Source: Spirochaetia bacterium
GTDB taxonomy: Bacteria > Spirochaetota > Spirochaetia > DSM-16054 > Sediminispirochaetaceae
Reading direction: 5' to 3'
DNA length: 64,000 nt
Assembly (NCBI GenBank): GCA_034520965.1
Contig: JAXHMY010000002.1
Location: forward strand, 320,001-384,000
The number at the start of each line of letters is the position of its first letter. Within the stretch, counting starts at the first letter, position 1. This document shows, piece after piece, positions 1 through 64,000 of this stretch. Position numbers and translations under genes: made by a program. The notes beneath the pieces are model-generated. The model did no database searches and was not told the DNA's origin. It saw only the letters and a list, made by a program, of their open reading frames with translations.

Positions 1-917
1 GGGTGTGATTGTCAAAGGTATAATCTATATCGAGCTTGCTTGCCGCAAAGCGAACCAGCATGGCTACAACGGCGGAGAAGACAAAGTTGATGCCCCACAA
101 GTTCACTGCTAATTCGTATCCCAAAGGACCGATCAAGCCGAGCAGAGCGGTGAGTCCTTTTAGCAGCAAATAACTAAGAAGGTCAGGTGAAGAATATCAG
201 TCCCAAATGAAAGGTCATCGAGTCGATTGCTTCGGTTTCGGTGCTGAGCCGGCTTCCCACAGGCTTCTCTTCATGCTTCTGGTATAAGCCTGTCCGCACC
301 CCCCGGCTGCGAAGAATTTCAATTTGATCACGCTTCACCCAGCCGCGCCGAATGCCGTAGTTTATCAGAAATACGCCCCCAAAACAGGCCCATAAAAAAC
401 CTACCGCCGCAAAGGTAAGGCCAACCGTTCCGGCACCGGCAAAGCCCATGGGTTCCCAACCGTTCCCAATTGCAAAGGCCTGCCCCGGCCCCAGAACGAA
501 ACCGAGGGGCAACAGAAAGCCAAAGGAAGGAAAGAGGTTGGGAAATAGGGTCGACATAAACAAAAAGGTTATCAGCAGACCCAGCAGCGCCTGCAGAGCG
601 TATTGGGAAAGAACCGCTACCGAGGTGGCAAAAATTGCAGGATTGCCCTGTGCTTCTCTTGGGGGTGGCTTTCGCAGAGTCATGGCAATAAACGAAACAT
701 TCAACAAATGGTAGACCATCTCACCAAAGCGAACCGTTGTCAACTGCAGTGTGGAAAACACAAAGTTGTACATGATCAGCAGAATAAAACCTGCTGTCAG
801 GGCGTTGGGAATTAAATATTTTTGGAAAAAAGGTACCCTAGACCGAATGAAGGTCGACAGCAACAATGCTATGGAGATAATACCAAAATCAAGAATCAAG
901 CCCCAAGAAAAGTCCAT
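1..917 (-). CDS. Sodium/glutamate symporter (GltS/ESS family), 3' partial, frameshift near 183
   Basis: Hydrophobic ORF with FFQKYLIPNALTAG and GFVLGPGQAFAIG motifs; ATG at 917 with GGAGG RBS; hydrophobic coding continues in another frame to the window edge. Confidence 0.75.
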
Positions 918-1212
918 ACGCACCTCCACTCGGAAGTACTGTAATACATCTTATCGGATAATGCAACCTGCTTCTATCATCGGCCTCCTTTAGCTGAACA
1001 GCCTCTTTCTCTTCTCCTAGGGCCTCCATATCGAGCAAAATAATTACCTGGGAATCTATCTTCCCGAGGCCCGACACATACATTTTTTTGGCCTCCCTGT
1101 TCTGGGAAAATGTCAAACTCGAAATATATAGTATAGTGGTTCTGTTCAACTCATAAGAAAATACTTTGACTGAACATGAGAACAAGTTGTATGTTAAAGA
1201 TAGGAGGATGAT

Positions 1213-1563
1213 ATGGCTGGTCATGAAATTGAATCTTATTCCTTTGGAAAAATGAAGGTCGACGGCCGGGAATATACACAGGACCTCATTTTGTACCCAG
1301 AAACGATTGAATCTTCATGGTACCGAAAGGAAGGCCATACTCTATCGATTGACGACATCCCCCGAATTATTGAGCAGAAACCGGATGTGCTGGTGGTCGG
1401 CACCGGTACCTCGGAAATGCTGCATATACCGGAGGCCACTACTCAAAAACTATTAGAACTCGGCATAGAAATTGTAGCCGCGCCTACCGTCCGAGCAATA
1501 AAATATTACAATCGATTAAAAACTAAAAAGCACACCATTGGGGCCTTTCACCTTACCTGTTGA
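1213..1563 (+). CDS. Mth938-like (DUF498/598) domain protein
   Basis: IESYSFGKMKVDG, PDVLVVGTG and GAFHLTC motifs; AGGAGG RBS. Confidence 0.85.
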   Translation: MAGHEIESYSFGKMKVDGREYTQDLILYPETIESSWYRKEGHTLSIDDIPRIIEQKPDVLVVGTGTSEMLHIPEATTQKLLELGIEIVAAPTVRAIKYYNRLKTKKHTIGAFHLTC

Positions 1564-2953
1564 TTTTCCCCATTGCATTGAACTGCTGTTCGACATGCTT
1601 CACAATTAAACTCCGAATAGTTCGTTCTGAATTGGGTTGCTTACGTGTGCGTAAATCCGATAAAGACAGGGGGTCTCCCACTTGCAGGCTCACCTGACAC
1701 GAGCGCGGTTGCCTGCGTTGTCCAATTGTACCTCCCTGCATTCGGTTTGCCCCATCCAACAAGTTCAACAGATATTCAATATGGCGGTTCGTATCCTGAC
1801 TGTTCAGAGCATACTCGGGGTGCAAATAAGCCAATAGATCAACCACTTCCAAATGGCGGGCATACAATTCGGATTCAACGGCGAGATACTCATTCAAAGA
1901 GGCATCCAGAGGTGACTCTTGTGAATCAGCCGCCTCCCCCTGCACAAAAATTCGGTTCCAACCTGCCAGCCGCACAATGTATATCCGTGGAGTAAAACCC
2001 TTCGGGTGGTGCTGAATGCCGTAATGCCGTTCCTGCATACGCAGCAGTGCCTCTACTAAGCCCTCTACCCGACGCCGGCTGCACTCCCAGCTTCCGCCCC
2101 CGCCCTTCGCGGCTTCCTCCTTGTGTACCGATATCCCATAATACTGCGTATAAAACTGCTCGATTTTTGAAAATAAAGCTGCCCCCAGACTGGCTAATAC
2201 CGGTTGAACATTGTGCGGCAGGGTGTCGCCGGATAGGATATCCATTCCCGTCTCAGTCTGCAGCTCATGGATCAATGAGAGCAGGACTTTTCTCTTTTCC
2301 TGCTCAGTCTTCCCGTACTGATAGTATTGGGAGATCGGCAGTATCCGGACATCCTGATCAAGGCCTTGCTGCTGAAGATCCTTCTGAGCCCACAGGCATA
2401 GTTGGGCAAATCCCGGCTCAAGCTCATACACAATTTGGTTGTGGTAGGTTACCTGCCCCTCCGGGGCGAGGGCAATGGGGTACTTTCCCTGCAGCATGTA
2501 AGAGCGAACCACATCAAGCCCGTTGCGATCCAGTTTGCGGTGGTGAACAGGGATGCCTCCCAGCCGGGAGAACAGCCACTCCAGATGCTTTCCGCCCCAC
2601 ACCGGCACCCCTCTTCCATATAGAAAGTGGGCATGGGGGCGCTTTACGAGTCGAACTTGTTGGGCACGGGCATAACTTGGAAGCAGATTGTTAAGCGTAT
2701 AAAAGAGTACCTGCGCATCATGTACGTGCACATGGCGAAACACAATTATGAGCTTACTTGAGCCTCCGGCAAACTGCTGATATTCCTGGAGTAGTGTGTC
2801 CATATGCTCAGGGCGGTGAATACGCAGCCCCAATACCAGCTTCACGTACAATGGCCCAAGGCTTCGGGCAAGATGCAACACCAGGGGGTTCAGTCGGGGC
2901 GCTACGAACTTGAGTTTATCTCTTACCCCCTCAAGCTTCACTTTCACACTCAT
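1553..2953 (-). CDS. PlsC-family (glycerol-phosphate/lysophospholipid) acyltransferase
   Basis: FRHxxxxD and LAPEG acyltransferase motifs; ATG 2953 preceded by TATAGT 7 nt upstream. Confidence 0.75.
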   Translation of the reverse strand: MSVKVKLEGVRDKLKFVAPRLNPLVLHLARSLGPLYVKLVLGLRIHRPEHMDTLLQEYQQFAGGSSKLIIVFRHVHVHDAQVLFYTLNNLLPSYARAQQVRLVKRPHAHFLYGRGVPVWGGKHLEWLFSRLGGIPVHHRKLDRNGLDVVRSYMLQGKYPIALAPEGQVTYHNQIVYELEPGFAQLCLWAQKDLQQQGLDQDVRILPISQYYQYGKTEQEKRKVLLSLIHELQTETGMDILSGDTLPHNVQPVLASLGAALFSKIEQFYTQYYGISVHKEEAAKGGGGSWECSRRRVEGLVEALLRMQERHYGIQHHPKGFTPRIYIVRLAGWNRIFVQGEAADSQESPLDASLNEYLAVESELYARHLEVVDLLAYLHPEYALNSQDTNRHIEYLLNLLDGANRMQGGTIGQRRQPRSCQVSLQVGDPLSLSDLRTRKQPNSERTIRSLIVKHVEQQFNAMGKINR

Positions 2954-3047
2954 GGCTGTCACTATACATGAATTAAGAGCTTTTGTGAAAGGACCCTGCC
3001 GAAACTGCGCAACTTTGCTTTGCTTAGAAGGTTCGACAGGGCAGGTA

Positions 3048-4234
3048 TTAAGCTTTCAGCTTCCTTAAAAAATACTCCCGTGATGGACGGTCGGATGATA
3101 ATGCTGCAGTTATATGCTTCCATCGCTGGACATATGCAAAATAATTCTCAGCACTACTAGCTCTGGATTTTGCCTCATCAATTATCTCCTGCGGAGTTTG
3201 TGAAAAGTCGGAGTTTTTAGGGTACTTTGATTTTTGCGAAGCGCTTCGGCTGCGTCCGCCTCAAGACGTGGTGAAAAGAATTCTCCCGGGTAAGGCTTAA
3301 AAGTTTTCTCTGAGAGGGTCTGTACATCATCACGCAGACTAGAAAGCTCGATTTTCCGCTTCTCATAGAAGAAGCGAATTACATCTTCACGAAGCTTATT
3401 AGTGGGATTACAGGGCGGTGGATAATGGTAGATAATGAGCTCTTTATCAAGTTGCCAGCGGTATCCGTACATCATCGAATTAATGAGATAATCAATATCT
3501 TCTCCGCGAGTAATAGCTGGATCAAAGGGAACATTCTTAAGGAGCTCGCGGCTAAACACCATGTTGCCGCCTAAGGTGATTGAGGTATCCACCACTCTCC
3601 CCTCTCTCTTATCAAACAGATCGTAAGAATCATTCTGTAATACATGCTTCCGATCGAAAAGATTTACAGCCGCGCGGGCATTTTGAGGTTCCTGCACACG
3701 ATAACTACCCCACTCGTAAAAATAGCGGCCGGCAATCCCATCGATAGGTCGGCCATTTACTTCTTTTCCTATAAACTCAACGGCCTTATCAGCAAAATCC
3801 GGGTCCACCAGCTCATCATCATCAATCGCGGCAACCACTTCGGAGTTCAGCAGCAGCGGTACCAGCAACTGGCAGTTTCTGATGGAAGAGTATCCATCCA
3901 GACTGATATCCCGCTGATTCAGCCCATACAGCTTGAGTCGAGTGCGAATAAACTCCAGATCGTTTGCGGCAAACTGCAGTATCGGATACTGCTCTTTGAA
4001 TGGCTCAATAAGGTCGGCAACTTTCTTCTCTACCGTCTCATCGAGCTCATGATGAACTGTGGCTGTCACTACCACAACTTGAATATCAGCGGTAACCCGT
4101 TTAATGCTTTCCAGGGTTTTGGTAAGGGTATCAATTCCATCCAGCGGGGTAGGATGGTCAAACACCAGATCTTCACGATTTGATGGTGCTCCGATAGGTC
4201 GTGTCCAGTAAGTAGGTATAACAACTGTCAGCAT
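3048..4234 (-). CDS. GT-A fold glycosyltransferase-like protein (frameshift near 3200)
   Basis: VVIPTY start, IDDDE (DxD), GGNMVF and RGEDIDY motifs; C-terminus continues in another frame to TAA at 3048. Confidence 0.65.
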
Positions 4235-6512
4235 TAGAGAGGCTCCTGTTGTGTGTTTTTTTCTAGTATAAGATAGCTTTTCAGCTGCCGGGCTACTCCG
4301 GCGGGATTGCTAAGTGATGGGGCGGTGAGGCCGAGGGCTTCGCACTCCCCCTGGTGTGAGGTTGTAATGGAGGCTGAAGCGCCTCCGTCAAAGTTAATTA
4401 AAAATTCAAAGGTATCCGACTCTCCTAATGAAATACTGTGCAATTCGGACGGCCTCCGTAAAAGTAGCCCCCTTCGATGAACGTGTTCTACCTGCAAGAC
4501 TTATTAATAACACTTTTCCGGATACAGCTTTGCCCAGCATTGAGCGAGGTTGTGGAACGAACGGATCCAACTGGGTTTCCTGAGTTTCGGATGATTGAAT
4601 CCCATTCCACCCCTCACGTTCTAAAGACGCGACTCCCTGCTGAGGACTTGGATAGAAATTTTTACCCTTATCTACTAGTAGATTGAATCCGCCAACCAGC
4701 CACTCAAGATTCTCTTTCGGCAGCGGTAGTCCATCCAACAAGACATTCCAACGGAAGGAAGTCTTGTATAGAGAAAGATTCTCCTCTAAAACGACCACCG
4801 ATCCGAGAGGCGGAATACGGCAGGGGCCGGGTTGCAGACAGACCAGTTGGTCCTGTACCAGCACCAGGCAATGAAAGCCTCTACCGACCCAGAGTTCATG
4901 ATAAGAAGGCAGATAGAGCCCGGGACCTCCGTCTTGAGGGTTAATCTGTGCTGATGAAAAATCTAACTTATGATCCCACGTTCCATCCAAAGCAGTGATG
5001 GTTAGAGAAGCCTGTCGAAGCGGGTAGTAGCCGGCACACAGTTCTCCGCCGGTTCCGGCTCCAAGCATGGCTTTTTGATACAAGGGAATGGTTTCGTGCC
5101 ACTGTCCCGACCGGTTCATACCGATATAATCTATCAGGAGGTCCATATAGGGTATCTGCTGTGCAGAAGGAACCTGTTGGTTGTAAAGGGATCTCAAGTT
5201 CTCGGTAAAGTAATAGTTAAACGAGGTGTAGAGGGCATCTCCCTTGCCTCCATCCGGACAAATAGAGGCTCGCTGGGTAAGAAGCGCCGGCCTAAACTTC
5301 ACAGACTTCTCCTGCGCAGCAACGGCACTAACTTAAAATGGCCCCATCGGCACCAGCGACTGAGGGCTGTACCATTCCTTCATTAAGTGAAACATAGCTA
5401 TTCACCACTTGATGCCAGCCTATATCCTGCAGTTGTTTCTGTTGCCGCTGAAGTCTATCAGAAAGGTTTTCCACAGGATCACCCTTCAGAAACCGGTAAA
5501 GCGAAAGTGAATTATACTGCACCCCCGACACATCAACCTGAGAAGGAAATGGATGTTCCTGAAAAGCGGCAACTGTGTGCCCGCTCTTCGGCTCTGTCGG
5601 CTGCAGCATTTCTTTATATGATGATTCATACAGGGGAGAGGCCTGAGTAGGTACAGCGGTGTCATAGGCGGATTGAAATAAGCCGCGAGAGAACCACTCG
5701 CTATTATCAATAAAGAAACAGAACCCTCCTACACAACGGAACACCTGCAGGTAGATCCAAATGTTACTTATACATATTAGCTGATCCGCACCTTTCTCTA
5801 CTAAGTCATTGATATCGTTTTCTTCAAGAACAAAGGGAAGCGCTTCTGTAATATAAATCTCTCTGCTGCCCCAAGACCGGGCTGAGAGGAATTGCTCGAC
5901 CTGTTTTGCGGTAACTCCTACCTCTGTATCATCTATAGTGCAGGCAATTTCGATTTCTGCTGCAGACTGCTGTAAAAGCATATATAGTTCGCCCGCGAAA
6001 CGATGGGACGAGCCGGGTATGAACAGAATTCGATTCGCCCTCTGTAAAGCCTCTGTAAAACCGGGCATTACACACACTGTGTTTCCAGGATACAGAGCCT
6101 GTAGTTTACTTTGTATGGAGCTGTGCCCGTTGTTCAATCGGTCTTTTTGAACATATCCTTCAGCAGCTTGCGTTGTATTGAAACTGTGGAAAGGGGGCTC
6201 CGGAACCCCCTTTCCTAACGCGGTTTTTCTAAGCCGCCGTAAATCGCGCAGAATTCGAGCCGGCGTGAATGTATCGATATCCGGGCTGCGCAAAAAAAAG
6301 TCCAGTAGCTGCCGACGATACTCTTCCACTATGGTTGGTTCGTTTATCCCTACCCTTCTGTCCACAGAGCGGTCAATACACCGATCAATTACGATCGACT
6401 TTTTAGGGAGCTGATCAAAAACGAGATAAAACTCTTCAGCCACAAACCTGTGGTACCAGCGGGTTCCCTTTAGCTCTCCGAATCGGAAAGGCCCGCCCCG
6501 GAGGGAGCTCAT
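4234..6512 (-). CDS. Large protein with C-terminal phosphodiester glycosidase (NAGPA/DUF2233-like) domain, split by two frameshifts
   Basis: ORFs 5328-6512, 4406-5302 and 4234-4497 are collinear; QPRSMLG, LAGRT..SKGATF and NFDGGASAS motifs. Confidence 0.6.
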
Positions 6513-7330
6513 TCTTTCAGTCCTCCAGACATAATCCCACCGATAATTTGCCGTTGAAGGAACATCACTACAGCAATTAAAGGAACGATAATCACCACCG
6601 AGGCTGCCATCAATGGCCCCCAGGGAATATAGTTGTCCGCCTCATAGAGCTTCAGACCTACAGTGACCGTTTTTACCCGAATAGGGTTCATTACCAATGC
6701 AAACAGGTACTCGTTCCAGGCTTGTATAAAGGCGAGGATACCTACTGTGAACACCCCCGGAGCTACAATCGGCATAATGATGGTAGTGTAGCATTGAAAG
6801 GGTGACGCGCCGTCGATAGATGCTGAATCTTCAAGTTCGGTAGGAACTGAATTAAAATAGGGAGTTAAAAACCAAACCGATAGGGTAAGGCAGAATAGCA
6901 TATTGACTATTATCAATCCGCCGTGACTATTAAGCAGGCTCAGAGCGCGCATGATGTTATAGATTGGGCTTATGATTACAATAGGCGGAAGCAGTGAAAT
7001 GGACAGAATCAGCAACAGCAAGGGCTTTTTACCCCGGATGTTAGTGCGGGCAATGGCGTAGGCCGTCATGCTACCGAACAGCAGGGCTAACAAGGTTGCA
7101 AACCCGGCAATTATCAGACTGTTCATAAGAAATGAGAACAGAGGCTGCCGGCTGAAAGCTGCCGCATAATTTGCCCATGTTGGTACTTCGGGCAGCCATT
7201 TAATGTCGAAAATTTCTCTTTCCGGTTTAAATGAGTTCGAAAGCTGCCAGAAAAACGGGAACCCTATCAGAACTATAAAAAACGTCAAAAAAGCATAAAA
7301 TATTACTCGATCAATTTTTCTTTCAATCAT
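6509..7330 (-). CDS. Carbohydrate ABC transporter permease (MalG-like)
   Basis: EAA-like loop ELEDSASIDGAS; AWNEYLFA. Confidence 0.92.
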   Translation of the reverse strand: MIERKIDRVIFYAFLTFFIVLIGFPFFWQLSNSFKPEREIFDIKWLPEVPTWANYAAAFSRQPLFSFLMNSLIIAGFATLLALLFGSMTAYAIARTNIRGKKPLLLLILSISLLPPIVIISPIYNIMRALSLLNSHGGLIIVNMLFCLTLSVWFLTPYFNSVPTELEDSASIDGASPFQCYTTIIMPIVAPGVFTVGILAFIQAWNEYLFALVMNPIRVKTVTVGLKLYEADNYIPWGPLMAASVVIIVPLIAVVMFLQRQIIGGIMSGGLKE

Positions 7331-7344
7331 TGGTATCTTTCCCG

Positions 7345-8218
7345 CTAAGTGTTAATCTTGCTTTGAATTACCGGCAGAAACATAAGTGCAATGAGAACCG
7401 TTCGAAGAAAAGGTCACTGTTGCCAGAGCGGAACCGTATCCGTAGTTACCGGCGTCGAAATACGTCCGAAGGGTGTACAAAGTAAGCGACTCTGTGCTGT
7501 TCGCCGGTCCACCATTGGTTAGAGCTACAATAATGGTATAGACCTTGAAGGATTGAATTAGTCGGAACAGAGTGGCCGTGGCAAGTATAGGTATCAAAGC
7601 CGGAAAAATAATGGAAAAATAGCGCTGAACAGCATTAGCTCCATCAATTGAAGCCGCCTCTAACTGACTACGCTGTATATTCTGAAGACCGGCCAAAACT
7701 AAAAGAGATATATAGGGCGATGTCTTCCATATGTCGGCCGTCACTAAGACAGCGGTAGCAGTAGCAGGCTGACTCAACCACGGGATAAAGGAATCGATTA
7801 TACCCACGGATTCAAAAATGTGGTTTAGAATACCGTATTGATCATTTACCATAAAACGCCATATAAACCCGCTGACAATTGTGGGAATGGCCCAAGGAAT
7901 CAAAACCACCAAGCGTAAAAATGACCGCCCCTTATAGTTCATATTCATAAACTGGGCAAACAGTAATCCAAGTCCAACCTCAGTGGTAACGGTCAGTATG
8001 GTAAACAGAATGGTGAACCGCAGGGATGCATAGAAGCGGGGGGTCGAAAAAAGTTTATAGTAGTTACTAAACCCGATAAAGCTTTTCGCCTCTCCGAATT
8101 GGAGCCGGTATTCAAAAAAGCTTAAACCGATCGTTTTTAATACGGGATACACAGCCAGTAAAGCAAAAATCAATAAGGTTGGAGTAATGAATAAATAGCC
8201 CATTTGCTTTCGTGTCAT
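7345..8218 (-). CDS. Carbohydrate ABC transporter permease (MalF-like), frameshift near 3' end
   Basis: LEAASIDGAN EAA motif; LTNGGPANST. Confidence 0.9.
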
Positions 8219-8238
8219 AAATACCTCAATCCATTACT

Positions 8239-8262
8239 CGGGCCGCCCTTACAGGCGGCCCG
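8239..8262 (-). other. GC-rich stem-loop between SBP and permease genes (likely mRNA stabiliser/attenuator)
   Basis: cgggccgcc-cttaca-ggcggcccg inverted repeat. Confidence 0.55.
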
Positions 8263-8282
8263 AAAGTAGATGAGTAGAATTA

Positions 8283-9563
8283 TTATTCTCCGACCTTCTC
8301 GAGCGCAACCTGTGCATCCTCGAGAGCCTGATCGACACTTTTTGAACCATTCAGTGCTTTCTGAACTTCAACCTGAATGATGGAAGAAGTTTCCGCGTAG
8401 AAAGGAGTTTTGGGTCGCGGAACGGCGTTTGCCAGAATATCTTCGATCATTCCAAAGAAAGGATTGGCTGCCAGAATTTCTTCGTCGGAATAGAGTGCTG
8501 CGCGGGCGGGAAGATAAGAGTCGTTAAGTGCGTGAAGCTTCATTGCATACTCACTGGCGTAAAACTTCATAAACTTCAGTGCTTCAGCCTTGTGGGTGGA
8601 GTTTTTTGAAACAAAGAGCTGCCAGCCGCCAAGGGTGCTGTGACCCATTTCACCGCTTTTTCCGCGAGGAAGTTCTGAAACCCCTAATTTACCTGCCACA
8701 TTAGAGCTCTCGTCATTCATGGAGAGGGCGTAGGCTTTAGGCCAGGCTCGCATAAAGACCTGGTTACCTTGAAACATCAGATGCCCGTACATCACCGCTT
8801 CCGTAAGAGAGAATCCCTCGGGATACAGGTCAAGTTCGACCATTTCGCGGATAAGTGCAAGGATCTCTTTATTTTCCGGAGTATTGATTTTAATATTGCC
8901 ACTATCGTCAATTACGGTACCGCCATTCGAATAGAACCATTCAACTGCGTTACAGGTGAGCCCTTCATACTGTTTCATAGATCCGGCCATACCGTACATC
9001 TCATTTCCAGCTTCCCGTTCAGCGGTAACAATCTCAAGAGAGGTATTTTTAAGCTCTTCCCAGGTTTCGGGTACTTCTTTGTTGTACTCATTCAAGAGGT
9101 CCTTCCGGTAATACAGAACACCGGCATCGGTTCTGAAAGGAATACCCCATACTTTTCCATTATAGGAGGCCGCATCAATTGTACTCGGCAAAAAAGCGGA
9201 GCGTTCGGAGGCGGGAAAATCTTTTTCAACATCATCAATCAGACCGGAGGATGCAAACAAGGGGGTCCAGGTTACATCAGCGTTAAAAAAGTCGATAGAA
9301 TCATCGCCGCTGCGCAGTGCAATTAGCAGGGCCTGCAATTTATCGCTGGTATTTTCCGGAAGTTCGATAAGATTAATACTGATATTCGGGTTCTCTTCCT
9401 GAAAAGCTTCGATGATTTGTTCCTGTGTACTATTGAAAGTGGATGCATGGGCGTACCAATTCAGTTCGACAGGTCCATCGGCTTCCTGCTCTCCTCCGGC
9501 AAAAATTGTAAAGGGAAGGATCAGAAACAAGACGAGGATTGTAGAAAAATAGTGTTTTTTCAT
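8283..9563 (-). CDS. Sugar ABC transporter substrate-binding protein (trehalose/maltose-type CUT1)
   Basis: Signal peptide; YEGLTCN, TLGGWQL and AVPRPKTPFY motifs; AAGGAG RBS before ATG 9563. Confidence 0.9.
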   Translation of the reverse strand: MKKHYFSTILVLFLILPFTIFAGGEQEADGPVELNWYAHASTFNSTQEQIIEAFQEENPNISINLIELPENTSDKLQALLIALRSGDDSIDFFNADVTWTPLFASSGLIDDVEKDFPASERSAFLPSTIDAASYNGKVWGIPFRTDAGVLYYRKDLLNEYNKEVPETWEELKNTSLEIVTAEREAGNEMYGMAGSMKQYEGLTCNAVEWFYSNGGTVIDDSGNIKINTPENKEILALIREMVELDLYPEGFSLTEAVMYGHLMFQGNQVFMRAWPKAYALSMNDESSNVAGKLGVSELPRGKSGEMGHSTLGGWQLFVSKNSTHKAEALKFMKFYASEYAMKLHALNDSYLPARAALYSDEEILAANPFFGMIEDILANAVPRPKTPFYAETSSIIQVEVQKALNGSKSVDQALEDAQVALEKVGE

Positions 9564-9586
9564 ACATGGACTCCTTTTAATAAAAT

Positions 9587-9686
9587 TATGCAGTTTACTG
9601 CGTATTTGATATGTTAAACGCAAATTATTACGTTGTCAATCTAATTTACGCAAGTTATTGATTATCTAACACAAATATATTATGAT
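9587..9686. promoter_or_regulatory. Divergent promoter region with TGCGT/ACGCA repeats (candidate operator)
   Basis: TTGATT-17-TATGAT (9658-9686) for the regulator; repeated tgcgt/acgca boxes at about 9599, 9618 and 9648. Confidence 0.45.
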
Positions 9687-9692
9687 GACTGT

Positions 9693-10919
9693 ATGACGAA
9701 TAATGGTATACATATCGCAAACAGCATTAGAGAACAGCGTATCAAGGCAAAATTATCCCAAACGGCGGTGGCCCAAGCCCTCGACACTCCTCTACGCACC
9801 TACCAGGGCTGGGAAAAGGAGTTTACCTCTTCTATACAAAATCTGCTGAAAATTTGTTCATTCTTTGATGTGCCGATAGAAACCTTTGTTGCCCCTTCCT
9901 ATCGCACCACCGATTCGCAGGAAGACAGTGCTGCTCAATGCAATCCACTACCGGGCTTCAAGATTAAGATATTCCGCATGGCCATGGAGGGGGCTGAAAA
10001 TGAAGAGATTTTTACCTGGTTCAGTAAAATCTATCCCGAAAAAGCCGCAGCTATTACCGACAGAGACCAATTTATAGAAAACTGCTTTCTTGATATATAC
10101 CATTGCAAACCGGAGTTGTTGCAAAATTACCATTTTCACCGTGAAAAGGAAAAGGAACATGCGATAGCTAAGCGGTTTTCCTTGCCGCCGGAGCAAATCA
10201 TTGTGGTGCACTCCGGCCATATTGCCCACGAGGTAATACGCGAGATGATTATAGCTCCATTTGGAGCTCAATGGATCGTAAAGTGGACTACAGAGAAGCC
10301 CGGCCTACGGATCGGTATCTCTAACGGCTTTACCATTGCAAGGATCCTGGATGGAGTGCAGCGCGGCTGTATTGAAAACATGGTCCTCTTCCCTCTCAAC
10401 TTTACCAGTACCCAGGTCGATTTTCCTATTTCCTCTACCGCATTAATCTCCTCATTTCTCTACCGATTTGCCGGTTATGGAGTTACCACCGATACAGTGA
10501 ACGAAGAGCAGGTATACAGCTCGATGCTGCTGGCCGACGCAGCTTTTCTGGGCATTGGTACTTTTTCCACCGAGGGACTCTACGAACGAATGATCCGTTC
10601 GGTATTAGGCCATTCGGTTGTGGCGGATATGCGCACGCAAGGAGTTATCGGAGACTTTAACTATCATCTGTTTGATGCTTCCGGTAATGAGGTGGTTTTT
10701 CCCGAAGTGGTTGCCGATGTAGGTAATTTTGACCAAAAAGCCTTAGTAAAGTCAATCGGACTGGAACAGTTAAAGCAGAAGGCCGACCGCGGGGGGCGGA
10801 TCGTCATTGCCGGTACAGGCGAACACAAAACAGACTCAATTGCTGTTGCATTGAAAAACGGCTACGCCAACCACCTTATTACCGACGAGTCGATTGCCGA
10901 CCAGCTGTTGCGTACATAA
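9693..10919 (+). CDS. Transcriptional regulator: N-terminal XRE HTH plus SorC/DeoR-type sugar-binding domain
   Basis: LSQTAVAQALDTPLRTYQGWE HTH; AFLGIG, GVIGD and NHLITDE..A..LL motifs. Confidence 0.8.
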   Translation: MTNNGIHIANSIREQRIKAKLSQTAVAQALDTPLRTYQGWEKEFTSSIQNLLKICSFFDVPIETFVAPSYRTTDSQEDSAAQCNPLPGFKIKIFRMAMEGAENEEIFTWFSKIYPEKAAAITDRDQFIENCFLDIYHCKPELLQNYHFHREKEKEHAIAKRFSLPPEQIIVVHSGHIAHEVIREMIIAPFGAQWIVKWTTEKPGLRIGISNGFTIARILDGVQRGCIENMVLFPLNFTSTQVDFPISSTALISSFLYRFAGYGVTTDTVNEEQVYSSMLLADAAFLGIGTFSTEGLYERMIRSVLGHSVVADMRTQGVIGDFNYHLFDASGNEVVFPEVVADVGNFDQKALVKSIGLEQLKQKADRGGRIVIAGTGEHKTDSIAVALKNGYANHLITDESIADQLLRT

Positions 10920-10964
10920 AGCGTTCATTCCTTTTTAAGCTGCTTTGATTTATAATACGAATAT

Positions 10965-12215
10965 ATGTACGAAGATTATCAACGAAACCAATCCGAATCT
11001 GCATTTGAGAAAGCCCACGCCAGGGGCCGGCGGCAAATCTTTTCACTTAACCCGATAAAACGCCGGAACAACCGAATACTCACCCTGGCGGCAGTAGTAG
11101 AGCACGCATCCTATCAAAGTGAATCCTATTTGGGGGTGCGGGAGATACCTGTACGTTGGATAATAGGGACAGAGAACCGCAGCAGTGATTATTCTAAAGA
11201 TTTCTACCCGTTGCACAAAAGAATGAAGCGTAACTGGAGTACCATATACCGCATGATGAGCGAAGGCAAAATTTTCGAACCCATAAGAGTGATAGAGTAT
11301 GGGGGGTATTATTTTGTACGGGACGGAAACCACCGCGTTTCTGCGGCGAAACACCAGGACAGAGAATATATCGCTGCTGAGGTTGTGCACTACAGCCTTC
11401 CCTTTTCCCTGCCCCGTAACCTGCATTGGGGAAATCTCAAGCTGCTGGCGGAAAAACACCGTTTTCACCAGCATACACACGTCTTTGAAATACTTCCGGA
11501 AAATGAGTTTTATGTTCGCTGCCCCCACACCTGGCGGTGGCTGACAACTGAAATCTGTGAATACAACCGGACCTGGTTTATTCGAAGGTTTAACCGTCCT
11601 CCGGAGAGCATGGAAGAGCAGCTGCAGAGTTGGTATAAAAACCTTTATCAAAATGCCATCTCTTATATTCGAAAAAACTCACTTACCTATCTGTTTCCGG
11701 GTAAATTAGAGACCGATATTTTTATCGAGATGATCAAACTGTGGAACAGTTTCGATAACCCCGATTCCCTCTGGCTAGGTGAATTGTACGAATTATTTAT
11801 AAAAAAACACCAACGGTTCCGACTGATACGGACACCTTTCCAGCGAATCCATAAAGAGGTAAAGTCCCTTTTTCTGGGGGCTGAGGATGAATACCGGCGG
11901 TTCGCCGAGATTTCTCAAATTGAAGAACTTGTTCCCGAATACACCCCGATAAGGGCTTCAAAGAAATTCTACTCGTTCCTGCATTCACAGCTCATTCACT
12001 CTTATGCTCCGCACCTGAAATCCTTTTACGGCCGCGCCCCGTATATCCAGGAGCTTACAGTCGACTGGTATAATAATATCTACTCGCCGGTCCTGAAGGC
12101 GTATAATGGGGAGAACTTTCCCCAAGCCTACATGCGGTTCTGCAAGCGCTACTATAAGCGAATTATTTCAGGGGACATTCCGATGGAGGCGGCGCTACGG
12201 GAGTTCTTCAGCTAA
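10965..12215 (+). CDS. ParB/sulfiredoxin-like N-terminal domain protein with DUF4032-like repeats
   Basis: EPIRVIEYGGYYFVRDGNHRVSAAK motif; two WY..(L/I)Y segments. Confidence 0.6.
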   Translation: MYEDYQRNQSESAFEKAHARGRRQIFSLNPIKRRNNRILTLAAVVEHASYQSESYLGVREIPVRWIIGTENRSSDYSKDFYPLHKRMKRNWSTIYRMMSEGKIFEPIRVIEYGGYYFVRDGNHRVSAAKHQDREYIAAEVVHYSLPFSLPRNLHWGNLKLLAEKHRFHQHTHVFEILPENEFYVRCPHTWRWLTTEICEYNRTWFIRRFNRPPESMEEQLQSWYKNLYQNAISYIRKNSLTYLFPGKLETDIFIEMIKLWNSFDNPDSLWLGELYELFIKKHQRFRLIRTPFQRIHKEVKSLFLGAEDEYRRFAEISQIEELVPEYTPIRASKKFYSFLHSQLIHSYAPHLKSFYGRAPYIQELTVDWYNNIYSPVLKAYNGENFPQAYMRFCKRYYKRIISGDIPMEAALREFFS

Positions 12216-12424
12216 AATACCAGCCAAAACACGACCATCTGAATTACTGGTAACAAGCAGACTGCATTTGCTGCTGCAAGAAATTTACCCTGAACAGAGG
12301 CAAGTCCTGCAACTTGCTACAAAAACAGCTTAAGCCCAAGGATGCCGGTTTTTCCAGTAAAAGTGAGAAATTTTGTAAGAAGGGAAACAATTACTTTCCA
12401 CTTCATAACACTCGTAGGCTTTAT

Positions 12425-12453
12425 TTGAGTTTCCCCTCTATTTTTTTTATACT
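12425..12453 (+). promoter_or_regulatory. Sigma70-type promoter, leaderless-type spacing to ATG
   Basis: TTGAGT-17-TATACT, 6 nt before ATG 12460. Confidence 0.55.
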
Positions 12454-12459
12454 ACAAAT

Positions 12460-13764
12460 ATGGAAAACGAAAAAAGAAAACAGACACCGGTATTCTACAA
12501 TACAATGACAAAACGGAATGAAGTTTTTGTACCCCGGCAGGCCGGGGTGGTTAAACTGTTTACCTGCGGCCCCTCTGTGTATCAGCAGCAGCACCTGGGC
12601 AACTACCGCACCTATTTATTTGAGGATGTGCTGCACAAGTACCTTGAATACCTCGGCTACCGGGTCGAGCGGGCAATCAATTTTACCGACCTAGAGGACA
12701 AGGCGATTAAGCGCCTAAAAAAAGAGGGGCTCACCCTCGAGGAGACCACCGGTCCGAATAAGGCGGAGTTTCTAAAAACCTCAAAGGAACTGGGCATTTT
12801 CCTGCCGGATGAAATCCCGCAAGCCACCGGCAGTGTTGAAGAGGCCGTGCAGATTATTGAGGATCTGCTTGAAAAGGGAATCGCCTACTGGCACAAGGGG
12901 AATGTCTATTTTGACCCCCTCAAATATCCGCGCTTCGGAGAGGTGTTTGGTCTGGATATGACTCAGTGGCCGGAAAAACGAGTACGATTTTCCAGGGACA
13001 CCTACAACGGCACACGCTGGAACCTGGGCGATTTCATTCTATGGCACGGAACCTCTTCCGAAGACCCGGTGTCCTGGGACAGCCGCATCGGCAAGGGCAG
13101 ACCCGCCTGGAACGTGCAGGACCCGGCGATGATTCTCAAAACCCTCGGTCCTGAAATTGATATTCACACCGGGGGTATCGACAATGTGTACCGGCACCAC
13201 GACTACAACCGCGCCATCCTTGAAAGTTATTCGGGAAAAAAGCTGGCCCATTACTGGCTGCATGGCGAGCATCTGATTGTAGAGGGAGCAAAGATGTCCA
13301 AGTCGAAGGGCAACACCATGTACCCGAAGGACGCCTACGCCCACGGATGCTCCCCTCAGCAGGTTCGCTTTATGCTGATGTGCACTTACTACCGTCACAA
13401 ACTGAATGTAAGCGCAGAGCGGATTGACGAATGCTGCCGCCACTTTTCCACCATTCGGCAGACATTGGAGGCTATCCAAAGCGGTTCCCCCCGCGAACAT
13501 AACCCAACTGCACCGGCCCGGGTGCACAAAACATACCGCCCCGGCAGCGAGCACTCGGTGGAGAAGCTGATCGACGAGGTGCCGATTCTCTTTAGCACTA
13601 AAATGAACGACGATATGGATACCCCGGGGGCAATTGAGTCAATCGAACATGTGGCGGACGAGTTTTACAGCGCCCAGCAGAAGAGCTTGGTGAACAACAG
13701 CCAGAGACAGCGCTTTATCTCGGAACTGAAATCGATCGACAGGGTACTTGGCTTTCTATTTTAA
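12460..13764 (+). CDS. Cysteinyl-tRNA synthetase paralog (class I aaRS-like ligase lacking anticodon-binding domain)
   Basis: CGPSVY, HLGN, DFILW and KMSKSKGN motifs; GWHIEC replaced by AWNVQD and HHENE by HHDYN; ends directly after the DALR-like helices. Confidence 0.8.
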   Translation: MENEKRKQTPVFYNTMTKRNEVFVPRQAGVVKLFTCGPSVYQQQHLGNYRTYLFEDVLHKYLEYLGYRVERAINFTDLEDKAIKRLKKEGLTLEETTGPNKAEFLKTSKELGIFLPDEIPQATGSVEEAVQIIEDLLEKGIAYWHKGNVYFDPLKYPRFGEVFGLDMTQWPEKRVRFSRDTYNGTRWNLGDFILWHGTSSEDPVSWDSRIGKGRPAWNVQDPAMILKTLGPEIDIHTGGIDNVYRHHDYNRAILESYSGKKLAHYWLHGEHLIVEGAKMSKSKGNTMYPKDAYAHGCSPQQVRFMLMCTYYRHKLNVSAERIDECCRHFSTIRQTLEAIQSGSPREHNPTAPARVHKTYRPGSEHSVEKLIDEVPILFSTKMNDDMDTPGAIESIEHVADEFYSAQQKSLVNNSQRQRFISELKSIDRVLGFLF

Positions 13765-13782
13765 TATTTGCGACTATCTGAA

Positions 13783-14514
13783 CTATCTCACTTGCAAATT
13801 AACCACAGGCTCGACAGTGTACTCCCCTCCGGGTCGAGCGTTGATTGAGGTTTCAAAGGACAGCCCTCCGGATACTATGCGCAGCCGGTGCCTTCCCTGC
13901 TCCACCTGGGCGGACAGCCCATTAACTCTGCTCCCGTTGATATACAACTCTACTTCGGATTCCGGATAATTGAGGTTTTGGTTGAGCATCTGCTCCGATA
14001 TAACAACGCTTACACGTGCCGGTTTCGGTTGAAGCTTGGCTACCACCTGCCGGTCCCTATTGAGTTTAACGGTCAAAAAATAGTCCTGATACCCCGGAGA
14101 AACAATACGTACATCGTACTCGCCAGGAGACAGCGACCTTTCTATTGGAACAGTACCAACCTTCGAATTGTTCACATAGACCTTTGCATCAGAAATATTG
14201 CTGGTTACTTCAAGAGTATGCCGTTTCGCCGGAGGTGCAACACCGAGCCGTGCATTCACAGTCAGACCCGATTGCCCAACGGTTATACGCTGTCGAAATT
14301 CGGGGCGCCCCGGTTTTCTGACAAGGAGCTCATAACTGCCGGGAGCTACCTGGGCTCTGTATGTGGGATTTGCAATCCCTAAAAGCCTCCCATCCAGTAT
14401 AACCTGAGCAGGTCCCTCACTGGCCTCTATGGTTAAGGGCACTCTTTGGGCAAAAAGACTTCCCGCAATCAACAGAAACAGGAGGGCAACGGAAAAATAT
14501 CTCAGTACTCTCAT
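13783..14514 (-). CDS. PEGA domain-containing exported protein
   Basis: Signal peptide; repeated V.(L/V)(D/N)G...G..P / PG.Y...(V/I) PEGA units. Confidence 0.85.
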   Translation of the reverse strand: MRVLRYFSVALLFLLIAGSLFAQRVPLTIEASEGPAQVILDGRLLGIANPTYRAQVAPGSYELLVRKPGRPEFRQRITVGQSGLTVNARLGVAPPAKRHTLEVTSNISDAKVYVNNSKVGTVPIERSLSPGEYDVRIVSPGYQDYFLTVKLNRDRQVVAKLQPKPARVSVVISEQMLNQNLNYPESEVELYINGSRVNGLSAQVEQGRHRLRIVSGGLSFETSINARPGGEYTVEPVVNLQVR

Positions 14515-14729
14515 TATTTACTCCTTGAATCAATCTTTCCAGCTGGTCCCCGATAGAAACGAAATACAGAGTCAGCTGAGATAATTATACTACCCGCAAC
14601 ATGAAAAAACAATTTTTTATAAGATTACTGTGAGGAAAATAAAAATATAGGTTTGTTTGTTTTTTTTAAAGAGTGGATATATACTGCTTAAGGTAAAGCT
14701 GCATAGCTTAATAGAAAGGAGTCGGAATA

Positions 14730-15389
14730 ATGAAGAAATTAGTTGTGGTGTTTATAATGGTCGCAGTCGTAAGTACCGGAGTGTTCGCGCAAGGACTGGG
14801 GTTTGGACTGAGCGTGAATCAGTACTACATGGAGGACGAGAACGGTAACTTCCCCTCCTTGCCGGAAGCCTGGGATGATTTCCGGGAAGGCAACGGCCGA
14901 TACTGGGGCGGGTTCGGAGAGTTTATGGGCCGGAACTATGCCCTTGGATTATCCTTAAATTATATGATCGATAGGGCAGATCCTGATGTCTATAGTTGGG
15001 CAGAAAATCCAAGCAACTATGATATGTGGAACTACGATCTCAACCTTTACCTGGCATACCACTTTCTCGGCACCAAATCGCTTCTCGACCCTTTCCTCCA
15101 GGCCGGCTTCGGGCTCTGGGCCTACGACTATATGAACAAAGATGCTCTCAGAGAAGAAGAAGAGGAGACATGGGTAACCGACGATCCCCTGATGGGTTCA
15201 GCCTACTTCGACCTCGGGGCGGGCCTCGGCGTCAACTTCGGTTCTTTAGGAATATTTTTTAGGGGCATGTACAACTTCCAGTCCGACAAGCCACTGTACG
15301 GTCAGGATCAGAGCGGTTCAGACTATGAGATCTTCGAGCTCCCGGTTATGCCTTTCAAATGGACCTTCGGGGCTAAATTTCTCCTCTAA
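14730..15389 (+). CDS. Putative outer-membrane beta-barrel protein
   Basis: Signal peptide, alternating aromatic/Gly beta strands, C-terminal FGAKFLL. Confidence 0.6.
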   Translation: MKKLVVVFIMVAVVSTGVFAQGLGFGLSVNQYYMEDENGNFPSLPEAWDDFREGNGRYWGGFGEFMGRNYALGLSLNYMIDRADPDVYSWAENPSNYDMWNYDLNLYLAYHFLGTKSLLDPFLQAGFGLWAYDYMNKDALREEEEETWVTDDPLMGSAYFDLGAGLGVNFGSLGIFFRGMYNFQSDKPLYGQDQSGSDYEIFELPVMPFKWTFGAKFLL

Positions 15390-15428
15390 GCCCCTGGAAG
15401 TATAGTTTTTACCATAGAGGTAAATGGA

Positions 15429-15463
15429 AGGGGCTGCCTTGATTCTTGGGCAGCCCCTTTTTT
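15429..15463 (+). terminator. Rho-independent terminator
   Basis: aggggctgcc...ggcagcccct followed by T-run. Confidence 0.8.
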
Positions 15464-15637
15464 CACTGATTCTCCGAACTATACGATTGTAATGCCAGCG
15501 TGCTGGGCACCTAAAGGCTGGGCAAAAGCAGAAACAGAAGCACCGGTAACCTCTGTAATATTTGTCGAATGATCTTGGCAGCCGAAGGGAAACGCGGTAC
15601 ATTAAAATGAGGATAAAATAAAAAGAAGGAGGACGAG

Positions 15638-16120
15638 ATGAATAAAAAAACAGTTATTACCCTGATTATAGCGGTGCTGCTGACCGCAGTTGCAGTGCAG
15701 AATGTCAGCGCCTACGGATACCGGCAATCCCGAATCGGTTTTGGGGTGGGAACCCCGAATGCGGTTATTATCTATCGGCCGGCGCCCTTCGACTTCCGCT
15801 TTGGCTACGATTTTTCCGAGGGCAACCAGTTTATCTTTTTAAGCGGCGACTGGCGGCCCACCGGCAACATACAGATAACCGGACCCCTGCACTTTTACTT
15901 CGGCATAGGCGGCTACGCCAAGTTTTACCCCGGGACCGGCAGCTCCGAGGACTGGTTTGAAGGAGGCACCCGCCTGCCCCTGGGCCTGAGCCTGATGTTT
16001 CTGGACAACGTGGGAGAGCTGTTCCTGGAGGTAGCCCCGGGTTTTGATCTGTACCCCAAACCGGTATTCTCCCAGGACCCGGTTCAGGTGTGGGCCGGCC
16101 TGACCTTTGCCATTCGATAG
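15638..16120 (+). CDS. DUF3996/BAPKO_0422-like spirochaetal outer-membrane protein
   Basis: Signal peptide; FYFGIGG, RLPLGL and ELFLEVAPG motifs. Confidence 0.7.
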   Translation: MNKKTVITLIIAVLLTAVAVQNVSAYGYRQSRIGFGVGTPNAVIIYRPAPFDFRFGYDFSEGNQFIFLSGDWRPTGNIQITGPLHFYFGIGGYAKFYPGTGSSEDWFEGGTRLPLGLSLMFLDNVGELFLEVAPGFDLYPKPVFSQDPVQVWAGLTFAIR

Positions 16121-16138
16121 GCCTGTACAGGGGGCGCA

Positions 16139-16558
16139 ATGAAGGGTTATTTTACCGGACGCGGCTTATCCGGGGCGACGATAAAAATCGTCGCCCTGGT
16201 ACGCAACCTGGTTATTTTTATCGGCGGGGTGTGGTTCTTTGAGTTTAAAGCCGACTACGTGTTTCCCGCCGAAGAGAATCTGCTGCTGTACTTTGTGGCT
16301 ATTCCAATTATTTGGTCTACTCTTATCCACATATGGACCAGCACCAGCTACGGCGAGCAGCAGGGCCTTTTTATGCATCTGTATACCCACCTTATCTCAG
16401 TGCTGCTGTTGATCTCGTCGGTGTTCTTGATCAGCGCCACCCTCAACACCATCTCCGACAGCCTGGACACCCTGGGCAACATTCTGTTCCACTTTGTGGG
16501 CTGGACAGTAATTATCTCGCTGATTTACTACGATATGGTGGATATAAACCGCTATTAA
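16139..16558 (+). CDS. Hypothetical 4-TM membrane protein
   Basis: Four hydrophobic segments; follows the upstream gene closely. Confidence 0.6.
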   Translation: MKGYFTGRGLSGATIKIVALVRNLVIFIGGVWFFEFKADYVFPAEENLLLYFVAIPIIWSTLIHIWTSTSYGEQQGLFMHLYTHLISVLLLISSVFLISATLNTISDSLDTLGNILFHFVGWTVIISLIYYDMVDINRY

Positions 16559-16622
16559 GAAAATAGCCGTATCCGGCTATTTTCGCTGTTTCGGTTGCCG
16601 CTACGCGGCATGCGAAACTAAT
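16552..16622 (+). repeat. ~70-bp palindromic interspersed repeat, copy 1
   Basis: Near-identical to the reverse complement of 41865-41935; two hairpins (aaaatagccg/cggctatttt and tttcg..tgccgc/gcggca..cgaaa). Confidence 0.8.
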
Positions 16623-16867
16623 CAGGCTAACTCGCGGATATAGCGGCGAAGAGCGCTGTTGATGAGGGTCTGATAGCCCGTTTTTTCTTCCGAGGCCTTT
16701 TTCTTGAAATAGAGAATGATGTCGTCGTCAAGCCGGATGGTGGTGGTAATTTTTTTTGGAGTATAGAACCGGCCCCGTTCACCCCCGGAAAAGTCGTATT
16801 CCGGCTCTACTTCAAATACATCCTCAGGTTTTTTCGTATTGTCTTTGCTCATTTTGTCTTTGCTCAT
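16622..16867 (-). CDS. brnA: BrnA-family antitoxin
   Basis: EYDFS and TTIRLDDDII.YFK...GYQTLIN.ALR motifs. Confidence 0.85.
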   Translation of the reverse strand: MSKDKMSKDNTKKPEDVFEVEPEYDFSGGERGRFYTPKKITTTIRLDDDIILYFKKKASEEKTGYQTLINSALRRYIRELA

Positions 16868-17125
16868 TGGGGCGGTCGCCTCCCGTGCCGACACGATTCG
16901 TATGATCTCTTCTCCCTCATAAGTAAAATACAAGTGTGCCACTACTAATAGGAGCAGGTTATGAGTAGCCCCCAAAGTAATCCACCGCTCCTCAAAATAA
17001 TTAAACCGTGTATCTAATATTGAGACGTGCAATGGATCGTTGAAAACTTCTGCAGCTAAATGAAACGAGATGCCGTGCTTTCGCCTGTTTGCTACTGCTT
17101 TATGCTCATCCCATTCAAACCTCAT
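16824..17125 (-). CDS. brnT: BrnT-family ribonuclease toxin (reads in-frame into BrnA in this assembly)
   Basis: MRFEWDEHKA..N..KHGISF, EERW and IRIVSAR motifs; the natural tail NEQRQYEKT* lies in another frame. Confidence 0.85.
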
Positions 17126-17256
17126 AGTCACAGTATACATATAAATATTTACATTGTACATACTATTAGCCTATTATTTTGCAAAATTACTTGTACTCAC
17201 TCCGGCAAGCCGTTTATCATTAAGGGAAGAATAAAATAAGTTAAGGAGATACGGTT

Positions 17257-19503
17257 ATGCAGAAGGGTGAAGGCAAGGGTTTGGCGATTTTGACCAGCGG
17301 AGGAGATGCCCAGGGAATGAACCCGGCGGTACGGGCGGTGGTGCGCACCGCCATTAAATGGGGCTTTGTGCCCTACGGGGTGTACGAGGGCTACCAGGGG
17401 CTGGTGGACGGTGGTGAGTATATTCAAAAGCTGGACTGGGGTTCGGTGGGCGGTATTTTGCACCGCGGAGGCACCACCCTCGGCTCGGCCCGCTCCAAGG
17501 ACTTTCGCGAGAAGGAGGGGCTGATTCGAGGGGTGCGCAACCTGGTGGAGCGAGATATTACCAATTTAATTGTCATCGGCGGCGACGGCAGCCTAAGCGG
17601 GGCGAACGAGTTTCGCAGCCTGTGGCCGGAGCACCTGGATATTTTAGTCGAGCGCGGCGAGATAAGCCCCGAGCAGCGAGAGCGCAACCGGCACCTGAAA
17701 CTGGTAGGCCTGGTGGGCTCTATCGACAACGATATGTTCGGTTCGGATATGACTATCGGGGCCGCCTCGGCCCTGCACCGCATTACTGAGGCAATCGACT
17801 CAATTACCGCCACCGCCTCCAGCCACCAGCGGGCCTTTGTAATTGAGGTAATGGGGCGCAACTGCGGCTACCTGGCCCTGATGAGCGCCCTGGCCGCGGG
17901 AGTGCAGTGGGTGCTGATTCCCGAAAACCCGCCGGATGTAGAGAACTGGGAAGAGCGCATGGTGGAGGTAATGAAAGAGGGGCGGGATGCCGGAAGGCGC
18001 TACAGTATTGCCGTGGTGGCCGAGGGGGCCCGCGACCGCAACGGTACTCCCATTAGCGCAGAACACGTGGTACAGGTGCTCAAGGAACGGCTTACGCCGG
18101 ATACCCGGCTTACCATTCTGGGCCATGTGCAGCGGGGAGGCACCCCCTGCGCTTTTGACCGCTACATGAGCACCATGCAGGGCTACAAGGCGGTGGAGAC
18201 TATCAGTGAAATGAACGAAGACGACCCGGCCCAGCTGATTGGGCTGCGCAGACACTCCAACGTGGCCTCGCCCCTGATGGACTGCGTGCAGGAGACCCGC
18301 TCTATCAAGGAAGTAATAGAGAACAGAGAGTATGCCAAGGCAATGAAGATGCGCGGGGGCAGTTTTGCCGACTCCTACGACACCTTCCGCACCCTTATCA
18401 GCGCCCTGCCCCGTAATCCGGTTCCCGAGACTCAGCGGCTGCGCATCGGGGTGATGCACGGCGGCCCCCCTGCTCCCGGTATGAACACGGCGGTACGGGC
18501 GGCGGTGCGCATAGGCATAGACAACGGGCACCAGATGTACGGGGTGCACAACGGCTTTGAGGGGCTGATTAAAGGAGACATTAGCCCGATGGATTGGATG
18601 AGCGTGGACGGCTGGGCTTCCCAGGGGGGCAGCGAGCTGGGTACTAACCGCCGAGTACCTACCGAAGAGGAATTGCCCATTGTGGCCCGACACCTGCGGG
18701 AGAAGAAGATGAACGGGCTGCTGATGATCGGCGGCTGGGACGGCTATGCGGCGGCCCATCTGCTGCACAGCCGGCGGGATGAATTCCCAGAGTTCAACAT
18801 TCCGATTATCTGCCTGCCCGCTACTATCAACAACAACCTGCCCGGCTCGGAGCTGAGCGTGGGCTCCGATACCGCCCTAAACACCATCATGGAGGCGGTA
18901 GATAAAATTAAACACTCCGCGGTGGCCTCGCGGCGGGTGTTTGTGGTTGAGGTGATGGGCCGCAACTGCGGGTATCTGGCCCTGTTGAGCGCCCTTTCCA
19001 CCGGGGCCGAGCGGGCGTATCTGCAGGAGGAAGGGCTTACCCTGAAGGACCTTCAAAATGATATAAAGAACCTGGTAAAGGGCTTTGAACGGGGCAAGCG
19101 GCTGGGCTTGATGATCCGCAACGAAAATGTGAATGAGTTTTACACCGCCGACTTTATGCGCTCGATCTTTGAGCAGGAGGGCCAGGGGCTGTACGATGTG
19201 CGGCGGACGATTCTGGGGCACCAGCAGAACGGCGGCGACCCCAGCCCCTTCGACCGCATTCAAGCTACTCGCCTGGCCAAGCGCAGTATGGAGCATATTT
19301 TCATCGAGGCGGCCAAACCACAGCCGGAAAGCTACATGTGCGGCCTGGTCAACGGTCAGGTTCAGTTTAACTGGTTACACAAGTTTTACGAACTGGGCGA
19401 CGGAGAGCTGGAGCGTCCACACCAGCAGTGGTGGCTGAAAATACGTCCGGTTGCCACTACCCTTGCATCGGAGGACACTCCCCTGGACTACACTGAGCTG
19501 TAA
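17257..19503 (+). CDS. pfkA: 6-phosphofructokinase, tandem-duplicated eukaryote-type (748 aa)
   Basis: N-half TSGGDAQGMN, GGDGS, GSIDND, EVMGR; C-half GGPPAPGMN, PATINNN, EVMGR. Confidence 0.92.
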   Translation: MQKGEGKGLAILTSGGDAQGMNPAVRAVVRTAIKWGFVPYGVYEGYQGLVDGGEYIQKLDWGSVGGILHRGGTTLGSARSKDFREKEGLIRGVRNLVERDITNLIVIGGDGSLSGANEFRSLWPEHLDILVERGEISPEQRERNRHLKLVGLVGSIDNDMFGSDMTIGAASALHRITEAIDSITATASSHQRAFVIEVMGRNCGYLALMSALAAGVQWVLIPENPPDVENWEERMVEVMKEGRDAGRRYSIAVVAEGARDRNGTPISAEHVVQVLKERLTPDTRLTILGHVQRGGTPCAFDRYMSTMQGYKAVETISEMNEDDPAQLIGLRRHSNVASPLMDCVQETRSIKEVIENREYAKAMKMRGGSFADSYDTFRTLISALPRNPVPETQRLRIGVMHGGPPAPGMNTAVRAAVRIGIDNGHQMYGVHNGFEGLIKGDISPMDWMSVDGWASQGGSELGTNRRVPTEEELPIVARHLREKKMNGLLMIGGWDGYAAAHLLHSRRDEFPEFNIPIICLPATINNNLPGSELSVGSDTALNTIMEAVDKIKHSAVASRRVFVVEVMGRNCGYLALLSALSTGAERAYLQEEGLTLKDLQNDIKNLVKGFERGKRLGLMIRNENVNEFYTADFMRSIFEQEGQGLYDVRRTILGHQQNGGDPSPFDRIQATRLAKRSMEHIFIEAAKPQPESYMCGLVNGQVQFNWLHKFYELGDGELERPHQQWWLKIRPVATTLASEDTPLDYTEL

Positions 19504-19627
19504 CGGCTGAGAACAAGCAAGAGGGGCCGGGCGCCGACCCGCCCCTTACTCGGGCTCAGGTTTGCCTTGACCCCGCCGGCATTAGTATACTCAAGACTCA
19601 GGGATTGCATTTATTAAGGAGATTAAT

Positions 19628-20449
19628 ATGGATTTAAAATCAACGACAACATTAAATAACGGGGTAAAGATGCCCTGGGTAGGTTTTGGAGTGTTTCAGA
19701 CGCAGGAGGGCCCGGAGGTGGAGAACGCGGTGCGCTGGGCCCTGGAGACCGGCTACCGGCATATCGATACGGCCAGTTTTTACGAGAACGAGGCGGGTGT
19801 GGGCAAGGCGATTGCCGCCTCGGAGGTGTCCCGGGATGAGCTGTTTGTGACCACCAAGGTGTGGAACACCGAGCAGGGCTACCAGGAGAGCCTGAAGGCC
19901 TTCGACCGCAGTCGCACGAAGCTGCAGATGGATGTGGTGGACTTGTACCTGGTGCACTGGCCCTTGAAGCACAGTTTTAAGGATACCTACAAGGCGCTGG
20001 AGAAGCTGTATGCCGACGGGAAGGTGCGGGCGATTGGGGTGAGCAACTTTCTGCCCCACCATCTGAAGGACCTGATGGCCGACTTTGATGTGGTCCCCGC
20101 GGTAAACCAGGTGGAGTGGCACCCCTTTCTGTTTCAGAAGGAGCTGTACGAGTTTTGCAAGTCCAAGGGAATTCAGCAGGAGGCCTGGAGTCCCCTGACC
20201 CGGGGGCGCTTTCTGGACGAGCCGGTGCTGAGGGAGATCGCCGAGGCCCACGGCAAGTCGCCGGCCCAGGTGCTGCTGCGCTGGGATCTGCAGCACGAGG
20301 TGGTGACGATTCCAAAGTCGGTGCACAAGGAGCGGATTATCGAGAACTCCCAGGTTTTCGACTTTCAACTGAGCGACCTGGAGATGGCGCGGATAGACTC
20401 GCTGGACAGCGACACCCGCATCGGGCCGCATCCGGATAAAATGAGCTAA
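19628..20449 (+). CDS. Aldo/keto reductase (AKR5/YtbE-like)
   Basis: GYRHIDTA, LYLVHWP, IGVSNF and IPKS motifs. Confidence 0.93.
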   Translation: MDLKSTTTLNNGVKMPWVGFGVFQTQEGPEVENAVRWALETGYRHIDTASFYENEAGVGKAIAASEVSRDELFVTTKVWNTEQGYQESLKAFDRSRTKLQMDVVDLYLVHWPLKHSFKDTYKALEKLYADGKVRAIGVSNFLPHHLKDLMADFDVVPAVNQVEWHPFLFQKELYEFCKSKGIQQEAWSPLTRGRFLDEPVLREIAEAHGKSPAQVLLRWDLQHEVVTIPKSVHKERIIENSQVFDFQLSDLEMARIDSLDSDTRIGPHPDKMS

Positions 20450-20473
20450 GGCGCAGGAGCGAGGGTAAGTTGC

Positions 20474-21982
20474 TTAGTGGTGCCGACCCCGTCGCCCGGC
20501 CCACCCTGCCCCTTCGGTCAGCCTTGCCCCGCCCCGGAGGCCGAGGCTCAGCAGCAGAGGTACGGCCGGCGCCGGCAGCTGCTGCGGAAGCATAGGAAAC
20601 AGTCCCAGGGCAATGAGCGCTGCTGCAGCGGCGATTCCCGCATACCACCGGATAAATGGGGGCTGTTGCCGGGGCTTTTTGCTACTCCCTTGGGGGCCTT
20701 GCGAGAGTCCCCTGGAGCGTCGTTGGTGGCGCCGTTTTTTTATTAATAAAAATGCAATGATTACATGCACTGGCCATGCCCACAGCAGATGGTCAGTTGG
20801 CAGTAGTCGTCACGTATCCCGAGAAAATCCACAACAGCAGGCTTGCCGTACCTATCAATCCCGCAGCTCCAAATAGGAGCGCATCCAGGGCCCGTGCACC
20901 CCGGGACCAGCGAAAGCGGGAGAGCGTAAGCAGGAGCGCGGCGGCAAAGAGCAGCCACAGCAGCAGCGAGGGCAAAAGAGACCAGACTCTATCCGCGAAA
21001 GACGGCCCAACTTCCGCCTGTCCGGGCTTGCCGCCGGCCGAGGGCACGATGTCGGTGCCGTTACGTCCTTTGTAGACAAAGCGGGTCTTTCCCATCAGCG
21101 GCCGGCCGTCTAACTCGGCCGCCTCTACCGCCTCCATAAACTGCCCCGGCAGGTAAAGCCGGCGTTCGCGCCCAGGCACTCCGTCGGTGGGGCTGCCCAG
21201 CATCAAGTTAATGCCGAACTTCACAAAGGGCTTATCGACCAGATACGGGCTAATTGCCTTGCGATAACTTACCGCCGGGCGCTCACCCAGCATAAAGCTG
21301 ATATCATCGCCGAAGAGGTCCCACAGCAGGTCTCTTACCCGGGTGGTGCAGTTATCATAAAAAAAGTCATAGATGTAAATTCGGTTCTCCGGACGCGCAT
21401 TTATTTCAAGAAACTCAAACACCGCCTGTCGCTCGGCGGCGGAGAGCAGCAGGTCCTGCTCGTAGATGCTGCGGTTCTCGTACCGGCTGTAAAAATCGTA
21501 GGCCCGGCGGGTCTGCACCACCCCCAACATAAAGGGCAGCTCCCCCGTCACAAAGCGGGGAATAAAGGTGGCGTCAAAGGGCACCGAAGACTGGCCGTAG
21601 TTGTACAGCAGGTCAATCTCGTACACCGGATCTTCCACCCGAATGGCCGTGTGCCCGAACATGGAATAGAGGGCCCGGCCGGGAAAATAGTTACCATAGT
21701 CAGCTTTGCCCGGGGCGAGAGCTGCAGCACTTTTTGAGTCTGGGGTTCCTCCTGTTCTTGGGGCTGTTCTTGGGGCTCGGGCTGCGTTTTGAGCTGGGAT
21801 TCCTCCGCCGGAAGATTCACCGGCCGGACAACTGCCAGGCAGAGGAGCATCAGCGTAGCCATGAGGAGGACTGCCGGCCCGGTTTTTGGAAGAGCCAAGG
21901 GCAAAGGCTTAGGAGTTACTTTTGGGGCTTTTGTTGTGGATAATTTTAAAAATGCTTGGAGGGCACACATATTTTTTTTCAC
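20474..21982 (-). CDS. DUF4105 / Lnb-like lipoprotein N-acyltransferase domain membrane protein, split by frameshifts
   Basis: FGHTAIRV and YDFFYDNCTTR motifs, C-terminal TM helices; ORFs 21548-21982, 20793-21662 and 20474-20770 are collinear; start uncertain. Confidence 0.7.
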
Positions 21983-22044
21983 GATCCTACCTTACTCAAG
22001 AGCCGCCCTTTTTTCAACGCCTAAAAACAACTTTCCCTTGACCT

Positions 22045-22186
22045 CAGGAATTCTAATTTTGGAAGTCTTTTGACTTCCAAAATTAGAATAACCTCAAACC
22101 CTTTAAGGTAAATTACTTATCCTAAAGAAAATGTGAGCATTCTAAATTTTAAAATTTTAATAAAATTTTAAAATTTAGAATTGCTG
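22045..22186. mobile_element. MITE copy 1 (double hairpin, CAG...CTG terminal inverted repeats)
   Basis: TIR CAGGAATTCT/AGAATTGCTG; flanks ccttgacct / tcttgacct (8 of 9 match). Confidence 0.85.
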
Positions 22187-22226
22187 TCTTGACCTGATTC
22201 GTATATCGCCATACAGTATTTTCAGA

Positions 22227-23855
22227 ATGACCCTAGATAACCCTGAAGAATACCACACAATTTTTGAACACACTGGAACCGCTATGGCCTTAATAGACGC
22301 GGATCATACCCTGCTTAGGGTAAACCAGGAGTTTGCCCGTCTCACCGGTTTTTCTATGTCGGAGATAGAGGGAAAACTTTCTTGGACCAGCTTTATCCAT
22401 GAGGAAGACAAGCAATTGCTCCTCGATCGCCATGAGCAGCGGATGAAGTCGACGGGTACCCCGCCTACTTCCTATGAGTTCAGATTTTTAGATCGCTACA
22501 AGAAAACACACAATGTGCATTTAACTATCACCTTTTTGGCTTCAAGCCGGCGATCGATTGTCTCCCTTATTGATATTACCGAGCATAAACATCATCAGCT
22601 TATGCTTGAACGGCGGCTTACTTTGGAAAGGATTATTGCCGAAAGCTCACAAACCTTTATCAATGCCACCGAGAAAGAGATCGATAACGCAATTTACCGA
22701 GTATTACAGGCGGTCGGCTTGTTTTCAGAAGCCGACCGCAGCTATGTGTTTATGTTCTCCGAAGATGAAAAAACCATGAGTAATACCCACGAGTGGTGTG
22801 CCGAGGGGGTAAGCCCGCAGATCGAGATGCTGCAAGAATTGCCGGTAAAAGAGTTCCCCTGGATTGTAGAGGAGCTGCAGGCCGAAGGAAATATCAATAT
22901 TACCGACCTAAACGACCTTCCCGCGGCGGCTGCTGCGGAGAAAGAGATTCTAGGGGCCCAGGATATTCAATCTTTGGCTATTGTCCCAATACTTTATACC
23001 GGTCGGCTGCGAGGCTACCTGGGCTTTGACTCTACCCGGAAGCAGACAGCCTGGAGCGACGAAGACTTCCTCCTGCTGCGAACTATCGGAAATGCTATCA
23101 TCAATGCGTATATGCGTTGCAAACTCGAACACCAACTACTGCAATCTCATAAGATGGATGCAATTGGCCGCCTTGCCGGTGGTATCGCCCACGATTTTAA
23201 CAACATTCTGGCAACCATCCAGGGGAACAGTCAACTTCTGTCCTACTCGGAGTGCATGAGCGACAACGATAAAGAAATTCTCGATACAATCATTCACTCT
23301 ACCGAGAGCGGAAGCAGTCTCACACGCCAACTGCTGGCTTTTAGCCGGGATGAACCCTTGTCCGCTGAGATTATCGATGCAGATATAGTCGTTAGCAAGA
23401 GCCGGCAGATGCTCGAACGCTTGTTGCCGCAGAAAATTCACCTGCACACTCATTATGACAGTGCCGACAGCCGGATCAAGATTGACCCGATCCAACTGGA
23501 ACAGATAATTATGAATTTGGTACTAAACAGTGCAGATGCAATGCCGGAGGGCGGAGATATCACTATTCACAGCAGCCAAACCCATATGAGTCCCTCGAGC
23601 CTGATTAACGGTTATGAGGTTATCGCCGGAAAGTATCTTTTGTTACAAATTCAGGACAGCGGCCATGGTATGAGCCGGGAAACAGTGGATAAGGCAATTG
23701 AGCCTTTCTTTACCACCAAAGCGCCGGAAAAAGGAACCGGACTGGGGCTTTCCACTGCCTATTCAACAATTCACCAAAACTCAGGCTACATGGAGATTAG
23801 TTCTCATCTTGGCAGGGGAACCCGAATCGATATTTACCTGCCCATCGTGGAATAA
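22227..23855 (+). CDS. PAS-GAF sensor histidine kinase
   Basis: PAS and GAF (SNTHEWCAEG) domains, H-box AHDFNN, G-boxes DSGHG and GTGLGL. Confidence 0.9.
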   Translation: MTLDNPEEYHTIFEHTGTAMALIDADHTLLRVNQEFARLTGFSMSEIEGKLSWTSFIHEEDKQLLLDRHEQRMKSTGTPPTSYEFRFLDRYKKTHNVHLTITFLASSRRSIVSLIDITEHKHHQLMLERRLTLERIIAESSQTFINATEKEIDNAIYRVLQAVGLFSEADRSYVFMFSEDEKTMSNTHEWCAEGVSPQIEMLQELPVKEFPWIVEELQAEGNINITDLNDLPAAAAAEKEILGAQDIQSLAIVPILYTGRLRGYLGFDSTRKQTAWSDEDFLLLRTIGNAIINAYMRCKLEHQLLQSHKMDAIGRLAGGIAHDFNNILATIQGNSQLLSYSECMSDNDKEILDTIIHSTESGSSLTRQLLAFSRDEPLSAEIIDADIVVSKSRQMLERLLPQKIHLHTHYDSADSRIKIDPIQLEQIIMNLVLNSADAMPEGGDITIHSSQTHMSPSSLINGYEVIAGKYLLLQIQDSGHGMSRETVDKAIEPFFTTKAPEKGTGLGLSTAYSTIHQNSGYMEISSHLGRGTRIDIYLPIVE

Positions 23856-23867
23856 GTATCTAAACGG

Positions 23868-24551
23868 TTATACATGGCCAAAAGAGGCATGCAGTACTTT
23901 TCCAAAGGAGCTTGTGCGCACCACTTCGGCGGGAATGTTTCTATAATCTTTTTCTCCAAACTTAAAAGATATTTTAATATCATCGCCCTGAAAAAAACGC
24001 TTGTCCGGATTTTCCATCTTACAGCCGCCGCGGCTTAAATCAAAAATTCTGGCCTCAATGTGTGCATCGCTATGCTCGATCGGGGCCACATAACCGGTAA
24101 TTTGCACTGCCCTCCGCGTGCTCTTTCTGCGCTGCACCGGCAGCTCAGCCATCAGGGCCTCGGTTTTCCCCATTTTTGTTTTAGCGGTGATGCTTTCCAG
24201 CAGCTGCTTATCTACTGTATGTTCCCGGGAATAGGCTTGCAGGCTGTCGTGAAAGGCCTGATAATTGACCAATAACAGATACTTCTTTTCCGGGTTTTTT
24301 AAGTAGGAGCTGATGCCCTCCAGCAGTGTGATTTCATCGTTGTTTAACTGGTAAATTCGGCAAAGGGAGTCCCACTTATTATTCAGAAAATTTCTCGTCC
24401 GTTTACGCTCTTTCCGCCTCCGCATAACACCCGCCACCGCTAAAAAAACAAAAAAGCCGAACACAACAACAAGAAAAAGTGCCGTTTCCAGGGGCGACGT
24501 TTGCAAATCACGGGTAAACAGCATTTTGATAATCTCCTGCACTTGTTCCAT
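23868..24551 (-). CDS. Membrane-anchored PilZ domain protein
   Basis: N-terminal TM; QRRKSTR and DLSRGG c-di-GMP motifs. Confidence 0.85.
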   Translation of the reverse strand: MEQVQEIIKMLFTRDLQTSPLETALFLVVVFGFFVFLAVAGVMRRRKERKRTRNFLNNKWDSLCRIYQLNNDEITLLEGISSYLKNPEKKYLLLVNYQAFHDSLQAYSREHTVDKQLLESITAKTKMGKTEALMAELPVQRRKSTRRAVQITGYVAPIEHSDAHIEARIFDLSRGGCKMENPDKRFFQGDDIKISFKFGEKDYRNIPAEVVRTSSFGKVLHASFGHV

Positions 24552-24721
24552 TCTTCAACTCCTACTCTAAATCTACTATAAAGCTGTCCGGATTTAAAAC
24601 AATTAATGCCACATAATGCCACACAGTGGCTAAAGGCGGCACTTTTTATGATTTTATCATGATTTTTTTTGTCACCTTTATTCATAAACAGTATATTTAA
24701 ACCAGTATTAAGGAGGTTTGT

Positions 24722-25958
24722 ATGCGCAGTAGAGTAGTATATATAAGTATTTTCATTTTTCTCTTTGCAGGTCTGGGGATCATGCCGCTGAGTGCAGGCG
24801 GGAGCCAGGAGAACCGAGCAGGCCAAGAAGCCGGCAGCGAAGAGGATTCGGCGGGTTTTATGAAAACAACAGAACCCGGTAAGGGCAATGAGAACAGCTC
24901 TCTTAAAAGTTCCGGAAGTGAAAAGGAGATCGACCCCTTTTCCGAAGCGGAGCTGCAGTATCTTGAGCCCTACGACACTGCCGTGTTTGCGGGTGGTTGT
25001 TTCTGGTGTCTTGAACAGCCCTTTGAGCAGCTGGTAGGAGTGGCCGAGGTTATCTCCGGTTTCACCGGCGGCAGCAAAGAGAATCCCACCTATCGCCAGG
25101 TAGTCTCCGGAACTACAGATCACCGCGAGTCGGTGATAGTTTATTACAACCAGGATGTTATCAGTTATGAGCAGCTGTTGCAGGTATTCTGGCGGAATAT
25201 CGACCCCACCGATCCGGGCGGCCAGTTTGTCGACCGCGGCAGCCATTATGCTACCGGCATATTTGTCAATAGCGAGCAACAGCGGCGAATTGCCTCGGAG
25301 TCGAAGCAGCAGATAGAAGCCTCGGAGCGTTACAACCGGCCAATAGTGACAGAGATTCTGCCGGCGGGCCGTTTTTACCCTGCCGAGGAATACCACCAGG
25401 ATTATTACCTGAAGAGCGCTGATGCCTACAAACGCTACTACCAAGGGTCCGGACGGGGCAGTTTTATCGCCGAGCTGTGGAGCAACACCAAAACCCCGGA
25501 AGGCCTGGAGACAAAGGCCGGCCGGTGGAACAATTTTGATAAGCAGCAGAGGTTTTCGGAACTCTCTTCGCTTCAATATAAGGTAACCCAGGAAAATGGC
25601 ACCGAGAGGGCATTCAACAACGAATATTGGGATAACCGAGAGAGAGGGCATTTATGTTGATATTGTAAGCGGCGAACCCCTGTTTAGTACGACCGATCAG
25701 TACAAATCCGGTACCGGGTGGCCAAGCTTTACCCGGCCTATCGACCCGGATAATGTGACCTATCATGAGGATAGATCCCTCTTCAGCATGCGGATTGCGG
25801 TAAGCAGCCGCTTTGCCCATAGTCATCTTGGCCATGTGTTTCGCGATGGCCCCCAACCGACAGGATTGCGCTACTGCATGAACTCTGCAGCCCTGCGGTT
25901 CGTACCAAAAGAAGAGATGGCCTCCGAGGGCTACGAGCAGTATCTGGTACTGTTTTAG
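24722..25958 (+). CDS. msrAB: Exported bifunctional methionine sulfoxide reductase MsrA/MsrB (frameshift ~25637)
   Basis: GGCFWC and AEEYHQDYY (MsrA); [14 protein letters not shown] and RYCMNS (MsrB); signal peptide. Confidence 0.9.
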
Positions 25959-26590
25959 CGGCGCTCTTGGGCGGCCTGCTGGGCCTTTGTCATGATCTCC
26001 CTTACCGTTTCATTCCACATGCCCTCGGTATACCATTGAGCCATGGTCTCGAGAAACTTGCGGTAGAGTTTAGCAAACTCCTTGGCCGCGGCCTTATCCT
26101 CGGACTGTTTTGCGTAGAGTTCCATCAACTGGGGATTCTCAGCCTTCCAGGCATCCTTCATCTCGGCCACCTTTGCGGGAGCTTCAATCCAGCGCAAAAT
26201 CTCATTGCCCTCGCCGTCCCACAGTGACACTACAGGTATGTGCGTGTCCCCGTCCCGCTCATAGCGGGTTTTCAGTTCTCCGTGTTCCGATCCGCGAAAG
26301 ATACGAATGGGTATCTCTACGCTCTTGAACAGCTGGTCCAGGAGGGGCATATTACAGATCCAGTCGCCGCACCAATCCTCGGTGGTGACAGTGGCCCGTA
26401 CCGGCTGTGTAAAACCCCCTAAGGCAATCCGCAGCTTCTCGATATCAGACTGGGCGGGGCTGTCCGCAGTGCCGGCCTGATCCATCAATTTCCGTACCAA
26501 AGAACGATAGTGACGAAGCTCTTTTAGATACACCTCGACCGTCATTCCCTTCTCAAAAAAGTCTGTAGTCATTTTTTCTAAATATTCCAT
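25955..26590 (-). CDS. Thioredoxin-like protein (Thioredoxin_9 type)
   Basis: TEDWCGD motif; cis-Pro IPV. Confidence 0.75.
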
Positions 26591-26684
26591 ATACTGTCAA
26601 AGATATATAGAGTTCGGCTGGAGATCAAGCTTAATAAAGAAACAGGCTTTACCCCGCCCGCGATTTCATATAGAGTCAGGTGCT

Positions 26685-27584
26685 ATGCACATAATACTCG
26701 GTCAGATTTTCGCGCTTCTCACTGCCGCCTGCTGGGCACAGAACTCGTTGGTATACTCACTTGCCGGAAAGCGGGTGAGCTCCTCCACGGTCACCCACAT
26801 ACGTCTATGGATTGCCCTGCCTGCCATCATGCTGGTTCATTTTGTATTTAACGGCACTTTTTTTCCAGTGGGACTGCCCCTGGAGGGGTATCTTTACTTG
26901 GGCGGATCCGGGCTTATCGGCTTTTTTTTGGCCGACCTGTTTATTTTCAAAGCCTTTGTGGATGTGGGACCCCGGGAAACTCTGGTGATCATGACCCTCT
27001 CTCCAATTTTTGGTGCCATTATGTCGCTGCTGCTACTGGGTGAGCTGCTTACGCCCCTGCAGATAATCGGTATTCTTACCACCGTGGCCGGAGTCGCCTG
27101 GGTAGTGTTTGTAGAGCGCAGCGACCCGGGCAAAAAAAACCGCAATTATGTACTGGGGGTGCTGTTTGCCTTTTTAGGCGCCTTTACGCAGGCTGCGGGA
27201 ATGGTACTGGCAAAAGGGGGCATTGTCAGCGGCGTCCATCCTATCTCTGCAAACGCAATTCGCATCAGTGCAGGCTTGATAGGTATTATTATTTTTGCCG
27301 CCGGCCGAGGTCATTTGATAAGCGATTTCCGAAAGATGACCGATCGAAAAGCCCTTCTGCTGATAGCCACCGGAGCTCTGGTGGGTCCCGTACTCGGGAT
27401 TATTTTAACCCTGTACGCTTTCCAGTGGGCACCGGTGGGAGTTGTCACCACCCTAATGCAGACTTCACCGATTCTGCTGTTGCCTATAGAACGCTTTGTC
27501 TTCAAGAAGCATCTGCCCCTGGGGGCGATTGCGGGCACCTTCTTGGCCATCGGCGGGGCAGCCCTCCTGTTTATTGCTCCTTAG
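26685..27584 (+). CDS. DMT/EamA family transporter
   Basis: Ten TM helices in two EamA repeats. Confidence 0.88.
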   Translation: MHIILGQIFALLTAACWAQNSLVYSLAGKRVSSSTVTHIRLWIALPAIMLVHFVFNGTFFPVGLPLEGYLYLGGSGLIGFFLADLFIFKAFVDVGPRETLVIMTLSPIFGAIMSLLLLGELLTPLQIIGILTTVAGVAWVVFVERSDPGKKNRNYVLGVLFAFLGAFTQAAGMVLAKGGIVSGVHPISANAIRISAGLIGIIIFAAGRGHLISDFRKMTDRKALLLIATGALVGPVLGIILTLYAFQWAPVGVVTTLMQTSPILLLPIERFVFKKHLPLGAIAGTFLAIGGAALLFIAP

Positions 27585-28178
27585 CGGTCGGCAGTGTAAT
27601 CCTTCTAGCCTTTTATCATTGTAGCGGCATCATAAAAACCGTGTTATTCTAAGCTATGCGGGTTTCTAAAATCTGTACACGAAATTTTTTGGTGAGATTT
27701 AATAATTGCCTTCAAGGCGTGCGCAATATATGGCTAAACAGAAACTGCAGTATGAGCGCTCAAAAAGGCGGGGATCCTCTCTCACCGCTGGTACTACCAA
27801 TTGTTCTACTATTACAATTCAGTATCTTCGGCTTGTTTCAAATATCCAGTACAGCATCAGAACAGGCAGCAATTTTGCATGCCTTCGAATGGCACTTTCA
27901 TATCCTTATCTCACTCTCGGCGGGGCTTTCCCGATGAGTGTAGAAAGCGGAAAGAGAACTCGGCACACAAATTTTCTCTTATGCGCCGAATAACATTGAA
28001 CTTGCTCAAACAGGAGACTTCCTGCACACGGAGTATCGCAGGTAAACGTCTGTTGTCCGGCTGGGACACCGGGTATCTTGAAAAAGTTTTGTTTAAGGTC
28101 TAACTGCGTGTGCCCTGGGCGGCGGGCCCTGTTGTATTCCATTTTTACATGGTATGATATTTGCTGGAGAGGTGGCCC

Positions 28179-29219
28179 ATGCCGACTGATGATACCCGTG
28201 AAAACAGGCTTGAAAAAACAGGCGACTACGCACGTCTACTGGTTGAAATAAAAGAGCGCGTACGTTCCGCCCAATACGAGGCTTTCAAGGCTGTCAATAA
28301 GGAGTTGGTCGGACTTTACTGGGACATTGGGCAGATAATTGTCGAGCGGCAGGCGGATGCGAAGCACGGTTCGTCCATTGCGGAACAGCTATCCAAAGAT
28401 CTACGGGCCGAGTTTCCGGGGATTGGCGGGTTTTCCCGGCGCAACATCTTCTACATGCGGGAGTTCTACCTGCTGTATCGTGACGATGAAAGAGTGCAAC
28501 CACTGGTTGCACAAATCGGCTGGACCCACAACTTGGTCATACTTCAGCGCTGCAAAGACCCCTTGGAACGTGAGTTCTATATCCGCATGACTCGCAAGTT
28601 CGGATGGTCGAAAAATGTGCTCATCCATCAGATCGAGAACCAAAGCTACGAAAAATCACTGCAGGGGCAGACCAACTTCGACCAGGCGCTGACGCCGGAG
28701 CTGCAAGCTCAGGCCAAGCTGGCCGTGAAGGACGAGTATACCTTCGATTTTCTGGAACTCGGTGAGGAATACAGCGAGCGCGAGCTGGAACGGGCGCTGA
28801 TTGCACGAATTGAGAACTTTATGCGGGCCATGGGTAGCATGTTCGCATTCATGGGCAGTCAATACCGGTTGGAAGTTGAAGGTGATGAGTACTTTATTGA
28901 CCTCCTGCTCTTTCATCGACGTCTCAAGGCCCTGGTGGTCATTGAGCTGAAAATCGGAAAATTTATACCTGAGTTTGTCGGTAAAATGCAATTTTACCTG
29001 ACAGCACTGGATCGGCACGTTCGTCAGGAGGATGAGAACCCCTCCATAGGTATCATTCTGTGCAAGGAGAAGAACCGCACGATAGTGGAATATGCCCTGC
29101 ATGATGCCAAGAAGCCAATCGGTGTGGCAACCTATGAAATTACCAAGACCTTGCCAAAGGAGCTGAAAGGAGAATTGCCTACACCAAAGGAGATCGCACA
29201 ATTGCTGGAGGATCTATGA
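28179..29219 (+). CDS. YhcG/DUF1016 PD-(D/E)XK nuclease family protein
   Basis: LYWDIG, GFSRRN, KDEYTFDFL, IDLLLFHRRL..LVVIELK and GKMQFY motifs. Confidence 0.92.
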   Translation: MPTDDTRENRLEKTGDYARLLVEIKERVRSAQYEAFKAVNKELVGLYWDIGQIIVERQADAKHGSSIAEQLSKDLRAEFPGIGGFSRRNIFYMREFYLLYRDDERVQPLVAQIGWTHNLVILQRCKDPLEREFYIRMTRKFGWSKNVLIHQIENQSYEKSLQGQTNFDQALTPELQAQAKLAVKDEYTFDFLELGEEYSERELERALIARIENFMRAMGSMFAFMGSQYRLEVEGDEYFIDLLLFHRRLKALVVIELKIGKFIPEFVGKMQFYLTALDRHVRQEDENPSIGIILCKEKNRTIVEYALHDAKKPIGVATYEITKTLPKELKGELPTPKEIAQLLEDL

Positions 29220-29430
29220 CGCCTACCGACACCACAGAAAAAAAATTGGAGACACTGATTGTCGAATCGCTCACCGGCGAAGCGGGCTACGTCCAGTGAT
29301 AGTGATTTGGTAGCCGCAGAAACCGGAGCTCACTACGAGTCTGATATGACCGAAGTCGACACCTTCGAGGATATGATCAACAATATCATGGAGTCGCGCA
29401 AGATGCTGGCCAACGCCAGCTACTTCGCCT
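29216..29430 (+). pseudogene. hsdR: Type I restriction subunit R (hsdR) remnants
   Basis: N-terminus MTPTDTTEKKLETLIVESLTG joined to the internal segment EDMINNIMESRKMLANASYFA. Confidence 0.7.
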
Positions 29431-29601
29431 CATTTTAAGCACTTCCTGTTTCCTAGACTCAAGGCAGACGTCCAGGCGCCGTATAACAGTCATCGGCAGG
29501 ATGACGTCTCTGTACTTACCGCGTACCTACACATCTCGAAGCACATCGTCAGCAATACCCCAGATGAAGTTAGCTATCCAGTTAAGTTGTCCATTATCCA
29601 T
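29431..29601 (-). pseudogene. hsdM: Type I methyltransferase (hsdM) N-terminal remnant with internal stop
   Basis: MDNGQLNWIANFIWGIADDVLRDV*VRGKYRDVILPMTVIRRLD. Confidence 0.8.
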
Positions 29602-29819
29602 ATTCATCCTCATTCTAGTTGTTGTAAATGTACCGCACCAGCTTTAGACCATAGCGTGGCAATTTTCTGATAATAGTACTACTGCTCTGTCCATTTGGTT
29701 AGTGTACGCCCTCTTTTTTCAATGTTTCCACGCGATTTTATCAGAATATGGGCTAAAACGAAAGTCTTAATACATTTTGCATTTCGCATTGACAGGGACA
29801 AAACAGGGCCAGAGCGCAT

Positions 29820-29848
29820 AAAAAAAGCACCCCCGGAGGGATGCTTCT
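29820..29848 (-). terminator. Terminator downstream of tRNA-Pro
   Basis: aagca.ccc/ggg.tgctt hairpin with a T-run on the minus strand. Confidence 0.6.
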
Positions 29849-29882
29849 CAAATAGTTCGTTGCAGGACAACGCTTTATTTAA

Positions 29883-29955
29883 TCGGGCTGGGCGGACTCG
29901 AACCGCCGACATCTTGATCCCGAACCAAGCGCGCTAGCCACTGCGCTACAGCCCG
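29883..29955 (-). tRNA. tRNA-Pro(CGG)
   Basis: Cloverleaf CGGGCTG...CAGCCCG; anticodon arm cttgg-ttCGGga-tcaag; GTTCGAG T-loop. Confidence 0.95.
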
Positions 29956-30055
29956 AATAAGAAACCAATCAAAAACAAAAATGTGTTCCTCCGAGCGGCA
30001 CGATGATGTAAGACAAGGTGACTGAACGGCCGCACGGCTGAACAACAAAAAAAGG

Positions 30056-30129
30056 CGGGAGCGACGGGGATTGAACCCGCGATCTCCGGCTTGACAGGCC
30101 GGCGCGATAACCATCTTCGCTACGCCCCC
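30056..30129 (-). tRNA. tRNA-Asp(GTC)
   Basis: Anticodon arm ccggc-ctGTCaa-gccgg; GTTCAAT T-loop. Confidence 0.95.
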
Positions 30130-30301
30130 ACGGGAACAGCCACACTATACTCAAATAGGTTTATTATGTCAAGCGTGGGTGCCAGACTGATGAGCAAAAA
30201 GAGCATCGCCGAATTGACACTTACGGTCTAGCGTGGTACTGTTTTTTGCAATCAGGTTAATTTCTTTAACAGTATCACACTATGAATTAAAAGGAACATA
30301 C

Positions 30302-31846
30302 ATGCCTTCGAAAGAACAGCGACAAGCAAAAAAAGAAGAAAAAAAGAAAGCTTCTGCACAAAATACAGTTGAAAAGAAGCGGACTCAGCATCCCTTGACA
30401 TGGGCCCTGAGTGTAGTTGTATTGATAATTGTAGTGGTAGCCTTTGTTGTTGCCCCCGCTTTAGGCGGTATGGGCCAACAGAGCAGGTTGATCTTTGGTT
30501 ACTACAACGGTGAAGCTATAGAATATAAGCCCGACAGCTACTTTGCCCGGCAGCGGGACGCCTATGCCGAACAAATCGAACAACAGTCAGATCAAAACTC
30601 CGACAACTTCCAGTGGCAGGCGCTGCAGGTATGGAAAGGTGCCTTTGATTCCACGGTAGTTCATACGGCCATTCTTCAGCAGGCCGAGAAAAGCGGCTTG
30701 GTAATCTCGGAGAAGAAACTCGATCGTAATATTGCACAGTACGGGCCTTACCGCGAAAACGGGAAGTTCAGCGCCGAGCTGTACAGGAATGCTTCCAACG
30801 CTGAAAAAACGGCTACCCGCGAGCTTTTCAATGAGAACCTAATCCACGATCAATGGACACAGGATATTTCCAATATTCCCTCACCGGAAGCCGAAAAAAA
30901 GTTTATGCTGGGCATGACCAGTCCCGAACGCAAGTTTCGCTATGTCGACTTTTCACTGAACAACTTCCCCGACCAAAGGGTGATTGACTTTGCCGAAGAA
31001 AACAGCCGGCTGTTTCAGAAGATGAAACTCAGCCGAATATCCCTGCGTATGGACGAGAGCGAGGCTAAACAGATCTATCAGCAACTGGAGGAATCTCCCA
31101 GCCGCTTTGAGGAACTTGCCCAGAACCACTCCTCCGACGAGAACGCCGAGAAGGGCGGTGATATGGGCTGGGTACGCTACCATGAGCTGGCCGGCATGTT
31201 TGAAGACAGCAGCAAAGCCGACCCGATCTTTGCACTTGAAAAGAGTGAGATTTCCGGTTTGGTAGAAACCTCCTTTGGCTGGGCCATTTACCGAAGCGAC
31301 GAGGAAGCCATGGTACCCGATTTTACCGACGAGGATGAAATTGCGGCAGCACGCTCCTACTTAATCCGCAACGAACGGGGTCAGGTTGAGGACTACTTTA
31401 TCAATCGTGCCAATAGTTTTGTAGCCGATGCTGAAGAAGCGGGTTTTTCGACTGCTGCAGCGGCAGCCAATCTTTCCCCTGCCGAAACAAAATACTTTCC
31501 AATTAACTACGGAGAGAGCTTCTTCCTAAAACCGATTCAAATTGAAAATGAAAATGGAAGTGGTATCCTGCAACGGGCTCAATCGAACCAGCGGATACTT
31601 ACCAGCCTTTTTTCCGTGGGGCAGAACGATTTTACCGAACCCTTTGTTCTGGGCAACTCGGTAGTCGTAGCCCAGCTGCTTGATGAACGCCAGGCTCCCG
31701 AAGAGGAAGTAGAGCAAATAGCCAATTACCACTCTTACATTATACAAAACTTCCAGCGTGAAGAAATTCAAACTCACTTTCTGCAATCAGACAAACTAGA
31801 GGACAACTTTATGCAGGTGTTCTCTAAACATTTCCTAAGTTCTTAG
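30302..31846 (+). CDS. SurA/PpiD-like peptidyl-prolyl isomerase chaperone
   Basis: N-terminal TM; rotamase FEELAQNHSSD..AEKGGDMGW and VETSFGW. Confidence 0.85.
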   Translation: MPSKEQRQAKKEEKKKASAQNTVEKKRTQHPLTWALSVVVLIIVVVAFVVAPALGGMGQQSRLIFGYYNGEAIEYKPDSYFARQRDAYAEQIEQQSDQNSDNFQWQALQVWKGAFDSTVVHTAILQQAEKSGLVISEKKLDRNIAQYGPYRENGKFSAELYRNASNAEKTATRELFNENLIHDQWTQDISNIPSPEAEKKFMLGMTSPERKFRYVDFSLNNFPDQRVIDFAEENSRLFQKMKLSRISLRMDESEAKQIYQQLEESPSRFEELAQNHSSDENAEKGGDMGWVRYHELAGMFEDSSKADPIFALEKSEISGLVETSFGWAIYRSDEEAMVPDFTDEDEIAAARSYLIRNERGQVEDYFINRANSFVADAEEAGFSTAAAAANLSPAETKYFPINYGESFFLKPIQIENENGSGILQRAQSNQRILTSLFSVGQNDFTEPFVLGNSVVVAQLLDERQAPEEEVEQIANYHSYIIQNFQREEIQTHFLQSDKLEDNFMQVFSKHFLSS

Positions 31847-31852
31847 TAGTAC

Positions 31853-33682
31853 GTGAACATGCAAGAACAAGCCCCCCTGCTGACCGAGGTAAGCGGGGGG
31901 ACTTCGATTGTATTTAAAAATAAGGAACTCTACAGCCGCAGTTCACCTCGCACGAGGGCCGAAGAACGGGCGGCGGCCTTTGAACTTGAAACCCACACAC
32001 TTTATATACTGGCCTCGCCACTGCTGTGGTACGGGGTCGCTGTGCTGCTTAAAAAGCTCCCGCCAAGCTCACACATTATCGCTGTTGAACAAGAGCCCCA
32101 ACTTGCCGCACTTAGCATCTCGCACCAGCCTCTTGAACTCAGCCGGAACGAGCAGCTGGACATAGGATTTTATCCGGAGGGAGGGCTTGAGGCTGAGGTT
32201 CCCGCTGGTAACAATCCTGAATCCGGCAGCGCTGAAACAGAAGGCCATGCAACTAGCAGCGCTGAAACCAAGGCTCCTGAATCCGGCGCCGCCGGAGACA
32301 TTTTTAAGTCGATACCGGCACTGGTTAAAAAACTCGGTATTGAACGCTTCCGCCGGGTGCGTTTGCTAACCCTGAACGGGGGGTATCGCCTGAACAGCCG
32401 CCGCTACACAGAGCTGGTACAACTTTTAGAAGAGGAGGTTCAGCAGTTCTGGCATAACAAGTATACCCTCATGCATATGCTGCCTCTCTGGATAAAGAAT
32501 ATTTTGCGCAACCTTGCCCTGTGTACCTTCCCGGCAGGAGCCTCGGACACGGTGCCCGAAACAAAACTATCTCACCTGGAAAGCTGTCCTCGGTTTGGTT
32601 TGCCGAAGACCTCCCTTCCGGTACTGGTTGCCGGAGCAGGCCCCAGCCTCGACACGCACATCGACTTTATCCGCCGCTATCGTGATACTATATATCTATT
32701 AGCCGTGGACACCGCCTACTCTGTGCTTCTGCAGCACGGTATTAAGCCCGACATGGTGGTGGTGCAGGAGTCTCAGTTCTACAATCTGTACGACTTCATT
32801 TACCAGCCCCGGATCGAAGCCGACATTCTGGCGGATATCAGCAGCTACCCCCAGGTCATTCGTCTCGGCGCCGGCAACATCTATTTATACGCCACCGAGT
32901 TTGTCCATACTCAGCTATTCACCCGTTTGCAAAAGGTCTCACTGCTGCCGCCCCGGATTCCCCCGCTGGGATCGGTTGGTACCACCGCTGTCCATGCCGC
33001 CCTCTCTATCACCGACTCAACGGTAATTCTGGCGGGCATCGATTTCGCCTTTCCCCCGGGCCAGACCCATGCCCGCGGCGCCCCCCGCCATCAGCTGAAC
33101 CTGCAGCACAGCCACCGCTTTCTGGGAATCGAGGATATGTGGCCTCGCACCACCAAGGGTGTCACACGCACTCCAGACGCCTCGGATGCCTTGGGAGTTC
33201 CACTGCGTACCACCCCAAGCCTAAGGCGCTATGCAGATAATTTTACGCGTGTATTTCATTCTTTGGATCGGATGCTCTTGTTAAAGCCCCGGGGCTTACC
33301 CTTAGGTATACCGGAGCTCACGCAAGCTGAACTTGCCCCTTATCTCTCGTCGGTAGAAAAACGGTTAATGCCCCATCCTTCTCCATCCCTGCCCGCCATG
33401 GGCGATAGTGAGGCTGTTGAGGGCTTTCTACAGCGCGAACAGAAGCTGCTGCATTCAATTTACACCCAAGGATTAGCCTTTCTTGAGGGACGGCTGTCGG
33501 AAGCGGAACTTTCGAAGCTGTCCTTGGATATACACCGCTGCGAGTATCTGTTTCTGCATTTCCCTGAAACAGGGCCAAGCCTGCGCAAGCTGGAGCCGGC
33601 CATGATAAAACGGATAATGGTTACTGCCGGCCACTACATTCGGGTGATCGACGAGGCGCTGGAGCTTATTCCTCGCTCTTAA
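31853..33682 (+). CDS. MAF_flag10/DUF115 (motility-associated factor-like) protein
   Basis: [23 protein letters not shown] and LAGIDFAF motifs. Confidence 0.8.
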
Positions 33683-35468
33683 GCACCGAGACAAAGGCCG
33701 ACTGGGGCAGCTCTACATTTCCAACCATCTTCATCCGCTTTTTACCCTCTTTCTGCTTTTCCAATAGCTTGCGCTTACGGCTGATATCTCCGCCGTAGCA
33801 CTTGGAGGTTACATCTTTGCGGAGGGCATTGATAGTCTCCCGGGCTATAACGGTATTCCCAATAGTTCCCTGCAGAGGAATTTTGAACTGCTGCCGGGGT
33901 ATCTCGTCCTTCAGTTTTCGGCAAATAGTACGGGCCCGGGAAACAGCATTATCCTTATGCACCAGCTGGCTCAAGGCATCCACCGGTTCGCCGTTTACCA
34001 GAATATCGAGTTTCACCAGCTCGGTTCGCTTATAAGGTCCGATTTCGTAATCGAAGGAGGCAAAGCCCCGGCTCACCGATTTAAGCTTGTCGTAAAAGTC
34101 GAAGAGTACCTCCGCCAGAGGCATCTCGTAGGTTACCTCAACCCGCTTTTCATCCAGATAGTTCATAGCCTTCTGAATGCCCCGTTTCTCCAGACAAATC
34201 TGAATTATGTTGCCCAGATATTCGGCGGGAGTGATAATGGCTGCGTCAATGTAGGGCTCTTCGGCATACTCAACCTTGGTGCTGTCCGGATACTCAAGGG
34301 GATTGTCCACGTCGATTACCTCGCCGCTGTTTCAGGTGAACCTTGTAGCGGACCGAAGGAGCGGTGAGAATAATTGAAAGGTCAAACTCCCGTTCAATCC
34401 GCTCCTGCACTACTTCCAGGTGCAGCAGCCCTAAAAAGCCGCAGCGAAAGCCGAAACCCAGGGCCGCGGAGGAATCCTTCTCGTAAATAAGGGAGGCGTC
34501 GTTCAGTTTCAGCTTATCGATGGCCGTTCGCAGCTCTTCGTAGTCGTTGGTGTCAATCGGATAAATGGAGGAGAAAACCACCGGTTTGACCTCTTTGAAG
34601 CCCTTCTGCGGTTCCGCACAGGGGTGCTTGTCGTTGGTCACGGTGTCACCAATACGAACATCTTCAATGTTTTTTATGCCGGCAATCAGATAGCCCACCT
34701 GTCCGGCATTAAGATTTTCACCCTTCTCCAGTCCCAGCCTGAAAATTCCGGTCTCTTCAATGGTATAGGTGGTGTTGTTCCACCACAGGCGAATCACGTC
34801 GCCGGCCTTCATAGTCCCTTCAAACACACGGACGTGAATAATTACCCCGCGGTAGGCATCATACTTGGAGTCGAATATCAGGGCTTTTAGGGGCTGGTCG
34901 TCGGTTCCGGAGGGGGCCGGTATATGATGAACAAGAGCCTCCAGCAGGTCATTGACCCCCTCCCCTGATTTTGCCGATACCAGCACCGCATCATCCGGGT
35001 CCAGCCCCAGGTCGTGCTCGATTTCTCGTTTTACCATCTCAATATCGGCACTGGGCAGGTCGATTTTATTAATCACCGGTATTATTTCCAGGTCTAGTTC
35101 AACGGCCATATACATATTGGCAAAGGTCTGCGCCTCAACCCCCTGGCTGGCGTCAATCAACAGCAGCGCCCCCTCGCAGGAGGAGATAGCCCGGGAAACT
35201 TCGTAGGCAAAATCAACATGTCCCGGAGTATCAACCAGGTTCAGTTCGTAGATATTCCCGTCATCCGCCTCATAGGGCATGGTAATTGCCTGGGATTTGA
35301 TGGTAATACCCCGCTCACGTTCAATATCCATATTATCGAGATATTGCTCCTTAAAATTACGGGCCTCAACTATCTTAGCCTTTTCGATAAACCTATCGGC
35401 TAGGGTAGATTTCCCATGGTCTATATGGGCTATTATGCAGAAGTTGCGGATAAATTCTTTAGGTGTAT
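33666..35468 (-). CDS. lepA: Elongation factor 4 LepA, 3' exon (first 4 nt ATGA at 37342-37339; frameshift ~34331)
   Basis: [32 protein letters not shown] and [25 protein letters not shown] motifs. Confidence 0.95.
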
Positions 35469-37338
35469 GTAGAGTAGACATACTATCGCCTTCCTTCATT
35501 AAGGGGGTTACGATAGCATGCCCCTCCCAGAACCGTACGTGCGCAACTAACGCATACGGCTCCTAGCACTAAACATTCGACCATTGCCAGATGTCTTTGC
35601 AAATTCTGCGGTCTTGGTATTAATTTCCATATCTTTTCAAACGTCTCCCAATTTATCTTGTGCTTCTGACCTCTCCGCCTTAGAGCCTTATACAGCGTGT
35701 ATCTGATGTATTTATAGAACTTGTACAGCCCTATTCAGATTTCCGTTGACCCCATAGTAATTGTAGTGCCCAACCAGTTTCCGGCTTAGTGCTCTCACAA
35801 TCTCCATGACAGGTCGATGCATATTCCATCTAATCCACTGCTTTGCGCTCTCGCGTTTAGCCTTCAGCTTCTTCTTGCTAGTGAGGTGCAGAACTGTGTA
35901 CTTACCAGTCCTTGTACTGGCATTTCACGTGGGTGAATCCAGAGATCAAATGTCTCCTTGGTTCCTTTGTACCTTCCAAATGGAATAATCCTTGTCTTCT
36001 CTTCGGCCACCGTTAGCTTGAACTTTGCAAGCCTTTTAAGCATCACCTCGTAGAATCTTTTCGCATCATCCTCGTACTGGAACAATACCACATAGTCATC
36101 CGCATAACGGTATAAGTATGCCTCACCCCTCAAACACCTTTTCACTACCTTCTCAAACCACAAGTCGAGTACGTAATGAAGATAGACGTTAGCCAGCACC
36201 GGCGAAATAAGCCCTCCTTGCGGAGTCCCCTTGTCGCTGTCGCTGACGTTCCCATTCTCCATGATCCCCGCCTTGAGAAATCTTACTACATAACGGATGA
36301 AATTCTTGTCCTGTATATCGTTCTCAAGAAACTTCACCAGCCATTCGTGGTCGACATTGTCAAAGAACCCTTTGATGTCGGCATCAAGAATATAATTTAC
36401 CTTCTTAGTCATGATCGTTTGGTTTATCTCCCGTATTACATCATGACAATTCCGATTCGGCCTGAACCCGTAGGAACAGTCCAGAAACCTCGGCTCGTAT
36501 ATCTCAGTCAGCACCTTCGCCATTATTCCCTGTACGAGTTTGTCCTCATACGCCGGGATTCCCAGCGGTCGTACCGTGCCATCCGTCTTGGGTATGTATG
36601 TTCTTCTCACCGCCTGCGGTCTGTAGCTGAAGGATTTCATCCGTCCAAGCAATGCATCCACATGCTCTTCCAGTCCGGACTCATAGCTCTCCTTCGTCGC
36701 TCCGTCTATGCCTGCGGCTTTTCCTCTGACCTGCGCCCGATGCTCTGCCTTCAGATTCTCCCTGTTGACGTAGTGCATGAGCGTCTGCATCTTTGCGTGA
36801 CTCTCCGACAACCTCCTCAACTCCCCATAGCTATTTTCCACTCTTTCAGAACCTCCAGTGTTCCTGGTGTTGGCCACAAGAAATACGTTTAATGCCCAGA
36901 CCCCTTCGCTCCACCGACTTTCACCGGTTTCATCGCTACTATGAGTCTGTCCGATTGCTGATGCCCCATACAGGTTTCTTGACTCCTCGCCTTTACGTCC
37001 CCTCTTAGTCCAACGGACAGGACATCAGCCCTCCCAGGTACGCTTGATCTACCTTGTGTGCTCGCCATGCTCTCAGACCCCGTTGGGTTCTCTGCACTCT
37101 CGCCTTTTTCCGAGCGCTTCTTGCTGGTTGCTGTCATATGAAAAACATCACCACCCAATCTTTATACTAACGAGGCTCAATCACGTTCAACCTTTCGGCT
37201 TATGGCTCTCACACTCCTTTGCCTACGCTTAAACCTCACCTCACGGCTTCGGCTCCAAGGCTAAGTACCGGCTGTTGGCTAGACTTTACCGGACAGGGTG
37301 TCTCACCCTGCTATATATCAAACGCCGAACTGGCGCAC
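35469..37338 (-). mobile_element. Group II intron (1870 nt) inserted after nt 4 of lepA
   Basis: 5' GTGCG at 37338; domain V GAGCCGTATGCG...CACGTACGGTTC; domain VI with bulged A ending CTACTCTAC at 35469; RT ORF inside; exon ligation restores ATG AAT ACA CCT. Confidence 0.92.
35569..36841 (-). CDS. ltrA: Group II intron reverse transcriptase/maturase, no endonuclease domain (3' frameshifts)
   Basis: RPLGIP, SYGFRP, DADIKGFFD, GTPQGG and YADD motifs; X domain GHYNYYGV in a shifted frame; GTG 36841 with GGAGGT RBS. Confidence 0.9.
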
Positions 37339-37349
37339 TCATTGGGTTT

Positions 37350-37378
37350 ACTATAGCTTAATATTCGATCTTCATCAA
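37350..37378 (-). promoter_or_regulatory. lepA promoter (leaderless spacing)
   Basis: TTGATG-17-TATAGT, 7 nt before ATG 37342; no SD sequence. Confidence 0.6.
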
Positions 37379-37395
37379 CAAAGCCGGCCCATTAA

Positions 37396-37533
37396 CAGCG
37401 ATTCTCAATTTGGAAGTCTTCTGACTTCCAAATTGAATTCACATGCAAATGCTTGAAATTTTTATATATCTTAACTTTGGAGGCATTCTCAATTTGGATA
37501 GCGTAATTACACTATCCAAATTGAGAATTGCTG
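37396..37533. mobile_element. MITE copy 2 (diverged)
   Basis: 19-bp TIR cagcgattctcaatttgga/tccaaattgagaattgctg (1 mismatch); perfect 9-bp duplication gcccattaa. Confidence 0.85.
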
Positions 37534-37552
37534 GCCCATTAAAGAAAGAGTG

Positions 37553-39484
37553 TCAGTCTGTATAGGTGTCATCAAGCACCTCGCGTACCACTTTGACAAA
37601 AACTTCGGGTGAGAAAGGTTTGGATATAAAGGGAAATTCAAAATCCGACCCCAAATCAGACTCGCTGCCCTCTGTCTGCGCGGAGTTGTGCTTATGAGGG
37701 TATCCCGACATGTAGATAACCTTGGTGCTGGGGCGTAGTTCGAGAAAATGTTTCGAAAGCTCTTCTCCGCCCATTCGCGGCATAACCAAATCAGTAACCA
37801 GCACATCAAACTTATGCTCCTCGCTCCTGGCCAACTCTAAAGCTGTTTCAGGGCCGTCCGCTAAATACACGGTATATCCGTACAACTTCAAAATACGCTC
37901 AACGAGGTTTCGAAGACTCTTTTCGTCTTCCACCACTAGTACCGTTTCCGTTCCGGAGTAAGAGGGTTCCATACCTCTCTTACGCGTAGGGGCTTTCTCG
38001 GTACTGCGATACAAGGGCAAAAGGATCCAAAAGGTCGAGCCCTCATTGGGCTCCGTTTCAACCTGCAGATACCCATTGCTCTGCTTTACGATTCCGTACA
38101 CGGTTGAGAGACCGAGTCCGGTGCCCTTCTCTTCCGACTTAGTAGTAAAAAAAGGTTCAAATATCATCTTAAGCATATGAGACTCAATTCCCACCCCAGT
38201 ATCTCGTACCGCGGCGCATACATAATTTCCCGGAGGTACTTTTCCCATCGGTGAGGGTTCCGGACTATCAACTTGATAATTCGTAGTTCGGATTGTGATG
38301 CGCCCCCCCTGGGCCATAGCATCCCGGGCATTTACAATCAAATTCATCAGCACCTGCTCAATTTGTCCGGGATCTACCCATACTGTATCCGGATCAGCGC
38401 TTAAGTTAAGGTACATTCCAAATTCTTCGGTAACCAAACGGCGCATCATTTTTTCAAGATTATGAATCAGTTCGTTCATATGAACTTGTTTTGGTTTTAG
38501 AATCTGCCTGCGACTGAAGGCCAGCAGCTGCCGAGTAAGGGTCGAAGCCCGTTTGGCAGCCTCTTGGATGCCCGACACCTCATTTTCAATAGCCGTATCC
38601 TGCTTCACAAGCTTTTCTTGAACAATAGTACTGTAGCCAAGAATGACCGTGAGGATATTGTTAAAGTCGTGGGCTACCCCGCCCGCAAGCCGGCCAACTG
38701 CCTCCAGTTTTTGCGCCTGCCGCAGCTGCTGTTCGAGGTTTTTACGGGTGCTAATATCTATAAGGTAGCCGTTTATCTCTGTAATAGCGTCGCTTTCATC
38801 GGTATCTGCAACAACATTAGCCAGCAAATTCAATTTACTGCCGTCGGCGCGCAGCAAATCCAGCTCATGCAGAACTAAACGCTTATGCTGCTTAAGCTGC
38901 TTCCAGAAATCAGCTGCCTGACTTTCATCGGGAAAGCGGGAATTTAAGTAAGTACCCTCGACTTCAGCCGCATTTTTAAACCCGAAATAATCTACAAAGG
39001 AGTGATTACAGGCTAAAAAAACGCCCTGAGCATCGGCTACAAAATCTGCGGATACATCTTCCTCAAACAGCCGGCGGTAACGCTCCTCGCTTTCCTGTAG
39101 TTGAGTTTCAAGTTTGTGACGAAACAGGGCCATTTCGATATTAGTACGCAGTTCCCTCTCTTCGAAGGGTTTTATAATATAACCGAAGGGTTCAATGAAC
39201 TTAGCCCGTTCGATCGTTTTTTCGTCGGCATAAGCGGTAAGTATGATAACCGGCACACGGAATTGTTCACGAATTATCTGAGCAGCTTCGATACCATCCA
39301 TCTTACCCTGAAGACGGATGTCCATCAGTACTAAATCGGGTGCTTCAGTTTTGAATTGAGAAATAGCTTCTTCACCCGACGCATGGGAGCCTACTACTTT
39401 GTATCCGAAGGACTCTAAATGCCGACGAATATCAAGAGCTACAACCCCTTCGTCTTCTACAATTTGTACTTTAAGCTGGGCCAT
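37553..39484 (-). CDS. Hybrid histidine kinase REC-PAS-HisKA-HATPase-REC
   Basis: VEDE/LMDI receiver, AHDFNN, GTGLGL, C-terminal receiver. Confidence 0.92.
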   Translation of the reverse strand: MAQLKVQIVEDEGVVALDIRRHLESFGYKVVGSHASGEEAISQFKTEAPDLVLMDIRLQGKMDGIEAAQIIREQFRVPVIILTAYADEKTIERAKFIEPFGYIIKPFEERELRTNIEMALFRHKLETQLQESEERYRRLFEEDVSADFVADAQGVFLACNHSFVDYFGFKNAAEVEGTYLNSRFPDESQAADFWKQLKQHKRLVLHELDLLRADGSKLNLLANVVADTDESDAITEINGYLIDISTRKNLEQQLRQAQKLEAVGRLAGGVAHDFNNILTVILGYSTIVQEKLVKQDTAIENEVSGIQEAAKRASTLTRQLLAFSRRQILKPKQVHMNELIHNLEKMMRRLVTEEFGMYLNLSADPDTVWVDPGQIEQVLMNLIVNARDAMAQGGRITIRTTNYQVDSPEPSPMGKVPPGNYVCAAVRDTGVGIESHMLKMIFEPFFTTKSEEKGTGLGLSTVYGIVKQSNGYLQVETEPNEGSTFWILLPLYRSTEKAPTRKRGMEPSYSGTETVLVVEDEKSLRNLVERILKLYGYTVYLADGPETALELARSEEHKFDVLVTDLVMPRMGGEELSKHFLELRPSTKVIYMSGYPHKHNSAQTEGSESDLGSDFEFPFISKPFSPEVFVKVVREVLDDTYTD

Positions 39485-39889
39485 TTAGCCGTCCACCGCA
39501 ATGCCGATTTTTTTTAATTCCTGCATCATCTTTACGTTCTCTATGGGTTTTACCAGATACGTGTCGGCATGTCCCTCATGAAGGGCTTTCAATACGTAGT
39601 TGGGGTCGCTCAAGGCTGTAGTCATAACCACCTTCGCTGCCTCACTTTGTTTCACACTCCGCTCGTTTTCAATCATTCGCATTTTTTTCAAAGCATCCTG
39701 ACCATTCAGTTTCGGCAGCATTATATCCAAAAAGATCAAGTGGAAAGGCTCCCCAGAGTCTAATGCCGATTTAAACATCTCTACCGCAGTTTCTCCATCC
39801 TCAGCAATATGTATTTCACCTAACGGTTCGAGAAACTGCTGCAACAAAAACCGTCCTGCAACATCATCTTCAACTATCAGGATCCTCAT
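39485..39889 (-). CDS. Single-domain response regulator (CheY-like)
   Basis: VEDD, LDIMLP, MTTA and KP motifs. Confidence 0.9.
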   Translation of the reverse strand: MRILIVEDDVAGRFLLQQFLEPLGEIHIAEDGETAVEMFKSALDSGEPFHLIFLDIMLPKLNGQDALKKMRMIENERSVKQSEAAKVVMTTALSDPNYVLKALHEGHADTYLVKPIENVKMMQELKKIGIAVDG

Positions 39890-39964
39890 TAAATCACCTC
39901 TACACCTATTGTATACTGCTATTCAAGCTTTTTCAAACAGTGGAAGAATAAGCTCTTAGAAAAA

Positions 39965-41829
39965 CTAAGGTGCTCCTGCATTGGCTTCCCTTAACTCCTG
40001 TAGAATTTTCTGTACCTTCGCGCCATTTTTGCTTCGACAAGCCATCATAAGCTTGAACAGACGTCCGGAGGTATCCTGATCCTGGATCTGTTGAGCAATT
40101 TTTCGAATCCGCTGTGCCTCCTCCTCAAGCTGGTCATACTCGGTGCTCTGTAAATTCTCTGCATCCACTGTATATAAACCCGAGAGCAGATCCTGCAGCT
40201 CGCCAAGCATATATGCTTGCTTGTGCTCTTTCTGCTGCTCCTCTTGCGGATTCTTCTGTGGTGCCTCCTGTGGCACAATGAGTTGTCTCAAATAGAGAGT
40301 GTGTGCGGCGTCCGGCCACAGCTCGTCTGCAGCGCCCATCAATAGATGATTCAGCTGCTTCAGCAATTTACGTCTGAGGATAGGACTATACAAGTAAGTG
40401 GCGGCAGGGTCTTCCTGCACATTTTTCCGGCTGCTGCGGACAAGATATAACAGTCTCGTTGGAGAAACGCCCATCTCTCTGAGGCTTTTTCCGATTCTAT
40501 GGCATACGGTGAGGGTATCCTCAATCACAAATAGACTCCCGGAGGCTAGCTTGTATTCACCTGATCTGTCAGGGATAGTAAGGGGTACCCCCCAAGTCTG
40601 AAATTGGCGCCGTCGTATTTCGGTGGTGAAAGAATTTGAACTTAAATAAAACACCGGGGGAGCGCTGCGGAAATCCGGAGAATCTAAAACCTCTCTGTCA
40701 TCAAGGTCTCCAGGTTCAAGCTGCAGCCTAAAGGTAAACTCGCTCCCTTCACCTACGGTCGAGGAAAAGTCGATGGTACCGCCCATAAGGTGAATCGTAT
40801 CATTCACAATCGCCAAACCCAATCCGGCTCCATCATGGGCACGGGTAGAGGTACTGTCCACCTGATGAAATGATTTAAACACATTCTGCCGTTCCGATTC
40901 GGGAATTCCGCATCCGGTATCACGAATCCGACCGGCTAGAACTATTTTATCTTTGTGTACCTCATCAGGTTCGGTTTTTACCTTCAAATGCACCCAGCCA
41001 GTGTTCGGTCAAATTTAACAGCGTTACTCAGCAGGTTTACCAGTACTTGCTCTACTTTGTCCGAATCACCGTGAAGATGAAAACGGCTAGTTTCATCTAT
41101 CTCAATATATACACCCAAGTTCTTCTTCTGTATCTGAGTCCAGAGTTTGTTTATCGAATTCTCGAATAGCTCGTCCAGATAAAAATCATGTGTATTGATA
41201 ACAACCTTACCCGCTTCTACTCTAGAAAACTCTAGGAGTGAATCGATCATGGTCAAAAGGTTCCTCCCAGAGCTCTCTATAATCTGCAAATACTCCTTCT
41301 GCTCCTCGGGCTCATTGGTTTTTTGTGCCAACTGGGTCATCCCAAGGATACTGTTCAGGGGGGTTCGAAGTTCATGACTCACATTCGCTAAAAAGCCACT
41401 TTTCGCCCGGCTTCCCGCTTCGGCTTTTTCTTTTGCCGCTATCAACTCTTGCTCAATTTTGTATTTATACAAGGCCATTTCAATGGTGGAGTAAATCTCC
41501 CGTTCCTGAAAAGGTTTAAGAATATATCCGAAGGGTTCGGTTACCTTCGCCCGGGCTAGGGTGGTTTCATCGGAATAGGCGGTAATATAAATTACGGGAG
41601 TCCCTAGGGTACTTTTGATGCGTTCAGCAGCCTGGATACCATCCATATTCCCCTTAAGGTGAATATCCATCAGGATCAGATCCGGTTTCTCTTGTTCTGC
41701 CTTCGTTACGGCATCTTCTCCCGACAGAACATGCTCTATTACCGAATACCCAAGCGCATTGAGCCGTCGCTCCATATCCATAGCCACAATGCTTTCATCT
41801 TCTACGAGTAAAATTCGTACGGATGCCAT
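39965..41829 (-). CDS. Hybrid histidine kinase REC-HisKA-HATPase with degenerate C-terminal domains (frameshift ~41000)
   Basis: SHELRTPL, NLLSNAVKF, DTGCGI and GAGLGL motifs across ORFs 40984-41829 and 39965-40993. Confidence 0.85.
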
Positions 41830-41850
41830 AAAACTACCCCATAATTGTTA

Positions 41851-41935
41851 ACGGCTATTTCCTTAACAGTTTCGTATGCCGCGTTGCGGCAACCGAAACA
41901 AGGAAAATAGCCGTATTCGGCTATTTTCTTAATAG
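41851..41935 (-). repeat. ~70-bp palindromic repeat, copy 2 (plus the start of a second unit)
   Basis: Reverse complement matches 16552-16620. Confidence 0.8.
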
Positions 41936-42565
41936 ATTCCACTCAACCGCCCGCTGTATTAATTCAGTAGAAGAATGCAGATCTAATTTTGTTTTTAAGT
42001 GAGACTTGTAGGTTTCGATTGTTTTTACACTTAAAGTTAAGCGTTTGGCAATTTCCCGCGTCTCCAGCCCATCACCAATCATACGGAATACTTCAAACTC
42101 CCGGTCGCTCAGAACATCAATTAGGGAAGTTTCTTTTTGTAAATTGCCTGCAAATAGTGATAACATTCGCTCTTGCATATCATCACTCAGGTACATAGAG
42201 CCCTTTAGTACGGTCCTAATTGCGGTCATTACATTTTCGGTAGCTTCACTTTTCATTATGTAGCCTTTCGCTCCGGCTCGAAGTGCGCGTTCGGCATATA
42301 CTCGCTCGTCATGCAGCGATATCACCATAGTTTTTACTCTTGGATACTGCACATTTATAATTTTAATTAATTCAAGGCCATCGCTCTCTTTTAAAGTAAG
42401 GTCCACTAAAGCTAGGTCCGGCTGCGTCTCGGAAATAACTGTCTGAGCAGACAGATGATCTTCAGCCTCCCCTACTACGGTAAGGTCCGACTCCCGATTG
42501 ATAAGCTGGGCAAAACCTTTACGCACAATCGGATGATCATCAATAATTACGATGCGTTTCTCCAT
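41921..42565 (-). CDS. NarL/LuxR-family response regulator
   Basis: DDHPIVR receiver; LSDRE.EVF...G....EIA..L.LS.KT HTH. Confidence 0.93.
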   Translation of the reverse strand: MEKRIVIIDDHPIVRKGFAQLINRESDLTVVGEAEDHLSAQTVISETQPDLALVDLTLKESDGLELIKIINVQYPRVKTMVISLHDERVYAERALRAGAKGYIMKSEATENVMTAIRTVLKGSMYLSDDMQERMLSLFAGNLQKETSLIDVLSDREFEVFRMIGDGLETREIAKRLTLSVKTIETYKSHLKTKLDLHSSTELIQRAVEWNLLRK

Positions 42566-42576
42566 CAGTGTTCCTT

Positions 42577-43983
42577 CTATTGAAATTTTGGATGAAATTT
42601 TGGAACCCGACAGATTACAGTGGTTCCGCTGTGTTCATTATCAAAAATAGAAAGGTGTCCATTTATGATGTTCGAACGAAACTCCATTATTTTTAAACCT
42701 AATCCCTGGCTTTCATGCCGCTCAATACCTTTTCCATTATCACGAACCTGCAAAAAATACTCGGAATCCTCTTCCTTTAACAATATCTCAATCTTTTCTG
42801 CATCTCCATAGCGTTTTGCATTGGTAATAGCCTCCTGGGCAATATGATACAATTGGGTAGCCATAGTTCCGTCTGTAATATCGTTCTCCAGATCAGTCTT
42901 ACACTCTATCTTGCAGTTATACAGGCTCTCTATCTGCAGAGTGAGTTCTTTTAAGGCAACCGATAAACCCTGATTTTCCAGAGTCACCGTAAGTAGATTT
43001 TTGGCTAAATTGCGTGTCTGTTTAATTGACTGGTTTACCATATCCTGTATTCTCCGTGCAGACTCAACTTCCTCTGGGCATTCTGACTCCTGCAGCTTAT
43101 TCTCCAGCAGTTTTAACTGTAAAGATATCCCTGTAAGATTCTGCCCAAGATTATCATGCAAATCTTTTCCGATTCTTCGGCGTTCTTTTTCAGATATTTC
43201 AAGAATCTCTCGCTCCAGCTGTTTTTTGGCGGTGATATCCCGGGCAATGAGAGACACACCGGTGACCTCATTCATCAAACCGCGAATCGGATTAATTTTC
43301 AGAGATATATTAATCACCTCGCCGTTTTTTCTCTGCCTCACCGTCTCATAGTGCTCAACTTCGATATTATCACCTATTTTGTCTAAAATATCCGGCAGTT
43401 CATTGGGATAAAAGGGAGGCGTAAGAAGAAGTAGATTTTTACCGCGAACATCTTCCTCGGTATAACCAAATATTTTTTCAGCCCCCTTGTTCCAACTGAT
43501 GATGGTCCCGTCCAAGGTTGCACCAATTACGGCATCGTTGATGCTCTTAAGGGTGATAGATAGAATCTCCTCATTTTTTCGCGCCTCCAGCTCCATTTTA
43601 TGTCGGTAGAGCGCCATCTCGATCATGGAGTGCAGATCGTTTTGATGGGAACTTTTGGTTATGTACCCGTAGGGTTCAGTTTTTTTAGCCCGGGACAGGG
43701 TATCTTCGTCTGAAAAGGTAGAGAGAAAAATGAAGGGGATGCTGAAACGTCTACGCAGATATTGGGCTGTCTCAATTCCATCTAACTCGCCCTTCAGCTT
43801 TACATCTAACAAGACTAAATCCAAACTGTGAGCGCTGATTACTTCCAGTGCTTTCTCGCCGGTCTCGACGGGTGGAAGAACAGTATAACCCAATGATTCC
43901 AGGGTGCGTGTGAGGTCAAGGGCGACTATCTGTTCGTCCTCAACAACCAGAATAATCGGCTTATCGTCATGATTATTCGACAA
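42577..43983 (-). CDS. REC-PAS-HisKA_3 histidine kinase
   Basis: ERRRIGKDLHDNLGQ, QEAITNA, DNGKG and GLGL motifs. Confidence 0.9.
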   Translation of the reverse strand: MSNNHDDKPIILVVEDEQIVALDLTRTLESLGYTVLPPVETGEKALEVISAHSLDLVLLDVKLKGELDGIETAQYLRRRFSIPFIFLSTFSDEDTLSRAKKTEPYGYITKSSHQNDLHSMIEMALYRHKMELEARKNEEILSITLKSINDAVIGATLDGTIISWNKGAEKIFGYTEEDVRGKNLLLLTPPFYPNELPDILDKIGDNIEVEHYETVRQRKNGEVINISLKINPIRGLMNEVTGVSLIARDITAKKQLEREILEISEKERRRIGKDLHDNLGQNLTGISLQLKLLENKLQESECPEEVESARRIQDMVNQSIKQTRNLAKNLLTVTLENQGLSVALKELTLQIESLYNCKIECKTDLENDITDGTMATQLYHIAQEAITNAKRYGDAEKIEILLKEEDSEYFLQVRDNGKGIERHESQGLGLKIMEFRSNIINGHLSIFDNEHSGTTVICRVPKFHPKFQ

Positions 43984-44042
43984 TCTGTCTCCTCCTGCCG
44001 TTGCAGCTAATCGGCGTATGAAATTTTAATAGAAAGACTTAT

Positions 44043-45833
44043 TTATAAGAAATCATTTGTTTCTATGTATGCGCCCAGCTGTACCCCGGTTTCTAAAAAA
44101 CCGGCTTTACGCTTTTTGATTCTAATCTGTGCAAGTAAAACCTTCTGCTCTTCGAGATATTTCCATTGTTGTAATGAGAATGGATCGTTTACGCTGATTC
44201 CTGTTTCATCGGCCACGCTTCCGTTATACACTTTTTTGACTAAATATCTGGTGCCCAGGAGGTTGTCACGGATTTTTTCAACCTGCATACCAAAGGCAGG
44301 AGCAAACAGCTGTTCAGGCTGTCCGTAATCGATGATTTTCTTTAGGGGAATTTCCGGCCGGGTAGACAAAACGGTAAGCCCCTTATGCTGCATTGATCCA
44401 CGGCTCCATTTTATTTCTACTAACGTTTCAGGCGTATAATGGAGAATGGTATCATGGGCCGCAACTATAGAGTCCACCGCTGTGCCTGCCAGCTTTTTCA
44501 GTACATCTCCGGCTTGAATGCCGATTCTATCGGCAGGACTGCCCGGAAGCACATACTTAACCTCCAAGCCCTCATCCATTTTATACAAGGATACCCCTAA
44601 AAAGGGGTGTGATATCCGGCCTTCCTTATACAGCTGGGGAAAAATATGCATTACCCACTGAACAGGAATCGCAAAGTTGATACCCTCAAACTGCTCTATT
44701 CCGGCAAATACTACTCCAATTAAATTACCGTTTCCGTCAAGCAGGGGGCCACCGCTGTTTCCCTGGTTAATAGGAACATCGACCTGAACTACATTTCCCA
44801 TTTGTAAAAAACGGCGATCAGTAGCAGATACAATTCCGGAGGTAACCGTATTCTCCAGCCCCCCGGGAGAACCGATAGCATAGATTCTATCGCCCGCAGA
44901 CTGCTGCTTCACAGGACTGAAGGAAAGCACGGTCTCCGGTGACATCTCTACCTTTAATAGGGCAATATCAAAGGCGCTATCATATCCAACCACCTTGGCC
45001 GGTATTTTATCTTCCGGGTTCTTCGACGGACGAATATAGAGGCGTGAGTAGCCTTCATATTTTGGATCGACCTGGCTTCTAATAACATGATAGTTGGTAA
45101 TGATGTATCCACGGCGGTCTACATAGAACCCGCTTCCGATCACTCTATCGGGTAAACCAACACCATCTTCAATCCGCATCCCGCGATTTACCCAGATAGT
45201 TACAGTTCCACGTATAAGCTGGGCCTGACTGTATTTATCGGCTGAATTTTCCGGCAACTGATGCACCGTCTCGACATCACGCCTCCCCAGTTCCTCCAAA
45301 ATCATACCGGCGGTAGTGTACTTTTCTTCCTCAATAGCCGCTTCCAGCATCTGCTGCAGATGTTCCTCTTCAAAGATGGAAAAATCATCCATCTGCCGAG
45401 CTAAGGACAAGGCTCGGACCGGGTTTCCCTTTTCAAGTTCATACATAACGTGATCACGCTTCAGAGACAAGTGCTCACTGTCGAGAAGCTCTTCCCAAGC
45501 TGCTTGCCGGGCCGACACGGAAAGGCGTAAAGCGGTTTCATATTCATGCTTATCAAGGGAAGCTTGAAATTTCTGTTTCAAATCCTCCTTGAGTTTTTCC
45601 TGTAATACCACAAGTTCTGAAGATTGTTCACCGGTCCCCTCGCGCTCTGCCCGAGACCGCAGCAGGAACAGGTCCTGCATGGCCGTTACAATCCGGCCGT
45701 CTTCCCGGGCTTGTTCGATTCTACTTACATTTATCTCATACAGAGGCTGGATTGCCCCTTTATCAGGTACACCGGTACATCCGGCGAGTAGTATTAATAC
45801 AGCCCCTAACAGGAGCCCATAACGCTGTATCAT
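44043..45833 (-). CDS. S1C/HtrA-like serine protease lipoprotein with PDZ
   Basis: Lipobox LLAGC; TNYHV, DIALLK and GNSGGP triad; PDZ. Confidence 0.88.
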   Translation of the reverse strand: MIQRYGLLLGAVLILLAGCTGVPDKGAIQPLYEINVSRIEQAREDGRIVTAMQDLFLLRSRAEREGTGEQSSELVVLQEKLKEDLKQKFQASLDKHEYETALRLSVSARQAAWEELLDSEHLSLKRDHVMYELEKGNPVRALSLARQMDDFSIFEEEHLQQMLEAAIEEEKYTTAGMILEELGRRDVETVHQLPENSADKYSQAQLIRGTVTIWVNRGMRIEDGVGLPDRVIGSGFYVDRRGYIITNYHVIRSQVDPKYEGYSRLYIRPSKNPEDKIPAKVVGYDSAFDIALLKVEMSPETVLSFSPVKQQSAGDRIYAIGSPGGLENTVTSGIVSATDRRFLQMGNVVQVDVPINQGNSGGPLLDGNGNLIGVVFAGIEQFEGINFAIPVQWVMHIFPQLYKEGRISHPFLGVSLYKMDEGLEVKYVLPGSPADRIGIQAGDVLKKLAGTAVDSIVAAHDTILHYTPETLVEIKWSRGSMQHKGLTVLSTRPEIPLKKIIDYGQPEQLFAPAFGMQVEKIRDNLLGTRYLVKKVYNGSVADETGISVNDPFSLQQWKYLEEQKVLLAQIRIKKRKAGFLETGVQLGAYIETNDFL

Positions 45834-45860
45834 AATATCTCCGCTTCCTATAACTCATTA

Positions 45861-45898
45861 TTCATTCTCAAAGTTCATTCTCAAAGTTCATTCTCAAA
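45861..45898. repeat. 13-bp tandem repeat x3 (ttcattctcaaag)
   Basis: Directly visible at the gene 3' end. Confidence 0.85.
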
Positions 45899-47539
45899 CT
45901 GCATCTGATATTCGACCTTACCGTCTTCATCAGTGTCCCACTTCCGCATTGGAATCCCTTCATACTCTTCAATATACTCGGGAATGCCGTTCTTGTTTCC
46001 ATCATAGGTAATTCTTATAAGTTTTGCATCCCGATAATACTCAATAATTTCAAAAAAACCATCGCCATCCATATCCCGTCGCCGCTCGGTAATAGTACCG
46101 GAAAGAAGGTCTGATTCTACTTGCGATTTTCCCCCTATCACCGCCTCTAACAAGCCCTTGTTACGCGAGAAAAAGTAGGATTGTGGATCTGTTCTGTTCG
46201 TTTTAGCTCGTATGTCGGCGGAATTCGCCAAAAGTGTACTGAGTACAGGTACCGTTTCAACAGTAGGCAGCGGTACCGGGTTCGGGGCGCTATAATTTTC
46301 CCAGTTCGGCAGATGATACCGCACACTGTAGGGCACTAGATCTATTTCGATTACCGAGCGGCCTACAACGCTTTTTGCCTCAGACAATTGAGGGTAATTA
46401 GAATAAGATAAGCTTAGCGAATTATTATCCCCAGTCTGCACACTGATCCATGAGGGGCGTCCCTTCTGTAGTTCCAAAACCCGTTCAAACCTGTAAAAAC
46501 CGGTGGAGACCTCTTCTACACGCTGAATAATTCCACGCAGATATGTCTCGCGGATCTCCACCTCGCCGTCCTCATCCGGATCACGCCTCACCTCGCCGCT
46601 AAATCTTAGAAAAGCTTGATTGACATCAGTTTCACCAGTAAAAACTTTAGAGATATCCAACAACATGGTGAGCTGTGTATCAGTTACAGTGGTAAGGCTT
46701 GAAAAGAGCTGCTCCAACTCCGTCACAGGGAGCTCCTGGCGCACACGGTACCCCTGCACACGGGAGAAAAAATCGCTCCCCCACCTTTCAGAATACAGTG
46801 CAAGCAGTCTTGCAAGATCCGCAGGGCGGTGGGTAGCAGCTATCAGTGCCTGGTAAGCCGGTTTTGAATAATAATTACTTTCATCGTTTTGCAGTATATT
46901 TTGTCGCAGCTGCCGGCGGTATTCAGAGTTCTGCTGAGCATACTGCTGTTGAAAAAAAGCATCCTCAGGATACAGATTTATCCCTCGGCTCACCTGCTTC
47001 TTTAGCTGCTCGATATATCCCTCCGTACGCAAGGCACGTACGGCAATTTTTAGGTACTCCCGCTGTTGTTGCACCTCATAGGGGAGGTTCTGAATCAGGA
47101 CCAGCGCCTGCTGGGCATGGTCAAAACGGGTTAACAAGTCCAGGTACTCAAGAAAAACATTTTCTTTACCAAATAAGTCAAACGCTCCTCCGCTCAATGC
47201 GGAGGTCATATGTTCTATAGCTCTCTCGTAATTTTCATTCTGCATATGTGTTTTAGCCTGTAAATACAGTGCATCAGGATTGTTCTTCCAAAACACAAGT
47301 GCGGTTTCTGTAAATTTTGCGCTTAATTCAGAGTTACCGGCCTCAGCGCTTTGGCGAGCCAGGCGGGTATAGTGGGTCGAGAGTTCTTGGTTAGGTAGTG
47401 AACCGTACTGCTGCCCATGCAAATGTATCCCGGGAAGACTGATCAGCAGTGTGAAGCAGAGCGCATAAAAAATGCTGTTACTCTTTATCTTCCGCCTCTT
47501 CCCCCGTTTCGGGTGACTCTGTGCGTTGATTCGTCTCAC
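45881..47539 (-). CDS. Exported TPR-like hypothetical protein with C-terminal DxDxDG repeats
   Basis: Signal-like FYALCFTLLISL; TPR-like helices; DMDGDG and DTDEDG; start uncertain (GTG 47539). Confidence 0.6.
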   Translation of the reverse strand: MRRINAQSHPKRGKRRKIKSNSIFYALCFTLLISLPGIHLHGQQYGSLPNQELSTHYTRLARQSAEAGNSELSAKFTETALVFWKNNPDALYLQAKTHMQNENYERAIEHMTSALSGGAFDLFGKENVFLEYLDLLTRFDHAQQALVLIQNLPYEVQQQREYLKIAVRALRTEGYIEQLKKQVSRGINLYPEDAFFQQQYAQQNSEYRRQLRQNILQNDESNYYSKPAYQALIAATHRPADLARLLALYSERWGSDFFSRVQGYRVRQELPVTELEQLFSSLTTVTDTQLTMLLDISKVFTGETDVNQAFLRFSGEVRRDPDEDGEVEIRETYLRGIIQRVEEVSTGFYRFERVLELQKGRPSWISVQTGDNNSLSLSYSNYPQLSEAKSVVGRSVIEIDLVPYSVRYHLPNWENYSAPNPVPLPTVETVPVLSTLLANSADIRAKTNRTDPQSYFFSRNKGLLEAVIGGKSQVESDLLSGTITERRRDMDGDGFFEIIEYYRDAKLIRITYDGNKNGIPEYIEEYEGIPMRKWDTDEDGKVEYQMQFENEL

Positions 47540-49483
47540 GTGTCTCTCCCCCTCCGCTATCTGCAGGCTTTTCAACCGGACCATGGGTCTCACTGTGCAG
47601 CCGGCTCTCTGAAGCCGCTTCAGGCAAGCCCAGTAAGACTCGGATTTCGGTATCCGCCAGGGTTTCCTTCTGAACGAGTTCTTCGGCCAGTAGTGTAAGT
47701 TGGTCCATATGCTCTGTAAGTATAGCACGAGTATCCCCTAGACACTCATCAAGAATTTTCTTTACCTCTGAATCTACAGTCTGGGCCGTGTGCTCGGAGT
47801 AATCCTTATGCTGGGCAATCTCTTTACCTATAAAGATTGGTTCGTCTTCCTGGCCCAGTGAAAAGAAACCTAACTCACTACTCATACCCCACTCAGTGAC
47901 CATCCGGCGGGCAATACTGGTGGCCTGTTCAATGTCATTCTTTGTGCCGGTGGTGGTTTCATGATACACAAGCTCTTCGGCCACATAGCCGCCCATTGCA
48001 ATCTTAATCCGGTCGGTGAGCCAGCTCTTGTTTTTGGAATAAGAATCCTTTTCAGGCAGACTCATAGCCAAACCCAGGGCTTGACCATGGGGAATCACGG
48101 TTACCTTGTGCAGCGGGTCGGCGTGTTTTAAGGTAGTAATGCAGCAATGCATGGCCGGCCTCATGAAACGCGGTTGCCCGTTTATCTTCATCTGTAATGA
48201 CCCTTGATTTGCGGGCGATTCCATAGCAGTATCTTATCGCGGGCCTCCTCAAAATGCTGCATGCTGACCCGCGTTTTATTTACCCGGGCAGCAAACAAGG
48301 CCGCTTCATTTACCAGATTAGCTAAATCGGCTCCGGAGGTTCCGGGGGTTGCACGAGCAATTCTACTGGTATCAACATCATCCTCCAAATGGATTTTGCC
48401 ACAGTGGATTTTAATTATCGCCTCACGCTCTTTTACATCGGGCATATCAACCACTACCTGACGGTCAAAGCGGCCTGGACGCAGCAGTGCCGGGTCCAGC
48501 ACATCCGGCCGGTTAGTAGCGGCTAAAATAATTACACCCTCTTGCGTATCAAAGCCGTCCATCTCTACCAGCATCTGGTTCAGGGTTTGTTCCCGTTCAT
48601 CGTGGCCGCCACCGTAACCGGCACCGCGGGTGCGGCCTACCGCATCAAGCTCATCGATAAACAAAATACAGGGCGCACTTTTGCGCCCCTGTTCAAACAA
48701 ATCGCGCACTCGGCTCGCCCCAACTCCCACAAACATTTCTACAAAATCAGAGCCCGACATATGAAAGAAGGATACTTCCGCCTCGCCGGCGACGGCCTTT
48801 GCAAGCAGAGTTTTTCCGGTTCCAGGCATTCCCACCAGTAAGACCCCTTTGGGTATTTTTGCTCCGATACTAGTGAACTTACTGGGGTTCTTCAGAAAAT
48901 CCACTACTTCCTGCAGCTCGTATTTGGCCTCATGCTGACCAGCTACGTCGTGAAAGCGAATTTTTTCCGACTGCTCCAGATACTCTTTCGCACGGCTCTT
49001 TCCAAAAGAGAAGGCCTTACCTCCACCACCCTGTACTTGCCTGAACATAAACCAGAAAAACACCAGGAAAAGAATCCATGGTATAAGCTCCAGAAAAACC
49101 CTTGCCGGAGAAATACCCTTTGAACCGCCGGAGATTTTTACATTATTTTCTCGCAGCATAACTAACAGTTCATCATGATAATAAGGAATGGTGGTAGTAA
49201 AAGCAGTAGCCCCCACACCCTGACTCATCAGTGTCCCCTGAATTTCTGTATTGTCCAGAATCTTTACAGAATCTATCTGCCCATTCTCGACATACCCCAG
49301 AAACACTGAATAGGGAATCTCATTACTTGGACTAGTTCCGCTGAACATAAACATCAAGACAAACATAAAGGTCAGGGTAACTAAAAAAATAAGAGCGAAC
49401 TTATTCCGGCCGAAATCGAATTTCGGTGAGTTCTGATTATTATTGTCATTATTGCTGTTGTTATTCTGATTATCTCCGCTCAC
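47478..49483 (-). CDS. ftsH: ATP-dependent zinc metalloprotease FtsH (frameshifts ~48130-48225)
   Basis: [27 protein letters not shown] and HEAGH motifs. Confidence 0.95.
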
Positions 49484-50873
49484 TCTTCAACTCCATTATT
49501 TCAAATCGCGTATCAACTTCCTCTAAACTCTTTGCAAAGGGGCTCCACAAAATTTTGCGGGGTAACTGTAAGGGTATCACTGCCAAAATACCACGTTGAT
49601 CTTCAATCAGCGCTATCTCAGAACGATTTTCCTTCGGAACACCACTCTCTCGCAGTGCTTCGCTAATCCGCTTCCTGCCGCCGCGCAATTTTATCGCATC
49701 TCCCTCACGCTTAGACCGAATTACACAGACCCCTTTCGCGCTAAATTCTACATCATTCAATCTAAACTGAGGAGATTTATCAAGGGCTTTAGATACAAAC
49801 CTAATTTTAAAGCCTGTTCCCAGATAAATGCTACCCGTTTGTATTACAATAAGATAACTGTTTTTTGTGTTTGGGACAACAGCCCTCTCCCAAAAAAGTA
49901 AGGCCCCCCGCTTCTCCATCCGAATTCCGTAGCCTTCACCGCAGCGATAATGGGCAACAGTAGTTCTGCAGTCACACAGCTGCCGCACAAAGCGATACGG
50001 AAGCCGTTGTTGAGAGCTTGGAAACCACCGATTGTAAAGCCTGTATAACAGTCTTACCCGTATGTACAGGGGAAGATCAATAAAATCATCATAGGGGTAA
50101 TCTGCCCGGGTGTCAGTGCAGCGAATCTCGGGCACCGAATGCTCACGTTCCGACAAAACCGCGTCAACCGCCGCCATCTTGTCGGCCAGGGTCTGCAGCG
50201 CCGTATCAACTCCCGGAAAAGCTTCACGTATGCCCGGTAACAGGGTATGTCGGATGTAATTTCGGGTATAGGCCGTATTGGTATTGCTTGAATCAAGGCT
50301 GTAATGCAGCGAGCTATGGGAAAGGTAGTCCTGAAGATCCGCCTTAGAAATATTCAGCAGCGGACGCCAAAGCCGGCCTGTCTGTGATGAAATGCCCTTC
50401 AAACCTTCCGGACCGGAACCCTGGAAACAGCGCATCAAAACTGTCTCCACCTGATCATCGAAGGTGTGTCCGAGTGCAGTAAAACGGGATTCCACAATTT
50501 CAGCCATTTTATGCAGAAAGGCATATCGATATATACGAGCGGAGGCTTCCGTACCCAGCTGTTCATTGTCATGGCGACTGATATAGCCGGGAGGTAAAAA
50601 CTTTATGTAAAGTGGTATATCTAAAAAACTGCACAAGCTGCGCACTATTCGAAGCTCCTGCTCGCGCTCAATCAAGGTACGAAGCCCATGATCGATGTAT
50701 ACTGCATAAAGATCTAATGACAGCTTGGATTGAATGCTCTTTAGCAGCGACAGCAGGGCTGTTGAATCCGGACCACCTGAATAGGCAATACACAGGGTAT
50801 CCCCCGGTTTCAGGCCGACCTTTTCGGCACTAGTCAGCAGCGCCGTCTGGAGTGTTTCTGCGATTGAACTCAT
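49470..50873 (-). CDS. tilS: tRNA(Ile)-lysidine synthetase
   Basis: [15 protein letters not shown] and RNYIRH motifs; upstream of ftsH. Confidence 0.92.
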
Positions 50874-51418
50874 TCATCACCTTCTCCGGTGCAGTAGTCA
50901 CTAGCTCGACCAGTGCATCAGAGGCACGGTCGATTCCCGCCTCCAGATCCGCTCGCTCGTCAGCTGCTGGGTACACCTAATACATACTTTACTACATCAC
51001 CACGATATTGAGGCCTGCCAATACCAACATATACTCGCAGAAAGTCTTTTGTACCAAGGTGTTGTACCAATGAAGCTAAACCGTTGTGACCGGCGGTTCC
51101 TCCGCCCTGTTTTACCCTGACTACTCCTGTTGAAAGATCTAAATTATCACAGACAACCACAAGCTTATCAGAGGATAATTGGAATTTGCGTTTTAATACA
51201 GGCAGAATATTGCCAGAATTGTTCATGTAGGTTAGGGGTTCAATGAAAACAACTTTCTTCCCTGCAAATCGCCCTTCAGCAGAGCGATACTTTTTACCTA
51301 AATTTTTTTTAAGCGCAATGCCGGCTTTTTGAGCAGCCTGTTCCACTGCTAGAAAACCGACATTGTGACGGGTTTGTTCGTATTTTGTCCCGGGATTCCC
51401 CAAGCCGATAAAAATCAA
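50830..51418 (-). CDS. pth: Peptidyl-tRNA hydrolase (frameshift ~50965)
   Basis: GLGNPG, TRHNVG, YMNNSG and GHNGL motifs. Confidence 0.93.
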
Positions 51419-51447
51419 TCCGAATATCGAGCTTTGAGTAACCTAGG

Positions 51448-52105
51448 TTACTCTTCAGCTCCCTCTTCGCCTTCGCCTTCAGCTTCTTCACCTTCAGCTT
51501 CTTCACCCTCAAGGCCTTCTTCACCTTCGACTTCTTCTTCCTCTTCAGGCAGTTCTTCTTTCTGAGTGGTTACGGTTACTAGTACCTGTTCAGGAAGACT
51601 AAGAACTTTAACTCCTTCCGGGATATCAAGGTCCTCGACGTGAATGGTATCGCCGATGTTCAAACTCTCGACATTGACTAGTGAAGTATTCTGGAATATC
51701 GGCGGGCACACATTCAACCTCTACCTCATGCAGACGCTCTTCTAACAGACCGCCCTCTTTCACACCGGCCGGAGTACCTTCGACATGTACCGGAATATTG
51801 GTACGCAGGGTTTTCCCTTTCTCAATTTCAAAAAAATCAATATGAGTAGTAAAACCGCGAATAGTGTCTTCCTGATAATCTTTTACCAGCACATCATGCT
51901 TCTCTTTTCCCAACTCAAGTGTAATGATCGTATTTTCAGAAACTGAGTGGAATTTTTTTTCAAACTCATTTTGTGGTACAGAAATTGATTTTGATTCATG
52001 GGCACCGTAGATTACAGCTGGTATCCAGCCGCCACGACGCAGTCGTCCTGAGGCTCCCTTTTTCAATTCAGTTCTGTTATAAGCTGCCAGCGTTTGACGC
52101 TTCAT
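51448..52105 (-). CDS. rplY: 50S ribosomal protein L25/Ctc (frameshift ~51678)
   Basis: LRRGGWIPAVIYG and HIDF motifs; acidic tail. Confidence 0.92.
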
Positions 52106-52141
52106 GCTTTCACTCCTTATGACTCTTTCAGTTAAAATAAT

Positions 52142-52214
52142 CTGGGGCGGTAGGATTTGAACCTACGAATACCGGCACCAAAAACCGGTGGCTTAACCGC
52201 TTGCCAACGCCCCA
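52142..52214 (-). tRNA. tRNA-Gln(TTG)
   Basis: TGGGGCG acceptor; ccggt-ttTTGgt-gccgg anticodon arm. Confidence 0.95.
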
Positions 52215-52359
52215 AAGCGTACATAAAAATAGCCACCCAAATTTGAGTGTGCGGAGCACTATATCATAATGCTCTTTGTATTTCTACCACCTAAGAAAAC
52301 TTTTTTCAAGCACAGCTTAGGCCTTTTTATCGGTTGTGAAGCGGCATGCGAGACTAATT

Positions 52360-52398
52360 AAAAGGCATCCCCTCCGTTTTTCTGAGGGAATGCCTTTG
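52360..52398 (-). terminator. Terminator after spoVG
   Basis: aaaggcat.ccctc/gaggg.atgccttt hairpin. Confidence 0.6.
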
Positions 52399-52451
52399 AA
52401 AATTGTAATTCACCGAGTTAGTTTAACAGAGATACATCTCTACCGAAGCCT

Positions 52452-52754
52452 CTACTCCGAGTAGTCTTCATGACCCCCGACAGTTTCTACGCTCCCGTTC
52501 TCAACTTGTCGTTCATACTCTTCCAAAATTTTCTCCTGCAGCATACCACGGAAATCGGAGTTAATTGGATGGGCTACATCCTTATATTCACCTTTTTTAG
52601 TTTTCCTGCTTGGCATTGCAATAAAAGCCCCATTTTTCCCTTCAATGATTTTGACATTGTGTACTACAAAACAGTCATCAAAAGTCACCGTTACATAAGC
52701 TTTTAGCTTTCCTTCGGTTCCAACTTTTCTGATTCTGATGTCAGTAATGTCCAT
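52452..52754 (-). CDS. spoVG: SpoVG nucleic-acid-binding protein
   Basis: [18 protein letters not shown] and YKDVAHPI motifs. Confidence 0.95.
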
Positions 52755-52792
52755 ATTACCTCCATGCCAGTGACAACATTCCTTAAGTTGGT

Positions 52793-53668
52793 TTAATTGT
52801 AAACTGCCTCCGGCAGGGACGCAAGCATTTTTACCTTCCACACCTTTTTTATGCTTTTTTTTACCTCCGCATAACAGGACTCCGCTTTTTCTGTATCTCG
52901 AAAGACTCCAAAAAGCGCAGAACCACTTCCTGAGACATTTACATAATCGGCTCCTTGACCATTGAGCAATTGCAGCCAGGCTTTTAGCTGCGGATGATGA
53001 TGTATCAGTACCGGTGTAAAACTGTTAAAAAAAGTCCATTTTCGGGGCGATAAAGCATACAGATGCAAAATTTCTTGTCCCGACAAGGAATTAACTGTAT
53101 TCCCGGTAAATTCATCCAGCTGAGCGTAAGCCTCTCCGGTGGCTACATCAATATCGGGCTTCACCACAACGCAATTACAGGCCGCAGGGGTTTCAATTGC
53201 TTTAATAATCTCTCCGCGCCCCTCCACCAAAGCTGAAGGGCTGTACAAGAAAAAGGGAACATCACTGCCCAGTTCAGCCGCAATACGCAATAGACGTCTT
53301 CGCTCCAGTTCTACCGGATGCACCAGCTGCAAAAGCCGCAGCATTGCCGCTGCATCGCTCGAACCACCTCCCAGTCCTGCCATTGCTGGAATATTCTTAC
53401 GACAGTCTACCTGCACACCGGTATACTCACCCGCCTCTTCACAGTAGCTCCGATACGCCTTCCAGATGAGGTTCTGCTCCAAGGGGAGGTTACCACAGCC
53501 CTGAAGGCTAAAATTTTTGTCGTTGGTCCTATGGACCCGCAGCTCGTCAGCCAGAGAAATCATTACGAAAAGCGATCGAATTTCATGGAAACCATCCGGG
53601 CGGCGGGCCCGAATGTCCAAATGGAGGTTCAACTTTGCCGGTGCCGTCATACTGATAACCTTATGCAT
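52793..53668 (-). CDS. ispE: 4-(cytidine 5'-diphospho)-2-C-methyl-D-erythritol kinase
   Basis: [29 protein letters not shown] and SGSGS motifs. Confidence 0.95.
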
Positions 53669-53756
53669 GTGTGGATAGTATAACTCACGGGATACTTTAT
53701 CAAGAACGAGAACACTGTCTCGCATTCAGAATTTCAGGTAGTTCGAAAACTTAAAA

Positions 53757-53784
53757 TTGACATAATGGCCAATCCAACTATACT
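53757..53784 (+). promoter_or_regulatory. Sigma70 promoter for the acidic small protein
   Basis: TTGACA-16-TATACT. Confidence 0.6.
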
Positions 53785-53824
53785 ACTCTTATGCATTACA
53801 CAGATGCGCAGGAGGAACACACGC

Positions 53825-54055
53825 ATGATGCAGGAATATGATGACAGCTTTTTTGACGATGATTTTGATGACTACCAGGACGAGGTTGACGATCGATTTG
53901 AAGATATTGACGAGGACGTCGGCACTCATCCGCTGATACACACAGATGAGGACGAACAGAAATACGATTTAGACGAAGACTACTACGATGATGAAGAAAA
54001 CCTAGACTACGAAGACGACCTGGACTACGAGGACTTTGATGAGTCAGGCGATTGA
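53825..54055 (+). CDS. Highly acidic small protein (76 aa)
   Basis: AGGAGG RBS and own promoter; D/E/Y/F-rich sequence. Confidence 0.65.
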
Positions 54056-54406
54056 TACAGCACATCACCACTAAACCAGAGTTTTTCCAAATCGTAGAAT
54101 TCCCGCATTTCTTTACTCATCAGATGTATGACCATAAAGCCGCAATCAATCAGTTCCCATCCATCTTCGGCTATGCGTTTGTGTCGATGCAGTACATTTA
54201 CATCTTGCTCGCTGAGCAAACTTCTTTAACTGTCGGGTGAGCCCTTTTAAATGCCCCACACTGTTTATGGTTGAGATGACGAAATAACTGGTCCAGCTGC
54301 TCTGCTCATGCACGTCAATTACAACGGTATCGCTGCCTTTGTGCTCATCAATCATGCGGCCTACTTCTATTGCGGCATCCCTACTCTTTACAGTATCTAC
54401 CATCAA
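54025..54406 (-). CDS. rsfS: Ribosome silencing factor RsfS (frameshift ~54220)
   Basis: VIDV...[22 protein letters not shown] and [10 protein letters not shown] motifs. Confidence 0.9.
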
Positions 54407-55583
54407 AATCCTTCCCTAATATAATTGTGACGTCGATTACATCGACTCCTGGTGCAGTTGTCGGCGCTTCAATTGCATCCTTCACTCTGCTTTCAACATT
54501 TTTACACTGAATAATACCGGCTATCTGCTGCGCCGCAGAAATATCACCACTCCAATCAATTACTATAGTTTTCTCATAATCCTGTTCTTCCGCATTGCCT
54601 ACCCGGGCAACATCATAGCCATAACTACTCAACACCTGAGAAGTACGGCCGGCTAAACCGTTGCGACTGGTACCATTTAGCAGTTCCAGAGTTACATTTA
54701 GTTCGTCTGTACTGACAACTTCCTTATTGCGCAGCGAACCCAGGGTTTGCTGAACCGTCTCCTTAATAAGCTTCCCTTCATAATAGGGAAACAACAGGGT
54801 CTCTCCATCAACCTGACGTTCATTCCCGAGTACCCTCTGAAAGACGACCTGGTCATAATCAAGCTGATTAAAGGACTGTATCAGGGTAGCTGCCGCCCGT
54901 TTCGAAAGATCAGTCTGAATATTTTTTAGAAGCGTGTCCTGTACTTTATCTTTCAACAAGTAATCGCTATTTTCTCCCATCTTCTTCAAAACAGACTGCA
55001 CAAACTTCTGCCGGCGTCCAATTTGCTCTGTCCCCCTCTCATTTGGTTCCTGATACATGGCGTAGAGCATCGCTTTTTCGCCATCTAAAGTCACACTTCC
55101 GGAGGGAAGCAAAACGATTCCGTGTTCCCCACGATATTCAACCGGGTTAGGAATAAACAGGTCTAATCCTTCGAGCAGATCAATTACATGGACCATTTGC
55201 TGTCGATCAATATACAAATAATAATCTATTTCCGTACCAAGCAGCTCTTCGACATGGGAAATATACATCTCAGGATTATCGGCCTGAAACACGTGTTGTA
55301 CCGCCCCGATTTTGTTACGATCCTCAAGCAGCATCCCAACCTGCAGGGGTACATCAATTAAAGCGCTTTTTCCGGTGTCGTGCTGGTAAAATACTACTTC
55401 AGAAAATTCTATCTCGCCCTCATCTCCCAGTACTAAGAGAAATTTGAGAGGCCGGTTTTCATCGATAGTAGCCGCTACTTGGTCGGTACGCACTTGCAGA
55501 TAGATAAAAACTCCGGCGGCAGCTAACACAGCTACTATCAGAAACACAAATACTGCGACTTTGCTAATTCTAAATTTTGGCAT
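54381..55583 (-). CDS. LCP family protein with LytR_C domain
   Basis: N-terminal TM; LDGEKA, RRQKF, LNGT...GLA and IILGKDF motifs. Confidence 0.85.
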   Translation of the reverse strand: MPKFRISKVAVFVFLIVAVLAAAGVFIYLQVRTDQVAATIDENRPLKFLLVLGDEGEIEFSEVVFYQHDTGKSALIDVPLQVGMLLEDRNKIGAVQHVFQADNPEMYISHVEELLGTEIDYYLYIDRQQMVHVIDLLEGLDLFIPNPVEYRGEHGIVLLPSGSVTLDGEKAMLYAMYQEPNERGTEQIGRRQKFVQSVLKKMGENSDYLLKDKVQDTLLKNIQTDLSKRAAATLIQSFNQLDYDQVVFQRVLGNERQVDGETLLFPYYEGKLIKETVQQTLGSLRNKEVVSTDELNVTLELLNGTSRNGLAGRTSQVLSSYGYDVARVGNAEEQDYEKTIVIDWSGDISAAQQIAGIIQCKNVESRVKDAIEAPTTAPGVDVIDVTIILGKDFDGRYCKE

Positions 55584-56166
55584 ACAGTCTCTCTTCTAAA
55601 GTACTCTCTTCTATAGTGTTGTATAATTGAAGCGCATAGGTAGAAATCTCAACCTGTTTTTCCCGCAAATGCAAAAACTGCGCTTTTAGTATTTTCTTCA
55701 GCATCCCGTCTAAAGAATCCACACAAAGGATATTGGCTCGAAACTCCTCAGATATGTGACTCCGACCGGGTTCAATAAAATCGGCAATATAGAGCACCTT
55801 CCCTAGATCGCCCATATCAGGATGTCCCTGAGTATGCCACCGCACGGCATTCAGTACGGTCTGTCGTTCTTCGCCCCATGAGGTCTGCAGAAGCACCGCC
55901 GCCGCCCTTCCATGCAATAATACTGGGCGACGCAATTCCTCTTCGAGCAGAGGCAGAGAGTCCTCCCCGGCAAGCTGCATCACCTGCACAGCACCAATTT
56001 CCCGGGCCATATCATGGGCGATACCGGATACGTACGCTTCCTCTAACGAAAGTCCGTACCTTCGACACAGTTCCACCGCTGTTTCAGCAGTTCGAAGGGA
56101 ATGGAGAAAACGCGGCAAACTCAAATGCGCTTTCACATACTCATATAAAGCGGTTTGGTTTAACAT
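55570..56166 (-). CDS. yqeK: YqeK HD-domain Ap4A hydrolase
   Basis: RFLHS, HDMAR, LHG, WHT and ADFIEPGR motifs. Confidence 0.9.
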   Translation of the reverse strand: MLNQTALYEYVKAHLSLPRFLHSLRTAETAVELCRRYGLSLEEAYVSGIAHDMAREIGAVQVMQLAGEDSLPLLEEELRRPVLLHGRAAAVLLQTSWGEERQTVLNAVRWHTQGHPDMGDLGKVLYIADFIEPGRSHISEEFRANILCVDSLDGMLKKILKAQFLHLREKQVEISTYALQLYNTIEESTLEERLYAKI

Positions 56167-56732
56167 CCCGTGTATAACTCATTATCTAAAATATAGGTAA
56201 AAACTTCTTCCGGAACAAGGTATCTAAAGGCACTGCCGGATTCTACCCGCGAGCGTATGCTGCTGGAAGAAATTGGAAGGATTATATTGTCAATGTAGAT
56301 ATGGGGCCAGGAACACTCAACTCTCTTTTCATACAAACGATGCGCAATCAACAAATCGACCATCCCTTGCAGTTCTTCCCAGCGCTTCCATTTCGACAAG
56401 CCTTCCACTAGATCATCTCCAATTACCAGTCCGGGCTTACCGTCAATGGGATAACGCTGTTGTAGATCGAGGATTGTCTCATAGGTATAGGAGACTCCCC
56501 CCCGTTGTATTTCACACTCATCAATTAAAATATCGCTCTGTGCGACCGATAGTCTCAGCATCTCTAAGCGATCTTGAGGGGAAGTACAGTAATCCGGATT
56601 CTTGTGGGCCGGGATGTGGGATGGAACAAAAATAACCCTCTCATACCCTCCCTGCATACGTACTTCTTCGGCAAGGTATAAATGACCAATGTGAACCGGA
56701 TTGAAAGTACCGCCGATTACAACTGTTTTCAC
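56160..56732 (-). CDS. nadD: Nicotinate-nucleotide adenylyltransferase
   Basis: GGTFNPVHIGH and ISSSSIR motifs. Confidence 0.95.
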   Translation of the reverse strand: MKTVVIGGTFNPVHIGHLYLAEEVRMQGGYERVIFVPSHIPAHKNPDYCTSPQDRLEMLRLSVAQSDILIDECEIQRGGVSYTYETILDLQQRYPIDGKPGLVIGDDLVEGLSKWKRWEELQGMVDLLIAHRLYEKRVECSWPHIYIDNIILPISSSSIRSRVESGSAFRYLVPEEVFTYILDNELYTGC

Positions 56733-56736
56733 GTTA

Positions 56737-57790
56737 TCAATGCTCCAAGTGCTTTGGGTGCTCAAAGGCACGTGCTTTTTCGGAACCTCGCGTCTGTTCA
56801 GCATCCTGCGTTTCAACCACCCCTAGGAAGGCAGTTTTTACTTCTTCCAGCCCGATCCGTGTAAAAGACGAGAGCCCTATAAGCTGCTCTTCTTCAAGAA
56901 AAGCCTGTAACTTATCATAATTCTCTTGAGTGCCCTCAAGATCAATCTTGCTTCCGATAACTACACGAGGTTTTTTTAGCAGTTCCGGGGCATACTCTTC
57001 CAACTCATGCAATACTACTTGATAGGTATGCAGTACGTCTTCGTCACTCAAATCGATCAATACTGCAAGCCCCGAGGTTCTGGATATGTGTTTAAGAAAC
57101 TTATCCCCTAAACCGGCTCCCTGGGATGCTCCCTCAATGATACCGGGGATATCAGCCAGCACAATATCGCGATATTCTGCCTGCATAACTCCCAAGTGAG
57201 GGATTTTTGTGGTGAATGCGTAAGATGCAACTTTTGGATGCGCGTTGGTGAGGGTTCGCAGTAATGAAGATTTTCCGGCATTCGGAAGTCCCGACAAATC
57301 CGATATCGGCTATTAGGTGCAGCTCGACATGCAGCCGCATTTCCTCTCCCGGTAAGCCGGGCTGGGCATAACGGGGTGTCTGCTTTTTTGAAGTAGCAAA
57401 GTGCATATTTCCTCTGCCGCCATGGCCACCCACTAACAGAATCAACTCTTCATCCGGAAGGGTAAAGTCTTTAAGCACGCGCCCGGTTTCAGGGTCTTTA
57501 ATAATGGTTCCGGGAGGCACCGGAACGATAACATCGTTCCCGTTGCTTCCATGCCGTTTTTTCCCCATACCGGGCTCACCGTTTTCTGCTCGGTATACCC
57601 GTTTTGACTTTAAGTGTGCGAGGGTTTTAAGGTTTGACCGGACCTCAAAAATAACGCTGCCGCCATTGCCGCCGTCACCGCCGTCAGGACCGCCCTTAGG
57701 AACATACTTCTCACGCCTAAAAGCAACACAACCTGCACCGCCATTACCTGATGCGACATCAATGTAGACTTCGTCTGCAAATCCAACCAC
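56737..57790 (-). CDS. obgE: GTPase ObgE/CgtA (frameshift ~57297)
   Basis: FRREKYVPKGGPDGGDGG, PNAGKSS and DIPG motifs. Confidence 0.95.
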
Positions 57791-57801
57791 TAGTAGAGCT
57801 G

Positions 57802-58062
57802 CTACTCCTGAGCTACGGTCATAATGCTGATATAGTTACGGCCTTTTCGGTTTTTAAATGAGACGGTTCCTTCAGATTTTGCAAACAGCGTATCGTCTTT
57901 TCCACGCCCTACATTTTCACCGGGGTGAAACTTGGTACCGCGCTGACGAACAATGATCTCGCCCGCCTTTACCAGCTGACCACCACCGCGCTTAATTCCA
58001 AGGCGCTTCGATTCAGAGTCTCTTCCGTTTTTGGTGCTTCCGCCACCTTTTTTATGTGCCAT
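57802..58062 (-). CDS. rpmA: 50S ribosomal protein L27 (short form)
   Basis: [16 protein letters not shown]. Confidence 0.97.
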
Positions 58063-58067
58063 TGTGC

Positions 58068-58406
58068 TTATTCCTCCTGTGTTTTCAAAACTATGCTGCA
58101 GTCATCCGGGTAATCGGCTTCTATATCCTTGAGCCCGACCACGAGATAGTCTGTAACCCCCCGCAGCCAATTCCTGGACTCTGCATCAACCCGGTCAAGC
58201 CTGAGTTCCAGACTCCCCGGTTGTGGAGCAGTGCCGCTGCTGACTATGCCTGTGTGACCCTCAACTAAACGTGCAGCCGTCCTCACTAAGGAGGATACCG
58301 CAGCGCAGGGAATGCTATCCTTACCCGCACTGCGAACTGCGTGACCGTCGGTTGTGAGCCGCGATACACACATAAAAGTGTCTAGCAGCAGCTGAACCTC
58401 AATCAA
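58068..58406 (-). CDS. prp: Ribosomal-processing cysteine protease Prp (DUF464)
   Basis: GHA...CAAVS motif; located between rplU and rpmA. Confidence 0.85.
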
Positions 58407-58409
58407 AGC

Positions 58410-58724
58410 TTATGCGCCGGTAATACCGGTGACCTTCAGAAGCGTGTGCTTTTGCCGATGCCCCTGAGTACGTCGATACCCTTTGCGCTTTTTGAACTTA
58501 CTGACAACAATCTTGTCAGCCTTGTTATGCTCTTCAAGAGTAGCAGTTACCTTGGCGCCCTTTACGTAGGGGGTGCCAACTTTTACCTTACCATCGTTAC
58601 TGGTAAGCAGTACCGTATTAAACTCCAGTGTGTCGCCGGCTTCATTATCGAGTTTATCCACTGTCAAAGTGGTACCCTCAGCGGCCTTGTACTGTTTTCC
58701 TTTAATTTCTATCAATGCGTACAT
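58410..58724 (-). CDS. rplU: 50S ribosomal protein L21
   Basis: MYALIEIKGKQY and GHRQ motifs. Confidence 0.97.
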   Translation of the reverse strand: MYALIEIKGKQYKAAEGTTLTVDKLDNEAGDTLEFNTVLLTSNDGKVKVGTPYVKGAKVTATLEEHNKADKIVVSKFKKRKGYRRTQGHRQKHTLLKVTGITGA

Positions 58725-58791
58725 TCTTCAACCTCAGCTCGTAGTGTATGTAAAGTCTCTTATATCATACCCTTATGCATAGGGTCAATAA

Positions 58792-60562
58792 CTACATCCG
58801 CTCTAGAAAGGGGATACCTACCAGGAAGTATGCATTCTGCAAGACCTGTAAAATAGCGCGCACCAGGGTAACCCGGGTTACTACAACATTGGGGTCATCA
58901 TTATGCAGCACCGGGTGGTCATGGTAGAACTTACTAAAGCTGCGGGAAATATCGTATAAGTAGGTGGTAATAAGATTCGGATTATACTCCTCCCCTGCCC
59001 GGCGAACAACCTCCGGGTATTCTGACAGCAGTTTTATAAGGCTCCGCTCCTCGGAGGCCTCCAACAGTTCCGGCTGAAAACTGCCGTCGGCAAACTCCGC
59101 TTTGCGAGCATCGTACTTGCGAAGCATACTGTGCGATCCGTGCTCCCATATACTGCAGATAGGGTCCGGTATTCCCGTTAAACGAAATCGATTCTTCGGG
59201 GTTAAAAATCATGTCCCTAGCCGGAGCAACCTGCAGTAAATAGTAGTTCAGTGCCGCTTGAGCCACAGCTGCAGCGGCTTTCTCTACATCGCCGACATGT
59301 TCTTCCCGATCCTTACTGCGGATCTCCTCAGCGGCCATTGTCTGCAACTGTTCGAACAGATCGTCGGCGTCAACCACGGTTCCTTCACGGGATTTCATTT
59401 TACCCTCTGGAAGGTTCACCATTCCGTAGGAAAGATGGTAGAGGTTATCGGCCCACTCGAAGCCAAGCTTTTTTAGTACATGAAACAAAACCCTGAAGTG
59501 GTACCTCTGCTCCGAGGCCACCACATAAATCATCCGCTCAAAGGGCCAGTCCTGATGCCGTTCTATGGCTGTGCCGATATCCTGGGTGAGGTACAGGGAA
59601 GTACCATCGCTCCTGAGCAGGACCTTACGGTCCAGATCGATCTCAGAGAGGTCTACCCACACGGAACCGTCGGCCTCTTTATAAAAGGTTCCCCTCTCCA
59701 GCCCTTTCAGGACCTCTTCCCGGCCGCGCTTGAAGGTCCGGCTCTCATAATATACCTTGTCAAAGGAGACGCCGGTTTTGGCATAGGTAGTTTCTATTCC
59801 CTCAATCGTCCAGCGGTTCATTCGACGCCAGAGTTCAGTTACCTCCGGGTCATCCGCCTCCCAAGCTTTCAGCATTTCCCTGGCTTGGGGCTCCGCCTGG
59901 GGGTCCTGTTTGGACCATTGATCGAATTTAACATAATATTTGCCTACAAAGTGATCACTTTTTAAGCCCTCCGACTCCGGAGTAGCCCCATCACCAAACT
60001 TCTTGTATGCCAGCATCGACTTGCAGATGTGAATGCCCCGGTCATTGATCAAGTTTACCTTTTGAACCTCGGCACCATTGGCTCCGAGAATGCGGGCGAC
60101 ACTCTCCCCCAGGGCGTCATTCCGCAAATGACCAAGATGGAGGGGCTTATTGGTATTTGGACAGGAGAATTCGATCATTACCTTGTTACCCTGTAAGCTT
60201 TGGCCTCGTCCATAGGAAACGCGCTCATCGAGCACCGACGCACAGACTTCATCCGCCAGAGAAACCATTTTTAAAGCGACATTCAGATACGGGCCGGCAA
60301 CCTGCACGGTGCCGGCGGCCGCTGCTTCGCTGTGTAGAGTAAGCTTTTCCGCAACCTCAGCGGCTATCTTTGCCGGAGCAGATTTAAATATCCGTGCAAA
60401 CGGGAACAAGGGAAACGCAATATCACCCAACTCAGGAGTAGGTGGAGTTTCCACTGCAAGCGAATCAGCCTCGACTACTGCAGGATCAATCTGGTGATCC
60501 ACTGCCACCTCCCGCAGGGCTTGGGCTACACGCTGTTTCCATTGCTCTTTCACGGCTTCCAT
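58792..60562 (-). CDS. argS: Arginine--tRNA ligase (frameshift ~59130)
   Basis: PNTNKPLHLGH, KMKSREG, GNTGPYLQY and GIPFLERM motifs. Confidence 0.95.
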
Positions 60563-60632
60563 ATTATAAATCCTCTTGTAGTATTACGTTATAACTTACA
60601 CTGTGCAAGGCACAGTCCTCGCGAAGCATAGG

Positions 60633-61426
60633 TTACTTAATATAACCAATTATTGCAAGCATGTGGGTAAACCGCTCCGGCCCCTCCCGTCTGAAGGAAC
60701 CTAAATCGGCCGTACACGCGGTACATTCATCAATAAACCGGATATCATGAAGGCCTTGCTGCTGAAGGCTGCGTAAGTTTGCAGCTAAGAGATCCAGAAA
60801 GGGGCTCGCCGGCCGGTGCCGCTATTGTGCATATCCTGGTTCTCAGTGCTGTGGGCAGACAAAAGAGTATGGACCGGCGGTGCGGCACTCCATTTGACGG
60901 CCTCGCTCCCCCAGCTGGAGCTGAATTTCTGAGCCCGGGCTTCATCGACCTGGTAACAACAGCTGCGAATTGAGGGGCCGAGAACGGCGGTCACCTCTTC
61001 TGCCGCTATTCCATAGCGCTCCTGAAACAGCCTAAGGGCCTGTAATACTATACCGGTGCCCTTCCAGCCCGAATGCACCACCGCAAAGTTCCGGGACTCA
61101 GCGTGGAACAGAAAAATCGGCATACAATCGGCCACACTAACCCCAAGCACATGATCGCGGGCACCCGCCACTAAACCGTCGCCCTCTTGAGTGGAATTTA
61201 GTTGCGGCCCGGACACATATACCTGCTGCGAATGAACCTGCGAGAGACTGTAAAAAAGCTCCGGCCTCACCTGCAGATGCTCAAGAAGGGCAGCCCGAGA
61301 CAAACTACCTGATTTCATATCCCCGGCAGACTTCAGACTCACAATAATATCCGGTTCTTCCGGATTTTGTTTTGCAAGAGAACTTATGTAGCTGTGAATA
61401 TCACGCTCGAGCTTTACCTGCAGCAT
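60633..61426 (-). CDS. pgeF: YfiH/PgeF (polyphenol-oxidase-like purine nucleoside phosphorylase), frameshift ~60800
   Basis: QVHS, VADCMP, HSGWKG and GPSI..CCYQV motifs; C-terminal SFRRE in a shifted frame. Confidence 0.85.
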
Positions 61427-63147
61427 TACTCTTCTATCCGTTTTTCCGCATCATAGAGCTGGGACAGAATTTCTAGAAAAGCCTCTAATTTTTTGTTTAT
61501 ATGAGAGAGCTTCTGCTGAAGGTTCTTATTTTCATTGCGTCCGATGTAGCCAAAATTCGAAAGTGTATCGTAACGACCCCCCATATCACCGTATAAAATT
61601 CCGGCGATTACATTCTTCAACTGTGTTACAAATGTAATAGTCTTTCCAATCAACTCTTCCGCCTGTCCATCAACAGTCGATAACAGCTGCTGTACTTTTC
61701 CTGCGCGCTGCCGTTCAGTGGACGCCTCATTTTTAATAGCCCCTACTCTCCGTCCAAATTCCCCTTCCGAGGAGAGTGAGAGCTCCAGAGCGTCGAGACG
61801 GTCGTTTATCCATAAAAGACCATTGTATGCATCATTATACTCCTCACGGTTCTGCTCCTTGTAAAATTCTCCATCAATCAGCACTAATTTCAGGGGACTG
61901 TTCATTTCGCTGATAAAAAAGGTATCCATAAAGCCGCGAATAAGGCCCAGGGTTTTAAGGTAGCGGGGCTGCAGCTGGTACTCAATGCCGAAGTTGTTAT
62001 AATACTTTACCTCCGGCAAAGTGTCTTTTTTCAAAAAATCCTTGGCTGAATCGATCAAGCGATCACGCTTATACGCTTCGCTGTAGCTGCGCATCTTCTG
62101 ATCGAACCTCTGATACCAAAATTGTTTAAACAGCACAAACCAGTCTTCACCACCTCCGACTTGCTCAGGAACATATTCAATATTTCGTAACACCAAGCGC
62201 GAGAAAGTAAGCAGAGGTATATGTACATGAAAGTAACGCAGATAGCCGATTGCCTCCTCAGTTTGTTTCAGGAGGCTATTCAATCGCCGTTCAACCTCTT
62301 CACTTTCTTCATTTTCTAAAGAATTTTGCAGAAAAAATAGAAAAAGTATCTTCATTATGCCTTCAGAAGGGGGTTGTCTTACCGAAAAAAGAACCTGGGT
62401 CAATTCCAAAAGGTAAGACCTTACATCAAAAATGGGCGCACTCAAGGCTTGGCCGCTTCCTCGTTTTTCAAAAACCGTCAAAAGTTTCTCAAAGGGAAAG
62501 GTAACCAAAGTGCTAAATGCATACAGAGTGCGAAGCTGGTTATAAAGCACGTTCTTTCGAGTCTCATCAATGCTTTCAAAAATATCTTCTAGTTGAAACT
62601 CAATCTCTTTACGTATCTTATAAGGATCGGTGATCGATTGTTCGTAAGCCACATGTTCAGGTTCTACCTCCGACATAAGACGATCCTGAATATCCGGCAG
62701 TTCCCATCCAACTAAAAAGGCGAAAAAGTCTTTCTTTTGTGCTGCTAAAGCTTGGCGCAGGGGTTCTCGTAAAAAATTCATCTTATCTTGCAGTTTTTTC
62801 ACACTCCAGTAGAAGTTCGCCCCTAATTCTCCTGTAGCGTGAATATAGATATTGCTGTAGTTGCGCTCCAGCTGCTTACTCAACTTTGAAAGAATCATAC
62901 CTTCCAGCAGCTCTTCACGGGTATCAGAGCCAAACAGAACCCGGAGGAACAGAAAAAGTTTCTCGATCCAGGATAACTGCTGAAAGGCCTTATTGTAATT
63001 GAAAGCTTCAGCCTCTTCTTCAACTATTTTTAAGGGCTCCTGACTTATAGTAGGTTTAGAGAGGGTATGCAGTTTATCCAAAAGTTCGTGACGTTCACCC
63101 TTGGATAGATTTTTCACCAATCGATCAAATCGAGTTTGTTCATCCAT
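61426..63147 (-). CDS. DUF5312-like spirochaete-conserved helical protein
   Basis: GGGEDWF..FK.FW and LIDGEFY motifs. Confidence 0.65.
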   Translation of the reverse strand: MDEQTRFDRLVKNLSKGERHELLDKLHTLSKPTISQEPLKIVEEEAEAFNYNKAFQQLSWIEKLFLFLRVLFGSDTREELLEGMILSKLSKQLERNYSNIYIHATGELGANFYWSVKKLQDKMNFLREPLRQALAAQKKDFFAFLVGWELPDIQDRLMSEVEPEHVAYEQSITDPYKIRKEIEFQLEDIFESIDETRKNVLYNQLRTLYAFSTLVTFPFEKLLTVFEKRGSGQALSAPIFDVRSYLLELTQVLFSVRQPPSEGIMKILFLFFLQNSLENEESEEVERRLNSLLKQTEEAIGYLRYFHVHIPLLTFSRLVLRNIEYVPEQVGGGEDWFVLFKQFWYQRFDQKMRSYSEAYKRDRLIDSAKDFLKKDTLPEVKYYNNFGIEYQLQPRYLKTLGLIRGFMDTFFISEMNSPLKLVLIDGEFYKEQNREEYNDAYNGLLWINDRLDALELSLSSEGEFGRRVGAIKNEASTERQRAGKVQQLLSTVDGQAEELIGKTITFVTQLKNVIAGILYGDMGGRYDTLSNFGYIGRNENKNLQQKLSHINKKLEAFLEILSQLYDAEKRIEE

Positions 63148-63184
63148 ATTAAATAGTATAAATCAAAGCTGAAAATTATTAAAT

Positions 63185-63327
63185 CAGGAATTCTACATTT
63201 TGGAAGTCTTTTGACTTCCAAAATTAGAATAACCTCAAACCCTTTAAGCTAAGTTAATTATCTTAAACAAAATGTGAGCATTCTAAATTTGAAAATTTTT
63301 TAAAATTTTCAAAATTTAGAATTGCTG
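63185..63327. mobile_element. MITE copy 3
   Basis: Highly similar to 22045-22186; perfect 9-bp duplication ttattaaat. Confidence 0.88.
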
Positions 63328-63368
63328 TTATTAAATATTTTTGCACCCCTGCAGACATAAAAGCACAG

Positions 63369-63399
63369 AAAAAAAGCTGCCTATTCAATAGGCAGCTTT
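63369..63399 (-). terminator. Terminator of the tRNA-Gln/Glu operon
   Basis: aaagctgcctatt-c-aataggcagcttt with a T-run on the minus strand. Confidence 0.8.
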
Positions 63400-63404
63400 A
63401 GGCT

Positions 63405-63476
63405 TAGTCCCTAGGGGAATCGAACCCCTCTCTGAAGACTGAGAATCTTCCGTCCTAGCCGATAGACGAAGGGACC
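63405..63476 (-). tRNA. tRNA-Glu(CTC)
   Basis: gaaga-ttCTCag-tcttc anticodon arm; GTTCGAT T-loop. Confidence 0.95.
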
Positions 63477-63482
63477 ATATAG

Positions 63483-63553
63483 CTGGCCGAGAAGGATTTG
63501 AACCTCCACAAACAGAACCAGAATCTGTCGTGCTACCATTACACTATCGGCCA
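63483..63553 (-). tRNA. tRNA-Gln(CTG)
   Basis: acaga-ttCTGgt-tctgt anticodon arm; GTTCAAA T-loop. Confidence 0.95.
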
Positions 63554-63604
63554 TCAAATTACGGATGAAAATGTACTAAAAGCTTAATCTTTTGTCAATA
63601 CATG

Positions 63605-64000
63605 CTATTCGGCATCATAGTTAATAAGAGTGGTGATTCGGTAATCTGATAACTGCTCGGCATAATTGAGAAAGGGCAGACCAATTACACAGAAGATGTC
63701 CTCAACCTTGCCGCCAATCTCGCCGATCAATTCTGCGGCCGCTTTTAATGTTCCACCAGTCGCAATAAGATCATCTATTAAAAGAACATTTGTATTCGGC
63801 TTTACATCACTGGTATGGATTTGAATAACATCTTCACCATATTCAAGGGCAAAACGTTTTTCCTTTATTTCCCCAGGCAGTTTACCTGCTTTACGAACCA
63901 GCACTTGCGGAATTTGCATACGAGCGGCAAAGGGTGCGGAAAAAAGGAATCCCCTGGCCTCTACAGCGGCAACGGCATCGATTTTCTTATCTTTATACTG
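63605..64000 (-). CDS. apt: Adenine phosphoribosyltransferase, 5' partial
   Basis: EARGF, VRKAGKLPG, LEYG and IDDLIATGGT motifs. Confidence 0.95.
   Translation of the reverse strand, partial: QYKDKKIDAVAAVEARGFLFSAPFAARMQIPQVLVRKAGKLPGEIKEKRFALEYGEDVIQIHTSDVKPNTNVLLIDDLIATGGTLKAAAELIGEIGGKVEDIFCVIGLPFLNYAEQLSDYRITTLINYDAE

Follow-up and report, generated by a model that had tools for sequence, protein, structure and literature searches.

The 64,000-nt stretch of DNA analysed here (the window) contains a group II intron on the minus strand, inserted one base past the start codon of lepA (Table 1). On this strand, ATGA (37342-37339) is followed by GTGCG from 37338, the intron's 5' end; the 3' end, CTACTCTAC at 35469, is followed by the exon sequence ATACACCTAAAG. 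Domains I-IV matched Rfam family RF02005 (37303-37068, 121 bits) and domains V-VI matched RF00029 (35564-35469, 48 bits). The boundaries were marked independently by two further copies in this genome whose flanks differ, by exon-exon joints that skip exactly 1,870 nt in two of four DNA runs, and by exact joints of the intron 3' and 5' ends in two of four RNA runs. The protein downstream of the intron is LepA (TIGR01393). Analysis of relatives revealed an MNTPK start in six of seven same-genus lepA loci and no intron at lepA in any of the 29 relatives' loci fetched. The initial annotation had placed a group II intron directly after the ATGA of lepA and had read the joined exons as a clean in-frame LepA N-terminus (MNTPK...). 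The coordinates, the Rfam matches, the two other copies and the joints bear out the former; the identity of the downstream protein and the lepA 5' ends of relatives agree with the latter.

The lepA exon carries a frameshift that is probably an assembly error. Most relatives have open lepA frames of 604-643 aa, and the extra base is missing from the run X14 contigs of a relative; run X1 had no coverage there. Three indels in the reverse transcriptase gene of the lepA copy were contradicted by contigs of run X1, and this gene is intact, encoding 435 aa, in the C1 copy. The frameshifts in both genes, the promoter right before the ATG, and the Shine-Dalgarno (SD) sequence and ATG in domain VI were absent from the initial annotation.

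Table 1. Features at the lepA locus (positions in the window).
Feature	Position	Strand	Remarks
Predicted sigma-70 -35 hexamer of lepA, TTGATG	37373..37378	-	promoter scan
Predicted -10 box TATAGT, also intron IBS2	37350..37355	-	7 nt before ATG
lepA native start codon and the next base (ATGA), IBS1	37339..37342	-	predicted to be nearly all of the transcribed 5' exon
Class E (IIE) group II intron	35469..37338	-	1,870 nt
EBS2 AGUAUA, domain I bulge	37163..37168	-	position set by covariation with flanks across relatives
EBS1 UCAUAU, domain Id3 loop	37136..37141	-	UCAU pairs with ATGA
Reverse transcriptase/maturase, YADD, no endonuclease domain	35569..36877	-	frameshifted after about codon 312
Domain V, catalytic	35530..35564	-	5-nt terminal loop in fold
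Extended domain VI	35469..35529	-	61 nt versus 37-41 nt in plain relatives
Shine-Dalgarno-like GAAGGAAGG in domain VI	35489..35497	-	-8.6 kcal/mol versus the 16S tail of this genome
In-frame ATG in domain VI	35479..35481	-	7 nt behind the SD and 13 nt ahead of the 3' splice site
lepA (EF-4) 3' exon	33666..35468	-	one frameshift near 34330

The intron is a member of class E (IIE) and not of IIB1/CL1. In class E, alpha' sits on the tip of a DId3 stem-loop, and the proteins are not known to carry a C-terminal endonuclease domain; the intact 435-aa copy of the present protein matched RVT_1 alone in Pfam at E ≤ 1. Protein identity was 46.7% to class E versus 31% to CL1A, the latter reference being a plasmid intron and not a groEL intron. 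In a tree with one reference each for CL1A, B and F and two each for ML and E (D, g1 and g6 being left out), the labelled E protein nested among the relatives of the intron with a UFBoot value of 99, and CL1A, B, F and ML fell outside. The class labels were those in Table 3 of Miura et al. 2022 (PMC8919778), as available; the class E label stood at the matched place in all six plasmid records looked up. Like the class E introns described by Nagy et al. 2013 (PMC3753933), the intron has a reverse transcriptase/maturase without endonuclease, EBS1 and EBS2 pairings and, in the fold, the 5-nt domain V loop and the 7-nt spacer between branch A and 3' splice site that mark this class (see also PMC9294222). 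The Avi.groEL lineage is described as having a CL1-lineage reverse transcriptase, a C-terminal endonuclease and a 5'-subterminal insertion of 300-700 nt that sits at the domain I base (PMC12584367). No such insertion is present here: the RF02005 match starts 35 nt, and the reverse transcriptase gene 461 nt, from the 5' end. Thus, the connection with the Azotobacter groEL intron lineage drawn in the initial annotation fails, and the reverse transcriptase phylogeny places the protein in the class E clade.

Judged from its 5' region, lepA looks leaderless. There is no SD sequence before the native ATG, TATAGT lies 7-8 nt ahead of the lepA ATG in all 14 same-family loci, and a -10-like box precedes lepA in 22 of 29 relatives. 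The hexamer TTGATG recurs with equal spacing in same-genus lepA loci. A promoter scan of 35300-37620 found one match versus 3.5 expected from shuffles, which is not significant alone. The presumed transcription start was placed by promoter geometry.

We evaluated the guide sequences of the intron against its flanks. EBS2 is complementary to TATACT and near-complementary to TATAGT, with which it pairs at five of six bases. In the other copies, EBS1 pairs as UCAUGU with GCATGA (C1) and as UCAUAU with ATATGA (C3). Both the EBS1-IBS1 and the EBS2-IBS2 pairings are backed by covariation across relatives, with compensatory EBS2 cases TATACT/AGUAU, TGTAAT/AUUACG, TACAAT/UUGUG and TATGC/GCAUG; the L138 row is misaligned in this comparison, and seven 3' ends and two 5' ends of introns were set by hand. 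Across the family, the EBS2-IBS2 run was 4.85 bp, versus 4.08 ± 0.09 bp (maximum 4.34) in 500 partner shuffles.

All three copies in the genome follow TATAGT-N6/7-ATGA; TATA[ACG]T at that spacing occurs at 70 of the 28,358 ATGA sites in the genome. All 16 known sub-lineage sites end in RTGR (ATGA, ATGG or GTGA), and 13 of these have a -10-like box 9-11 nt upstream versus a background of 3.1%, although site and intron counts are not independent, both sites and introns being akin. Across the family, 48 of 114 distinct flanks carry the box at a distance of 9-13 nt upstream, with a peak at 10 nt, as compared to a mean of 8.6% and a maximum of 17.8% in 36 control windows. An EBS2 bulge with TAT[AG] was found at 34 of 45 box sites versus 12 of 65 other sites. 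These data show that the target motif is a -10 box, 5-7 nt and RTGR, with covarying complementarity between guide and target. Against this, three of the 16 sub-lineage sites lack the box, and EBS2 matches it at five of six positions here but at four of six at other sites. The bias for start codons anticipated in the initial annotation holds at every site; the start codon alone is not the target, which also includes the -10 box.

The hosts of the sub-lineage are diverse. The gene lepA is a host only once; other sites include a LuxR-type response regulator, two long ORFs without classification, the interior of a gene, 5' leaders and non-coding DNA. An earlier expectation that the hosts are housekeeping genes is therefore not borne out. 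A long frame extends from the domain VI ATG in four of nine sub-lineage 3' exons (C1, C2, L128 and L138) and not in C3, L112, L238, L241 and L244. Since a long gene is opened at only four of nine sites, the target is the DNA motif rather than genes or lepA. By the same count, the spare start provided by domain VI is useless at over half of the sites, which speaks against it.

In the extended domain VI, the bulged A lies at 35475, 7 nt from the intron 3' end, and the predicted product from the ATG is MSTLHTPK.... The ORF lister starts lepA inside domain VI, at 35499. This had been regarded as a mis-assigned start, which may be only half correct: the ATG at 35481, with its own SD, may serve. Among 104 distinct complete introns, the position of the ATG matched the insertion phase. 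At ATGN| sites, SD and ATG were present at -13 in 11 of 17 introns and never at -3; at ATG| sites, they were present at -3 in four of seven introns, which themselves end in ATG, and never at -13. At other sites, the ATG was at -13 in 3/80 and at -3 in 0/80. The phase-matched introns are spread over about five separate branches. Further, a start codon lies within -15 to +20 in 43 of 55 introns with a long, SD-bearing domain VI, versus none of eight with a long, SD-less domain VI and 13 of 51 with a short one.

Joints were sought in four of the six listed RNA runs and four of the 16 DNA runs, all as contigs. Exact joints of the intron 3' and 5' ends were present in RNA runs X16 and X19, which are metatranscriptomes from two studies; none was among the joints listed in the four DNA runs. 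These joints are likely circles, although they do not reveal the splicing pathway, which for class E self-splicing in vitro is hydrolysis, and DNA tandems or library artefacts may be their source. Self-homing at the 3' end of the intron is an unlikely source, given the lack of pairing between UCAU and CUCUAC. The exon-exon joints of RNA runs X17 and X19 were rejected as splicing: they reach 46 nt upstream, through the promoter, their upstream part matches the intron-free relative L082, and DNA runs X1 and X14 contain the same joint. They were read as intron-free alleles. No spliced lepA mRNA was present among the contigs of the four RNA runs.

Based on these results, the intron probably homes to the first transcribed bases of a promoter through pairing of EBS2 with the -10 box and of EBS1 with ATGA, and domain VI probably provides a spare start. 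Homing would occur by ordinary base pairing, at lepA to a predicted leaderless start. The ribonucleoprotein would reverse-splice into the sense strand at about +4/+5 and, without an endonuclease, would prime at a replication fork. Such priming is established for other introns that lack the endonuclease. Without a promoter of its own, the intron would rely on the captured one for transcription, its 5' exon being only 4-5 nt long. IBS2 would then be untranscribed, a loss that class E splicing tolerates: the EBS2-IBS2 pairing is described as dispensable for class E splicing in vitro (PMC3753933). The intron 3'-5' joints in RNA suggest that close relatives are excised in vivo at the same boundaries. 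Splicing would restore a leaderless MNTPK... mRNA, which with the mini-exon would start (A)ATGAATACACC. On unspliced or mis-spliced RNA, translation could begin at the domain VI start once that domain unfolds, and the insertion would thus be tolerated.

More tentatively, and with rather less confidence, this may extend to a class E lineage in which EBS2 reads the sigma-70 -10 box and the intron lands at transcription starts and then splices with a triphosphorylated 5' exon of 4-5 nt. Its domain VI may have two states: folded for splicing, or unfolded as a ribosome-binding site that would convert a leaderless host gene to an SD-led one. Sub-lineages would have re-tuned the domain VI cassette to the signal cut off by insertion: nothing, an SD, or an SD and ATG in phase 0 or 1.

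An alternative that we judge unlikely accepts EBS-directed targeting of promoters and starts but takes the SD and ATG of domain VI for a by-product of a purine-rich loop and a conserved stem, lepA being expressed only after splicing. In keeping with such a by-product, both elements are sequestered in the predicted fold (the SD partly paired, the ATG with an unpaired probability of 0.0), and an ATG at -13 differs by one or two changes from a plain domain VI ending. It is present in the sister intron L196, which is not ATG-targeting, as well as in L071 and L072, also without ATG targets; it is missing in six of the 17 ATGN| introns, and five of nine sites are out of frame. However, the position of the ATG switches with insertion phase on separate branches, from -13 at ATGN| to -3 at ATG|. 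Moreover, introns whose domain VI carries an SD alone sit within or immediately behind the host SD, with the exon start codon 1-11 nt further on.

A further possibility, which we consider improbable, is that the intron finds promoters via the open RNA polymerase complex, through single-stranded DNA at about -11 to +2 or protein contact, and that EBS2 has merely adapted to the sequence there. T1, A2 and T6 of the -10 box are kept, unlike positions 3 and 5, which are variable and mismatched to EBS2, the spacing of the box varies over 9-11 nt, and the GTGCGAGCTG clade retains the box despite a very variable IBS1. Nevertheless, the C3 copy lies within a coding region at a motif without a clear -35, covariation of EBS2 in sister clades extends to targets that are not promoters, so that plain pairing explains the family, and the in-frame rate of 4/9 equals that of all motif sites (31/70). 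That targeting is broad, and insertions at promoters and starts are the survivors of selection for being expressed and harmless, is very improbable: only surviving copies are visible and kin are not independent, but EBS1 is UCAU and RTGR is found at all 16 sites, including out-of-frame and non-genic ones that rescue selection would not favour. Finally, membership of the IIB1/CL1 Avi.groEL lineage, found at start and stop codons of housekeeping genes, is hardly credible: insertion one base past the lepA start codon fits it, but the affinity of the protein, the lack of an endonuclease and of the 5' insertion, and a 7-nt branch spacer versus the 6 nt described for bacterial IIB1 (PMC9294222) oppose it.

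If homing by guide pairing to promoters is correct, it would represent a fourth target specificity of bacterial group II introns, for which homing sites, terminators and attC sites are listed in the available part of PMC4424553; the start/stop-codon lineage stands apart from these three. The targeting rule, an anti-Pribnow EBS2 and an anti-AUG EBS1, would be legible from sequence, and would assign a function to class E EBS2 pairing, without which splicing can proceed. It would also show how a promoter-less retroelement gains a promoter and spares its host gene, would test the minimal 5' exon for splicing, and would make insertion sites markers of promoters and leaderless starts in uncultured bacteria. 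Neither the setting of EBS2 and EBS1 to a -10 box and start codon nor an extended domain VI holding SD and ATG appears in the available description of class E (PMC3753933). Similarly, the literature covered yielded nothing on class E introns that target promoters or leaderless starts, nor on an SD or ATG in domain VI.

The IIB1/CL1 lineage (Avi.groEL, EcKTE56.groEL) is described as inserting at the translation signal of a conserved gene, the host protein surviving without splicing via a new stop codon; its targeting process was called unknown (Gomes et al. 2025, PMC12584367). In contrast to that description, the lepA intron has another reverse transcriptase lineage, no endonuclease and no subdomain Ia, and its sub-lineage has many unrelated targets, reads a promoter and supplies a start rather than a stop. 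No groEL-type intron was found for direct comparison; one chromosomal E. coli candidate sits elsewhere. IIC introns, which insert after terminators, and IIC-attC introns likewise target a recurring expression signal and not a single homing site (PMC4424553; Leon et al. 2010, PMC3001079), and the latter, with their outward promoters, are reported to provide the following gene with an expression signal (PMC3001079). Unlike the present intron, with its predicted linear EBS2 pairing, IIC introns are described as reading a DNA hairpin without EBS2 (PMC4424553); the intron here is inserted at a presumed transcription start and would supply a translational signal. Group IIC membership was rejected: EBS2 is present, and 35300-37620 contains no terminator-like site.

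No copy of the intron was found in 16 same-family genomes, most of them fragmented assemblies; the intron 5' end had no match in viral contigs and the intron DNA none in E. coli genomes. Four distant viral loci matched at 41-48%. Tandem intron copies occur in the contigs of two relatives, L176 and L136. The nearest named intron, at 92%, is from a Spirochaetaceae MAG.

The intron in lepA spans 1,870 nt. Its first bases, GTGCG, directly follow ATGA, and its 3' end, CTACTCTAC, is followed by the exon ATACACCTAAAG. These junctions, together with Rfam matches to domains I-IV and V-VI and an encoded group II RT/maturase, bear out the initial annotation's proposal of a group II intron at the lepA start codon. 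Reading across the joined exons similarly yielded the clean in-frame LepA N-terminus predicted there. Comparison with intron-free relatives agreed: 39 of the 41 genomes searched gave a lepA match, all 29 relatives' loci retrieved lacked an intron at the gene start, and six of seven same-genus loci began with MNTPK.

Contigs of DNA runs X1 (marginally) and X14 contained the intron-free joint, with short sides of 30 and 40 nt, and X1 contigs also contained intron-bearing pieces. This suggests that the insertion is recent or polymorphic. The lepA copy carries several indels in its RT gene, and lepA carries one. The RT protein of the C1 copy elsewhere in the genome is intact at 435 aa, and three of the RT-gene indels are at odds with X1 contigs, so assembly error is the likely source. 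The two apparently split genes of the window are consistent with an indel-prone assembly. The 163-nt repeat is missing from relatives' alleles and is MITE-like; BLAST matched it to 81 pieces of the genome, many of them almost complete. Transposase-like ORFs, probably IS66-like, lie in the insertion of the C3 copy, which also shows terminal inverted repeats and an 11-nt duplication.

Positions of the features discussed, in window coordinates unless another sequence is named
Feature	Position	Strand	Remark
Gene	33666-35468		Apparently split by a single frameshift
Intron	35469-37338	minus	Class E group II element in lepA
ATGA	37342-37339	minus	Bases preceding the intron
Repeat	37385-37547		Palindromic, 163 nt, immediately 5' of the lepA promoter
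Gene	39965-41829		Apparently split by a single frameshift
C3 intron copy	G000:C3:55877-59458		L233/L245; 5' part split by a 3.6-kb insertion
Clostridia intron	L055:1888 and 3' flank		Class E, different clade, also at lepA

By its sequence, the intron protein belongs to class E. It is 46.7% identical to an E reference but 31% to a reference from CL1A. In the tree, the E reference nests inside the relatives' set (UFBoot 99). All six of the matching plasmid records looked up are labelled class E in Table 3 of Miura 2022 (PMC8919778). No endonuclease was detected using Pfam. The Avi.groEL lineage, as defined in PMC12584367, comprises IIB1, CL1 introns with an endonuclease and a 300-700 nt 5' insertion. 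The link initially drawn to it did not hold: a class E protein lacking a Pfam endonuclease and the absence of such a 5' insertion contradict two defining features. The lepA intron thus resembles this lineage in how it works but lies outside it. IIC-attC introns, which are described as providing outward promoters (PMC3001079), are an analogy only. Term searches of Waldern 2020 (PMC7306698), Costa 2022 (PMC9294222), and Zimmerly and Semper 2015 (PMC4424553) gave no mention of the promoter and start-codon targeting described below, and a literature search, with Michel 2007, Toro 2002, and Simon 2008 outside it, found no description of such introns.

Besides holding the start codon, the insertion site is a predicted promoter: the sequence 5' of the intron is TTGATG-N17-TATAGT-N7-ATG. 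TATAGT occurs 7-8 nt ahead of the lepA ATG in 14/14 same-family loci, and a -10-like box precedes lepA in 22 of 29 relatives; no Shine-Dalgarno (SD) precedes lepA in the relatives' loci with this arrangement. Established sigma-70 geometry would place the transcription start at the ATG or one base earlier, and lepA is accordingly predicted to be leaderless. Leaderless mRNAs are described as frequent in Leptospira (PMC5243855). The Clostridia intron of L055 lies in the 5' leader of its host's lepA, right after the -10 box and ahead of that gene's SD.

All three intron copies in the genome are preceded by TATAGT-N6/7-ATGA; a TATAGT-type motif at that spacing occurs at 70 of its 28,358 ATGA sites. 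We tabulated 16 sub-lineage sites: the three own copies, two sites in genome G078, loci L001 and L138 (L139, the same site as L138, was not counted separately), and nine 5' ends from G059, G062, and G110, found by a 24-nt pattern, two being remnants with little further likeness. Consistent with the initially claimed start-codon bias, all 16 sites end in ATGA (11), ATGG (4), or GTGA (1). A -10-like box ends 9-11 nt ahead of the intron at 13 of them versus 3.1% of such tetramers in the host genome, although these counts, like the EBS2 and flank counts below, include kin and overstate independence. Nine 3' exons were usable (L136 was excluded as a second intron follows, and L001 has no exon). Only four start a long frame, namely those of lepA, of a LuxR-type regulator, and at L128 and L138. 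The C3 site is within a gene, out of frame; at L112 there is a 188-codon ORF in a different frame; L238 and L241 are upstream of genes; and L244 lies in no clear gene. At least 100 codons open at 31/70 motif sites versus 364/2,321 random ATGA, and 21 of the 70 are at an ORF's 5' end. The exon tally speaks against a gene-seeking intron, and its rate of open frames is about that of the motif alone. What the intron recognises is a DNA motif, frequently but not invariably a leaderless start. Metagenome contigs L176 and L136 carry head-to-tail intron pairs, one exact and one with a 7-nt spacer ending in ATGA.

Guide pairing was evaluated using 184 parsed loci, which gave 138 5' ends and 146 3' ends. 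They comprised the top 80 of 146 matches in genomes, the top 80 of 536 in metagenomes, 21 class matches, and the three own copies. Family-wide covariation between the domain Id3 loop and the final 4-8 bases of the flank fixes EBS1 and the intron boundaries. EBS1 of this intron is UCAU(A/G)U, and the UCAUG-bearing copies (C1, G078) stand after GCATGA. EBS2 is the bulge preceding the EBS1 loop. Its pair run with its own flank averaged 4.85 over 110 pairs, versus 4.08 ± 0.09 (maximum 4.34) when the partners were shuffled 500 times. TAT[AG] occurred in EBS2 for 34/45 flanks with a -10 box versus 12/65 others. Compensatory flank/EBS2 cases included TATACT/AGUAU, TGTAAT/AUUACG, and TACAAT/UUGUG, and the EBS2 of one G059 copy, ACUAUA, is exactly complementary to TATAGT. 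Family-wide, a box lies 9-13 nt upstream in 48 of 114 distinct flanks, peaking at 10 (control mean 8.6%, maximum 17.8%, 36 windows). Targeting by motif reading is well supported at the sequence level.

In other clades, the same guides are directed at repeats or other introns. A clade of 22 proteins with support of 100 (L040-L042, L048, L049, L051-L059, L065, L066, L071-L073, L076, L078, L079) inserts ~9-10 nt past extended -10 boxes with variable IBS1; its introns end in AG, have a short domain VI, and carry a 5' insertion of ~60 nt. Introns of a Bacillaceae clade (L033, L036, L045, L060-L063) start with GAGCG and target the palindromic repeat CTCCTG|CGGGAG.

In contigs of RNA runs X16 and X19, from two studies and representing two of four RNA runs examined, 35469 was joined directly to 37338. 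These contigs derive from close relatives (about 95-98% alike; depth 18.8 and 30.6). Ll.LtrB is reported to form perfect head-to-tail circles in vivo (PMC6248898). We interpret the joints as excision of related introns at the boundaries predicted here, although they may instead stem from library artefacts or from DNA copies in tandem. The joint was listed in none of four DNA runs, which come from other samples, and no spliced lepA mRNA was found among contigs of the four RNA runs.

In the predicted fold, domain VI (61 nt) is a stem in which an A bulges out 7 nt before the intron end. It contains the SD-like GAAGGAAGG, 7 nt, then ATG TCT ACT CTA C; this ATG is 13 nt from the intron end (-13), in the same phase as ATG A of the native start, and would yield a protein starting MSTLHTPK. 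Among 104 distinct complete introns, those inserted after ATGN had SD+ATG at -13 in 11/17 and at -3 in 0/17, while those inserted after ATG had it at -3, the intron end being ATG, in 4/7 and at -13 in 0/7. The remaining 80 had ATG at -13 in three and at -3 in none. The phase-matched cases are spread over about five branches. A larger group, inserted in or after a host SD, has an SD without ATG in domain VI. A start codon, counted where it opened a 60-codon ORF or a frame running off the contig, occurred within -15 to +20 for 43/55 long SD-bearing, 0/8 long SD-less, and 13/51 short domains VI. We infer a spare lepA start as a candidate role of the SD+ATG. Against this, both elements are paired in the predicted fold, six ATGN introns have no such start, and an ATG at -13 is present even in sister L196, which does not target ATG. 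The domain VI ATG follows the RT stop codon at a distance of 87 nt, and translational coupling between them is conceivable.

Alongside the observed boundaries, target motif, guide complementarity, and phased SD+ATG, we propose that pairing of EBS1 and EBS2 guides the intron to around position +4 of a transcript, where the promoter it captures would drive its transcription behind a 5' exon of 4-5 nt. IBS2 would serve on DNA only, which fits the reported dispensability of EBS2-IBS2 for IIE splicing in vitro and its proposed homing role (PMC3753933). Where splicing fails, translation may begin at the domain VI start.

In SD-only domains VI (L003, L006, L013, L015, L021-L024, L140, L145, L146, L150, L159, L160, L162, and others), GTCGAG follows the SD and complements the last six intron bases, CTCGAC; this putative alternative hairpin would place the SD beside the exon start codon. 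Six introns with an SD in domain VI (L007, L147, L149, L154, L170, L214) end in ATG instead of the usual AY, and the four with known flanks sit directly after an SD-led ATG.

Follow-up and report, generated by a model that had tools for sequence, protein, structure and literature searches.

The window (the whole 64,000-nt stretch of DNA that was analysed) contains a mobile group II intron of the IIB type directly behind the ATGA of a likely leaderless lepA gene, and this intron probably belongs to a lineage that is often found behind -10 boxes, likely through base pairing between its EBS2 and the box. On the target DNA, EBS2 would pair with the -10 hexamer, and a 6-nt EBS1 together with EBS3 would read ATGA and the next purine. 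There is also a wider scheme, on which we are close to evenly divided and lean slightly against, in which EBS2 acts as an anti-Pribnow guide and in which promoter homing, splicing from a triphosphorylated 4–10-nt exon, circles and start repair by domain VI are all combined, in two branches of one RT family whose EBS1 has been retuned to leaderless ATGs in spirochaetes and to SDs in Bacillota.

A group II intron behind the lepA start codon

When the two exons are joined across the intron and translated they give the LepA N-terminus of intron-free relatives, and lepA is intron-free in eight same-genus genomes (8 of 9 loci could be aligned, and the remaining locus did not cover the start). Rfam models match the intron in domain I (RF02005, 121 bits) and in domains V–VI (RF00029, 48 bits), and the hallmarks of a group II retroelement are present, with GUGYG...AY ends, an AGC triad in domain V and a bulged A in domain VI. 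The main features, and a repeat that lies nearby, are the following.

35469–37338, minus strand: group II intron of 1870 nt, GUGCG...AC, delimited from Rfam, three copies in the same genome and intron-free alleles
37339–37342, minus strand: ATGA, the lepA start codon plus one base, and the IBS1 core; predicted 5′ exon of 4–5 nt, a length deduced from the promoter position
33666–35468, minus strand: lepA 3′ exon (TIGR01393, over cut-off)
35570–36877, minus strand: RT/maturase gene (TIGR04416, 312.5 bits, over cut-off)
35530–35562, minus strand: domain V, carrying the AGC triad; its loop is predicted to be 5 nt long
35471–35527, minus strand: domain VI, with the bulged A at 35475 (predicted fold, z -3.55)
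37396–37533, no strand assigned: MITE-like 138-bp repeat with inverted ends, outside the intron, in the gap that separates the lepA promoter from the response-regulator gene upstream of it

The 138-bp repeat has 26 near-full-length matches in the same genome and many in same-genus genomes; it folds into two long hairpins, and is absent from the lepA site in aligned relatives.

The genome carries three copies of the intron at three sites (lepA, C1 and C3), all of them on the G-rich strand (n = 3). The C1 copy is 98.8% identical to the lepA copy and follows the ATGA of a LuxR-type response regulator, and the C3 copy (G000:C3:54398-59859) lies within another reading frame and is split by a 3.6-kb transposase-bearing insert. 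The three copies at three sites and an empty allele in DNA run X1 point to mobility; with the end-to-start joints in RNA runs (see below), they bear only indirectly on self-splicing and homing activity.

The RT/maturase gene sits in domain IV and is frameshifted at lepA but intact (435 aa) in the C1 copy. An RT piece of 337 aa that was scanned has RVT_1 as its sole domain, and from the 435-aa length, with an end 100 nt before that of the intron, we judge the RT to be without an endonuclease domain. A GGAGG stands ahead of an internal GTG at the RT start; reading of the RT from the host ATG was ruled out, as a stop follows 18 codons into that frame. Compared with C1, the RT at lepA has four indel sites (35608–35943 region), and lepA itself has one extra base near 34332 relative to five of five relatives. 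At 35940 a DNA run (X1) agrees fully with C1 (16.1 of 16.1); at 35736 it agrees in part, and at 35925 and 35607 it does not back C1. The frameshifts in lepA and in its RT are possibly assembly errors. A kinase gene at 39965–41829 likewise looks split, possibly by an assembly error.

The lepA promoter and its likely leaderless start

The initial annotation had described a TTGATG-17-TATAGT promoter ending 7 nt ahead of the lepA ATG (37342–37340), with no SD, and the comparison with relatives bears this out.

37373–37378, minus strand: predicted -35 box TTGATG; its TTGA is conserved at all 8 of the lepA starts aligned from the genus
37350–37355, minus strand: predicted -10 box TATAGT, which on DNA is likely IBS2 as well

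A single promoter match of this kind is at chance level (one found versus 0.9 expected in shuffles, 1 kb searched), so that support for the promoter comes from its conservation: TTGA..17..TATAGT-7/8-ATG is retained in all eight of the alignable same-genus lepA starts, with spacers that vary, and no SD was seen by eye before the lepA ATG in these eight relatives. The gene is likely leaderless. Transcription from sigma-70 promoters starts 6–8 nt behind the -10 hexamer, which would put +1 on the A of the ATG or one base before it, so that a precursor made from the lepA promoter would carry a 5′ exon of just 4–5 nt. No terminator was found on the minus strand upstream of the lepA promoter, and contigs of the empty allele in RNA runs extend across the promoter; either read-through from the upstream operon into lepA or DNA carry-over is therefore possible.

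Recognition of the exons by EBS1 and EBS3

Domain I was aligned for 46 relatives, from which two with broken domains and four with exons shorter than 6 nt were removed, leaving 40 introns for the pairing counts.

37132–37147, minus strand: EBS1 hairpin, stem TGTT/GACA; EBS1 is UCAUAU at 37141–37136 and delta is the U at 37142
37075, minus strand: EBS3 (U), intron nt 264, pairing with the first base of the 3′ exon
37277–37279, minus strand: alpha, pairing with 37104–37102 in 39, 38 and 26 of 40 introns
37102–37104, minus strand: alpha-prime, located in the loop of the next stem-loop after the EBS1 hairpin

The hairpin at 37147–37132, which had been proposed to display UCAU (37141–37138) as EBS1, is upheld by covariation in both its loop and its stem across the 40 introns. 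The four stem pairs are kept in 38, 40, 40 and 32 of these with varying pair types, and the first four EBS1 positions pair with exon positions -1 to -4 in 40, 40, 37 and 39 of them (20–23 with shuffled exons). Positions 5 and 6 are paired in 32 and 28 (16 and 17 with shuffled exons), and position 7 has no excess pairing (17 versus 18); when position 6 is counted on the 26 distinct EBS1 words, 16 are paired versus 10.3 (p 0.007). As had been claimed, UCAU is complementary to exactly AUGA at lepA and four pairs form there, but an EBS1 of 4 nt, the other part of that proposal, gives way to one of 6 nt, since positions 5–6 covary and both sister copies (C1 and C3) pair all six. In the C1 copy UCAUGU lies opposite GCAUGA, and the A-to-G change at the equivalent of 37137 matches the C at exon position -5, a compensating change. 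The lepA site is one of 4 among the 40 that pair neither position 5 nor position 6; as a target it is imperfect, with 4 of 6 pairs.

A ribozyme remodelled to have a 4-nt EBS1 and to lack EBS2, recognising AUGA at the 5′ ends of mRNAs, would account for the four pairs at lepA and for positions 1–4 being the best conserved, and IIC introns do work with 3–4 bp of EBS1 pairing (PMC7923331, in part). The covariation at positions 5–6, the six pairs of the sister copies, and the presence of both EBS2 and EBS3 refute its structural claim, and we regard this explanation as very improbable. What is specialised is EBS2, with its complementarity to the -10 box, and domain VI, which brings a further SD and ATG.

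EBS3 was located by comparing every domain I column with exon position +1 in 30 introns, where nt 264 was the sole clear column (29 of 30 paired, 24 of these Watson-Crick versus 10 expected). The U before EBS1 (37142) had been suggested to pair with the A at exon +1; this delta-to-exon pairing is ruled out by 7 Watson-Crick pairs versus 8.5 expected, and the role falls to 37075. Position 37142 is a U in 38 of 40 introns and position 37168 an A in all 40, such that the two are compatible in 38 of 40, without covariation, and 37168 is likely delta-prime. A delta paired inside the intron is the IIB arrangement (sections of PMC3123198).

Target sites across the lineage

All three copies in this genome have TATAGT 6–7 nt ahead of ATGA, and the same pattern recurs in a spirochaete sub-lineage of 17 sites (one G059 copy of another subtype is excluded), whose 5′ exons end in ATGA (13), ATGG (3) or GTGA (1). 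A match of at least 5/6 to the -10 hexamer lies 5–7 nt upstream of RTGR at 12 of the 17 sites, compared to 1.8% of all RTGR words in the genome of the window, and a match of at least 4/6 at 15 of the 17, compared to 7.6%; the spacing is 5 nt at three sites, 6 nt at ten, and 7 nt at two. The spirochaete target thus reads as a -10 box, 5–7 nt, RTGR, and then the intron. Two further sites are on loose contig ends: the first reads TG-n-TACAAT-6-ATGA, and the box of the second is weak (4/6).

In an RT tree made by a quick method from fetched relatives, the intron falls in a 46-row clade (clade A, SH-aLRT 95), to which short RT-less contigs were also assigned by their 5′ sequence. This gave 66 distinct sites for clade A, after removal of six for short flanks and one as a duplicate. 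A pattern scan of metagenomes returned mostly chance matches in GC-rich DNA, and candidates were kept only where a domain I profile or motif passed; over all loci 69 distinct sites were kept from 219 candidates. A hexamer matching at least 5/6 and ending 6–16 nt before the intron is present at 34 of the 66 clade A sites versus 8.2 in shuffles (maximum 17 in 300 shuffles) and 6 and 7 of the 66 in upstream control windows, in statistics that ignore kinship, such that p-values overstate. Under a lax 4/6 rule the excess shrinks (41 versus 24), and the 32 of 66 sites without a strong -10 match count against our preferred explanation. In clade B, 11 of 14 sites lie behind a -10 hexamer versus 2.7 in shuffles, and among other relatives, outside of clades A and B, none of 14 do. 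In clade A the spacing between -10 box and intron ranges over 9–16 nt. An extended TG-n precedes the hexamer at 10 of the 14 clade B sites and 7 of the 17 spirochaete sites versus a background of about 5–6%; because EBS2 does not cover TG-n, real promoters would seem to be favoured as well, either by selection or by access.

At two sites a copy follows a -10 box and ATGA whose ATG opens a frame of only 29 or 44 codons, another frame being the long one, and this favours a DNA sequence as the thing recognised over a true start codon or an mRNA end. The initial annotation had supposed that the ribozyme is adapted to AUG+A at mRNA 5′ ends: insertion after ATG plus a purine stands (RTGR at 17 of 17 sites), but it is apparently the DNA sequence that is recognised. 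The EBS1 of many members from Bacillota is matched to GGAG/AGG-like words, with the host ATG 5–13 nt into the 3′ exon, and the SD-like or other words read by Bacillota introns lie at the same short distance behind a -10 box.

Several individual sites are worth recording. In Bacillota members the spacer could be looped out by an inverted repeat, GUCGAG/CUCGAC (judged by eye). Four introns of clade A type (L255, L259, L260 and L184) lie behind terminator-like hairpins with T runs and no -10 box, again as judged by eye. Clade B (L050–L080, 5′ end GTGCGAGCTG) is found in Lachnospiraceae and Desulfosporosinus and has a longer 5′ hairpin insert; its introns sit 9–11 nt behind extended -10 boxes and have the clearest EBS2 covariation. 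One copy (L297) is at TG-n-TAGAAT-6-ATGA ahead of a transposase-like frame, in what is apparently that element's promoter, and related introns in L046, L048 and L072–L075 occupy a shared repeat-like target, with a Rfam Bacillaceae-1 match nearby in L072.

EBS2 and its complementarity to the -10 box

The absence of an EBS2, which had been predicted along with the EBS1 loop in domain I, is contradicted by tests in which each intron is scored against its own and against swapped exons, so that of this description of domain I only the EBS1 loop is retained.

37158–37170, minus strand: EBS2 segment, located by the own-versus-swapped exon tests; UAUA at 37166–37163 is complementary to the TATA of the -10 box

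The segment fits its own exon better than swapped exons in clade A (33 types; score p 0.006, energy p 0.001; p 0.86 for a sham intron segment) and in clade B (p 0.0007), with the caveats that AT-rich words favour chance pairing and that kin are not independent. The core of EBS2 in clade B is AUUAU, the complement of positions 2–6 of the -10 hexamer, and when EBS2 and hexamer are anchored 65 of 70 pairs are Watson-Crick versus 55.5 with swapped exons (p 0.00025; hexamers chosen by eye). Four non-consensus hexamers in this clade (TATGCC, TACAAT, TATACT and TGTAAT) each have a matching change in EBS2. The segment also prefers its own exon in the non-promoter relatives (p 0.0005), and since its partner there lies mostly at -14 to -8 it is an ordinary EBS2.

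In the spirochaetes EBS2 pairing is shorter (3–4 bp), with UAUA opposite TATA at the three sites of this genome, and is poorer at sites with TAGAAT and TACAAT (two). Two sites in complete genomes pair only 4/6, with gaps, the first pair using the likely delta-prime A, and one relative has the EBS2 variant CUAUAG, complementary to CTATAG. As far as sequence comparison goes, covariation shows EBS2 to be complementary to the -10 box in sister clade B, and more weakly in the spirochaete sub-lineage.

The match between EBS2 and the box could be a minor by-product of entry into the open promoter bubble, or of insertion at any ATGA with spread of only those copies that lie behind active promoters. 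The excess of TG-n is unexplained by pairing and would fit, as would the 9–16 nt range of -10 spacing in clade A and the poor pairing of the TAGAAT or TACAAT spirochaete sites. Neither the four compensatory EBS2 changes in clade B nor the C3 copy, which is within a reading frame and still has TATAGT-7-ATGA, is expected on this account, and entry into the bubble also has against it that, in the open complex, the non-template strand of the -10 region is covered by sigma; we consider this account improbable.

If EBS2 does guide the intron to the -10 box, as we prefer, the RNP would reverse-splice into single-stranded DNA, as suggested by an RT protein with no endonuclease. Landing at the 5′ end of a transcript would ensure transcription of the promoter-less intron, and this may in turn select for real promoters. 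Because IBS2 is upstream of the predicted start site, EBS2 pairing would serve DNA homing only.

Possible splicing from a short exon

If transcription starts at the ATG, IBS2 and the partners of EBS1 positions 5–6 are absent from the RNA, and only four or five pairs would be left to hold the exon for splicing. By nearest-neighbour rules alone, such an exon duplex is worth -1.2 to -1.5 kcal/mol (-1.2 for 4 bp). The EBS2–IBS2 pairing is dispensable for splicing both in IIE/IIF introns (described in part of PMC3753933) and in RmInt1 (PMC3123198, likewise in part), and its loss may thus be tolerable, such that splicing from a minimal exon of 4–5 nt is plausible. Splicing would use either EBS1 alone on this exon, or a long exon provided by read-through.

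The last base of the intron is joined to its first in RNA runs from two studies, X16 (depth 18.8) and X19 (depth 30.6), in relatives at about 95% identity; the joint was missing from a further two RNA runs and from two DNA runs, these being of other samples. A full-length circle has been described for a IIF intron (PMC3753933, in the part available to us), and the joint hints at either such a circle or a tandem copy. Two full intron copies in tandem, which would give the same joint, are present in the DNA of a metagenome contig (L144:2301-4213). RNA runs X17 and X19 contain exon–exon joints, but these do not prove splicing, because the same joint occurs in DNA run X1, where it runs past the promoter and so represents an empty allele.

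The copy at lepA may itself be dead or splice only rarely, with lepA expressed from the domain VI start (see below) or from a long read-through RNA, or else broken. The frameshifts in its RT and in lepA point this way, as do the -1.2 kcal/mol of the 4-bp duplex, the lack of any minus-strand terminator found upstream, and the empty-allele contigs of the RNA runs that cross the promoter. Set against these, the intact C1 RT could act in trans, the indels have the look of assembly errors at the positions where X1 backs C1, and domains I, V and VI are intact. We think a dead or rarely splicing copy unlikely, and this reading and the preferred one are compatible and can hold together.

Relationship to known group II introns

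The intron has the features of subgroup IIB, with an EBS1 of about 6 bp and an EBS2 (4 bp at lepA) together with an EBS3 that reads the 3′ exon, and its closest likeness is to class E/F (IIE/IIF; Nagy et al. 2013, PMC3753933, in part). These share the same compact IIB-type ribozyme with alpha-prime in a terminal loop, a 5-nt domain V loop and an RT too short for an endonuclease, whereas in the class E/F members described IBS2 is directly upstream of IBS1 in a long exon, and here it is likely the -10 box. The likeness to class E/F is one of structure; the RT tree covered fetched relatives. In a congener of the L041 organism there is a multi-copy RF02005 intron at 51% RT identity, possibly a named class E intron. 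We found no mention of a promoter association of class E/F introns in the part of PMC3753933 that was available.

Introns of a IIB1/CL1 clade also lie at start and stop codons, such as Avi.groEL and EcKTE56.groEL (Gomes et al. 2025, PMC12584367, in part), and resemble the lepA intron in being inserted in or next to initiation codons, there of housekeeping genes. They differ in having a subdomain Ia of 300–700 nt, which is lacking in the lepA intron, where EBS1 begins at intron nt 198, and in being proteobacterial with a CL1 RT that includes an endonuclease, whereas here the RT has 435 aa and the absence of the domain is judged by length. Membership in this clade was rejected on the absence of a large subdomain Ia and the short RT.

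IIC introns (PMC4424553, PMC8919778 and PMC7923331, each in part) are alike in targeting a recurring expression signal, in their short EBS1 pairing and in occupying many sites per genome, but they insert after terminators or in attC sites, have no EBS2 and read a DNA hairpin. The lepA-intron lineage keeps EBS2 and scores with RF02005, whereas a terminator-adjacent control scored with RF02001. Membership in IIC was rejected, as the intron shows none of the features of a missing EBS2, a 3–4-nt EBS1 and an upstream hairpin.

A 2015 review lists three target specificities for bacterial group II introns, namely homing sites, terminators and attC sites (PMC4424553, in part), and how the start/stop-codon clade finds its sites was called unknown in 2025 (in sections of PMC12584367). 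No description of promoter targeting by group II introns was found in the literature searched. Comparison among relatives gives good support to a predicted promoter-proximal targeting lineage with an EBS2 directed against the -10 box and a rescue start in domain VI. The lineage offers a target rule, base pairing to the -10 box, that can be tested by mutation, and if the rule is true then the two jobs of EBS2 are separated in nature, because its partner would never be in the precursor RNA. It also supplies natural substrates on which the lower length limit of a 5′ exon can be examined.

Predicted translation signals in domain VI

Domain VI of the lepA copy contains signals from which translation of the host gene could begin.

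35479–35496, minus strand: SD-like AAGGAAGG (35496–35489), 7 nt, and ATG (35481–35479), inside domain VI and in frame with the lepA 3′ exon

The ATG is 13 nt before the intron end and has the same phase as ATG+N. At 12 spirochaete junctions it leads into open frames of at least 150 codons (172–504) in seven and into short ones in five, and two of these five are the insertions behind a -10 box and ATGA at which a different frame is the long one. Of 36 clade A ends, 21 have an SD-like word at -28 to -26 relative to the 3′ terminus (counted by eye). The SD and ATG are both paired within domain VI in the predicted fold (-27 kcal/mol), so their use would require opening of the stem. Domain VI is thus a predicted spare start, which could keep the host gene translatable from unspliced RNA when the stem opens, and the lepA intron would be a retroelement guarding its host gene through built-in translation signals. 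Variants of this region occur in three relatives. In L013 and L014 domain VI is shortened but has an SD, and the intron-final AT and the exon G rebuild an ATG; in L002 another, longer sequence stands in place of domain VI, ahead of the same terminal bases.

Follow-up and report, generated by a model that had tools for sequence, protein, structure and literature searches.

How can a housekeeping gene tolerate a mobile intron that separates its start codon from the rest of its reading frame? Splicing of group II introns is poor in bacteria, where these elements mostly stay out of housekeeping genes, and on the minus strand of the 64,000-nucleotide stretch of spirochaete DNA analyzed here (the window) a group II intron is placed one base past the start codon of lepA (after ATGA, 37342-37339), with the remaining lepA downstream. 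Our answer, drawn from sequence comparisons with related introns, is that a Shine-Dalgarno (SD)-like sequence and an in-frame ATG close to the intron's 3' end are probably real initiation signals, selected as a replacement start for lepA.

The intron runs from 37338 (GTGCG) to 35469 (CTCTAC), and its 1870 nt are delimited by Rfam matches (RF02005 and RF00029), three genomic copies, and other runs in which exactly 1870 nt are skipped, with the head-to-tail joints described below as further support. It has the GUGYG 5' end, AY 3' end, domain V catalytic triad, and bulged A in domain VI that characterize group II introns. All features described here lie on the minus strand. The 5' exon sequence ATGA (37339..37342), which comprises the native lepA start codon and one further base, is IBS1 and probably the entire transcribed 5' exon. 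It probably pairs with an EBS1 core, UCAU (37138..37141), as supported by covariation across 97 sites, and a candidate EBS2 loop (UUAGUAUA, 37163..37170) would be complementary to TATA-x-T-A-A of the -10 region. Domain IV encodes a reverse transcriptase (RT)/maturase (35569..36877; TIGR04416 at 312.5 bits, cut-off 300) with no space for an endonuclease domain. Domain V (35530..35562) has an AGC triad and a 5-nt loop, and the extended domain VI (35469..35529), the branch-point helix, is 61 nt long including the linker, with the branch-point A at 35475. The lepA (EF-4) 3' exon occupies 33666..35468 (TIGR01393 above cut-off; LepA_C). Four frameshifting indel sites (35608-35943) interrupt the RT/maturase in the window, and one extra base near 34322-34330, not present in L082, L083, or X16-X18, splits the lepA ORF. 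The RT/maturase frame is intact in the C1 and G078 copies, and the intact ORF stops just past domain X, 103 nt before the intron end. Because the RT and lepA indels are missing from other copies or alleles and from most short-read contigs, they are likely assembly errors; decay of this intron copy may be an alternative source.

Within domain VI, the SD-like sequence AAGGAAGG (35489..35496), which pairs with the 16S tail of the genome itself at -9.8 kcal/mol, is followed by the spacer CGATAGT (35488-35482) and by an ATG (35479..35481) that lies 13 nt from the 3' end (phase 1) and is in frame with lepA; the intron then ends in CTCTAC at 35469. An earlier sequence-only reading had pointed out this ATG and SD-like sequence in an extended domain VI, and the boundaries and translation agree with it, except that the spacer it gave as 8 nt is 7 nt. 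It had also noted a second, upstream in-frame ATG (35497..35499). That ATG exists, but we rejected it as a start: it has no SD (anti-SD energy of only -1.1 kcal/mol) and is missing in L001 and L124, and so is unlikely to matter. A pyrimidine tract, CCCCCUU (35501..35507), is the predicted partner of the SD in the splicing fold or of the domain VI 5' arm in an alternative fold. Spliced lepA reads MNTPKEF, the same as or similar to what intronless alleles of the genus encode.

The consequences of the insertion depend on how lepA is normally expressed, and the sequence upstream suggests that it is probably leaderless. The predicted promoter has the layout TTGATG-17-TATAGT-7-ATG, with a -35-like hexamer at 37373..37378 (9 of 12 matches overall, with the 17-nt spacer) and a -10 box at 37350..37355 that is likely also IBS2 in DNA, and upstream of the native ATG there is no SD (+0.4 kcal/mol). 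We examined 11 intronless lepA alleles from related genomes, and in 10 of them TATAGT precedes the ATG by a few bases, in most cases with a TTGA-type hexamer some 17 nt further upstream; in L082-L089 this hexamer is at the same place as in the window. Across the 2534 ORFs of the window genome (G000), -10-like hexamers are most frequent 6 nt upstream of first ATGs (81 vs about 43 elsewhere), which suggests that this genome has a few dozen leaderless genes; 52 sites in it fit the intron target pattern and open an ORF of at least 100 amino acids. If lepA is leaderless, its transcribed 5' exon would be about 4 nt long and the unspliced RNA would lose its sole start signal after an 18-codon frame, since the frame of the native host ATG terminates in the intron after 18 codons. 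This early stop also led us to reject the host ATG as a driver of RT translation here. The sequence-only reading had overlooked both the probably leaderless state of lepA and the lineage's habit, described below, of inserting just behind -10 boxes. Just upstream of the -35 hexamer there is also a 160-nt element (37383-37542) with near-direct 13-nt end repeats and nested inverted repeats, which is absent from relatives and looks like a small mobile repeat.

Two kinds of observation bear on whether the intron and its relatives move and splice: the three insertion sites in one genome and the head-to-tail joints in RNA contigs from relatives. The three copies in the window genome each follow TATAGT-N6/7-ATGA, in lepA, in a LuxR-family response regulator gene, and at a site within a coding region in another frame. 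The third copy (G000:C3, 54398-59859), out of frame in that coding region, contains a 3.6-kb IS66-like insertion, the transposase of which is partly duplicated. Genome G078 has two near-identical copies, and loose contig ends add two sites (X17 and X15) where a -10-like hexamer and ATGA are 6 nt apart. When 401 genomes of the phylum were searched by pattern, this domain VI type turned up in G000 and G078 only, and the viral contigs searched yielded none. G078 also contains ten further domain V matches (L205-L214), which reveal another multicopy group II intron there. Precise head-to-tail joints occur in two of four RNA runs (X16 and X19, which bear two study codes from the same year and habitat) and in none of four DNA runs of close relatives, a distribution consistent with excised intron circles; the runs were available as contigs, which carry no information on starts, strand, or levels. 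An intron-less lepA joint was considered as proof of splicing and rejected: DNA runs X1, X9, and X15 carry it too, so it shows an empty lepA allele. One X1 contig crosses the lepA 3' junction with 30 exon bases, one short of our bridging rule. Double junctions were seen at the 3' end of L124, where the intron end is followed by 7 nt ending in ATGA and then a second intron start, and at the 5' end of L181, where a second intron start abuts an intron end with 0 nt between; these may be tandem copies, circles, or assembly loops.

Placement behind a -10 box recurs among the relatives. We gathered 191 loci, 127 of them with a 5' end, and kept the 97 distinct sites that passed cut-offs of 48% identity and 60 nt of flank. 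At 61 of the 97, a TAnnnT hexamer with at least 4 of 6 matches to TATAAT lies 8-14 nt before the junction, an interval picked after viewing the data, with a peak at 10 nt (27 sites); the background frequency in more distant upstream sequence is 9.4%, and local shuffles reach no more than 28 sites. The extended TGn form is present at 39/97 sites, compared with a background of 0.7%, and enrichment of a -35 hexamer is modest (14/61 vs 10%). When one site is counted per intron-encoded protein (IEP) cluster, 20 of 44 have a -10 box, and -10 targeting is therefore a feature of a large part of the lineage and not of all of it. With sigma-70 promoter spacing, a junction 10 nt from the -10 box is some 3-5 nt past the usual point of transcription initiation. 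Across the 97 sites EBS1 covaries with the last 4-6 exon bases (score 12.1 vs 8.2 permuted). For the candidate EBS2 loop, the preference for its own site over others is slight (10.95 vs 9.93, sd 0.21), and TATA-like EBS2 loops accompany -10 sites in 51/62 cases compared with 8/33 elsewhere, for an EBS2 pattern that was set post hoc, after the data had been viewed, and with two misaligned loci dropped. Pairing of EBS1 with AUGA and of EBS2 with the -10 box in DNA would steer the intron to transcript starts. Seven introns (L046, L072-L074, L016, L161, and L162) have neither an SD module nor a -10 box and sit in GC-rich, repeat-like or leader-like non-coding targets, a different target habit within the same family.

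An intron inserted at a transcript start would cut off host initiation signals, and the domain VI module may have been selected to offset this cost. We compared 84 distinct sites for which both intron ends were available, after manual relabelling of L047 and L003, and the comparison suggests that the relatives mostly carry whichever start signals their insertion removes. Type I introns, with an SD and an ATG 13 nt from the end, follow ATGN at 7/7 sites, of which four open long host ORFs, one reaches a contig end, and two (the window genome's own C3 and L094) are not gene starts. Type II introns have an SD and end in ATG, and all six follow ATG. Type III introns (37 sites) have an SD and then GUCGAG, which is able to pair with a terminal CUCGAC; 28 of them lie between a host SD and a start located 2-11 nt into exon 2, seven have no assigned target type, and two retain the host SD. 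With the short, SD-less domain VI of type IV, the start region is uncut at 26 of 32 sites, two of the remainder following an SD and four following ATGN. The last two of the 84 sites have other domain VI designs. The domain VI classes are partly defined by the SD pattern, and the phase match is independent of that definition. Counting one site per IEP cluster, which hides some exceptions, gives 23/6 vs 1/10 at 85% identity (p = 9e-5) and 10/0 vs 0/5 at 75%. Domain VI thus matches the signals removed, and with such introns the interrupted gene can likely be translated even from unspliced RNA.

Among the exceptions are L017, L141, L156, and L157, which are inserted behind ATGN and whose short domain VI has no module; the three of these sites that were scanned are IS200, IS5-like, and IS66 transposase genes, and start rescue may not be selected in such targets. 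L002/L126, an 82% sister of the window intron, follows ATGA with a long domain VI that has no SD-ATG, and L066 has a short domain VI and is placed after an SD. The type I design is shared by the spirochaete clade, L199 (on another branch), and L101 and L105, which belong to a distant clade (44-46% identity, outside the 84-site table) and which, inserted after ATGA, have AAGGAG and an in-frame ATG at -13; this recurrence may reflect separate origins or domain exchange. Conservation in related introns, one of the checks proposed with the sequence-only reading, thus came out in its favor, the SD-ATG being kept in the closest relatives, recurring in separate branches, and standing in a phase that fits each target. 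Its central claim, that the intron supplies a replacement initiation site, gains partial support from the shared SD-ATG and the fit between phase and insertion. Two further observations concern intron 3' ends. Seven introns (L013, L014, L131, L140, L143, L148, and L177) end in ATG and not in AY and are inserted directly after ATG, and L037, whose 5' exon is missing, has (with a 3' end near 1302) an SD and, 31 nt from the end and in phase 1, an ATG that opens a 510-amino-acid ORF.

Whether the start would be used routinely depends on the fold of domain VI. The most serious competitor to a regulated switch accepts the module as a real start selected in the lineage and holds that it is mostly silent here, a leaky backup used, for example, after 5' splice site cleavage or misfolding; we consider this possible but rather unlikely. 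In its favor, opening the region from the SD to AUG+12 in the window costs 16.7 kcal/mol, above what SD pairing returns, which argues against efficient initiation at equilibrium, and the 16 kcal/mol gap between the folds here exceeds that of most SD-plus-hairpin relatives (roughly 7-15 kcal/mol in the seven examined). Base pairing of both the SD and the ATG had been proposed from the sequence alone, and the predicted domain VI fold (-27.3 kcal/mol) bears this out fully for the ATG but for only 5 of the 8 SD bases. Constrained folds show that the SD-pairing tract can instead pair with the domain VI 5' arm and the domain V-VI linker, at -11.3 kcal/mol here, and this hairpin, which is 5' of the SD, would form first, before the SD is transcribed, which counts against a merely leaky start. 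Folding predicts an alternative hairpin of this kind, having 5 or more arm pairs, in all 54 type III introns, 42 of which beat shuffles (p <= 0.05), and in all seven type I introns, where the comparison with shuffles is weak (one of seven beats them), again as the leaky-backup account would have it. Set against this, such a hairpin is also predicted in L101 and L105, where it beats shuffles (p = 0.03 and 0.003) and is the minimum-energy fold in L105. Type II introns, in which most of domain VI is loose in any case, show the hairpin weakly or not at all. The tract keeps step with the linker, differing where GUG in the linker is replaced by GGG (type I) or UAG (L131), a correspondence scored in the best-fitting register and hence biased. 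In type III, the 3' hairpin would also reduce the SD-start distance. A kinetic switch thus seems plausible for the lineage, on the basis of predicted folds, and the case for an SD-freeing fold in the window's own intron is weak; as for the fold-dependent switch proposed earlier, the predicted fold fares well in the SD-plus-hairpin relatives and poorly in the type to which the lepA intron belongs. We also considered translational coupling through the RT frame running across domains V-VI and rejected it, because this arrangement is found only in the frameshifted copy of the window and the RT of intact copies stops 97-114 nt before the intron end.

It is less likely still that the SD-like and ATG letters are unused by-products of domain VI structure and that LepA comes from spliced RNA alone. 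The ATG does lie inside the 13-bp stem of the -27.3 kcal/mol helix, and 166 of 3000 shuffles of inner domain VI (5.5%) produce a comparable arrangement, an in-phase ATG preceded by an SD that pairs at -6 kcal/mol or better, so the single lepA instance is only suggestive and the support for the replacement start is drawn from related introns. The head-to-tail joints suggest that relatives splice, and introns that cut after the ATG without the module exist; both fit a by-product. A structural by-product leaves unexplained, however, why it is the 3' strand that is purine-rich (anti-SD energy averaging -8.3 to -9.2 kcal/mol, compared with -1.2 to -2.0 kcal/mol for the 5' half), why the ATG position tracks the target phase (13 vs 3 nt from the end), why there is no intron ATG where the host ATG remains in exon 2, and why the design recurs in separate branches. 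Finally, we find it very improbable that the SD-AUG serves the intron itself (precursor protection, delivery, or splicing tuning) with host rescue incidental, since this leaves the exact host-frame match at different target phases without a reason, even though ribosome association protects Ll.LtrB RNA (PMC3851717) and ribosome occupancy of intron sequence can block group I intron splicing (PMC3073962), as the available portions of these papers describe.

In the replacement-start reading that we prefer, the intron sits four bases into the probably leaderless lepA transcript and its domain VI SD and in-frame ATG would serve as a start, with unspliced RNA yielding LepA with three extra residues and splicing restoring the native leaderless mRNA. 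During transcription, the domain VI 5' arm is predicted to pair first with the pyrimidine tract, leaving the SD free for a ribosome, and refolding into the branch helix would then conceal the SD-AUG and permit splicing. Extended to the lineage, this would make it a widespread endonuclease-free group that homes to transcription start sites through pairing with the -10 box and with the beginning of the mRNA, with domain VI as a two-state switch and its module retuned several times, a wider picture that we put forward tentatively. The retuned versions it would comprise, an SD with a spacer-shortening hairpin, an SD with a terminal AUG, and an SD with an AUG one base out of phase, are proposed with the same reserve. 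If this is true, a lineage living on transcript starts gains expression from host promoters, the built-in start would explain why it is tolerated there, and domain VI gains a second job, in translation. Such introns would offer a direct test of splicing and ribosome loading competing on one RNA and possible tools for non-disruptive insertion.

In the literature, mostly papers accessible without subscription, neither -10 targeting nor domain VI initiation signals turned up, and Michel et al. 2007 may mention some. The nearest precedent in location is the IIB1 start/stop-codon lineage (Avi.groEL type), which, in the portions of the source available, inserts at or beside the start codon of housekeeping genes, supplies a substitute stop at groEL, and has a targeting mechanism called unknown (PMC12584367). 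The lepA intron resembles these in its insertion at the initiation codon (ATGA|). It differs in two defining features, having no 300-700 nt 5'-subterminal insertion in domain I (the Rfam D1 model begins 36 nt from the intron 5' end, and the ORF begins near nt 460) and no CL1 protein with a C-terminal endonuclease, and the accessible parts of PMC12584367 do not mention a domain VI SD-ATG or -10 pairing. The Clostridium tetani intron C.te.I1, as far as the available text describes it, is ORF-less and alternatively spliced, has annotated start codons in domains 5/6 that splicing removes, and leaves most of its transcript unspliced, and its downstream ORFs are described as expressed via fusion to the 5' exon (PMC3919590). 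It is like the lepA intron in having start codons near the intron 3' end and unlike it in that the downstream ORFs are not started inside the intron, and this expression by exon fusion counts against the replacement-start reading. For the type III relatives there is a parallel in T4 genes 25 and 38, in which a hairpin between the SD and the start codon shortens their spacing (PMC3014915, from the part available), as the hairpin between GUCGAG and the intron end is predicted to do. Unlike the hairpin of the phage genes, that of type III lies within a mobile intron and is incompatible with the branch helix; the window intron has no such hairpin.

By protein and structure, our best guess is that the lepA intron belongs to class E, an assignment made by features shared with class F. 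Class E and F introns are described, in the available parts of the papers, as endonuclease-free, with a 5-nt domain V loop and an EBS2-IBS2 pairing dispensable for splicing (PMC3753933), and circles are reported for one member (PMC3753933, PMC3552965); promoter targeting and domain VI initiation signals are not mentioned in those parts of either paper. The lepA intron shares with both classes the lack of an endonuclease domain and the 5-nt domain V loop, and its 4-nt transcribed exon would fit an EBS2-IBS2 pairing that splicing can do without. The references g1, g2, and g3 are excluded, being only 28-34% identical and branching apart. In target choice the closest comparison is with class C (IIC) introns, which insert after intrinsic terminators or at attC sites according to the available portion of a 2015 review that names only three specificities, homing sites, terminators, and attC (PMC4424553). 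As in class C, the EBS1-IBS1 pairing is short and the target is a gene-expression signal, not one homing site. Unlike class C, the lepA intron has an AGC triad, not CGC, there are no terminator-like sites upstream of it (37300-37600), and its target is the start of a transcript (-10 box, SD, or ATG), apparently read by EBS2, which, if true, would add a fourth targeting rule to those three.
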